Positions 1 to 32,000 of a stretch of 32,000 bases of DNA are shown piece after piece. Each line of letters opens with the position of its first letter. Within the stretch, counting starts at the first letter, position 1. The notes under the pieces were generated by a model. The model did not search any database. It was not told the origin of the DNA and saw only the letters and a program-made list of their open reading frames with translations. The DNA is from Paucimonas sp. (lineage in GTDB: Bacteria; Pseudomonadota; Gammaproteobacteria; Burkholderiales; Burkholderiaceae_D): positions 43,289-75,288 of the forward strand of contig JAKFBY010000019.1 of NCBI GenBank assembly GCA_036677325.1, written 5' to 3'. A program made the position numbers and the translations under genes.

Positions 1-319
1 AGCATCGGCTGGCATCGCCCGATTTTATTGATCATTCCAGTATAGACATGACCTTTGTCGTTTTCAGTGAAATTTCAATGCGGCCGTTTCGGACGTAAAA
101 GACGCACAGCAATTTATAGGCACGGTGTTCGTGTGGAAGACGGGAAAAAAGCCAGTCCAGCAAACCACCTAGCTTAGTCAGCTTCTCTTTATCTCATGTC
201 ACGCGACCAGCCAACAACTCGTGGCTACATAACTTTTGATCTTTATCAGGATCCCTCTGTTGCTAGCTATTATTATTTCTTTACTAAAATCTTATAAATA
301 TCAATATTCGGAGACAAAG

Positions 320-529
320 ATGGAAAATAAAATTTATTCGTCCGTACAAACCTTGTTAATGAACACAAAATGTTCCTGCTGGTATTGCAATCGGCGTTTG
401 GCAGAAGCCCGGCGCTTTTGCGACAAAGTGTGCGCAGAGGCATTCGAAGAAGACGAGATGGCAATCCAGCGCCATATGCTTGCGACCAAAATCGAAGCAG
501 CTGGCAACCCATTCGAGCAACATGCTTGA
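320..529 (+). CDS. small Cys-rich hypothetical protein (possible zinc ribbon)
   Basis: In-frame ATG at 320 inside ORF 236..529, preceded by GGAGA. Cys pattern is KCSCWYCNRR...FCDKVC. No family recognised. Confidence 0.4.
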   Translation: MENKIYSSVQTLLMNTKCSCWYCNRRLAEARRFCDKVCAEAFEEDEMAIQRHMLATKIEAAGNPFEQHA

Positions 530-601
530 GTACACGTTGCAGGCACCAAGAACAAGGCTTGTAAAAGCACGTTTTCTATCCATCACACAAAAATCATTCT
601 G

Positions 602-754
602 ATGAATATTCATTTAAGTCTGGCGCCATTGGTGGCGCTGGTAGCCGGCATCCTGATCTTGGTGATGCCCCGGCTATTGAACATCATTGTGGCAATTTAC
701 TTGATTGCGATTGGCTTGATTGGCCTGCTGGGTGCCGGTACTCTTCGATTGTAG
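602..754 (+). CDS. 50-aa small membrane protein, DUF3096-like
   Basis: Below the ORF-track size cut-off. ATG at 602, TAG at 752-754. Translates to MNIHLSLAPLVALVAGILILVMPRLLNIIVAIYLIAIGLIGLLGAGTLRL, which has two hydrophobic helices. The DUF3096 resemblance is from memory. Confidence 0.5.
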   Translation: MNIHLSLAPLVALVAGILILVMPRLLNIIVAIYLIAIGLIGLLGAGTLRL

Positions 755-1174
755 TGCTTCCGCATTCCATAAGTTGCAGCATGTTGCGTCCAAGCACTTA
801 CGCGTCGATTCGCCGGCAAATCTAGGCGATTGGCCATTCTGGCATACCAGCCAAGCAAACGACTTACTGCACTCGTTTTGATCGCTTGTATAAACGATCG
901 ACTTCCTGCAAACCCATGATCGCAGGCGTAGTAAACCTGTTGCGCTGGCGATACTAAGTTTCTGCAGGCTAATTTTTTAATTTCCATAAATCCAAGCTGG
1001 CCAGCACGCCAGCTTTCTTATTGGCGTTACTGTCTTCCTTCTAATATTGATATACCTATCTGCTTAGTCGGAGGGTTTTGTTAAAACCTGACCGGGTTCA
1101 CGGGATAAAAGTTAAATGTTATTAATTTCATTAAAAAGGTATTTGCAATTTTGCATCAATGTTAGTATGGAAAT

Positions 1175-1393
1175 ATGGACGCCCAAAATACGACTGCCAA
1201 GGAAGACAAAGAACGCCGTCGCATGTCCCATGCAGGTGTGCTGGATTCTGCGATTCGCATCGTCGCGCAGTTGGCGTCGTCGAATGATGTGATGACCCGT
1301 TCGCTGGCCAATCGGGCTCTCGCTGAATTGCAGAAGCTGCGGCACGACATGCCAAAACGTCGGCAAACCGATGGCAGATCACTTCGGCGTTAA
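1175..1393 (+). CDS. hypothetical small basic protein
   Basis: 72-aa ORF in an otherwise ORF-poor AT-rich stretch. No recognisable domain. Confidence 0.3.
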   Translation: MDAQNTTAKEDKERRRMSHAGVLDSAIRIVAQLASSNDVMTRSLANRALAELQKLRHDMPKRRQTDGRSLRR

Positions 1394-1640
1394 GTCGCGA
1401 AATATCGATACTGCCTGATGTGCTCCGGAATATGCGCCACAGATTCAGCCTGTCGGCAATTCAGTGAATGTCATCGCAGCTGAGCCTCCCCAACCAAACC
1501 GCAATCTTGCCGATCGCCGCAATTCTTCCCTGATGTGCGTGTGAAGGTAATGACTACTTTGGCGGCGGCACGCTTCTGTAACTCGGCGCGAGTGACACGT
1601 CTTGATTATGAAAAGATAGCCGCTTGAATTGGCGACCAGG

Positions 1641-2048
1641 TTAGAACAGTTGTGGTGTGCACAGTAGCGTGATGTGCATCTTGCTGATCGAATCGGCATC
1701 CTTGAAGCGAACCCCGACCTTGAATTGATTTACACCCAACGAGAGGCAATAAACCACCTTGCCCCAGATATTAATACGTTTTATTGCATCGGATATCAGT
1801 ACGTCGATGGCGAGCACACACTCGTCTTCGGCAGCCAACGGTTCGGTCACGAGAATGCCGATACCCCCAAGCGAAATATCAACAGTATTTATTTCCCGTT
1901 GAATCGAATCACCAACCAACAGGCGCCCCGGCCCGAAAAGACTTTTTCTGGGCATTGCCCGCAATTCGGCCGCGTTGGCTTTATCTAATCGGGCATCGGT
2001 TGTCGGCACAAGGATCGAGCCCAGAAAGGGCGTAATTGCTTCAAGCAA
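1641..2048 (-). CDS. PilZ domain-containing protein
   Basis: A DISLGG motif (D/NxSxxG) follows an Arg-containing N-terminal segment (PRKSLFGPGR). The size and beta-rich C-terminal half fit PilZ. The RxxxR motif is degenerate. Confidence 0.6.
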   Translation of the reverse strand: MLEAITPFLGSILVPTTDARLDKANAAELRAMPRKSLFGPGRLLVGDSIQREINTVDISLGGIGILVTEPLAAEDECVLAIDVLISDAIKRINIWGKVVYCLSLGVNQFKVGVRFKDADSISKMHITLLCTPQLF

Positions 2049-2448
2049 TATTCTGCCGCAAATGTTAAATGACGAAGGTTAATTCTTGTAACTTTTTCCT
2101 TCCTGCCTGTGGCCGTAAGTCTGGAAATTCGCAGGCACAGGCAGAATCCTTTGGGCGATACCGAATGCGGCGCTTGGCCGTGACTGATTCAGTCCGGTCG
2201 ATCAAGCCGTGCCCTAGGCAATGTCGCCGCCGGCTCTGGCAAAACTCAAACGCTCAGCATGAACGCGGCGAAAGTTGGCATCGGCGGCCTCGATATTTTC
2301 AAGGCAGATGGTGGCCATGCCGGATTGGCGGCGAGATCTGACCGACGCTTTCATCTGGGCATTTCACCATGCAGCCGATCCGCAAGGTTCAGCCATAGCG
2401 CCAACGCCGTTCTTCTGGTTTGGAAAGGCAGTGACTGAAAAAGAGGGC

Positions 2449-3198
2449 TTAGCGCTGGTAACGGCTGTAAGCCGTACGAGGCGGTTCAGATTGAATTACT
2501 GTGACAGAGGGCCTGTAGGAACTGCCTTCAATTGGCCGATTCAAGGCTCTTTCCATTGCCGCGTTTTGCTGCTGCACACGGGATTTGGCCAGCTGTTCTT
2601 CTCGCAGTTGCGCGCTTTTTTCCTGCCTTTCTTCGCGTTCTACTTCGCGTTGGCGGCTGGCTTCCATTTGTTCGATCTGTGAATGAATTCGCTGCCCGTC
2701 GTAACGGGCACGCTCCGTCAGCTGTCGGTTGTTTTCTTCATCTCTTCGTTCCTGCGACAGTCTTACTTGTTCCGCGTGTATTTTTTCGGCCTCGGCTAAT
2801 TTTTCAGCTTTTTCCGCTTCGACTTTCGCCTTCGCTTCTTCTAGCCGCAACTGCTCAATTCTGGCTTTGTTTTGCTGGTTGTTATAAAGGTAGGTGCTAC
2901 CTAAGGCCAACACCGTTGCCACCACCATGATTTTTAGCCATGGGGCAGGCCGTGCCTCGACTACCTGATACGACACAGGTTGACTCAATATCTTGAGTTT
3001 TTGGTCATAACGTTCCCGTCGGGCCGGCGAGGTGAGCACCGAATACGCTTCTTCGATTGCCCGCAGTTCCAAATTGTCGGGTTCCGACAGCAGCTTTTGT
3101 TCATCTTTTAATACGTGCAGACGAATCCGATATGCCTGTTCTATTTGAAGATCGGTGGCGTTACTGCTTAAGCCCAATATGTCGTATAGATTGCGCAT
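2449..3198 (-). CDS. membrane-anchored J-like (DnaJ N-terminal-like) domain protein with coiled coil
   Basis: N-terminus NLYDILGL...IEQAYR...IEEAYSVLTSPARRERYD matches J-domain helices. It has one TM segment (WLKIMVVATVLALGSTYLY) and an E/K/A-rich coiled coil. The HPD tripeptide is absent (HVL instead). Confidence 0.7.
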   Translation of the reverse strand: MRNLYDILGLSSNATDLQIEQAYRIRLHVLKDEQKLLSEPDNLELRAIEEAYSVLTSPARRERYDQKLKILSQPVSYQVVEARPAPWLKIMVVATVLALGSTYLYNNQQNKARIEQLRLEEAKAKVEAEKAEKLAEAEKIHAEQVRLSQERRDEENNRQLTERARYDGQRIHSQIEQMEASRQREVEREERQEKSAQLREEQLAKSRVQQQNAAMERALNRPIEGSSYRPSVTVIQSEPPRTAYSRYQR

Positions 3199-3703
3199 GA
3201 GTGTTGATTTGTAATTTTAATAATGCCTGCTTTTATACCAAATTTATTAATGAAAATAAATATGATTTTTCATTCATTCAAAACAGGCTGCCATGCCGGC
3301 GATATGCAATTGTGCGCTGGTGCCGGCACAATGATGTAATTTTCATCATTTTCTGTAACCTCCGGTGGCATTCATTGCATGGCGTTGAACCAGTAGGGCG
3401 CTGAGCCGCAATAAAGAAATTTCCAGTTCGCTAAATCGAGATAAGCGCGCTCTAAAGCTGACGCGTAGTGTTTTGTTGGCACTGACCCTGCCCGACGCTT
3501 CTTTCCCGCTGATGAATGATTAATGTGATAATTTGCCTATGCCGCATGCTGTTCAAGCCGATTGAAACGGGTGGGCATTTTCAGAACGCTGCATCCGATC
3601 GGTGAATAGGGATGACATGAGCCCGGCAGATGTTTTTGAAGGCGTCTCAGCTTCGGACGCAACCAGTCGAATTAATTTTCCTTCTTTTTTATGAAATTCC
3701 GTT

Positions 3704-4759
3704 ATGACGCAGCTGATTAATGCCCGCATCCTGGCCCAGGAAAACCTGCCGCCGCCGTCCGCGATCCACAAGGATATTCCTCAAACAAAGAAGTCCCTGG
3801 CAGCTGTGCTGAGCGGACGTGCAACGCTGGAAGATATTCTGGACAGAAAAGACAAGCGCCACTTTATCGTGGTCGGCCCCTGTTCCATACATGACCCGGC
3901 TGCGGCGCTTGATTATGCAAACCGGCTCAAACCCTTGGCTGACGAAGTCGCCGATGTGATGGTGTTGGTGATGCGAGTGTATTTTGAAAAGCCGCGAACC
4001 ACGGTTGGCTGGAAGGGGTTGATTAATGACCCGGACCGGGACGATTCGTTCAACATGGTCAAGGGTATCCGGATTGCCCGCACGCTCTTGCGAGACATTA
4101 GTGAAATGGGGTTGGCCATTGGAACCGAGGCACTCGATCCGCTCATGCCGCAGTATCTGGGCGATCTGATCAGCTGGAACGCCATCGGTGCGCGCACCAC
4201 GGAATCCCAGACACACCGGGAAATGGCAAGTGGGCTGTCGACACCGGTGGGCCTGAAAAATGGCACCGATGGCGGCTTGGCGGTGGCAATCAATGCGATG
4301 CAGTCTGCGCTGACGCCGCATGCCTTTCTTGGAATCGATGCAGATGGGCTGACGTCGGTTATTCGTACGGCTGGCAATCCGCATGGTCACCTGATCCTGC
4401 GTGGTGGCAAGACTCCCAACTATGACGCCGATGCCGTCGCGCAGGCCGAGGATTTGCTGCAAAAATCCGGATTGCCGTCATCAATCGTGGTCGACTGCAG
4501 TCATGGCAACTCAAACAAGGACCATCGGAGGCAAATCGGCGTACTTCTGGAAGTCGTTCAGCAAATCCGGAATGGCAATAAGAGCCTGGTTGGGATGATG
4601 ATTGAGTCCAATATCGTCGAAGGGGCGCAAAAAATCCAGGCTGACCTATCGGCGCTGGTGTATGGTCAATCGGTGACCGATGCCTGTATTGGTTGGGATG
4701 ACACGGTTGCTGGCATCCGGGAGGCAGCGGCGGCACTGCGCCAGACTGCAAAGCGTTAA
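3704..4759 (+). CDS. aroG: 3-deoxy-7-phosphoheptulonate (DAHP) synthase, class I
   Basis: 351 aa with full-length resemblance to class I-alpha DAHP synthases (VGPCSIHD, EKPRTTVGWKGL, KNGTDG, DCSHGNS). The isozyme and feedback specificity (G/F/H) cannot be told from sequence. Confidence 0.93.
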   Translation: MTQLINARILAQENLPPPSAIHKDIPQTKKSLAAVLSGRATLEDILDRKDKRHFIVVGPCSIHDPAAALDYANRLKPLADEVADVMVLVMRVYFEKPRTTVGWKGLINDPDRDDSFNMVKGIRIARTLLRDISEMGLAIGTEALDPLMPQYLGDLISWNAIGARTTESQTHREMASGLSTPVGLKNGTDGGLAVAINAMQSALTPHAFLGIDADGLTSVIRTAGNPHGHLILRGGKTPNYDADAVAQAEDLLQKSGLPSSIVVDCSHGNSNKDHRRQIGVLLEVVQQIRNGNKSLVGMMIESNIVEGAQKIQADLSALVYGQSVTDACIGWDDTVAGIREAAAALRQTAKR

Positions 4760-5030
4760 GCTTTACCGATATGTCTGATTCGTCTACGTCATTGAAGCTG
4801 CCGGCACGCATGCTGCAAAGCCGCTTCAGAAGCGCGACACGGCCAGTATAGGCAGTTAGCTTAGCCAGTTCAATGTAGTCATTGATCGATCGAATCGATC
4901 CGGATAACGCTGTCGGGCAGCACCTGTTATAACGAAACGGCATACCGGTCATCAGATAAATAAAGCAGACAGAATCAAAAGGCCAGCTTATAGTGATTCT
5001 GTCTCCTCCAAATCTCAATGAATTGGATTT

Positions 5031-5063
5031 AGCCCGCACCGCAAGGTTTGCGGGCTTTTTTTT
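5031..5063 (+). terminator. rho-independent terminator-like hairpin plus T-run
   Basis: agcccgca (5031-5038) pairs with tgcgggct (5049-5056) and is followed by a run of 7 T. It lies about 270 nt downstream of the aroG stop with no convincing ORF in between. Confidence 0.6.
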
Positions 5064-5334
5064 GCCGACGCAAACAATCAAATTCAAATCCGATCAAATT
5101 CAAACCATCGGACAAATCAGGTTTGTGCCGGATTGCCTTGCCGAGTAATTGCAGCGGGTATTGGTGTGCTGATAAGGTGCCTGGAAAACCGGGACTGCAC
5201 AGCCCGAACAGTTATGGCTGTCGCGGTGCGACTGTGATCAGCAAAAACGATTCTCCCGGCATCCTGGGGGAAAGCGATGTGAGTTTTTTGGGATGGCAAA
5301 AAATGCGGTCCAGCCACATTGGTTGGGCAGGCTG

Positions 5335-5637
5335 TTACTTCGATTCTTTTTTCCAGCGATTGTGGCCAATGAACTCTTCCCAGCTCAAAAAGCCATCCTT
5401 GCTCTGATCGCGGCTGTCAAATTTATCCAGAATGTAAGGGAAGACCGTAGCCTCCTCCCGCGAAAGCTTGCCATCCTTGTTCTTGTCAGCGCTGTCGAAC
5501 TTTCCTGCCGCCTGCACCTGTGCCAAACGTGCCATATCACCTTTTCTGCCTTGCTCATCGAGTGAGGGAATGATCGATTGCGCCTGTGACCATCCGGCAC
5601 TCACCATCAATACAAAACATAAGCTTGATACTTTCAT
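5335..5637 (-). CDS. secreted EF-hand calcium-binding protein
   Basis: Start moved to the internal ATG (5637), giving MKVSSLCFVLMVSAGWSQAQS, a signal peptide. There are two EF-hand loops: DKNKDGKLSREE and DQSKDGFLSWEE. Confidence 0.7.
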   Translation of the reverse strand: MKVSSLCFVLMVSAGWSQAQSIIPSLDEQGRKGDMARLAQVQAAGKFDSADKNKDGKLSREEATVFPYILDKFDSRDQSKDGFLSWEEFIGHNRWKKESK

Positions 5638-5935
5638 GGCACGCGCCTTCGCTAAACAGGGAAAATTTGTCACGGGCACTCTGATGTATTGTGAATGCGC
5701 ATCCTCGTTGGAAATAGCTTTTTTTCCGTAAAAGACCGTAAAGCCCGGACACAGCATGCTCTACCGCAGATCCCGCCCACGACATCACGTATTGTAAATT
5801 AATTGAATATTGCGAAGTGGAAAAACTATGCGCATGCCTGCATGATTTCCAAAAACAAAAAGATCAAGTCGGCTCTCAGATCAAGCGGGCTCTCGGCGTG
5901 CTTGATTCCTGAAGTGCCTTAATATTACTTTGGAG

Positions 5936-6280
5936 TTACTTCTTTACCCGGCGCTTGTCAACTTCGGCTACCGCTTCCGATATCACCTGCTTCCTGAGAT
6001 TGTCTGTGTAGATATTTGCAAAGCTGCCAGCGAAGTTCGCAGTCTCGTTTTCTTTCATCAATTTTCGGTGAACTGCTTTCAATGCAACTTCACACCGCTC
6101 GGTTGAATCCTTGACGATAGTAGCGGTTGACTCCGGTGATGGCGCCATCGGTATGGATCGCTCCAACACGCAAGTCTTGTAGGAGGCGACCTCGGGCTCT
6201 ACCGTCTTGGCTGTGGTTTGCCCGGTACTGGCACATCCTCCAAAAATGGCAATTATAAAGACACAGGCTAACAATCTCAT
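5936..6280 (-). CDS. hypothetical lipoprotein
   Basis: N-terminus MRLLACVFIIAIFGGCAS has a signal peptide with lipobox (FGGC). No further domain recognised. Confidence 0.6.
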   Translation of the reverse strand: MRLLACVFIIAIFGGCASTGQTTAKTVEPEVASYKTCVLERSIPMAPSPESTATIVKDSTERCEVALKAVHRKLMKENETANFAGSFANIYTDNLRKQVISEAVAEVDKRRVKK

Positions 6281-6424
6281 TGGCGGCTCCTCGAAGGGTA
6301 ATTTGGCGTTCTGAGTGTATGCTTATGTAGCTAAACAGAAATTGCGGATTATCTAAATAGTTTATTTTCCCAAGGTATGGGAGAAGCGCCGTGGCCTCCA
6401 CTTGGATGGTGACGTTCAGAAAGT

Positions 6425-6453
6425 AAAAAAGGGCGACATTTACATGTCAGCCC
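6425..6453 (-). terminator. rho-independent terminator (minus strand)
   Basis: On the minus strand, gggctgacat / atgtcgccc forms a hairpin with one bulge, followed by TTTTTT (plus-strand A-run 6425-6430). It lies about 100 nt downstream of the 6553..7047 gene. Confidence 0.45.
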
Positions 6454-6552
6454 TTAGTGAGGTTGCTTACCCAGGTATTGCCCGTCATTGCGGCACAGGA
6501 AGCTATTCAAATTCCACAAAGCCCGCGTTTGCAGGCCTGCACGGCTTTTTTC

Positions 6553-7047
6553 TTAGGGTATGAGCTGCGGCGCTACCAGGCGCTCCAATATCGCCATCGA
6601 AAACAGCCCGGCATGTGTGGCCTGGAGCTTCCCGTCGCGGTCGAATACGTACACGATGGGCAGTTTCCATTCCTCCAGCTTGCCGAGATTATGTTTGCCG
6701 AGAACCGCCACCGGCAGGCTGAGCTTGCGTGTGGCGATAAATTGGCGCAGTTCAGTCTTGTCATTGAGCGTCGAGGCGGCCAGCGTATATACACCGCGCG
6801 ATGCGTAACTTGCAGCGAAGCGTTGCAATTCCGCTATGCATTTACGGGAAGAGAGCGATTCGGGCGACCACAATGATATCAACGTGATTCCGCCTTTGTG
6901 CTCGGCTAGCGAATAGTGGCTGCCGTCGAGCATTTCAGCCTCGATAACAAGCGCTTCGGCCGGTTGGTCAGCAGCTGCATGCGGCAGCGCGAGGCACAGC
7001 GCAAAAAATATAAGTGCAAGTCGGAAACATGCTGAATGAAGCCCCAT
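6553..7047 (-). CDS. periplasmic thioredoxin-fold (TlpA/redoxin-like) protein lacking CXXC
   Basis: Has a signal peptide (ALIFFALCLALPHAAA) and TlpA-like topology (ITLISLW..., PIVYVFDRDGKL). The active-site position reads WSPESLSSRKC rather than WCxPC. Confidence 0.6.
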   Translation of the reverse strand: MGLHSACFRLALIFFALCLALPHAAADQPAEALVIEAEMLDGSHYSLAEHKGGITLISLWSPESLSSRKCIAELQRFAASYASRGVYTLAASTLNDKTELRQFIATRKLSLPVAVLGKHNLGKLEEWKLPIVYVFDRDGKLQATHAGLFSMAILERLVAPQLIP

Positions 7048-7149
7048 TTTTTGTTCTCCGAATTAATGAAACTGTTCCCAGCTTATCAGCTAATAAGTGC
7101 CGACATCACAAAGCCCAACCGTGTATGTTGGACTTTCTGCCTGAATCTA

Positions 7150-7187
7150 TGGCTCTCTGACCTGGACTCGAACCAGATACATGCGGA
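7150..7187 (-). pseudogene. truncated tRNA-Asn 3' half (CCA end, T-arm, 3' strand of anticodon stem)
   Basis: Matches 33 of 38 nt to the 3' portion of the intact tRNA-Asn at 9140-9177. Similarity extends into the downstream terminator-like region (7107-7149 vs 9097-9139, including an identical aagcccaacc). No D-arm or 5' acceptor strand follows. Confidence 0.55.
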
Positions 7188-7607
7188 GCATCAAATCGTC
7201 AATGTTTTATAAATCATCTTTATTAATCATTTGCTTACAGCGGTTTCCGTGTTTCATTTTAATAGCATACAAAGGCGCCAAATTTGAGGGTCGATTTGTT
7301 ATGGCACAATCAATTTCCTATACATGCCCACCCAGTATTTCACTTGCTTCATCGCCATTCTCCTGCAGCCTGATCTGTATCGCTCAGAATGTACTGGAAA
7401 CAGCACATTCAACCCGACTTGTTGGCGATCGCACGCAATTGAGCCAATAAGTGAAAAAATTATCGTCAGTGATTGATCTGCATACATCGCAATTACAAGC
7501 AAAATATTCAATGCATTATGAGAACAAAAATGGAGTGGTCAGAAACGATATTCGTGGGTCAATTTGGATCGATCAGCAGCACCTGCCCTCCAGCCTTAAG
7601 GTACGGG

Positions 7608-7681
7608 TGGCAGTTTTAAGTTGCGAAGGCCCGGCAACTTTGTGATGCAGATAACTGGCAGTTTTATAGTGTGAAGGCCCG
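7608..7681 (+). repeat. two 26-nt imperfect direct repeats (7608-7633 and 7656-7681)
   Basis: tggcagttttaagttgcgaaggcccg vs tggcagttttatagtgtgaaggcccg, 22 of 26 identical, start-to-start spacing 48 nt. They lie 150-225 nt upstream of the lipase ATG. Confidence 0.6.
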
Positions 7682-7833
7682 ATAAATACGAAGCGTATCT
7701 GCAATAAATAGCGATCTTCCGGAATTGTCCCGCAGCAGTAGATCCCGTCATTGTTTGAGGTAACTCACAAACTGTCAATTTGACAACTATAGAATCGGCT
7801 AATTATTCTTCGATTAAATTAAAGGGAGGCGAC

Positions 7834-8829
7834 ATGGGAAGCAAGAAAATTCATATTGCTCTACGGTTCTGTAGATTCTTGCTTCTGCCGCTACTCTGCT
7901 TGTCAACAGGGTGGATGCCGCTATCCGCAAACGCGGAAGTCGGAACCTCTTTTCCTTCCGATTTTCCAGCCATACTGGACCATTCAACAGGCAAGCCGAT
8001 TATTGGTTTTGGCGGTTCCGGCAAAGTGACCAGAACGCCCGTCATCTTTTTGCATGGGAATAATGACACGCCCTATCCAACCAGTTGCAATCCAGCCTAT
8101 GGAAAAATGCAAACGTTTTCCCAATTCTTTCATCAGGCGGGATATTCCGAAAGTGAGTTATGGGGATTAGGATACCAAGGCGATCAATGTGACTTGATTA
8201 ATCAGCCAACCAATCGATCCGGCGAAGCACATACTGTTGCGGCAAACGTTCCCGATTTGCGGCGCTTCGTGCAAGCAGTGTTGACCTATACTGGGGCACG
8301 GCAGGTCGATGTGGTCGGTCACAGCCTCGGGGCCGTTCTGATACGGGAATGGCTGCGCCAGGATAAAGCCTGGCATTTGGTGCGTCGCGTCGTGTCAGTT
8401 GACGGGCCACATAACGGCATTATCAGTTGCTCGCCAAATCGGTTGAACTATTTTCAGCTGCCTGACCTAGGCGGATTTACGCCAGACAGTGCCGTTTGCA
8501 AAGAGTTTGGTGCAGACGACACGCCTTTGCTTGCGCAATTAAACGCCAAACGCAATACGCCTGGTCCGACCCGTTTCATGGCGATCCGTAATGCAGATAC
8601 CAGCTTTGTATACTTTGCACGGCAGGATGGAGTATTAGCGCCTGTCCCGGCAGAAGACCGCAATGGGCAGCCTCACGATTTTTCGTTCAGTGCGCAATTG
8701 CGCGATGCAGTCAATGTGGACGTCTTCAATCAGGGTCAGTTTGACAATATCCTCGGAGCTTCTCATACCGGCATTGTTAATTCTCCACAGGTATGGGAGT
8801 TGACACTGAATTTCTTGCAACCGAAATAA
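7834..8829 (+). CDS. secreted alpha/beta-hydrolase, lipase/esterase-like
   Basis: Start placed at ATG 7834 after AGGGAGG. Signal peptide is LLLPLLCLSTGWMPLSANA. The nucleophile elbow is VVGHSLGA (GxSxG) and the oxyanion-type motif is IFLHGNND. Confidence 0.75.
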   Translation: MGSKKIHIALRFCRFLLLPLLCLSTGWMPLSANAEVGTSFPSDFPAILDHSTGKPIIGFGGSGKVTRTPVIFLHGNNDTPYPTSCNPAYGKMQTFSQFFHQAGYSESELWGLGYQGDQCDLINQPTNRSGEAHTVAANVPDLRRFVQAVLTYTGARQVDVVGHSLGAVLIREWLRQDKAWHLVRRVVSVDGPHNGIISCSPNRLNYFQLPDLGGFTPDSAVCKEFGADDTPLLAQLNAKRNTPGPTRFMAIRNADTSFVYFARQDGVLAPVPAEDRNGQPHDFSFSAQLRDAVNVDVFNQGQFDNILGASHTGIVNSPQVWELTLNFLQPK

Positions 8830-9091
8830 AAAATTTGTTGTTATCTCGCTGGCTGGCCCTGGCATTCCGCCGAGGTCGGCGGCTTCACCGTGTCAGTCAC
8901 TCAAGTGCATGGCGGCTGCAAGTTTTTCAAGATCACGCTATTGCTACACATCTACAGGGGCCGTGACAGAGAAAATTGTGCCAGCACTAAAACGTGCGAG
9001 GCGTTAAAAGCCAAGTCAAAACGGCTATCGGTGGCAAGGCTGCTGATACGCGTCTCAGCAATGCGCGCTACTGCAGAGCCAACACGGTCCG

Positions 9092-9119
9092 GAAAGCAAA
9101 AAGCCCAACCTTGTGGGCT
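9092..9119 (-). terminator. terminator downstream of tRNA-Asn
   Basis: Minus strand has agccca-caaggt-tgggct followed by TTTTTGCTTT. Confidence 0.55.
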
Positions 9120-9139
9120 GGGCTTCTTACTTTGTAACT

Positions 9140-9215
9140 TGGCTCCCCGACCTGGACTCGAACCAGGGACCTGCGGATTAACAGTCCGTCGCTCTACCAA
9201 CTGAGCTATCAGGGA
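9140..9215 (-). tRNA. tRNA-Asn (anticodon GTT)
   Basis: The reverse complement folds by hand into a 76-nt cloverleaf. Acceptor is TCCCTGA/TCGGGGA, D-arm GCTC-AGTTGGTA-GAGC, anticodon loop CTGTTAA, T-arm CCTGG-TTCGAGT-CCAGG, discriminator G, with encoded CCA. Confidence 0.93.
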
Positions 9216-9278
9216 AAAGAAGCAGCATTATAGGTTATGTTCGCTAGAATTGTCAAAACTTAACAGCGAATTTAATCT

Positions 9279-9303
9279 GCAAGCGAATATACAATTCGCT
9301 TGC
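9279..9303 (-). terminator. perfect 10-bp hairpin just downstream of the aminotransferase stop
   Basis: gcaagcgaat-ataca-attcgcttgc. The tail on the minus strand is AT-rich but not a clean T-run. Confidence 0.4.
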
Positions 9304-9311
9304 GAGCCGCC

Positions 9312-10526
9312 TTACAGCACTTTCGCAATTGCCTCGACGATATTGTCGATGTTGCGGCTATTCAGTGCCGCGACACAAATGCGGCCGGTATCGACCGCAT
9401 AAATCGCGTATTCATCACGCAGGCGCTCCACCTGGGGTTTGGTCAGGCCAGAGTAGGAAAACATGCCGCGCTGCTGGATCACGAAATCGAAATCGTGGTT
9501 TGGCGCCTTGGCTTTCAACTTGGCCACCAGTGCCTGACGCATTTCGCGAATGCGCACCCGCATGCCAGCCAGTTCATCTTCCCACAGCTTGCGCAACTCC
9601 GGCGTCGCCAATACGGTTGCCACCACCTGTCCACCATGGATCGGCGGGTTGGAGTAATTGGTACGGACCACGCGCTTCAATTGCGACAAGACGCGGGCAG
9701 CTTCTTCTGCACTGACTGCCACGATCGACAGTGCGCCAACCCGTTCGCCGTACAGCGAAAACGATTTTGAAAAGGAATTCGACACGAACAGCGGGCCGCC
9801 GGCTTCGGCAAAGCGGCGCACCACCTGGCCGTCGGCATCGATGCCATCGCCAAAGCCTTGATAGGCCATATCCAGGAACGGCACCAGGCCGCGCTGGATG
9901 ACGACCTGGATTACTTCGGTCCATTGGTCGTCAGTCAGGTCGGCACCGGTCGGGTTATGGCAGCAGGCATGCAGCAGCACGATCGAGCCGGCCGGCATGG
10001 TTTTCAGGGCGGCCAGCATGCCGTGGAAATTCACGCCACGGGTGGCCGGGTCGTAATACGGGTAATTGTTGACGGTAAAACCGGCCGATTCGAACAGGGC
10101 GCGGTGGTTTTCCCAGCTCGGATCACTGATCCAGACTTGTGAGCCCGGGGCAAAACGCTTCAGGAAATCGGCGCCCAGTTTCAGGGCGCCGGTGCCTCCA
10201 ATTGCCTGCACGGTAATCGCACGTTTTTCTTGAATAACGGCGCTGTCGGCCCCAAATACCAATTCCTGCACTGCCTTGTCATAGGCAGCCAGTCCGTCGA
10301 TCGGCAGATAGGTTTTCGGCGCCAGCTTTTCCATCAGTTGCGCTTCTGCCTTTTTTACGCACTCCAACAGCGGCACCTTGCCGTTGTCGTCATAGTAGAC
10401 GCCGACGCCAAGATTGGTTTTGTTGGGGTTCTTGTCAGCATTGTAAGCTTCAGTGATCCCGAGAATCGGGTCACGCGGGGCCATCTCAATGGCGCCAAAG
10501 AGCGAGGCAGGAAGAGGTGCGTTCAT
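9312..10526 (-). CDS. aspartate/aromatic amino acid aminotransferase (AspC/TyrB family, class I PLP)
   Basis: Start trimmed to ATG 10526 ([24 protein letters not shown]...), giving 404 aa. Hallmarks are [22 protein letters not shown], the [19 protein letters not shown]-lysine region, and SNPP. Confidence 0.92.
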
Positions 10527-10643
10527 CGTGATAACATGAAAAGTTGGCTGCAAAACGGATGGGCAGCAGGATTGTCCAACGCACAAAACCACAAGTTTCA
10601 GCGCTGGATTGCAACTAGTTATTCTACCAAAGGTCGAACATTC

Positions 10644-12737
10644 ATGGCTGATTTATCCCAGGTTCCTACTGGCATTGACGAAACCCGCATCGTCACCTTT
10701 CCCGACTCGCCGTTTCAACTGTACCAGCCGTTTGCTCCGGCCGGTGACCAGCCCGAGGCGATTGCCAAGCTGGTCGAAGGCATTGAGGATGGCTTGTCAT
10801 TTCAGACACTGCTAGGCGTGACCGGCTCCGGCAAGACCTATACGGTGGCCAATGTGATTGCCCGCATGGGGCGGCCGGCGATCGTGTTTGCACCGAATAA
10901 AACGCTGGCGGCCCAGCTCTACAGCGAATTCCGCGAGTTTTTTCCGCGCAACGCCGTCGAGTATTTTGTCAGTTATTACGATTATTACCAGCCGGAAGCG
11001 TATGTGCCGCAGCGCGATTTGTTCATTGAAAAAGATTCATCGATCAATGAACATATCGAGCAAATGCGCCTGTCTTGCACCAAGTCACTGATGGAGCGGC
11101 GCGATGTGGTGATCGTGGCCACCGTGTCAGCCATTTACGGTATCGGTAACCCGAACGAATACCATCAGATGATCCTGACCTTGCGAGCCAAGGACAAGGT
11201 TAGTCAACGCGACCTGATTGCCCGGTTGATCCAGATGCAGTACAGCCGCAACGAAGTTGATTTCGCGCGCGGCACCTTCCGAGTGCGCGGCGATACCATC
11301 GATATATTTCCGGCCGAGCATGCCGAATTGGCGCTGCGCGTCGAAATGCTCGATGATGAAATCGACAATCTGCAATTGTTCGATCCGCTGACTGGGCGTG
11401 TGCGCCAGAAAATCCCGCGTTTTACCGTCTATCCCGGCTCGCACTATGTGACGCCACGTGAAACGGTGTTGCGGGCGATCGAATCGATCAAGGAAGAATT
11501 GCGCGAGCGGCTGGAGTTTTTCAGGAAGGAAAACAAGCTGATTGAAGAGCAGCGGCTTGAACAGCGTACCCGCTTTGACCTGGAAATGATGCAGGAAATC
11601 GGCTTTACCAAGGGTATCGAAAACTATTCGCGCCATCTGTCCGGTGCCAAGCCGGGCGAGCCACCGCCGACCCTGGTCGACTATCTGCCCCAGGATGCGC
11701 TGATGTTCCTGGACGAGTCGCACGTGTTGCTCGGCCAGTTGAATGGCATGTACAACGGCGACCGTGCGCGCAAGACCAATCTGGTCGATTACGGCTTTCG
11801 GCTGCCGTCGGCGCTGGATAACCGGCCGTTGCGCTTCGACGAATTCGAGGGCAAGCTGCGGCAAACGGTGTTCGTGTCGGCGACGCCGGCCGAGTACGAG
11901 AAAACCCATGCCGGACAGGTGGTCGAGCAGCTGGTGCGCCCGACCGGATTGACCGATCCGGTCATCACCGTGCGTCCGGCCAGTTCGCAGGTCGATGACC
12001 TGATGTCCGAAATTACCGATCGCATCAAGAAAAAAGAACGGGTGCTGGTCACTACGCTGACCAAACGCATGGCCGAGCAATTGACAGAATTTTTGAGCGA
12101 CAACGGTATCAAGGTACGTTATCTGCATAGCGATATCGATACCGTCGAGCGGGTCGAAATCATTCGTGATTTGCGACTGGGCACATTTGATGTGCTGGTC
12201 GGGATCAACCTGTTGCGCGAAGGCTTGGATATTCCGGAGGTGTCGCTGGTCGCGATTCTGGATGCCGACAAGGAAGGCTTTTTGCGTTCCGAGCGCAGCC
12301 TGATCCAAACCATTGGTCGTGCCGCCCGTAACTTGAATGGCACGGCGATTCTATATGGCGACCGGATTACCGATTCAATGCGCCGCGCCATTGATGAAAC
12401 CGACCGCCGCCGCGTCAAGCAGGTGGCATTCAACAAGCTCAACAACATTACGCCAATCGGTATCAAGAAAGAGATCCGCGATCTGATTGACGGTGTCTAC
12501 AATCCGCAGGAAGCACGGGAAGAATTGCAGGCAGCGCAAGAGCATGCAAAGTATGAATCGATGAGTCAAAAGCAAGCCAGCAAGGAAATCAAGCGCCTGG
12601 AAAAACTGATGGTCGATCATGCCAAGAATCTGGAATTCGAAAAGGCGGCCCAGGTACGCGATCAGCTGCATGTATTGAAGGAAAACCTGTTTGGCGCAGC
12701 AGGCGCGGATAATGTGATTCCGCTGGTCGGCAAGTAA
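10644..12737 (+). CDS. uvrB: excinuclease ABC subunit B
   Basis: Start trimmed to ATG 10644 (MADLSQV...), giving 697 aa. Features include GVTGSGKT (Walker A), [17 protein letters not shown], helicase motifs, and a C-terminal UVR domain ([13 protein letters not shown]). Confidence 0.97.
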
Positions 12738-12954
12738 TGGTCAGCAAATAGCGATCGGCAAGTAAGCGGGGTTGTCTCCCAATGGCAGTGCATCGCCATT
12801 ACCCACAGCCGATCGGTGGCTTGGCGCAAGAGATCGTTAGCGTAGGTAATTGATACTGCGCAAGCATGATTCTGGCAAGTCCGTGCGCCTCGGGTGCGTC
12901 AGGCAGCCGATGCCGTTACAATCGCGGTTTCAATGAAACCGTTGTCATATTCCC

Positions 12955-13749
12955 ATGCCTGACCGAATTCCTTCCGTCATCGTCGATATGCTCACGTTGG
13001 CCGACGTTTCTTGGCGACCGACCCTGTTGGCCGGCTTGGAAGCCGTCGCCAATGCCGCGCCTGATTATTTGCCTGAACTGGTCGCCGCCCCATACCTTCC
13101 CACCGATGGCAGGCTGTTTGCCGCATTTGCCCAACCTCTGCCGGCGGTGTGCTATGTGCTGGTTGGAGAAGGCCCGTATCCGCGACCGGAAAGCGCCACC
13201 GGGTTTTGTTTCATGGATGGCGCCGTGCAGTCATTATGGTCGGCAACCGGGTTATCCAAACCGGTCAATCGGGCGACTTCATTGCGCAATTTTATGAAGA
13301 TGTTGCTGGTCGCCGATGGCCAGTTGACGGCGGGTAATACATCGGGCGATGCACTGGGTGGCATTGCCGTCCAAGCGAATGCCGACGACTCTCTAATCAT
13401 TCAAACCTTGGCCGAATTGCAGGCTAACCTTACCCGGCACGGATTCCTGTTATTGAATGCGGCACTGGTATTTCGCCCGCATATTCCCCCGCTCAAGGAA
13501 GCCAAGGCGTGGCAACCTTTTTTGCAAACCGTTTTGTCAGCACTGGCCGATTATGCCGAGAAGCAAAATTCAGCGCCGCCTACCTTGGTATTGTGGGGAA
13601 AAATCGCCGAGCAATTAAAAGCGGTGCCCTCCAATGCACGCTTTCCGAAGGTGGTTTCCGAGCATCCGTATAACCTCAGCTTCATTCTCAATCCCGCCAT
13701 GCAGGCTTTGTTCGGCCCGATGCATCTGCTGCAAAAGCGCCCAAAATAA
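12955..13749 (+). CDS. uracil-DNA glycosylase family-1-like protein with altered active-site motifs
   Basis: Motif-by-motif resemblance to UNG: VLVGEGPYP (UNG: ILGQDPYH), FLLLNAAL (LLLN), LVLWGKIA, and EHPYNLS (HPSPLS). The start codon is uncertain (no clear SD). Confidence 0.6.
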   Translation: MPDRIPSVIVDMLTLADVSWRPTLLAGLEAVANAAPDYLPELVAAPYLPTDGRLFAAFAQPLPAVCYVLVGEGPYPRPESATGFCFMDGAVQSLWSATGLSKPVNRATSLRNFMKMLLVADGQLTAGNTSGDALGGIAVQANADDSLIIQTLAELQANLTRHGFLLLNAALVFRPHIPPLKEAKAWQPFLQTVLSALADYAEKQNSAPPTLVLWGKIAEQLKAVPSNARFPKVVSEHPYNLSFILNPAMQALFGPMHLLQKRPK

Positions 13750-13932
13750 TCTTCTGGCTGCATCATCAGGCTGCGCTGCCGGTTATTGATCCCGACAAGT
13801 GCGTCGGACTGCCGAACCTGAATTGCTGGCGGCATAGCGGGCACCATTGCCCACGTCAGGCCGGCCCAATCGGCCGGCTGGCAGCAGGCGTTCTGTAACC
13901 GCGTCAATTCGACCGGGACCGAGCTTGTAAAC

Positions 13933-13968
13933 ACGCCACTTACTCGATCCACGCCACTTACTTGATCC
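13933..13968 (+). repeat. tandem 2 x 18-bp direct repeat
   Basis: acgccacttactcgatcc is followed immediately by acgccacttacttgatcc (one mismatch), in an intergenic region. Confidence 0.7.
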
Positions 13969-14326
13969 GTCGCCTAATCTCACTTCCTTTTAAGAAAGCG
14001 CGGGATTTTGCGTCTTGTCAATTATGAGGCGTTCCCAGTGCAATTCTTGCCATGGCTACCTGATCTAAGAGTTGCATATGAAAATCGTAAGCATTTTGTA
14101 AAGCTTACTTTTCAGGTAAAGCTTGCGTTATTTTTTTGCCCATTTCACACAATTGCACTGTGGTAAGCCAGATCAGTCGATCTAGTGAGATGGGATCTTT
14201 TGGCGGGAAATAGGGGCGTGCAGTTGAAATGGCATGCTGTGTGGGCCACTTCACTTTTGTTGGTACAAAGGTTGCGTTGTAATTTTGACAGTGACAGTAC
14301 GTTCAGTCCAGCAAAGGGAGGAAGCG

Positions 14327-15262
14327 ATGAAGGCGACGCGGGTTGCAATTCTATCGTTGGGGTATTTATGCGCAATGGCCGTATACGCCGGCCAGCCCGA
14401 AGATGGCGCGCAGCAGACAAGTCAACCAGAAGAGCCGCTGGCTGACTATGACAGCATTGACTATAACGGGATTGACACCAATCCGACCTATTTTGCCTGG
14501 CAGGATGAGGTGGCTCCTAAAAAGGCAAATATCGCTGGTTTGCATTGGCAGTTCGACTCGGGTTTGCTCGACGGCGTGCACAAGATTGTTGGCTTTTGGC
14601 CCAGCGTGCACTGGCTGAATGCCAACAATTTTGGCACCAGCATGGCATCGCTGGGCTACACCTGGCGCAACTTGAAACTGGAAGGGGCTTTGTTCAGAGA
14701 GCGGGATGCGGAGCAACCACGCCATACCGAATTTCTCCGGCGCTATTCCACCGCCAAACGACTGTCGTACAAGTTTGGCTCGAACTGGGATTTTTATCTC
14801 AGTAGCCGTGCGCACAACAGCCCGGACCAACTGCGCCCGGACCTGAAGGTGCGCCGCAGGACAGCCGCGCTCGCTTACCATAATACGATTAATGGCAACC
14901 CATGGAATACGACGCTGGCAGTTGGGCGAGGTCGTGGTTTGTCAGGAAATTCCGGCACCATGTATCTGTTTGAATCGGCAATGCGTATTGGTCCAAAGCA
15001 CACTGTTTTCGGGCGCTTTGAACGAGCCGGCAATGATGAGCTATTCCGTGAGGAAGAGGCGTCGCGTCAGCGCAGCTATCAAGCCAATAAAATGACCATG
15101 GGCTATCTGTATGACGTGGCCAAGGTGGGCTCGGGCCGGCTCGGCATCGGCGGGCTGGTCAGCCGAAGGGCGGTGCCAGATGAACTGTTGCCTTACTATG
15201 GCAGTCGAAACACCTCGTATATGGTTTTTTTAAGGCTGCAGATGCAATTCGCCGCCAATTAA
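14327..15262 (+). CDS. exported hypothetical protein (possibly outer-membrane beta-rich)
   Basis: Start placed at ATG 14327 after AGGGAGGA. Signal peptide is MKATRVAILSLGYLCAMAVYA. The mature part has alternating aromatic/Gly-rich segments. No family recognised. Confidence 0.55.
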   Translation: MKATRVAILSLGYLCAMAVYAGQPEDGAQQTSQPEEPLADYDSIDYNGIDTNPTYFAWQDEVAPKKANIAGLHWQFDSGLLDGVHKIVGFWPSVHWLNANNFGTSMASLGYTWRNLKLEGALFRERDAEQPRHTEFLRRYSTAKRLSYKFGSNWDFYLSSRAHNSPDQLRPDLKVRRRTAALAYHNTINGNPWNTTLAVGRGRGLSGNSGTMYLFESAMRIGPKHTVFGRFERAGNDELFREEEASRQRSYQANKMTMGYLYDVAKVGSGRLGIGGLVSRRAVPDELLPYYGSRNTSYMVFLRLQMQFAAN

Positions 15263-15325
15263 AAAACGCGATAAAACGGCCGTTCCATGCGGCCCGCATG
15301 ATTTTTTATCTGAACGGACATCGCC

Positions 15326-15673
15326 ATGCATCATCCGATAAGTCCTGAAATGAAAAAATGTATTGAGGCATGCCAGAAATGCCACAATGCCTGTCTGCAA
15401 ATGGCCATGAGCCACAGTCTCGAAAGCGGCGGCCCGCATCTGGAGCCGGGTCATTTCCGGCTAATGATCGATTGCGCCGCCATTTGTCAGTTTGCCGCCG
15501 ATTTCATGTTGCGAGGCTCCCATTTTCACGACCAGACTTGCCAGCTGTGTGCTGCCATTTGCGAATTATGCGCACAAGGCTGCGAACAGGCAGGCGGGAT
15601 GACCGACTGTGCCCAGGCCTGCAGGCGTTGCGCCGAAAGCTGCAGGCAAGTGATTGAATCGATGGTGGTGTAA
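15326..15673 (+). CDS. four-helix-bundle Cys-rich copper-binding protein (DUF326 / Csp3-like)
   Basis: 115 aa with 15 Cys arranged in repeated CxxxC/CxxC helical spacing (CIEACQKCHNAC ... CQLCAAICELCAQGC ... CAQACRRCAESC). No signal peptide. Confidence 0.8.
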   Translation: MHHPISPEMKKCIEACQKCHNACLQMAMSHSLESGGPHLEPGHFRLMIDCAAICQFAADFMLRGSHFHDQTCQLCAAICELCAQGCEQAGGMTDCAQACRRCAESCRQVIESMVV

Positions 15674-15993
15674 GCCGCTTATTACACTGCATTGTTCGAC
15701 AATAGCGATTCGCGAGTCATGTCTACACAGATTTGACCACTTGGTTGCCGGTTTCTTCTCAAATACATTACAAACGTGATTGTTTGGGATAATTCATGGT
15801 TCATGGCAAGGTTTGCCGTAGTTGATTCAGTCCTCAGTCAGTCGAGGAAAATGTGCTCAATGTTCCAACTTCGTTGTCACATCCCAGGTAACTTATAAAA
15901 ATTACCACTTGGAAATTCCATCTCTTTCCTCATCCTTCTCCGGTCTTGATTTCTCAAATAGCTGGATACCTGACAGATTTAGTCAACTTTGAT

Positions 15994-16018
15994 ATACTTG
16001 ACTATAATGATCAACAAC
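15994..16018 (+). promoter_or_regulatory. candidate IscR type-1 operator overlapping a TATAAT box
   Basis: ATACTTGACTATAATGATCAACAAC matches about 19-20 of 25 positions of the E. coli type-1 consensus ATASYYGACTRWWWYAGTCRRSTAT as I recall it. TATAAT is at 16004-16009, about 110 nt upstream of iscR. Confidence 0.35.
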
Positions 16019-16116
16019 TCAGGTCATTGTCGAAAATTAGGATTTTTCGGCAATGTACTCGGATGTCTCGGGTTTATTTGACAGGCAATGCAATTTCGAA
16101 TTTGAGGTGGTAATAA

Positions 16117-16590
16117 ATGAGATTGACAACCAAAGGCCGTTTTGCCGTGACCGCGATGATCGACCTTGCCTTGCGCGAGGATAAGGGGCCGGTGACGCTG
16201 GCTGCAATCAGCCGGCGCCAGGAAATATCGCTTTCTTATCTGGAGCAATTGTTTGGCAAATTGCGCCGCCATGAAATTGTCGAGTCGGTGCGCGGACCCG
16301 GAGGCGGCTATAATCTTGCTCGGCGTGCAGAGGATGTGACGGTTGCCGATATTATTATTGCCGTCGATGAGCCGCTGGATGCGACGCAGTGCGGCGGCAA
16401 GGAAAATTGCCATGGCCCCGATCATGAAGCTGGCAGCCGCTGCATGACGCATGACCTGTGGTCGACCCTGAATGCCAAGATGGTGGAATATCTGGATTCG
16501 GTGTCGCTGAAAGATTTAGTGGATCAGCAAAAACAGAAAGTTGCTGAACAGCGCGTGGTATCGATCGTGCGCCCCCACGTTGTGGTTTGA
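16117..16590 (+). CDS. iscR: Fe-S cluster assembly transcriptional regulator IscR (Rrf2 family)
   Basis: [18 protein letters not shown]... is an Rrf2 wHTH. Cluster-ligand Cys residues occur in the QCGGKENC...SRCMTHDLW region. Its position heads the isc operon. Confidence 0.93.
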
Positions 16591-16604
16591 TTGGAGTGGA
16601 AAGA

Positions 16605-17858
16605 ATGAATGCCCCTTTGGAAAAAAGCCTGCTGGATACCCTGAAGGCACCGCACTTCCCGATTTATATGGATTATTCGGCGACCACGCCGATTGATCCG
16701 CGGGTCGCGGACAAGATGATTCCGTACCTGCGCGAGCAGTTCGGCAACCCGGCTTCGCGCAGCCATATGTATGGCTGGACGGCGGAAAAAGCGGTCGAGG
16801 AAGCACGCGAACAGGTAGCAGCCCTGGTCAATGCCGATTCTCGCGAGATCATCTGGACGTCGGGTGCAACCGAGAGCAATAACCTGGCCTTGAAGGGCGC
16901 AGCGCACTTCTACAAGACCAAGGGAAAGCACATCATCACCGTCAAGACCGAGCACAAGGCGGTGCTGGATCCGGTGCGCGAACTGGAGCGTCAGGGCTTT
17001 GACGCCACCTACCTGCAACCGCAGGACAATGGTTTGATCACCATCGCCCAACTTGAAGAAGCAATTCGTCCGGACACGATTCTGGTGTCGGTCATGCTGG
17101 TCAATAATGAAATCGGCGTGATCCAGCCAATCGACGAAATCGGCGAATTGTGCCGCAAGAAAGGCATCATTTTCCATTGCGACGCCGCGCAGGCAACCGG
17201 CAAGGTCCACATTGACCTGGAAAAGACCAAGGTCGACCTGATGACCTTTACTGCCCATAAAACCTACGGTCCAAAGGGCGTCGGTGCCCTGTACGTGCGC
17301 CGCAAGCCGCGCGTGCGCATCGAAGCGCAGATGCATGGCGGCGGTCATGAACGCGGCCTGCGTTCCGGCACCTTGCCGACCCACCAGATCGTCGGCATGG
17401 GCGAAGCGTTCCGTATCGCCCGTGAAGAAATGGATAGCGAACTGGCGCACATCAAGGCGATGCGCGACCGTCTGGCCAAGGGACTGCTGGAAATCGAGGA
17501 AGTCTATATCAACGGTGACATGGAGCATCGTGTACCGCATAACCTCAATGTCAGCTTCAATTATGTTGAGGGCGAGTCGCTGATCATGGCAGTCAAGGAT
17601 ATCGCGGTATCAAGCGGTTCTGCCTGCACCTCGGCCAGCCTGGAGCCGTCGTATGTATTGCGAGCCCTGGGCCGCAGCGATGAACTGGCGCATAGTTCGA
17701 TTCGTTTCACCTTTGGCCGTTTCACCACGGAAGCCGATATCGATTTCACGATCAATCTGATCAAGACGAAAGTAGCGAAATTGCGCGAGCTTTCGCCTTT
17801 GTGGGACATGTACAAGGAAGGGATCGATATCAATTCGATCCAGTGGGCAGCGCACTGA
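16605..17858 (+). CDS. iscS: cysteine desulfurase IscS
   Basis: Start placed at ATG 16605 after GGAGTGGA. Near-collinear with E. coli IscS ([18 protein letters not shown], HKx[24 protein letters not shown]). Confidence 0.97.
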
Positions 17859-18008
17859 CAGGAGGCCGCAAAACTACTGCGCAATTCATATTTCGATTTC
17901 CGGTGCTCAGCGTACATCTCGTACGCTTCCGCTCCTCAACCGAACTCTGAACTGCTCGCTACGTTTTTCGACCCCCTGCGAAAACCAGGATTAACAAGGA
18001 GTAGCAAA

Positions 18009-18410
18009 ATGGCTTATTCAGAAAAAGTTCTCGACCATTATGAAAACCCGCGCAATGTCGGCGCTTTTGAAAAAGGCGATGACACCGTAGGCACCGGCAT
18101 GGTTGGCGCGCCTGCATGCGGCGACGTAATGAAGCTGCAGATCAAGGTCGGTGAAGATGGCGTGATCCAGGATGCCAAGTTCAAGACGTACGGCTGTGGC
18201 TCTGCAATTGCGTCTTCCTCGCTGGTGACGGAATGGGTCAAGGGCAAAACCCTGGATCAGGCATTGACGATCAAGAATACCCAGATCGCTGAAGAACTGG
18301 CGCTACCGCCGGTAAAGATCCATTGCTCGATCCTGGCTGAAGATGCGATCAAGGCAGCGGTGCTGGATTACCAGGCCAAACATGCTGCGGCGGCCAAGGA
18401 AACGGCATAA
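18009..18410 (+). CDS. iscU: Fe-S cluster assembly scaffold IscU
   Basis: [43 protein letters not shown] and LPPVKIHCS. Confidence 0.97.
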
Positions 18411-18463
18411 GGCGGTGCGGGAAAGTTGCCGCCAATTCAAGGCGGCGCGTTGAGGAAAGTACG

Positions 18464-18787
18464 ATGGCAATTACACTGACTGAAAAAGCGGCGAAACATA
18501 TCAGCCGTTATATTGAGCGGCGCGGCAAGGGCGTCGGCCTGCGTTTCGGCGTGCGCACGACCGGTTGCTCCGGCTTGGCGTACAAACTGGAATATGTCGA
18601 TGAGAGCGCGGCGGAAGACCAGGTGTTCGAGTCGCACGGCGTCAAGGTGTTTGTTGATCCGAAAAGCCTGCCGTATATTGATGGCACCGAACTCGACTTT
18701 GCGCGGGAAGGCTTGAATGAGGGATTCAAGTTTCGCAATCCGAACATGAAGGATGAATGCGGTTGCGGCGAAAGTTTTCGTATTTAA
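18464..18787 (+). CDS. iscA: iron-binding/Fe-S carrier protein IscA
   Basis: 107 aa with GCSG in the N-terminal part and C-terminal CGCGESF. Confidence 0.95.
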
Positions 18788-18911
18788 TAGAAACTGATAC
18801 AGCTGATACACTTGATGGTTCGATCATCGCACGATGACGGGAATCGAAGCGCAATAAAAGCGAAATGAATGTGACGCCAGTGACCAAGCCAGCGACGCCC
18901 GCCTAATTACG

Positions 18912-18944
18912 AAGCCTGTTGAAGTTTGAACAGGCTTTTGTTTT
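18912..18944 (+). terminator. intra-operon terminator-like hairpin between iscA and hscB
   Basis: aagcctgtt (18912-18920), an 8-nt loop, aacaggctt (18929-18937), then ttgtttt. Confidence 0.5.
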
Positions 18945-18951
18945 AAAAACT

Positions 18952-19467
18952 ATGCAAAACCACTTCGATCTTTTCCATCTGCCGCAACGCTTCTCGATTG
19001 ACTTGCCAGCGTTGGATCGTGCCTTTCACGAAGTGCAAAATCAGGCGCATCCGGACCGCTTCGCCAATGCCAGCGGTGCGGAAAAACGTGTCGCCATGCA
19101 ATGGGCGACCCGTGCCAATGAAGCTTACCAAACCCTGAAAAATCCTTTGGCGCGCGCCAGGTATCTGTGCGAGCTGAACGGCGTCGATTTGCAGACCGAG
19201 TCCAATACTGCCATGCCGGCAAACTTCCTGATGCAGCAGATGGCGTGGCGCGAGGCGCTTGATGACGCCCATGCTGCTGGCGACATCGGCGCACTGGAAA
19301 ATCTGGAAGCCGAGTTGCAGGGCGTACGCAAGGCAGAAATCAGTCAGATTACGGCAAGCCTGGATGCGCAGGATTTTCAGCAGGCGGCCCAGGGTGTGCG
19401 GCGCATGATGTTTATTGAAAAGTTTGAAGAAGACGTGGCAAGAGTGTTTGACCTGATAAACGATTAA
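18952..19467 (+). CDS. hscB: co-chaperone HscB
   Basis: Start placed at ATG 18952 (MQNHFDLFHLPQRFSID...), giving 171 aa like E. coli HscB. The J-domain has HPDR. Confidence 0.92.
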   Translation: MQNHFDLFHLPQRFSIDLPALDRAFHEVQNQAHPDRFANASGAEKRVAMQWATRANEAYQTLKNPLARARYLCELNGVDLQTESNTAMPANFLMQQMAWREALDDAHAAGDIGALENLEAELQGVRKAEISQITASLDAQDFQQAAQGVRRMMFIEKFEEDVARVFDLIND

Positions 19468-19497
19468 GTAGATTAAGTATTAAGCAAGCAAAAAATT

Positions 19498-21363
19498 ATG
19501 GCACTCCTGCAAATTTCCGAACCCGGCATGTCCACCGCCCCGCATCAGCACCGGCTGGCGATCGGCATCGACCTGGGCACCACCAATTCGCTGGTGGCCA
19601 CCGTGCGCAACAGCATACCGGAAGTGTTGGTTGATGAGCAGGGGCGTTCATTGCTGCCCTCGATCGTGCGCTATCTGCCCGATGGCCATGCGCATATCGG
19701 CTGCAAGGCGCAGTCGGCACAGGTCAGCGACCCGAAAAACACCATCGTGTCAGTCAAACGTTTCATGGGGCGCGGACTGAAGGATATTGCGTACGCAGAG
19801 AACCTGCCATACGACTTCATCGATACGCCCGGCATGGTGCAGTTAAAGACCGTCGCCGGGATCAAGAGCCCGGTTGAAGTGTCGGCCGAAATCCTGGCTA
19901 CCTTGCGTCAGCAGGCCGAAGATGCGCTGGGTGACGAACTGGTCGGCGCGGTGATCACGGTGCCGGCATATTTTGACGATGCGCAGCGCCAGGCGACCAA
20001 GGATGCCGCCAAACTGGCCGGACTCAATGTCCTGCGCCTGCTGAACGAGCCGACCGCTGCAGCGATTGCCTACGGGCTTGACCATAATTCGCAGGGGATT
20101 TATGCGGTCTATGACCTGGGCGGCGGCACCTTCGATATCTCGATTCTGAAGCTGACCAAAGGGGTGTTCGAAGTCCTGTCCACCGGCGGCGACTCCGCGC
20201 TTGGCGGCGACGATTTCGATCACCGGCTGTTATGCTGGATCATCGAGCAAGCCAAGCTGGCGCCGTTGTCGGACCAGGATACCCGGCTGTTGATGGTCAA
20301 GGCGCGTGAAGCCAAGGAACTGCTGTCGACCAAGACAGAAACCCAGATCGATGCGGTGTTACGGTCCGGCGAGGAAGTACATTTGACACTGAGTGGTGCC
20401 ACTTTTTTCGAGATTACCCAGCACCTGGTCAAAAAGACCATCACGCCGACCAAAAAGGCGCTGCGCGATGCCGGTGTGGTGGAAGAGGATGTCGATGGCG
20501 TGGTGCTGGTGGGGGGCGCCACCCGCATGCCCCATATCCGCAAGGCGGTTGCATCATTTTTTCATACCACGCCGCTGGCCAATATCGATCCGGACAAGGT
20601 GGTCGCGCTCGGCGCCGCCATCCAGGCCAATCTGCTGGCGGGTAACCGCGCGCCCGGCGACGACTGGCTGCTGCTGGATGTGATTCCCCTGTCGCTGGGA
20701 ATCGAAACCATGGGAGGGCTGGTTGAAAAGGTCATTCCGCGCAACTCCACCATCCCATGTGCCCGCGCCCAGGAATTCACCACCTTCAAGGATGGTCAGA
20801 CTGCGATGTCGATCCATGTGGTGCAGGGCGAGCGTGAACTGGTCGCCGATTGCCGCTCGCTGGCGAAGTTCGAGTTGCATGGCATTCCGCCGATGGCAGC
20901 GGGTGCAGCCCGCATCCGCATCACTTATCAGGTCGATGCGGATGGCTTGCTGTCGGTGTCGGCGCGTGAGTTGCGCTCGGGTGTTGAATCCTCGATTACC
21001 GTCAAGCCTTCGTATGGACTGTCCGATGACGAGATAGCAAAGATGCTGCAGGATTCATTTGCTTCAGCTGATGTCGACATGCAGCTGCGCGCCCTGCGCG
21101 AAGAGCAAGTCGAGGCTGAGCGCATTCTGCTGGCGACCGAATCAGCACTGGCAGCCGATGGCGCTTTGCTGTCAGACGATGAGCGCGCAGCGGTGACCGC
21201 GTTGGTCGGCCAGGTGCGCCGGCAGGTGCAAGGCGACGACCATGATGCAATCAAGGCAGCCGTGCTGGCGCTGGCCAATGGCACCGAGGAATTTGCCGCC
21301 CGCAGGATGGATCGCAGTGTGCGCCAGGCACTCTCGGGCAAGAAGCTCGACGAAATTGCCTGA
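19498..21363 (+). CDS. hscA: Fe-S protein assembly chaperone HscA (Hsp70 family)
   Basis: 621 aa. [40 protein letters not shown] and LVGGATRMP. Confidence 0.97.
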
Positions 21364-21526
21364 ACCGGATTTGGCCACCCTGACCAAGTGCTGACTCCAA
21401 CACCGTCGCTCCTTGTTGTAAAAATTGTGCTGCAAATTTGTGCTGTGTTAAGCGCTGCTTCCGGCGACAGCCGTTTGCCGGACGCTTTTATATAAAATTC
21501 ATACTACTTATTATCGAGGTAATTTC

Positions 21527-21865
21527 GTGCCCCAGATTGTTGTGCTGCCCCATGCGACCCTTTGCCCGGAAGGCGCTGTCATTGATGCCGCCAAAGGCAA
21601 AACCGTGTGCGATACGCTGCTTGAACACAATATCGAGATCGAGCATGCCTGTGAAAAGTCCTGTGCCTGTACAACCTGCCACATCGTGGTGCGAGAAGGG
21701 TTTGGCTCGCTCAATGAGCCACAGGAAAAAGAGGAAGACTTGCTCGACATGGCATGGGGACTGGAAGCGAATTCGCGCCTGTCATGCCAGGCAGTGGTCG
21801 GCGACGAAGATCTCGTCATCGAGATCCCGAAATACACGATCAACCAGGTCAGTGAAAATCATTGA
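21527..21865 (+). CDS. fdx: ISC-system [2Fe-2S] ferredoxin
   Basis: GTG start. MPQIVVLPHATLCPEGAV... and EHACEKSCACTTCH match E. coli Fdx closely. Confidence 0.95.
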   Translation: MPQIVVLPHATLCPEGAVIDAAKGKTVCDTLLEHNIEIEHACEKSCACTTCHIVVREGFGSLNEPQEKEEDLLDMAWGLEANSRLSCQAVVGDEDLVIEIPKYTINQVSENH

Positions 21866-21923
21866 GTCCACCAGCTTCGGCGGCAGATGGTAGATGACAA
21901 ATGGCAAATAACGGAGGCTTGAC

Positions 21924-22118
21924 ATGAAATGGACCGATACCATTCGCATCGCGGAAGAGTTGCATGACAAGTTTCCCGACGTGGATCCTTTGACGGTGCG
22001 CTTTACCGACCTGCATAAGTGGGTGTGTGAGCTCGATGACTTCGACGACGATCCCAAACGCTCGGGCGAGAAAATCCTGGAAGCGATCCAAGCGGCGTGG
22101 ATAGAGGAAACTGAGTAA
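21924..22118 (+). CDS. iscX: Fe-S assembly protein IscX
   Basis: A 64-aa acidic protein ([22 protein letters not shown]...) in the last position of the isc operon. Confidence 0.9.
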
Positions 22119-22160
22119 AGTTTGTATAAGGTTTGTAACGCTGTAAAGTTCGTTTACGTA

Positions 22161-22189
22161 AAAAGGGCGGCTGTAAGCCGCCCTTTTTT
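22161..22189. terminator. bidirectional rho-independent terminator
   Basis: aaaa-gggcggc-tgtaa-gccgccc-tttttt. It lies between convergent iscX (+) and the 22239..22928 gene (-). Confidence 0.8.
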
Positions 22190-22238
22190 ATTATGTCATC
22201 CCCATCCAACAACAGGTGAGAACGGATCGGGGTCCTGA

Positions 22239-22928
22239 TCAGCCACGCGCAGTCAACGTGCCATTGACAACCCGGACACGGTCGCCGGTGCGCCAGCCAT
22301 CTTGATTCGACTGCGGGAACGTCTGGGTCGATCCATCTTCCATGCGTACCCGTACCTGGTAGGTTGTGGTCGCGCGGGTGCGTTTTTCAATTTCATTGCC
22401 AGCATAGCCGCCACCGACCGCACCGGCGACTGTCGCCAGCTTCTTGCCATTGCCGCCACCGACCTGATTGCCAAGCACCCCGCCCAGCACTGCACCGGCA
22501 ACGATGCCCACGCCGCTTGGCTGGGCAGGCTGTTGAACCGCCTGCACCGATTCGACGCGGCCGCAATCGTAGCAAATGCGCGGTGCCGGCGCGCTTTGTT
22601 GCGCATAGCTGACTGGCGCCGGGCGCGAACTCTGACGCTCTTTTACCGGCGCTGGTTTTTTGACCGCCTTCGGGGCCGGCTTGTCGGATTCTTGTGAGAC
22701 TGCTGGCTTGGACTGCAATGCGGACGGCTCGGCTGGCGCCAGCGTGGCGACGCCAGTGTTATGGGTGGCAGCCGGCGTGGACAGGCTGGCAACTGGCGCC
22801 GTGGTGCTGTGCGACGTCGGCAAGATGCCGGTGATGGCCGCTGCGCCGACCAGGCTCACCAGCGTGACTGCGACGGCGGCCGTGGCGACTAATGGATGAA
22901 TGCGAGTCGATTTGTGGTTTGCTTCCAT
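22239..22928 (-). CDS. glycine-zipper 2TM domain membrane protein (Rick 17kDa antigen / SlyB-like)
   Basis: Start placed at ATG 22928 after GGAGG. It has an N-terminal TM anchor, an Ala/Pro-rich linker, and a glycine zipper GIVAGAVLGGVLGNQVGGGNGKKLATVAGAVGGGYAGN. Confidence 0.7.
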   Translation of the reverse strand: MEANHKSTRIHPLVATAAVAVTLVSLVGAAAITGILPTSHSTTAPVASLSTPAATHNTGVATLAPAEPSALQSKPAVSQESDKPAPKAVKKPAPVKERQSSRPAPVSYAQQSAPAPRICYDCGRVESVQAVQQPAQPSGVGIVAGAVLGGVLGNQVGGGNGKKLATVAGAVGGGYAGNEIEKRTRATTTYQVRVRMEDGSTQTFPQSNQDGWRTGDRVRVVNGTLTARG

Positions 22929-23057
22929 GTTACTTACCTCCGATAAATTCAACATGCTTTACTATGAATTAATTATCAGGGGAAAGTTTCGCCAATGGTA
23001 GTGAAAAGCTGTGTCAGATGTAATGGTTTGTAATGAATATCGAATCGATCAAACATG

Positions 23058-23087
23058 AAAAAAGGACTGCATCGCAGTCCCTTTTCT
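23058..23087 (-). terminator. rho-independent terminator after lysS
   Basis: Minus strand has ggactgc-gat-gcagtcc followed by TTTTTT. It lies 30 nt downstream of the lysS stop. Confidence 0.7.
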
Positions 23088-23116
23088 TTATACCCTTATA
23101 AGCAATCAAGCAAGTT

Positions 23117-24637
23117 TCAGTCTTCGCGGCGCAGGTGCGGGAACAGGATCACGTCGCGAATATTCGGCGAATCGGTAATCAGCATCATCAGGCGGTCGAT
23201 GCCGATGCCGCAGCCGCCGGTCGGTGGCAAACCATATTCAAGCGCGCGAATATAGTCGGCGTCGTAATACATCGCTTCCTCGTCGCCGGCATCCTTGGCT
23301 GCGACCTGCGCATGGAAGCGCGCTGCCTGGTCTTCCGCATCGTTCAACTCGGAAAAGCCATTGGCGATTTCGCGTCCGGTCATGAACAGTTCGAAACGCT
23401 CGGTGATGCCCGGCACCGTGTCGGAGGCACGCGCCAGCGGCGAGACTTCAACCGGATAATCGATGATGTAAGTCGGATCCCACAATTGCGCTTCGGCGGT
23501 TTCTTCGAACAGCGACAACTGCAATGCGCCGAGGCCGGAAATGACATGCGGCTTGACGCCGAACTTATTGAGCTCCTGCTTGAGGAATGCTGCGTCCTGC
23601 AGCTGCTCGTCGGTGTAGTGCGGCGCATACTGCTTGATGGCGTCGGTGATGGTCAGGCGCTGGAACGGCTTGCTCAAGTCCAGTTCACGACCCTGATAGG
23701 TCAGCTTCGCGGTGCCGTGCGCATCGACTGCCGCCTGGCGGATCACCCGTTCGGTAAAATCCATCAGCCACTGGTAATCAACATACGCGGCATAGAATTC
23801 CATCATCGTGAATTCCGGATTGTGGCGTGGCGATACGCCTTCGTTGCGGAAGTTGCGATTGACTTCGAACACGCGGTCGAAGCCGCCCACCACCAGCCGC
23901 TTCAGGTACAGTTCCGGCGCGATGCGCAAGAACATTTCCATGTCGAGCGCATTGTGATGGGTGATGAACGGCTTGGCCGCAGCCCCACCGGGTATCACGT
24001 GCAGCATCGGTGTTTCCACTTCCATGAACTCATGCTCTTCCATGAAGCGGCGGATCGACGACATCGCCGCGGTACGCGCCTTGAAGGTGCGCCGGGTTTC
24101 CTCGTTCATGATCAGGTCGACGTAGCGCTGGCGATACTTGGTTTCCTGGTCGGCCAGGCCGTGGAACTTGTCGGGCAGCGGACGCAATGACTTAGTCAGC
24201 AGGCGCAAATTTGTGACTTTCACCGACAGCTCGCCGGTCTTGGTCTTGAACAGCAGGCCTTCGGCGCCGAGGATGTCGCCCATGTCGAAATGCTTGAATG
24301 CCTCGTGCGATGCTTCGCCTGCCAGCTCGTTGGTGATGTAGAGCTGGATGCGGCCGTCAGCTTTCAGGCCCGACGCGTCCTGGATGGTAGCAAACGATGC
24401 CTTGCCCATTACCCGTTTCAACATCATGCGTCCGGCCACCACCACCTTGACAGCCTGCGCCTCCAGCGCATCGCGTTCGGTGTCGCCGTATTGCGTCTGC
24501 AGCGCGGCCGCCTTGTGTTGCGGACGAAAATCGTTTGGAAAGGCAATGCCTTTTTCGCGGATTGCTGCCAGCTTGGCGCGCCGCTCGGCGATGATGGAAT
24601 GTTCGTCTGGCGCTGGAGTTGTTTCAATTTCTGACAT
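23117..24637 (-). CDS. lysS: lysine--tRNA ligase, class II
   Basis: 506 aa with an OB-fold N-domain and class II motifs ([27 protein letters not shown]). Confidence 0.97.
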
Positions 24638-24651
24638 AAAAGACCTTTTTT

Positions 24652-24680
24652 AACCACGACGAACACGGCGAGCACGGCGA
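24652..24680 (+). repeat. left arm of 29-nt imperfect inverted repeat flanking the GxxExxY gene
   Basis: aaccacgacgaacacggcgagcacggcga. It pairs with the reverse complement of 25062-25090 at 25 of 29 positions. Confidence 0.7.
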
Positions 24681-24687
24681 TTTACAT

Positions 24688-25092
24688 TTAATGTGCGACT
24701 CGTTTCAGACCGTCTTTCAATAATTTCACATTGAAGTTAATTAATAACCCCAGTCTCATCCCCGTTAGTTTTAAATAGGTCATGAGTTGGGCATGATGGA
24801 TCGGAATCAGCTGTTCGACAGCTTTCAATTCAACAATGATGGAGTCCTCAATCACGAAATCGGCACGAAAGCCGCCATCGATCTTGATGCCATCGTAAAT
24901 AATTGGTAATTCCTTCTGCCGTTCAAATTTTATTTGATGCTTGCATAATTCGTGCGCCAGACATGCCTCATATGCACTTTCGAGCAAACCAGGCCCTAAT
25001 GCGCGATGAACGGAAAACGCACAATCCAGCAAGCGGCCGGATAATTCCTGATAAAGGATTTCTCCGTGGCCGCCGTGTTCGCCGTGGTTCAC
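24688..25092 (-). CDS. GxxExxY family protein (PD-(D/E)XK nuclease-fold, small)
   Basis: Start placed at GTG 25092, 6 nt after the prfB stop, giving 134 aa. It has the GLLESAY signature, DFVIEDSIIVELK (D...ExK-type), and a His/Gly-rich N-terminus VNHGEHGGHGE. The 229-aa ORF-track version overlaps prfB and is rejected. Confidence 0.72.
   Translation of the reverse strand: MNHGEHGGHGEILYQELSGRLLDCAFSVHRALGPGLLESAYEACLAHELCKHQIKFERQKELPIIYDGIKIDGGFRADFVIEDSIIVELKAVEQLIPIHHAQLMTYLKLTGMRLGLLINFNVKLLKDGLKRVAH
25062..25090 (-). repeat. right arm of the 29-nt inverted repeat (inside the 5' end of the GxxExxY CDS)
   Basis: The minus strand reads aaccacggcgaacacggcggccacggaga. Confidence 0.7.
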
Positions 25093-25097
25093 AAGAA

Positions 25098-26202
25098 TTA
25101 CACGCCCTGTTTCAGCGAGGCGGCGATAAAATCGTCCAGGTCGCCATCCAGCACGGCCTTGGTATTGCCGACTTCGAAGCCGGTGCGCAAATCCTTGATG
25201 CGCGACTGGTCCAGCACGTACGAGCGGATCTGGTGGCCCCAGCCGACGTCGGTCTTGGAGTCTTCCAGCTTTTGCTGCTCGCTCATCCGATTGCGCAATT
25301 CCAGTTCGTACAACTTGGCCTTCAGCATGTCCCAGGCTTCGGCACGGTTGCGGTGCTGGCTTCGGTCGTTCTGGCATTGCACCACAATGCCGGACGGCGC
25401 ATGCGTTAAGCGCACTGCCGAGTCGGTCTTGTTGATGTGCTGGCCGCCGGCGCCCGAGGCGCGGTAGGTATCGACCCGCACGTCAGCCGGATTGATGTCG
25501 ATCTCGATCGAATCATCGACTTCCGGATACACGAACAGGCTGCAAAACGAAGTGTGGCGGCCGTTGGCAGAATCGAACGGTGATTTGCGCACCAGCCGAT
25601 GCACGCCGGTCTCGGTGCGCAAAAAGCCGTATGCATAGTCGCCCTCGACCTTGATCGCGGCAGTCTTGATGCCGGCGATCTCGCCGTCGGACTGCTCCAG
25701 GATCTCGGCCTTGAAACCCTTGCGCTCGCAGTAGCGCAGGTATTGCCGCATGATCATCGAAGCCCAGTCCTGCGCCTCGGTGCCGCCGGCGCCGGCCGTA
25801 ATATCGATGAAGCAATTGTTGGGGTCCATCGGATTATTGAACATCCGGCGAAACTCCATGCCCTCGACCTGTTTTTTCAGGGCGTCGGCATCCTGCTCGA
25901 TCGCGACCAGCGTATCTTCATCCTGCTCTTCGCGCGCCATCTGGAACAGGTCGGAGGCGTCGCGCAGACCGGCTTCGATCTGCGTGAGCGACAGCACAAT
26001 GCCTTCCAGGGATTTCTTTTCGCGGCCGAGGTCCTGTGCCCGCTTCTGGTCGTTCCAGACGCCGGGATCTTCCAGTTCCGCGTTGACTTGCTCGAGTTTC
26101 TCTGACTTTGCTACGAAGTCAAAGATACCTCCGAAGTTCAACTTCGCGGGTGGTCAGGTCCGCCAGCAGGGCGGAAAGGGCGTTGAGGCGTTCTGCTTCC
26201 AT
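25098..26202 (-). CDS. prfB: peptide chain release factor 2, with programmed +1 ribosomal frameshift
   Basis: Frame 0 reads [27 protein letters not shown], then in-frame TGA (26119-26121). The +1 frame continues from GAC (26120-26118) into the 347-aa ORF, which has SPF and GGQ ([10 protein letters not shown]) motifs. Confidence 0.95.
26118..26133 (-). promoter_or_regulatory. prfB frameshift site: internal SD-like GGAGG plus slippery CUU UGA C
   Basis: The mRNA sense strand reads CGGAGGTATCTTTGAC. This has the same architecture as the E. coli prfB recoding site. Confidence 0.9.
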
Positions 26203-26235
26203 GATGGATTTTGTGTTTGTTCGGTGAAACCGAAC

Positions 26236-26265
26236 ATTATACCTGAGGGGCGGAGGAGATCTGAA
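26236..26265 (-). promoter_or_regulatory. possible prfB promoter (-10 TATAAT, weak -35 TTCAGA, 18-nt spacer)
   Basis: On the minus strand TATAAT is at 26241-26236 and TTCAGA at 26265-26260. A ttcggtgaaaccgaa hairpin lies in the presumed 5' UTR. Motif match only. Confidence 0.3.
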
Positions 26266-26405
26266 TGGGTGCAAGTTGTTATTTGGATAATCACCAACGA
26301 AGTGAAAGCTATATCTTGCGAAAATTCCGATTTGATTGCTAAATCGCACTTGTGTATGGACAATGGCGTTTTTGCTCCTTAAGTATGTTAATCGATTCGG
26401 TACCG

Positions 26406-27596
26406 ATGACCAAGAATCTCAGTTTTATTAGCTTATTTTCCGGCTGTGGTGGACTTGACGTTGGATTTGTCAAGTCTGGTTTTACATGCAAGCGCGCATT
26501 CGATATCGACAAGAATGTGGTTGACGTCCATCGGTTAAACCTTGGCGAATCAGCAGTTGTGGCTGACCTTACTACGATTTCCACGTCTGAACTTCTTTCG
26601 AATGGAAAACCTACAGTAGTAATCGCCGGTTCGCCATGCCAAGGTTTTTCAACGGCAGGGAAGCGCCGGTTTGACGATCCCCGCAATTCGCTACTTTTGC
26701 ACGCGGGTCGCTTAGCTCTAGAAATCAAGCCTAAGGTATTTGTTGCTGAGAACGTTTCAGGAGCATTGTCTGGCGAGCATAAAACATACTGGCATCAGCT
26801 AGAGGCACTTTTGCGTTCGGACGGATATTCGACTGTCACTTTACGGCTCAATGCTTCACAGCTCGGGCTAGCACAGCTTCGATCTAGGATATTTATGATC
26901 GCCTGGAAGGGATCGAAAAATCCGGATTTAAGTTGCCCCGAGACTCTTCCAAGAACGCTTGGTGAAGTATTGGATGGTGTCGATGGCCTACCTCAACACG
27001 ACGAACTTCCTCTCGCAAAAACTTCCGCTCACTACCTTATATCACGGCGCATTAAACCAGGGCAAAAACTGTGTAATGTGCGAGGTGGAACTTCATCTAT
27101 TCATACTTGGGATATTCCAGAAGTGTTTGGTAAAACTACCGAGCAGGAGCGGTTAATTTTGAAGGCAACGATGAAGCTCCGCCGCACTGAGCGGCTGAGA
27201 GACTTCGGTGACGCAGATCCGGTCTCTATGGAGTCCCTGCGTAGGGAGTTCGGATCGCGCGTTGGCATCTTAGTAGAAGGGCTTATAAGCAAGGGATATA
27301 TGCGACGTATTGAAGAGCGCTTCGATCTCGCGAACACTTTTAACGGCAAATATCGCCGCCTCGATTGGAATTCGGTATCCCTGACTGTTGATACCCGATT
27401 TGGAGATCCCCGGTACTTCTTACACCCGTCAAAACATCGTAGCTTTACCGTGCGGGAAGCAGCTCGTATCCAAGGATTCCCCGATTGGTTTGTATTTCCA
27501 GGGCGACCTGTTGACAGCTATCGGATGATAGGTAACGCAGTGGCGCCTCCAATGGCCCAGCATATCTCCAGTATTGTTAGAGGTCTGCTAACCTAA
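26406..27596 (+). CDS. DNA (cytosine-5)-methyltransferase
   Basis: Start chosen at ATG 26406 (MTKNLSFISLFSGCGGLDVGF). Motif I is FSGCGG, IV is GSPCQGFS, VI is VAENV, VIII is QLRSRIFMIA, IX is FTVREAARIQGFPD, and X is GNAVAPPMA. A variable TRD lies between VIII and IX. Confidence 0.92.
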   Translation: MTKNLSFISLFSGCGGLDVGFVKSGFTCKRAFDIDKNVVDVHRLNLGESAVVADLTTISTSELLSNGKPTVVIAGSPCQGFSTAGKRRFDDPRNSLLLHAGRLALEIKPKVFVAENVSGALSGEHKTYWHQLEALLRSDGYSTVTLRLNASQLGLAQLRSRIFMIAWKGSKNPDLSCPETLPRTLGEVLDGVDGLPQHDELPLAKTSAHYLISRRIKPGQKLCNVRGGTSSIHTWDIPEVFGKTTEQERLILKATMKLRRTERLRDFGDADPVSMESLRREFGSRVGILVEGLISKGYMRRIEERFDLANTFNGKYRRLDWNSVSLTVDTRFGDPRYFLHPSKHRSFTVREAARIQGFPDWFVFPGRPVDSYRMIGNAVAPPMAQHISSIVRGLLT

Positions 27597-27667
27597 TACA
27601 ATGGTTTTCTACTGCACAATACTGTTATTCGGGAAGAAAAAATGTGTGACCATTGCCTGAAACTTAT

Positions 27668-28654
27668 ATGAGCATAATTAATGCATGGTCGACCTCTACG
27701 ATTGAACGTCAAAACACAACGTTCAAACTAAAACAATTGTACGAGCTACAAGCAATATTTTTGTTCGATCAATACGAGCCTGTTCTGGCGACTCCTGTTG
27801 AAGCGGCAATGCCATTTATAAATCGACTAGATCGCTGGCTGTCTTGTTTTGATGATCCCGATGATCAGTGGTCCGTGTTCCGCGCGTTTAAATATTTTTT
27901 CTTTATCGGAAAAGAAGAAACGGATGAGCTATATCGATGCGCGGTTAAGCATAAGCTCTTGCCTTGGTTGATTGAGCAAGAGGGGTTAGACATTTTTGAT
28001 TCAGACCTTTCTATGCGGCTCAATGATGTCGTTTCCCAGACTTGGCCGTGTCCAGTAACAGATAGCTTACGAATCAACAGCTTGTTGCACAGGACGCATT
28101 TAAAGGGACAAAGTCTAAGACCAGATTGGTTAAGTCTGAAGCAATTGGGCGACAAAGAGAAAATTGCTAGATATATCGCAAGCCGAAAGAATTCGAAAGA
28201 CGAGATAACCCCGATTAGATATCTCGTTTTGTTCGAGGATTTCGTCGGATCTGGCAGTCAGTGTGGGCGTGCAACGACGTTTGCCTTAGAGGCATTTGAT
28301 GGCCCAATTTTGTTAAGTCCATTAGTTGTTTGCCACCCCGGTGACGAACACCTCCGAGACCTTGCTTCTAAATCAAACGGTCGATTAACGTATGATCCTG
28401 TCGTAGTTCTTTCGGCTGAGTGCTTAGTCAGCGAAGTACCAGCTATTGGGGAGCCTTCTTCGTTTCCGTCTTTGCGGCTAGCGATACAAAACGGTTGTGC
28501 CAAAGGAGAATTCTCCGATCCTGCATTTGGATATGAGGGGGTGGGAAGCTTGGCTAGTTCATATAGCAACTGCCCAAACAATTCCCCGCCAATCTTCCAT
28601 GGAACTAGCGCCACTTGGCCGCATCCATTATTTCCACGAAAGGGGAGAGCTTAA
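27668..28654 (+). CDS. hypothetical protein with phosphoribosyltransferase-like (PRPP-loop) C-terminal half
   Basis: 328 aa from ATG 27668. IRYLVLFEDFVGSGSQCG (nt 28223-28261) resembles the type I PRTase PRPP-binding loop (four hydrophobic residues, two acidic residues, then a G/S/T-rich loop). The N-terminal ~190 aa are unassigned. The CDS itself is confident and the function is tentative. Confidence 0.6.
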   Translation: MSIINAWSTSTIERQNTTFKLKQLYELQAIFLFDQYEPVLATPVEAAMPFINRLDRWLSCFDDPDDQWSVFRAFKYFFFIGKEETDELYRCAVKHKLLPWLIEQEGLDIFDSDLSMRLNDVVSQTWPCPVTDSLRINSLLHRTHLKGQSLRPDWLSLKQLGDKEKIARYIASRKNSKDEITPIRYLVLFEDFVGSGSQCGRATTFALEAFDGPILLSPLVVCHPGDEHLRDLASKSNGRLTYDPVVVLSAECLVSEVPAIGEPSSFPSLRLAIQNGCAKGEFSDPAFGYEGVGSLASSYSNCPNNSPPIFHGTSATWPHPLFPRKGRA

Positions 28655-30675
28655 TGGTAGCGCTACGATTTGATAATCCGTTTCACGATCTTTGGGTAAC
28701 TGAAATTTTGGAATCGAACGCATTTGTTCAAATGTTCAGCCCTTTGCTTGTTGCAGACGCGGAAGAGCTATTCTCGAGCGGTCACGTCGTCGTTCGCGGT
28801 CGTCAAGGAAGCGGCAAGAGCATGTTGCTGAACCTTTTGGAGACGTCCACTCGGGTTGCATACGCAAATAATAGTAGAACAGAATTCCCAGCCCCACCCA
28901 AGCAGCGCACTTTCATATCTGCTGGAGTTCAGCTCACCAAGGAAAGCGCATCACTTGTCGCTGCTAGGGCAGAAGAACTCCCTGAAGACCAGCGCACAAA
29001 ATTAGTTGCGGCAAATTTTGCTGACTATCTAAATTCTTTGTTGTCGTCAGACCTTATACGAAATATATTGTACTTGGCAGCAGAGCAAGCTAAGAATTCC
29101 GCAATAATTCCTGAAGTGTCTGTCGACCTAAGTACTAATACTCAACAACGCTTCATTGATCTCTTGTACCAAGCAGAGGCTTGGAAAGGTTTTGTGCCAA
29201 AAGGGCTGCAGAGCCTAATGGACATTGGAACCGCGCTAGAGGGGCGAATTCGCTCCTACAAGAGCTATTTTAACTTTCAAACAGATGAGTTTCCTCGAGA
29301 GCTAGCAGTTTCACGCTCACCTGCAGGTGAGCCCATGGCGGAGCTAGCAGGTGCACTTCGTGACTCAGGTGTCTTGCCAAAGAACACGCTAGTACTCCTC
29401 AGGATCGATCAGCATGAGGAACTGTTTGAACTTGAGCGCCACACCAATCTTGGAACGGTCTTCCGTCAAGTGATCAACTCGGCACTTGCCAAGCGAGATC
29501 CTCGCGTAGCGTATCGTATTGGTACGAGACATTACGCATGGGATCGAGATGTAACCGCGTGGGGCAGTGGCGCCCCGTTAGAGGCGATGCGTGATTACAG
29601 CATTATCGACTTGGATCAAATTCTAAAGAGGGGAGAGCACACTAAAAGGTGGAAATTTCCTCTCTTTGCGGCAGACGTTGTAAGTAAACGTCTTGAGGCC
29701 GCGGGATTAAGGTTCCAGGGCAACTCTATGGAAATAATGTTTGGTAAGTCCTTGGAGCCAGCTGATAGAGCTAGGAGATATGTCGGCGACGCGAAATGCG
29801 CTCTTCAATTTGAAGCTGCCTGGGCGCCTGCGTGGAAAACGTATATAGAGAAACTCTGGAATGACGGTGATCCATTAGAAGCAAAATTCGGTGAGGTATG
29901 GCTGCGCCAGCAGGCACAAAAAAGACATAACGTTTCAAGCGATGGGACTCTGGCACATGATGCTCCATGGCGAAATAGTAAATGGTGGGCAAAAGAGCGA
30001 AACGAGATCGCGCTTATGCAACTTGCTGGCTTACGCCAGCAAGCACTAATTTGGTGTGGTGAACGCCAAATTATCGATTTGTCCGGTCACAACATCTTGG
30101 CGTTCATGACGATCTGCAAGTCAGTTTGGGCAACTTGGCAACGCCGCAATCCGGCAGATGCTGAAAAACGTGCAGCGCTACCAAATTTTTCAGTGGAAGA
30201 TCAAGTCATCGGTATTTCCGAAGCAAGTCAAATATGGTTTAAGAAGATCCAAGTTGGCCTCGAAGCGAACCAACGAACTCGCTTGGTAAGTGGGCTAGGC
30301 CAGTGGTTCAGGCGTCGAATGCTACGCGATCGGGCACTTTCGTATCCAGGTCACTCTGGATTTAGTTTGCTCGAAAGTGAGCTGTCTTCAGACCATTTTC
30401 TCGTGCCCATAATAAAGGCATGTCGAGACCATGGGGATTTAATGGAGTCGCAGCACACAACTAAGGAGAAAAACCAAGCCCAGCGCCTAAAGTGGTATCT
30501 ACATCCCTTGCTATGTCCTCTTTTTCGAATCCCGCACATTCGAACCAAGGAGCCAATCTACACATCGCTACATGAGCTTCAGGAAATTTACAATAACCAA
30601 CGACGGGCTGGGCCGACTGCGGATGGACCGATAAAGACGGAGTCAGAAGGTCAACTAGGCCTCCCTGGCTTTTAG
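28654..30675 (+). CDS. P-loop NTPase (AAA+/ORC-Cdc6- or STAND-like), 673 aa
   Basis: ATG 28654 overlaps the upstream TAA (TAATG) and follows AGGGGAGAG. Walker A is GRQGSGKS (28798-28821) and a Walker B-like motif is TLVLLRIDQHEE. The long helical C-terminal region has no nuclease motif I can recognise. Confidence 0.8.
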   Translation: MVALRFDNPFHDLWVTEILESNAFVQMFSPLLVADAEELFSSGHVVVRGRQGSGKSMLLNLLETSTRVAYANNSRTEFPAPPKQRTFISAGVQLTKESASLVAARAEELPEDQRTKLVAANFADYLNSLLSSDLIRNILYLAAEQAKNSAIIPEVSVDLSTNTQQRFIDLLYQAEAWKGFVPKGLQSLMDIGTALEGRIRSYKSYFNFQTDEFPRELAVSRSPAGEPMAELAGALRDSGVLPKNTLVLLRIDQHEELFELERHTNLGTVFRQVINSALAKRDPRVAYRIGTRHYAWDRDVTAWGSGAPLEAMRDYSIIDLDQILKRGEHTKRWKFPLFAADVVSKRLEAAGLRFQGNSMEIMFGKSLEPADRARRYVGDAKCALQFEAAWAPAWKTYIEKLWNDGDPLEAKFGEVWLRQQAQKRHNVSSDGTLAHDAPWRNSKWWAKERNEIALMQLAGLRQQALIWCGERQIIDLSGHNILAFMTICKSVWATWQRRNPADAEKRAALPNFSVEDQVIGISEASQIWFKKIQVGLEANQRTRLVSGLGQWFRRRMLRDRALSYPGHSGFSLLESELSSDHFLVPIIKACRDHGDLMESQHTTKEKNQAQRLKWYLHPLLCPLFRIPHIRTKEPIYTSLHELQEIYNNQRRAGPTADGPIKTESEGQLGLPGF

Positions 30676-30686
30676 GCGCGCATAAA

Positions 30687-31676
30687 ATGAGTATCAAACC
30701 GTGGGGATCTATTGATTGGTTGTTGCCGCGAACGAAGATACAGTCGTGGCATTTGATTACTTCTTCGTCTTTCGAGGAACGCTGTGCTGGTGTTTTGCAG
30801 CGTTTGCAGTCCAGCGAATTCAAGCTGTTGTCGACGACTCTATTACGTTTAACGAATCCACCTTCCGATTTCTGGACAGAAGCACAGCCTGCTATTAATA
30901 AAAATGTGGAGGAACTTCATTCTTTATTAGGTCAAGTTTCTGTTAACACGGTGGAAGGCAATTTGTTGGCTATGCCCAGTTCGCTTGTGCGATCGTCATC
31001 CCTTAATCCTGACAACTGTGAATCTGTAATTTTAGATATCACGACTATCCCTAAACGTTTCTTTCTGTTCGCGATGCAGCAGCTAATGCGCTCTGAAACA
31101 GTCAAAAATTTAGTAGTTACATATACGAAAGCTAAAGAATATCCGGAGGCCGCTTTATGCGAAAACGCGCTTCCTCCAACTGCACTTCAAGGATTTGTTC
31201 GCATGTCTGCTACTAAAGAAAGTTCGAGGTTGATCGTCGGAGTTGGTTATATGCCGCTTAGCGTTGAGGAAATTGTCGAGCAGGCGAAGAACACGAAATT
31301 AGACTTTATTTTCCCGTTTCCTCCTGCATCTCCGGCATTTCGTAGAAATTGGGATCTTCTATCGATGCTGATGCCTACGGACCCTCCACGCAATACCGAA
31401 ATTCACCGTGTACACGGAATGGACGCGTTTGAGATCTGCGAGCGTGTGAGGGCGTGGGGTGAGACTCGAGACTTGGATTTGTTGCCATTGGGCCCAAAAC
31501 CTCATGCACTTGGCATGGCTATGGCAGCTATGCGATTGGACGGCCGCGCTGAGGTTTTGTATTCGCAGCCGCAGGCTTATAGGCCAAACTATTCAACGGG
31601 TGTGGCGGTCGATTCGTCCGGACAACCGCAGATATCGGCTTATTGCCTAAAGCTAAATGGTCGTGATCAATTTTGA
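30687..31676 (+). CDS. hypothetical protein with Rossmann-like/CARF-like sequence signatures
   Basis: 329 aa, starting 11 nt after the NTPase stop. WHLITSSSFEE has a strand ending in S/T. SVILDITTIPKRFFLFAM fits [DN]x[ST]xxx[RK]. A second similar element is DLLPLGPKPHALGMAMAA. Confidence 0.7.
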   Translation: MSIKPWGSIDWLLPRTKIQSWHLITSSSFEERCAGVLQRLQSSEFKLLSTTLLRLTNPPSDFWTEAQPAINKNVEELHSLLGQVSVNTVEGNLLAMPSSLVRSSSLNPDNCESVILDITTIPKRFFLFAMQQLMRSETVKNLVVTYTKAKEYPEAALCENALPPTALQGFVRMSATKESSRLIVGVGYMPLSVEEIVEQAKNTKLDFIFPFPPASPAFRRNWDLLSMLMPTDPPRNTEIHRVHGMDAFEICERVRAWGETRDLDLLPLGPKPHALGMAMAAMRLDGRAEVLYSQPQAYRPNYSTGVAVDSSGQPQISAYCLKLNGRDQF

Positions 31677-31820
31677 GAATTAAACCTCAACTTACTGGGC
31701 GTTGTTGAGGCAGAGCGAGCGTTGGTACTTGCCAGTCTTACGGGCTCATGGCTCGTCGCAAGCTGCACCTGAAAACGCAGCTCTATGCTTAGTCTTGAGA
31801 AAATCGTGCTGTCCAAACGG

Positions 31821-32000
31821 TCACTCCCTTAAAAAAACATGCTCTTGATGCCATTTGATGAACTCAATCTCTGGCCTGAATTTTTCAGGCAATGCAATCA
31901 TCTTTCCTTCGATTCCTGATAACCATTCGGAAGAAAAAAGATTGCTTTTCCCCATTTCGATTTCTTTGGATACCTGCACCTTCAATTCGGTGGTTATAGT
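31821..32000 (-). CDS. partial ORF entering from the right edge (C-terminal 59 aa), unknown function
   Basis: An open frame from the window edge to TGA at 31821-31823 reads ...EIEMGKSNLFSSEWLSGIEGKMIALPEKFRPEIEFIKWHQEHVFLRE. It is AT-rich like the cassette. Truncated and unrecognised. Confidence 0.3.
   Translation of the reverse strand, partial: TITTELKVQVSKEIEMGKSNLFSSEWLSGIEGKMIALPEKFRPEIEFIKWHQEHVFLRE

Follow-up and report, generated by a model that had tools for sequence, protein, structure and literature searches.

Gene Layout and Base Composition

Four open reading frames on the + strand lie next to one another in the analysed stretch of Paucimonas sp. DNA (the window, 32,000 nt) and form a cassette of 5.3 kb:

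26406–27596, + strand: g1, Dcm-type DNA cytosine-5 methyltransferase, 396 aa
27668–28654, + strand: g2, PRTase-CE, phosphoribosyltransferase-like protein, predicted effector, 328 aa
28654–30675, + strand: g3, ORC-CDC6-like AAA+/STAND-type P-loop ATPase, predicted sensor/switch, 673 aa
30687–31676, + strand: g4, stand-alone CARF-like protein, predicted nucleotide-ligand sensor/regulator, 329 aa

A spacer of 71 nt separates g1 from g2, g2 and g3 overlap by 1 nt, and g4 follows g3 after 11 nt. The ATG of g3 at 28654 is part of the TAATG (28652–28656) in which it overlaps with the stop codon of g2. The recomputed frames match exactly the four frames and the spacing given in an earlier note on this DNA, and they uphold the operon-like layout that was read from them. 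The distance of about 140 nt from a putative prfB promoter, also given there, was computed as 141 nt between the promoter-like site (26265–26236, − strand) and the start codon of g1. For each of the four genes, upwards of 60 homologues of equal length were found, which means that the genes are real.

The cassette is foreign in composition, evenly along its length. Its windowed GC is 0.45–0.49 as against 0.53–0.60 in the neighbouring housekeeping block, and its GC3 is 0.43–0.46 as against 0.75–0.79 in lysS and prfB. The earlier description of the GC content as foreign but patchy is therefore borne out in its first half, as GC3 lies far below that of lysS and prfB, but not in its second, as the windowed GC is uniform.

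The C5 Methyltransferase

The product of g1 matches PF00145 (1.1e-58) in the Pfam profile search, TIGR00675 (5.5e-45) in that of NCBIfam and the MTase_II profiles of PADLOC (4e-71); among the cassette proteins it alone is matched by the DruM and DrmMII profiles of PADLOC. It contains motifs I, IV (PC), VI (ENV), VIII, IX and X and a target-recognition domain between VIII and IX, the features by which a C5 DNA methyltransferase of the Dcm family is recognized. The motifs FxGxGG, PCQ, ENV, QxRxR and GNAV are invariant across 23 orthologues, and the complete C5-methyltransferase motif set claimed for g1 is thereby confirmed. The nearest solved structures are 3g7u and M.HaeIII, the alignment being confined to the catalytic motifs.

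This first gene of every cassette encodes its best conserved protein, with a mean pairwise identity of 0.48 compared with 0.33–0.42 for the others, and the target-recognition region (residues ~200–340) equals the catalytic core in conservation. This means that the specificity is not diversifying, unlike that of many restriction–modification (R-M) and BREX systems. Vsr genes adjoin the cassette in five loci, as expected if the methyltransferase is active, and together with the complete methyltransferase they give the cassette a likeness to type II R-M and Dcm–Vsr. It differs from type II R-M in having no restriction endonuclease: g2–g4 match no nuclease family, and an HNH_2 gene found beside one copy is not conserved (see below). 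The earlier statement that g2–g4 offer no assignable nuclease, helicase, PglZ or Vsr agrees with the lack of any such profile match.

The PRTase-Like Predicted Effector

The name PRTase-CE is said to come from Nicastro, Burroughs, Iyer and Aravind (NAR 2023). The g2 protein matches this family, PF24390, over the whole profile (3.7e-23, 83.1 bits with a cut-off of 27, positions 1–253 of 253), and it matches all five PRTase_III-A profiles of PADLOC, those of the retron type III-A effectors (best 4.4e-13). No match at E ≤ 1 was obtained with the ShosT and PsyrTA profiles of PADLOC, and DS32_1 of NCBIfam covers the last 34 residues only, scoring 19 bits where 250 are required. Conserved elements include the LVLFEDFVGSGSQ loop, the PRPP loop E190-D191-F-x-G-S-G196-x-Q198 (EDFVGSGSQ, 190–198, in the window protein) and the motif G288-x14-P303-N-N-x-P307 (G288-x14-PNNSP in the window protein). 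An EDFxG[ST]GxQ-type loop and an N-[CT]-P-[ND]-N motif are present in all 23 genome orthologues. The protein thus shows what defines a retron-type PRTase effector, namely a PRPP loop with an acidic pair and G-[ST]-G, plus Gx14PNNxP; the PRPP-loop-like motif noticed earlier is supported by both the PF24390 match and the conservation of the loop. The AF2 model (pLDDT 92) finds type I PRTases as its best PDB folds, although weakly (E 2e-3, TM 0.3–0.46).

The hhhh-[E/T]D-x-x-GSG-x-Q loop and Gx14PNNxP, the latter reported for the Retron-Eco11 effector, are shared by g2 with the retron type III-A effectors (PMC12746101). In Retron-Eco11, defence is lost in PRPP-loop mutants; DNA-binding partners restrain the effector, and once it is activated PRPP falls by ~50% and infection is aborted (PMC12746101). 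The chemistry of this PRTase clade is known only indirectly, from PRPP depletion in this one retron. The idea put forward earlier, that the system acts through a nucleotide-derived substrate, fits the kinship of g2 with these effectors. A retron of type III-A (e.g., Retron-Eco11, type III-A3) consists of RT, ncRNA and a PRTase-like effector, and g2 falls in the same effector clade. Nevertheless, no RT domain was found in the cassette proteins, no extra gene is conserved across the 29 loci, and no Rfam RNA, and with it no msr/msd of the kind that marks retron type III-A, was found in 26–32 kb. The sensor side of the cassette is instead made up of an AAA+ ATPase, a CARF-like protein and a C5 methyltransferase.

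It is quite unlikely, in our estimate, that the PRTase fold of g2 acts on DNA and not on free metabolites. The ORC-like ATPase would then load g2 onto foreign DNA, where g2 would cleave N-glycosidic bonds at unmethylated sites as a restriction glycosylase or bind single-stranded DNA, as has been proposed for ComFC-type PRTases. The layout is indeed R-M-like, with the methyltransferase first and tightly coupled genes after it. PRTase domains also turn up among DNA-uptake and repair functions, with a possible affinity for single-stranded nucleic acid (PMC5512222), and retron PRTase effectors are paired with winged-helix DNA-binding partners (PMC7736814), both of which would suit an action on DNA. 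However, the PRPP/ribose-5-phosphate loop of small-molecule PRTases is strictly conserved in g2, the sole characterized relative alters PRPP levels and not DNA, and neither a DNA-glycosylase-like nor a nuclease fold was detected by the profile searches and the structure comparison of g2.

The ATPase and the CARF-Like Protein

The g3 protein matches PF24389, ORC-CDC6-like (3.3e-39, 135.5 bits with a cut-off of 27, profile positions 27–567 of 571), with weak matches to AAA_22, AAA_16 and NACHT of Pfam. Walker A (GRQGSGKS, G49-R-Q-G-S-G-K55-S) and Walker B (IDQHEE, D252-Q-H-E255) belong to the 73 columns that are invariant across 23 orthologues. The Walker A/B NTPase recognized in the earlier note is therefore this PF24389 protein. 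Its putative ORC/Cdc6 identity is taken from the Pfam family name and the weak AAA_16 and AAA_22 matches, and profile search of the PDB sequences gave no solved-structure relative.

The profile PDLC01923 of PADLOC, ‘CARF6--CARF_CARF_CARF’, matches g4 end to end (3.8e-56, residues 2–307), and eleven weaker PADLOC CARF profiles match it as well, while no match was found in Pfam or NCBIfam. Its AF2 model (pLDDT 91) consists of two tandem Rossmann-like α/β domains, between which no duplication is detectable at the sequence level. The profile matches support the CARF-type Rossmann sensor suspected earlier. In a Foldseek search with the model, tandem universal-stress proteins came first (4r2k, 5e-7) and the CARF protein Cam1 (8t66) was found at 4e-3. 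The sequence D117-x-T-xxx-K123 follows β4, and G269-P-K271 follows β4′. D-x-T-xxx-K after β4 is reportedly the CARF signature according to Makarova et al. (2014), and CARF6 is said to originate from Makarova et al. (NAR 2020). The family of g4 comprises 1192 clusters at 50% identity, the best 150 of which are stand-alone proteins of ~330 aa or shorter fragments.

The match to CARF-superfamily profiles and the D-x-T-xxx-K after β4 relate g4 to the CARF signalling of type III CRISPR-Cas. It differs in that g4 carries no fused effector and has universal-stress proteins as its best structural neighbours; neither Cas10 or another cyclase nor a CRISPR array was found in the window or the conserved neighbourhood. 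No nucleotide cyclase or other signal-making enzyme that might supply a CARF sensor, such as marks cyclic-oligonucleotide signalling (type III CRISPR, CBASS-like), was found among the four proteins or their conserved neighbours. As judged from their motifs, all four proteins retain intact predicted catalytic and ligand-binding sites.

Conservation and Genomic Context

Scanning species-representative genomes turned up 29 cassette loci in about eight phyla (Beta-/Gammaproteobacteria, Acidobacteriota, Planctomycetota, Verrucomicrobiota, Kiritimatiellia, Chloroflexota, Actinomycetota, Armatimonadota), with Pseudomonas syringae, Paraburkholderia and Sulfuricella denitrificans skB26 among the cultured hosts. 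The full set is present in one order and on one strand in 25 of the 29, the remaining four being interrupted by a contig or locus end, and no gene loss was seen in the 29 loci wherever the DNA extends. The cassette also occurs in four metagenome/genome contigs (L001, L031, L032 and L033), of which L001 is a Logan contig, a second assembly with a cassette identical to that of the window. The C5 methyltransferase is adjacent in these four contigs and in 28/28 genome loci with upstream DNA. The pairwise-identity matrices correlate at 0.92 (rho) for g2–g3, 0.76–0.77 for g2–g4 and g3–g4, and 0.54–0.58 for g1 with each of the other three (Mantel p ≤ 0.001 for every pair). The cassette is thus a strictly conserved, co-inherited four-gene unit. 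Co-occurrence of the trio across genomes and constant adjacency of the methyltransferase had both been named as checks in the earlier note, and both were found.

In L001, an HNH_2 gene (267 aa) lies on the opposite strand 144 nt downstream of g4, which would allow the C5 methyltransferase and the convergent HNH_2 gene to be a type II R-M pair with the trio as a separate, unrelated unit. This is highly improbable and is effectively refuted by the locus scan and the distance-matrix correlation: HNH_2 was found in L001 only, with none in the other 29 loci (tblastn), the methyltransferase is present in all 28 loci with upstream DNA, and its distance matrix co-varies with that of the trio. Moreover, all four genes overlap or abut in L031.

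The cassette is located in variable islands rich in mobile elements. No fifth gene is conserved across the 29 loci and the flanks vary, containing Tn7-like genes, IS elements, integrase, resolvase, toxin–antitoxin genes and other defence genes; HNH, Fic, Phd/ParE, Mrr, WYL and ubiquitin-like systems are neighbours of the defence-island type. IS insertions interrupt g3 in L028 and g4 in L015, with the methyltransferase intact in both.

We see a slim chance that the cassette has no defensive function, being either a selfish addiction module, with the methylase as antidote and the trio as a toxin released on lapsed methylation, or a mobile epigenetic or nucleotide-salvage operon. Its position on or beside mobile elements would agree with this, and its strict linkage to a methyltransferase recalls the post-segregational killing by R-M systems. 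However, a search of 72,556 plasmids and 50,697 phage genomes turned up no copy, contrary to what one would expect of a pure addiction module, and the neighbours are typical of defence islands. Salvage accounts for neither the AAA+ ATPase nor the methylase, and addiction and defence can coexist.

Relation to Known Defence Systems

BREX has as its organizing principle that an AAA+ ATPase of the ORC/Cdc6 clade (BrxC) works with a methyltransferase (PMC12839542). With g3 as a putative ATPase of that clade, the cassette resembles type 1 BREX in this pairing and in being linked to methylation without a classical restriction nuclease (PMC12839542). It differs in that PglZ, BrxA, BrxB and BrxL are absent and no BREX profile of PADLOC is matched, in that the methyltransferase is C5 rather than N6-adenine, in the size of g3, half that of BrxC, and in the addition of a PRTase effector and a CARF-like protein. 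Signature proteins of BREX, DISARM and Druantia (PglZ, BrxC; DrmA/B; DruA–E) gave no PADLOC profile match to g2–g4. In ShosTA/PsyrTA, a PRTase-fold protein disturbs nucleotide metabolism as the defence output (PMC11961720), much as is proposed for g2, but its partners are other than those of the cassette and its profiles do not match g2. PUA-Calcineurin-CE-HAD is a methylation-dependent, nucleotide-depleting abortive infection system with a ‘CE’-class effector (PMC12871103). It is like the cassette in its nucleotide-targeting ‘CE’-class effector and its link to methylation; in contrast, it has a PUA sensor and phosphoesterase effectors and uses the housekeeping Dam of the host, with no methylase of its own.

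Proposed Mechanism

On balance, we lean towards the cassette being a horizontally mobile, modification-linked defence (conflict) system that causes abortive infection through its PRTase effector. The methyltransferase would mark self and the g2–g4 trio would carry out the defence. The g1 enzyme would methylate cytosine to 5-methylcytosine at one fixed motif on the host chromosome. The ATPase, probably in complex with g2, would read the status of DNA, i.e., the unmethylated sites on incoming DNA, and its binding or hydrolysis of ATP would switch on the effector, a switch that g4 might gate or tune on binding a nucleotide ligand. The activated g2 would consume PRPP or attack the nucleotide pool in some other way, and phage replication would halt through abortive infection or growth arrest without DNA cleavage.

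A different role of the methyltransferase is conceivable, though rather unlikely: it may mainly write the precursor of a danger signal and not a self-protection mark. A phage that degrades the host chromosome would free 5-methyl-dCMP or a 5mC oligonucleotide, g4 would bind the freed 5mC nucleotide, and the g3/g2 pair would be turned on and deplete nucleotides. A direct precedent is PUA-Cal-HAD, which is activated by m6-dAMP from Dam-methylated host DNA and then depletes dNTPs (PMC12871103). This would explain why a sensor-like g4 and a nucleotide-directed g2 are tied to a methylase without a signal synthase, and it agrees with the high conservation and non-diversifying specificity of the methyltransferase, its target-recognition region included. 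However, the need for a separate sensor to match the methyltransferase would keep the specificity fixed just as well. The binding of methylated nucleotides by g4 is purely hypothetical, the role of the large ATPase becomes less obvious, and protection would be limited to phages that break down the DNA of the host. We consider it unlikely that the complete chain operates as an immune system with a self-made alarm, running from the 5mC of its own methylase through phage-released 5-methyl-dCMP and g4 to an ATPase–PRTase attack on the nucleotide pool.

Prior Descriptions and Significance

No named system-specific model of PADLOC v2 or NCBIfam matched the cassette. No description or experimental study of the cassette was found in the searchable literature. 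Nevertheless, ‘undescribed’, as the earlier note had it, is probably an overstatement. PF24389 and PF24390 are consecutive Pfam accessions, families dedicated to g3 and g2, and g4 has the CARF6 profile of PADLOC; the components have thus been catalogued computationally, and probably the cassette too; computational surveys have very probably come across it.

The prior presence of the component families in Pfam and PADLOC tempers the value of the finding. Should the cassette prove to protect against phage, it would combine two principles hitherto seen apart, methylation-based self-marking, as in R-M and BREX, and a PRTase attack on the nucleotide pool, as in retron III-A and ShosTA, and would do so without a nuclease and with a CARF-like sensor that stands alone and lies outside CRISPR. 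Its study could show the role of ORC/Cdc6-type ATPases in methylation-linked immunity, BREX included, and the ligand sensed by CARF6-type proteins. As the cassette is compact, widespread (from Proteobacteria to Actinomycetota and Planctomycetota) and present in cultured hosts, it is directly testable.

The Four-Gene Cassette

The four plus-strand genes next to prfB constitute a conserved, co-inherited and mobile unit, which is nuclease-free and retains intact catalytic and ligand-binding motifs. The ORF listing gives them as follows:

26406-27596, plus strand: g1, C5 DNA methyltransferase (MTase), 396 aa counted from ATG
27668-28654, plus strand: g2, PRTase-CE protein, 328 aa
28654-30675, plus strand: g3, ORC-CDC6-like AAA ATPase, 673 aa, ATG within TAATG 28652-28656
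30687-31676, plus strand: g4, stand-alone CARF-like protein, 329 aa

This is the arrangement that the earlier note had read by eye, with 71 nt between g1 and g2, a 1-nt overlap of g2 and g3, and 11 nt between g3 and g4. An identical cassette with the same four gene calls is present in a second assembly (Logan contig L001, 9973 bp). The NCBI-sourced gene call for g1 (P0304) begins at M164 (MIAWKGS...) and comprises only 233 aa, which is probably a gene-calling artefact; the full 396-aa protein, including motifs I, IV, and VI, is encoded in the window as well as on the Logan contig.

The composition of the cassette is clearly foreign. Its GC content by window is 0.45–0.49 compared with 0.53–0.60 in the adjoining uvrB-to-prfB block, and GC3 of the four genes is 0.43–0.46 compared with 0.75 for lysS and 0.79 for prfB. 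A foreign but patchy composition had been suspected; the low GC proved to be uniform. Promoter and terminator scans gave fewer matches than in shuffled controls, and Rfam and repeat scans over the cassette returned nothing relevant.

Protein Families and Motifs

Profiles from Pfam, NCBIfam, and PADLOC confirmed all four assignments made by eye (C5-MTase, PRTase-like protein, P-loop NTPase, and Rossmann/CARF-like protein). The trio g2–g4 had also been described as lacking a nuclease, helicase, PglZ, or Vsr, and indeed matches none of these families.

The first protein is a complete C5 DNA methyltransferase (PF00145, 1.1e-58; TIGR00675, 5.5e-45). The nearest solved structures are 3g7u, M.HaeIII, and M.HhaI, the match being confined to the catalytic motifs, and no solved structure matches the target-recognition region. 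g1 is the best conserved of the four, with a mean pairwise identity of 0.48 against 0.42, 0.37, and 0.33 for the others. Since its target-recognition region is conserved to the same degree as the catalytic core, the whole family probably shares one DNA specificity.

The second protein scores 83 bits with Pfam PRTase-CE (PF24390; cut-off 27) and is matched by each of the five 'PRTase_III-A' profiles of PADLOC (4.4e-13 at best), which stand for the PRTase-like effectors found in type III-A retrons (Mestre et al. 2020, PMC7736814). Its AF2 model is confident (pLDDT 92) and finds type I PRTases as top PDB neighbours, weakly (E 2e-3, TM 0.3–0.46). A profile search against PDB sequences found no relatives. 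The PRPP loop reads E190-D191-F-V-G-S-G-S-Q198 and is accompanied by G288-x14-P303-N-N-S-P307; 'Gx14PNNxP' is the reported hallmark of retron PRTase effectors beside the PRPP motif VVILTDTIGSGNQ (PMC12746101). Both elements are kept, with minor variation, in 23/23 genome orthologues. PRTase domains are also known in DNA contexts, and a PRTase-fold g2 that acts on DNA through base excision or ssDNA binding was considered; we regard this as quite improbable.

The third protein matches Pfam ORC-CDC6-like (PF24389, 135 bits) and, weakly, AAA_22, AAA_16, NACHT, and nSTAND1. Its Walker A (G49-R-Q-G-S-G-K-S) and Walker B (D252-Q-H-E255) motifs are invariant, and no relative was found by profile search against PDB sequences.

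The fourth protein has no match in Pfam or NCBIfam and aligns end to end with PADLOC PDLC01923 'CARF6--CARF_CARF_CARF' (3.8e-56), besides eleven weaker CARF profiles. CARF6 reportedly originates from Makarova et al. (NAR 2020). The AF2 model (pLDDT 91) is a tandem pair of Rossmann-like domains, for which Foldseek ranks tandem universal-stress proteins at the top (4r2k, 4.7e-7) and finds the CARF protein Cam1 at 4e-3; a profile search against PDB sequences found no relatives. Two invariant elements are D117-x-T-xxx-K123, immediately after strand 4 of domain 1, and G269-P-K271, after the corresponding strand of domain 2. The former fits the CARF signature [DN]x[ST]xxx[RK] reportedly given by Makarova et al. 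in 2014. P122, P210-F-P212, and R219-R220 are invariant as well. No sequence-level duplication was detectable between the N- and C-terminal halves by hhalign.

Conservation and Co-Inheritance

Searching a single genome of each GTDB species with a profile built from g3 homologues yielded 29 loci. These belong to Betaproteobacteria (Herbaspirillum, Paraburkholderia), Gammaproteobacteria (Pseudomonas, Dyella, Stenotrophomonas, Vreelandella, Nevskia, Salinibius), Acidobacteriota (Bryobacterales), Planctomycetota, Kiritimatiellia, Armatimonadota, Verrucomicrobiota including Akkermansia and Luteolibacter, Chloroflexota (Limnocylindrales), and Actinomycetota (Thermoleophilaceae, Solirubrobacteraceae). 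With the four window proteins as tblastn queries, the order MTase-PRTase-ATPase-CARF on a single strand was found in 25/29 loci; the other four (L023, L026, L028, L030) are truncated by the contig or locus end, and in none of the 29 is a gene absent where DNA exists. A survey across genomes had been proposed to see whether the trio co-occurs and always has an MTase beside it: the trio does travel together, and the MTase adjoins it in all 28 loci with upstream sequence. The same four genes occur on three more contigs, L031 and L032 (JGI) and L033 (Sulfuricella denitrificans skB26, AP013066.1 138317-156326); those of L031 overlap or abut. A word-indexed search counted 137 homologues of g3, 170 of g2, and 61 of g4. 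An exhaustive profile search with g4 gave 1192 clusters (50% identity), 246 of them with E<=1e-30; the best 150 are stand-alone proteins of ~330 aa or shorter fragments.

Pairwise identities from 23 complete loci were used for co-inheritance matrices. The rho between matrices is 0.92 for g2-g3, 0.76–0.77 for g2-g4 and g3-g4, and 0.54–0.58 for g1 against each other gene, with Mantel p <=0.001 for every pair. The four-gene unit is inherited and transferred whole. Clustering of 608 flanking ORFs revealed no fifth conserved gene. The sole recurrent neighbour is Vsr, which adjoins or lies near the cassette in 5/29 loci, and is consistent with an active Dcm-type, 5mC-forming g1. The Vsr genes (PF03852) are:

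L018 13122-13568
L030 562-1080
L010 14892-15341
L015 16838-17314
L024 16230-16655

Genomic Context and Mobility

The cassette occupies variable, mobile regions. Here it is flanked by prfB on one side and by an HNH/Fic/Phd-ParE cluster on the other, which represents a defence/TA island:

Window 31821-32000, on to L001 6054-6857, minus strand: HNH_2 endonuclease gene (PF13391, 267 aa)
L001 6869-8735: Fic/DUF4172 gene and Phd/ParE toxin-antitoxin pair

The HNH_2 gene lies directly 3′ of the cassette and is convergent with g4. It was rejected as a cognate nuclease or cassette member because it is not conserved, being found in no other cassette locus. That an MTase/HNH R-M pair lies beside the trio by coincidence is refuted by the gene content of the loci and the co-variation of the identity matrices. 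L009 and L011 likewise have a Fic homologue after the cassette.

In Sulfuricella denitrificans the cassette adjoins Tn7-like tnsA/tnsB/tniB/tniQ genes and is possibly carried as cargo of a transposon. Close by are genes for a WYL regulator and an HNH protein, together with the ubiquitin-like defence genes of a ThiF/E2/multi-ubiquitin cluster. The gene that directly precedes the C5-MTase encodes an additional, weak D12-class (Dam-like) methyltransferase. The L031 cassette is flanked by a resolvase, IS elements, and an integrase, and an Mrr-type gene is found in the vicinity. The g4 of L015 is interrupted by IS66 (TnpB_IS66 and IS66 transposase, about 12340-14620), and the g3 of L028 is split by a 1.4-kb insert (about 10577-12039), whose 465-aa ORF has no Pfam match; the MTase is intact in both. 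Several genes of L027 and L029 look frameshifted, which may reflect assembly indel errors.

When g3 was used as a tblastn query, neither PLSDB (72,556 plasmids) nor INPHARED (50,697 phage genomes) contained a match. The absence from plasmids speaks against a pure addiction role, and a selfish addiction or metabolic operon appears to us a very doubtful reading.

Proposed Mechanism

Very probably the cassette is a conflict system of four components that is linked to modification and has a PRTase as its effector. For the mechanism described here, taken as a whole, our preference is slight. The g1 MTase would put a 5mC mark on the host chromosome at one motif. The g3 ATPase, probably in complex with g2, would turn the latter on upon detecting DNA that does not carry the mark; the strongest co-evolution of g3 is with g2, to which it is translationally coupled. 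The role proposed for g3 would resemble that of BrxC in BREX, an ORC/Cdc6-clade ATPase scaffolding a methyltransferase-containing complex that binds non-methylated sites of phage DNA (PMC12839542).

The g2 PRTase would be the output of the system. Its nearest studied relative is the effector of Retron-Eco11, in which PRPP-loop mutants lose defence and activation lowers PRPP by about half with abortive infection (PMC12746101). ShosT, another defence toxin with a PRTase domain, perturbs purine metabolism (PMC11961720).

The g4 protein probably binds a nucleotide ligand, which would gate or tune the response. The model is at its weakest in this ligand-gating step, and the cassette encodes no enzyme able to make a dedicated second messenger. 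Alternatively, the mark made by the MTase may be the precursor of a danger signal, the nucleotide 5m-dCMP, set free when phage degrades the host DNA and then sensed by g4. Such an alarm would account for a methylase joined to a sensor for nucleotides and an effector directed at them without a signal synthase, and Dam-derived m6-dAMP is used likewise by PUA-Cal-HAD (PMC12871103); we consider it unlikely, though less so than g2 acting on DNA or the addiction reading, and retain the detection of unmarked DNA by g3 as the preferred trigger.

Relation to Known Systems

Judged by its parts, the cassette would act most like a hybrid of BREX/R-M and the PRTase abortive infection of retron III-A, and belongs to neither. 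Unlike retron type III-A it has no RT or ncRNA, and according to PADLOC it lacks the PglZ and BrxC of BREX and the nuclease of R-M. Since it encodes no cyclase, it is not a cyclic-oligonucleotide signalling system.

No system-specific model of PADLOC v2.0.0 or NCBIfam 20.0 matches g3 or g4. In the searchable literature, we found no description of the MTase, PRTase, ORC-like, and CARF combination and no sign of experimental work on the cassette; the terms 'PRTase-CE', 'PF24389', and 'PF24390' were not found in its text, and 'ORC-CDC6 family' appears in the BREX paper only. Nicastro, Burroughs, Iyer, and Aravind (NAR 2023) reportedly coined 'PRTase-CE' in a survey of nucleotide-targeting effectors. 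The dedicated Pfam families for g2 and g3 have consecutive accessions, and homologues carry the UniRef names 'ORC-CDC6 family AAA ATPase' and 'PRTase-CE domain-containing protein'. Because Pfam, UniRef, and PADLOC already hold the component families, the cassette has likely been noticed computationally. The earlier note was right in its anatomy and co-occurrence; its 'undescribed' is probably overstated. What appears to be new here is a predicted methylation-linked defence that would combine a PRTase effector of the retron type with a CARF-like sensor independent of CRISPR. It is compact, widespread, and present in culturable hosts, with Sulfuricella denitrificans skB26 and strains of Pseudomonas syringae and Paraburkholderia among its carriers, and could clarify the roles of ORC-type ATPases and stand-alone CARF proteins in methylation-linked immunity.

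Other Features of the Window

The remaining window is housekeeping (DAHP synthase, aminotransferase, UvrB, Hsp70, LysS, PrfB). Two further features were noted near prfB:

26202-25098, minus strand: prfB with programmed +1 frameshift, site about 26124-26118, read from the sequence
24688-25377, minus strand: PDDEXK_3 (PD-(D/E)XK) ORF (PF13366, 3e-43, residues 111-227)

The short first frame of prfB (...RRYL) stops at CTT TGA C, downstream of an AGG-rich stretch, and the second frame of 347 aa follows this classical programmed +1 frameshift site. The PDDEXK_3 ORF is wedged between lysS and prfB, and its true start is probably internal, since the N-terminal 110 residues resemble read-through. Rfam further matched RF02278, 'Betaproteobacteria toxic small RNA', at 5000-5063 (plus strand, 59.9 bits), which speaks for a betaproteobacterial host of the window, and a tRNA at 9143-9215 (minus strand).

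Follow-up and report, generated by a model that had tools for sequence, protein, structure and literature searches.

A PRTase-CE protein with a conserved PRPP-loop motif as candidate effector of a four-gene cassette with a DNA methyltransferase, an ORC/Cdc6-like ATPase, and a CARF-like protein

Results

Gene content of the locus

The 32,000-nucleotide stretch of Paucimonas sp. DNA that was analyzed (hereafter, the window) carries a compact cassette of about 5.3 kb, in which four genes follow each other on the forward strand. These genes, and two motifs that lie within the second of them, are the following.

26406-27596, + strand: C5 cytosine DNA methyltransferase (MTase), 396 aa, the first gene of the cassette (PF00145); proposed self-marking component
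27668-28654, + strand: phosphoribosyltransferase-like protein of the PRTase-CE family, 328 aa (PF24390); candidate effector
28223-28261, + strand: putative PRPP-binding-loop motif LVLFEDFVGSGSQ, residues 186-198 of the PRTase (from the codons, the AlphaFold2 model, and alignments)
28529-28588, + strand: Gx14PNNxP motif of the PRTase, G288...P303-N304-N305-S-P307, a signature of retron-type PRTase-like effectors
28654-30675, + strand: ORC/Cdc6-like P-loop ATPase, 673 aa (PF24389); proposed sensor or switch
30687-31676, + strand: tandem CARF-like Rossmannoid protein, 329 aa, without effector fusion (PADLOC CARF6); proposed ligand-sensing regulator

The reading frame at 27668-28654, on which an initial annotation of this DNA had centered, contains no internal stop and translates into 328 aa, and the same product was called independently on a public contig with an identical protein (L083), which confirms that the gene is real. 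The 396 aa of the MTase, which starts with the ATG at 26406 followed by an FSGCGG motif, were also called on that contig, and an independent gene call likewise gave 673 aa for the ATPase, whose start codon overlaps the stop codon of the PRTase gene (TAATG).

Family, fold, and motifs of the PRTase

The protein belongs to a family that already bears a Pfam name, PRTase-CE (PF24390), whose profile it matches with 83.1 bits (E = 3.7e-23; cutoff 27 bits), residues 54-324 aligning with profile positions 1-253 of 253. The same family was found in 120 of 120 homologues among the matches listed, the closest viral match is a "PRTase-CE domain-containing protein", and the PADLOC retron model PRTase_III-A also matches (E = 4.4e-13). 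In all, 481 clusters match PF24390 at E <= 1e-10. The AlphaFold2 model (pLDDT 96.3) has an alpha/beta core with a parallel sheet, as in type I PRTases, with strands assigned by DSSP at residues 78-80, 125-129, 185-193, 214-222, 240-248, and 296-298 and helices flanking them. When this model was compared with the PDB using Foldseek, nearly all of the best ~40 matches were type I PRTases (UPRT, OPRT, HGPRT, and APRT), and apart from a few unrelated folds, the best 50 were all classical type I PRTases. The Foldseek probability for type I PRTases reached 1.0, yet the E-values were weak (3.7e-3), with TM-scores of ~0.3-0.47 (about 0.45 on the target) and identities of 8-15%. At the level of sequence profiles, the classical family PF00156 (Pribosyltran) gave no match to the protein at E <= 1, and a search of PDB sequences with the PRTase alignment profile returned no PRTase and one spurious match at 0.86. 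Canonical PRTases, sought in the window and the cassette loci, were not present there, and the Retron-Eco11 effector served in their place as the comparison sequence for profile alignment.

The initial annotation had described the N-terminal ~190 aa as free of recognizable motifs, which is partly right; the Pfam domain, however, spans residues 54-324, and the fold therefore begins far upstream of the PRPP motif. Specifically, residues 1-122 form a helical module with two invariant tryptophans (W57 and W100) and an aligned counterpart in the retron effector, while the C-terminus carries PNNxP and W..PLFPR motifs.

The segment that had been read as a PRPP-binding loop is encoded by codons 28223-28261 as L186-V-L-F-E190-D191-F-V-G194-S-G196-S-Q198 and sits, in the AlphaFold2 model, on a strand (185-193), a loop (194-196), and a helix (197-209); the strand predicted to follow it, PILLSPLVVC, coincides with strand 214-222. 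The segment is laid out like a type I PRPP motif (YLVLF-ED-FV-GSGSQ), with a hydrophobic strand, an acidic pair, a small-residue loop, and a helix N-terminus. All 74 cassette copies, which share on average just 33% pairwise identity, have E190, D191, F192, G194, G196, and Q198, such that the motif is no chance occurrence. Aligned with hhalign, the PRTase clade and the Retron-Eco11 effector match over the whole PRTase-CE domain (probability 97.1%, E = 5.4e-11), with IRYLVLFEDFVGSGSQ of the PRTase placed on IRKVVILTDTIGSGNQ of the effector, a protein of E. coli (L082) that itself matches PF24390 at 1.2e-28. Replacement of the PRPP motif in the latter (152TDTIGSG158 to AATIAAA) abolished defense (PMC12746101), in agreement with ED-GSGS being the PRPP loop.

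The alignment further places the Gx14PNNxP of the PRTase on GMPNNAP of the Eco11 effector, Gx14PNNxP having been described as a motif of retron PRTases (PMC12746101). In alignment A1, G288, N301, and P303 never vary; across the 74 cassette copies, the same is true of N301 and N305. The protein hence contains both the variant PRPP loop (acidic residue(s)-x-x-GSG-x-Q) and Gx14PNNxP. In addition, a conserved CP[VI]TDS[LM]RIN loop that follows strand 125-129 is a candidate PPi loop, and the NCBIfam model DS32_1 of an anti-phage PRTase-like protein matches weakly, over a C-terminal stretch only (E = 6e-4, 19 bits, cutoff 250).

Overall, the PRTase interpretation put forward in the initial annotation is supported: profile and structure comparison both recover a PRTase fold (83 bits against a cutoff of 27; type I PRTases as best PDB matches), and the ED-GSGS segment aligns with a functional PRPP loop rather than with a non-catalytic surface element. 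Its statement that some types of retron contain PRTase-like modules was also correct, and it is among these that the closest characterized relative is found.

Partner genes

The neighboring DNA methyltransferase that the initial annotation had pointed to is a C5 DNA methylase (PF00145, E = 1.3e-58; also TIGR00675, dcm), whose catalytic motifs PCQ and ENV are conserved in 72-73 of 74 copies and which also scores well against the PADLOC models DruM and DrmMII. In 79 of 80 loci, its gene immediately precedes that of the PRTase; one locus (L036) has no MTase gene. The linkage first noted is thus real, with the correction that the MTase is not an incidental neighbor and instead forms a fixed part of a four-gene cassette. 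We found no experimentally defined MTase-linked PRTase in the literature either, in line with what had been stated. The label "restriction-like operon" does not hold in the strict sense, because a nuclease is absent: Pfam and PADLOC revealed no nuclease domain in the four cassette proteins, and the neighbors of the other loci, which are heterogeneous where immediately adjacent, include no common nuclease partner. On this ground, a classical R-M system was rejected. In this genome, an HNH_2 gene lies downstream of the cassette; it is not conserved at the other loci.

The third protein matches the ORC-CDC6-like family (PF24389, E = 3.6e-39, residues 50-646), and its Walker A residues G65, G67, and K68, like D265-Q266-x-E268, are the same in all 74 copies. 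A sequence-profile search for relatives in the PDB yielded P-loop matches only, and the PADLOC v2 and NCBIfam defense models gave no match. The consecutive accessions PF24389 and PF24390 suggest that the ATPase and PRTase families were curated together.

The fourth protein matches no Pfam family, while the PADLOC profile PDLC01923 (CARF6--CARF_CARF_CARF) covers its full length (E = 3.8e-56), which means that the CARF-like family has already been catalogued computationally. CARF6 is a group of the CARF/SAVED census (Makarova et al. 2020) as carried in PADLOC-DB. An AlphaFold2 model of the fourth protein (pLDDT 89.9) consists of two alpha/beta domains of six strands each, the first with strands at residues 20-27, 46-56, 85-92, 113-117, 141-147, and 149-151. 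Foldseek matched this model to tandem universal stress proteins (1e-6), to Can1 (6sce_A), which had the highest query TM-score among the listed matches (0.47), and to the CARF domain of Cam1; given the tandem universal stress proteins, the fold alone is not exclusive to CARF. The CARF signature has been defined as [DN]X[ST]XXX[RK] (PMC4012209), and D117-I-T-T-L-P-K123, after strand 113-117, fits it, with D117 and K123 invariant. Together with a near-invariant S28, these features are those of the CARF superfamily, and the second domain has an invariant K271 after its strand 4.

Cassette architecture and distribution

The order C5-methylase, PRTase-CE, ORC/Cdc6-like ATPase, tandem CARF-like protein was retained in 73 of 80 genomes, which span about 15 phyla, with all genes on the same strand and overlapping or abutting; in most of the seven other loci, a gene is missing where the available sequence ends. 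Neither a fifth conserved gene around the cassette loci nor a reverse transcriptase conserved with the cassette was found. The four proteins show correlated pairwise identities (r = 0.64-0.86). Of 185,579 species genomes, about 90 (~0.05%) carry the cassette, including those of one archaeon and one Saccharibacterium, and tblastn searches of 72,556 plasmids and 50,697 phages returned no copy. Its G+C content is ~47%, compared with ~57% in the adjacent prfB-lysS region, and its flanks differ among relatives, containing integrases, IS elements, Fic/SoFic, a type I REase, AbiEii, PtuB, HNH, and ParE. An IS element interrupts the PRTase gene in one locus (L066), and IS3 interrupts both E. coli copies of Eco11. 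Two apparent fusions, of PRTase-CE with the start of the ORC-like protein (P0194) and of the MTase C-terminus with PRTase-CE (P0278), are possibly gene-call artefacts and were left out of the linkage evidence.

No named system or system model for the four-gene cassette is contained in PADLOC v2 or NCBIfam (2026), and no paper on it was found in the searchable literature. PRTase-CE in an MTase/ATPase/CARF-like context appears to be new. The cassette neighborhood has likely been described computationally before.

Discussion

A proposed defense-type cassette with a PRTase output

We favor, with moderate confidence, the reading that a catalytically competent PRTase-CE is the output of a self-contained, horizontally mobile, four-gene defense-type cassette. 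Judged by its sequence, the PRTase is probably competent, ED and GSGxQ being invariant in 74 of 74 copies, and the motifs of the MTase and ATPase have likewise been kept. Further, no toxic domain was detectable with Pfam or PADLOC in the MTase, the ATPase, or the CARF-like protein, which leaves the PRTase as the sole candidate effector; we infer that it acts as such, rather than as the maker of a signal. The cassette also behaves as defense genes do, with a sparse spread across ~15 phyla, a deviant G+C content, and variable flanks rich in mobile elements and defense genes, and the IS-broken PRTase genes are consistent with a costly or toxic product.

In the model we propose, which would serve defense against phages or plasmids, the methylase marks the host's own DNA as self, and the CARF-like protein, as a ligand sensor, would gate the ORC/Cdc6-like ATPase. 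The latter would detect foreign (presumably unmethylated) DNA or an infection-derived nucleotide cue and undergo an ATP-driven switch of state that releases the activity of PRTase-CE. The PRTase might then bind PRPP via its ED-x-x-GSG-x-Q loop and consume it, by hydrolysis or by transfer to some acceptor, and this PRPP depletion would be the toxic act: as the nucleotide supply collapses, replication of the invader would be halted, with growth arrest or abortive infection. Activation of the Eco11 effector, for which the phage helicases UvsW and D10 are the trigger, lowered cellular PRPP by ~50% (P = 0.04; PMC12746101), which is modest evidence for PRPP depletion from a retron homologue. A fuller version, in which the ATPase reads the methylation of incoming DNA and the CARF-like protein senses a PRPP- or infection-derived nucleotide without a cyclic-oligonucleotide synthase, and in which both license a PRTase that destroys PRPP or makes a toxic or signaling nucleotide, is tentative, and we regard it as possible but doubtful.

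Several observations weigh against the defense-cassette reading. The PRTase is unmatched by PF00156, and its Foldseek E-values are weak. A metabolic effector has no obvious need for a methylase, and one locus, L036, does without the MTase. Plasmid and phage copies, as well as a PADLOC or NCBIfam system model, were not found, and the ATPase is unmatched by defense models. Finally, the drop in PRPP reported for the retron is modest, and the acceptor substrate has not been established even for ShosT (PMC11961720), the PRTase that constitutes the toxic part of ShosTA.

Alternative explanations

The PRTase could instead make the signal, combining PRPP with a base or metabolite into an unusual nucleotide that is bound by the CARF-like protein, with the ATPase executing the response, for example by clamping or blocking DNA. 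Such a role would suit an enzyme class that naturally produces nucleotides, the nucleotide-binding signature of the CARF-like protein (invariant D117 and K123, plus K271), the lack of a cyclase or other messenger synthase in the cassette (Pfam, PADLOC), and the C-terminal ~340 aa of the ATPase, which are without assigned function. We nonetheless consider it improbable: the only characterized homologue uses PRTase-CE itself as the toxic effector and does so without a CARF protein, the CARF-like protein lacks an effector domain that could be activated, and neither a nuclease nor a pore nor another killing domain could be detected in the cassette. Still less probable is a PRTase that acts on DNA itself, cleaving or exchanging N-glycosidic bonds at unmethylated cytosines while 5mC protects self, as a nuclease-free analogue of R-M or as a hypermodification system. 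This would explain the near-obligatory MTase (79 of 80 loci), the DNA-oriented ORC/Cdc6-like partner, and the absence of a nuclease, and it draws on the facts that PRTase chemistry is N-glycosidic and that the acceptor of defense PRTases is not established. Against it, retron homologues function without an MTase, and their activation alters PRPP; the conserved loop is a 5-phosphate/ribose PRPP loop typical of enzymes that use free PRPP; the 328-aa protein has no DNA-binding domain, since residues 54-324 are covered by PRTase-CE alone in Pfam; and the literature search gave no precedent.

Other alternatives concern the purpose of the cassette, or whether the PRTase turns over a substrate at all. 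The mobile, patchy distribution with integrase and IS neighbors, the self-contained nature of the cassette, and the occasional disruption of toxic-effector genes by IS elements would also be expected of a selfish addiction or epigenetic module, whose PRTase toxin would be set free in post-segregational killing once the methylase is lost, or of a regulated methylation unit, neither of them directed against invaders. Such a module should be found on plasmids or phages, where we detected no copy, immune systems are where this effector family and such a CARF-like sensor are typically seen, and the neighbors include many bona fide defense genes; we give this reading the same low likelihood as a DNA-acting PRTase. 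In practice, it overlaps with the defense-cassette reading, because R-M systems do both. The least probable of the alternatives, and in our estimation a very unlikely one, is that the PRTase fold serves as a non-catalytic scaffold or as a sensor to which PRPP or a nucleotide binds without being turned over, or else that the protein is an ordinary nucleotide-salvage PRTase. The missing match to PF00156 and a resemblance to enzymatic PRTases at the fold level only (8-15% identity) point in this direction, and ShosT binds PRPP without detectable transfer to common purines (PMC11961720). Yet the acidic pair and the phosphate loop are absolutely conserved over about 15 phyla, as catalysis would need, and the homologous motif is essential in a retron whose activation lowers PRPP. 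A housekeeping salvage PRTase was rejected in view of distribution and context, being incompatible with a presence in ~0.05% of species and a fixed linkage to an MTase, an ATPase, and a CARF-like protein.

Significance

PRTase-like effectors are an emerging and poorly understood immune output, seen in type III retrons, ShosTA, PsyrTA, and Ophion, with an acceptor established in none of them. The cassette offers this effector domain as a small stand-alone protein connected to a methylase, an AAA+ switch, and a CARF-like sensor, three partners that can be separated, and thus provides a clean genetic and biochemical system in which to address how a PRTase effector is restrained and triggered and how it acts on PRPP. 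If self is marked by methylation, epigenetic discrimination could drive a metabolic, abortive-type response instead of DNA cleavage, and CARF-like domains would gain a role beyond cyclic-oligoadenylate signaling. Should a PRTase licensed by the ATPase and the CARF-like protein prove true, the cassette would represent a new class of immune system, with epigenetic self/non-self discrimination and a metabolic output in place of a nuclease, and would for the first time connect DNA methylation, CARF sensing, and PRPP chemistry. As the cassette is missing from current catalogues of defense systems, automated annotation will overlook it.

Comparison with known systems

With UPRT, OPRT, HGPRT, and APRT, the cassette PRTase shares the parallel alpha/beta core and the succession of a hydrophobic strand, two acidic residues, a small-residue loop, and a helix. 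It differs from these classical type I PRTases in its extra N-terminal helical module of ~120 aa, in its C-terminal PNNxP and W..PLFPR motifs, in being unmatched by PF00156, and in a genomic context that is non-metabolic.

The effector of Retron-Eco11 (type III-A3) is much closer, having in common with the cassette PRTase the PF24390 domain, the variant PRPP motif h-h-h-h-x-D-x-x-GSG-x-Q, Gx14PNNxP, and an N-terminal "R..WL..F" helix; in both systems, the PRTase is coupled to a nucleic-acid-handling module. The acidic pair is E-D in the cassette and T-D in Eco11. The retron effector carries a C-terminal winged-helix domain and a conserved YYPxxLRxx peptide (PMC12746101), whereas the cassette PRTase has neither and ends, at residue 328, four residues past its domain. 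Its partners are also others, namely a C5-MTase, an ORC/Cdc6-like ATPase, and a CARF-like protein, in place of a reverse transcriptase and msr/msd RNA. An Rfam scan of the window for retron ncRNA gave only one tRNA and one sRNA, and without RT, ncRNA, or wHTH, identification of the cassette as a retron was rejected.

More widely, the cassette resembles systems in which a PRTase-fold protein (ShosT, PsyrT, or OpnC) is the toxic or essential enzyme of anti-phage defense. The crystal structure of the ShosTA PRTase shows PRPP bound via three PRPP loops (PMC11961720), and Ophion requires its PRTase, OpnC (bioRxiv 2025.09.30.679545). The architectures are distinct, as the PRTase of ShosT is fused to a pyrophosphatase-like domain within a toxin-antitoxin pair and that of Ophion is paired with radical-SAM and PHP enzymes, and ShosTA, PsyrTA, and Ophion are all devoid of an MTase, an ORC-like ATPase, or a CARF-like partner.

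BREX, DISARM, and Druantia type II each combine a dedicated DNA methylase with large ATPases in a mobile cassette, and the joining of a methylase with an ATPase is what the cassette has in common with them. It contains no PglZ, helicase, PLD, or restriction nuclease and so fits none of the definitions of BREX, DISARM, Druantia type II, or R-M systems. What would set it apart from BREX, DISARM, and Druantia type II is its proposed enzymatic output, a PRTase, together with a CARF-like sensor.

The PRTase-CE gene and its cassette

The PRTase gene is an open reading frame encoding 328 aa, and the identical protein, with the same called boundaries, occurs on a public metagenome contig (Logan SRR17380414). 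It is the second of four co-directional, tightly packed genes, and its stop codon overlaps the ATPase start codon (TAATG).

Genes of the cassette (window coordinates, strand, assignment)
26406-27596, +, C5 DNA methylase (PF00145, 1.3e-58)
27668-28654, +, PRTase-CE (PF24390, 83 bits)
28654-30675, +, ORC/Cdc6-like P-loop ATPase (PF24389, 3.6e-39)
30687-31676, +, CARF-like protein, 329 aa (PADLOC 'CARF6--CARF_CARF_CARF', 3.8e-56, full length)

The Pfam family PF24390 ('PRTase-CE') covers residues 54-324 of the protein, far above its gathering score of 27. Further, the retron 'PRTase_III-A' models of PADLOC match over almost their full length (4.4e-13), and among viral models a Siphoviridae MAG supplied the best match, a 'PRTase-CE domain-containing protein'. 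The match to the NCBIfam 'DS32_1 phosphoribosyltransferase-like anti-phage protein' was limited to the C-terminal 34 residues, far under cutoff. Identity as a classical PRTase was rejected by sequence, as the Pfam profile PF00156 did not match. An AlphaFold2 model built from 98 homologues (mean pLDDT 96.3, pTM 0.92) retrieved type I PRTases as nearly all of its top ~40 Foldseek matches in the PDB, led by UPRT (1xtt/3g6w) and followed by OPRT, HGPRT and APRT; probabilities reached 1.0, yet E-values were weak (3.7e-3) and TM-scores on the target were ~0.45. A profile search of PDB sequences found no solved structure of a PRTase-CE family member. Together, the PF24390 and Foldseek matches bear out the PRTase fold proposed in the initial annotation.

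That annotation had also placed an ED-GSGS motif, resembling a PRPP-binding loop, at codons 28223-28261, which indeed read LVLFEDFVGSGSQ. In the model, the region forms a strand (185-193), a loop (194-196) and a helix (197-209), followed by the strand expected after the motif (214-222, 'PILLSPLVVC'). Although 74 copies of the gene, taken from different genomes, share 33% pairwise identity on average, E190, D191, F192, G194, G196 and Q198 are invariant; hence, the motif is real and under strong selection.

The CARF-like protein matched no Pfam family. Its model (pLDDT 89.9) comprises two tandem Rossmann-like domains of six strands each. In Foldseek, it reached its best query TM-score (0.47) with Can1, a cyclic-oligoadenylate-activated nuclease of type III CRISPR; other matches were tandem universal stress proteins, the Cam1 CARF domain and cation-chloride transporters, through their USP-like C-terminal domains. 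The CARF signature [DN]X[ST]XXX[RK] (as defined in PMC4012209) follows strand 4 of domain 1, where it reads D117-I-T-T-L-P-K123 and both D117 and K123 are invariant; domain 2 has an invariant K271 after strand 4; the protein bears no fused effector domain. Judged from their residues, all enzymatic parts of the cassette look active, because the methylase PCQ and ENV motifs, as well as the ATPase Walker A (G65, G67, K68) and D265-Q266-x-E268, are conserved in essentially all copies.

Relationship to the Retron-Eco11 effector

The closest characterized relative is the PRTase-like effector of Retron-Eco11, a type III-A3 retron characterized in 2025, in which VVILTDTIGSGNQ is the PRPP motif and Gx14PNNxP a motif specific to retrons (PMC12746101). 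Changing 152TDTIGSG158 to AATIAAA abolished defence, and activation, for which the phage helicases UvsW and D10 are the triggers, was toxic and lowered PRPP by ~50% (PMC12746101). We retrieved the effector gene from E. coli (locus L082) via a published primer sequence. Its product also matches PF24390 (1.2e-28) and aligned with the window clade at an hhalign probability of 97.1% (E 5.4e-11). This alignment sets IRYLVLFEDFVGSGSQ opposite IRKVVILTDTIGSGNQ, placing the window motif on the Eco11 PRPP motif and thus on a catalytic-type element; it also pairs RLDRWLSCFDD with RATLWLEQFDE at the N terminus and FGYEGVGSLASSYSNCPNNSPPI...W.HPLFPR with FGYGGVAALICYSHGMPNNAPAI...W.KPLF at the C terminus. 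Gx14PNNxP recurs in exact form in the window protein (G288-x14-P303-N-N-S-P307). The window protein is almost certainly a PRTase-CE homologue of retron effectors.

PRTase-CE genes were repeatedly disrupted by IS3-family insertion sequences. Both E. coli genomes with an Eco11-type effector (L081 4001-6488 and L082 3001-5489) have it broken at codon ~290, where the PRTase part gives way to the wHTH part, and in one cassette copy (Cellvibrionaceae MAG, L066 6448-8636) the PRTase gene is split. Selection against an effector that is costly or toxic may lie behind such breakage.

Conservation and spread

Scanning one genome per species across 185,579 species yielded 90 relatives, of which 80 were kept. 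In 73 of these 80 loci, the four genes share one strand and follow the order methylase, PRTase-CE, ORC-like, CARF-like, their frames abutting or overlapping; in most of the remaining seven, the missing gene lies at the end of the available sequence. In a Litorimonas MAG (L036 6000-11929), the last three genes are present, the methylase is absent, and housekeeping genes (DM13, GDPD, RNase E/G, Maf) lie upstream on the opposite strand; either the methylase gene lies elsewhere or the core of three can occur alone. The closest relatives are in Herbaspirillum and Paraburkholderia, and hosts span Alpha-, Beta- and Gammaproteobacteria, Bacteroidota, Verrucomicrobiota, Planctomycetota, Acidobacteriota, Chloroflexota, Actinomycetota, Armatimonadota, Nitrospinota, Desulfobacterota, Kiritimatiellia, Binatia, one Saccharibacterium and the archaeon Nitrosocosmicus. 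A full-library profile search of 1.84 billion clusters returned only 270 clusters (50% identity) at E <= 1e-30 and 2090 at E <= 1e-3, and plasmid and phage searches found no cassette copy.

There is no fifth conserved gene, the commonest flanking family being an integrase (7 loci), and pairwise identities co-vary among PRTase, ATPase and CARF-like protein (r = 0.79-0.86) and with the methylase (0.64-0.70). Together with the conserved catalytic motifs, these patterns support a co-inherited, working unit. Two metagenomic proteins appear to join PRTase-CE to the N terminus of the ORC-CDC6-like ATPase (P0194, 448 aa) or to the C terminus of a C5 methylase (P0278, 336 aa); these could be true fusions or gene-call artefacts from overlapping genes.

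Genomic surroundings

Outside the cassette, the window holds ordinary chromosomal genes (aroG-type DAHP synthase, uvrB, isc operon, lysS, prfB), and G+C falls from ~0.57 in the adjacent prfB-lysS region to ~0.47 at the cassette. The stretch just downstream (window 31821-32000 (-), continuing as 6054-9973 of L083, the public contig with the identical PRTase) holds a convergent gene for an HNH_2 nuclease, a gene for Fic/DUF4172 and the toxin-antitoxin pair Phd/YefM-ParE, so that the cassette sits in a defence/TA island extending beyond the window. The HNH gene is not conserved beside the cassette in other genomes, and a cassette 86% identical elsewhere is flanked quite differently, by a radical SAM gene and a NERD/SLFN-like helicase. 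Immediate neighbours across the 73 loci include integrases, transposases, HTH regulators, Fic/SoFic, type I restriction subunits, AbiEii, PtuB, PD-T7-1 and unrelated housekeeping genes. Vsr, a very-short-patch repair endonuclease expected beside C5 methylases, was near the cassette in four loci. The flavin-dependent thymidylate synthase ThyX (PF02511) lay ~80 bp away in four loci (L014 11936-12928, L017 11840-12844, L023 11864-12868 and one more); related Alphaproteobacteria may share this insertion site, or there may be a link to nucleotide metabolism.

Several other features of the window deserve mention. The release factor 2 gene prfB has its classical programmed +1 frameshift (26100-26349 (-)): a short N-terminal ORF (26119-26349 (-)) ends ...RRYL-stop, the minus-strand sequence GGAGGTATCTTTGAC is a Shine-Dalgarno-like element followed by CTT TGA C, and the main ORF is next (25098-26141 (-)). 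Between lysS and prfB, a small PD-(D/E)XK_3 nuclease-family gene (24688-25377 (-); PF13366, E 3.2e-43) is probably much shorter than its listed 229 aa, as the match is confined to the C-terminal ~117 aa. Rfam RF02278, 'Betaproteobacteria toxic small RNA', matches 5000-5063 (+) at 59.9 bits (gathering score 50); together with the Herbaspirillum and Paraburkholderia affinities of the cassette, this makes a betaproteobacterial host probable. An ORF at 14234-15262 (+), flanked by a UDG-superfamily gene and the isc operon, encodes 342 aa that matched no Pfam family at E <= 0.001.

Proposed mechanism and alternatives

From homology, architecture and conservation, we infer every step of the following mechanism. 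PRTase-CE would be the effector, because it is the sole cassette protein with a plausible toxic activity and because its Eco11 relative is a stand-alone effector, toxic once its sensor is triggered. By homology, it would bind PRPP via the ED/GSGxQ loop and consume it, by hydrolysis or by transfer to an acceptor. The ATPase and CARF-like protein are the tightest co-evolving pair, and CARF and AAA+ modules are paired elsewhere (RtcR, STK-AAA-CARF fusions; PMC4012209), which suggests a ligand-gated ATPase switch. The methylase, near-obligatory and catalytically intact, would most simply supply a self mark by which host DNA avoids triggering the ORC-like DNA-binding ATPase. Of all the steps this one is the weakest: the Litorimonas locus is left unexplained, and no methylation-reading domain was identified. 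Overall, the initial view of a putative effector or signal-handling component beside a methylase is supported. PRTase-CE is probably the effector of a defence-type cassette; the composite model as a whole is favoured by a narrower measure, and PRPP depletion as the toxic act is a tentative proposal.

Were the PRTase instead to make a nucleotide signal for the CARF-like protein, the lack of any other messenger synthase in the cassette would be explained, but the system would then have no recognizable effector, and we consider this unlikely. Action on DNA N-glycosidic bonds, with 5mC as protection, would account for both the methylase and the missing nuclease; the retron data and the PRPP-type phosphate loop oppose it, making it improbable. 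We give equally little credence to the view that the cassette serves addiction or epigenetic control and not defence. Least probable of all is a non-catalytic scaffold or housekeeping salvage enzyme, which motif invariance, distribution and context contradict.

Comparison with known systems

PRTase domains are recognized as defence effectors in type III retrons (PMC12746101), ShosTA (PMC11961720), PsyrTA and Ophion (bioRxiv 2025.09.30.679545); ShosT bound PRPP in the crystal, with no acceptor identified (PMC11961720). R-M, BREX, DISARM and Druantia were rejected as identities for the cassette by their defining components. PADLOC, NCBIfam and the searchable literature yielded no named system, no system model and no experiment on the cassette. 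Its neighbourhood has very probably been noticed computationally before, given that the CARF census carried by PADLOC already lists the CARF-like family and that the ATPase and PRTase have consecutive Pfam accessions (PF24389, PF24390). Unlike the retron effectors, the window system has no RT, ncRNA, wHTH or C-terminal peptide, and retron-effector identity was rejected on these grounds. Hence, what is new is the system, not the fold: a widespread, uncharacterized cassette couples an effector family already known with a methylase, an ORC-like ATPase and a CARF-like sensor.
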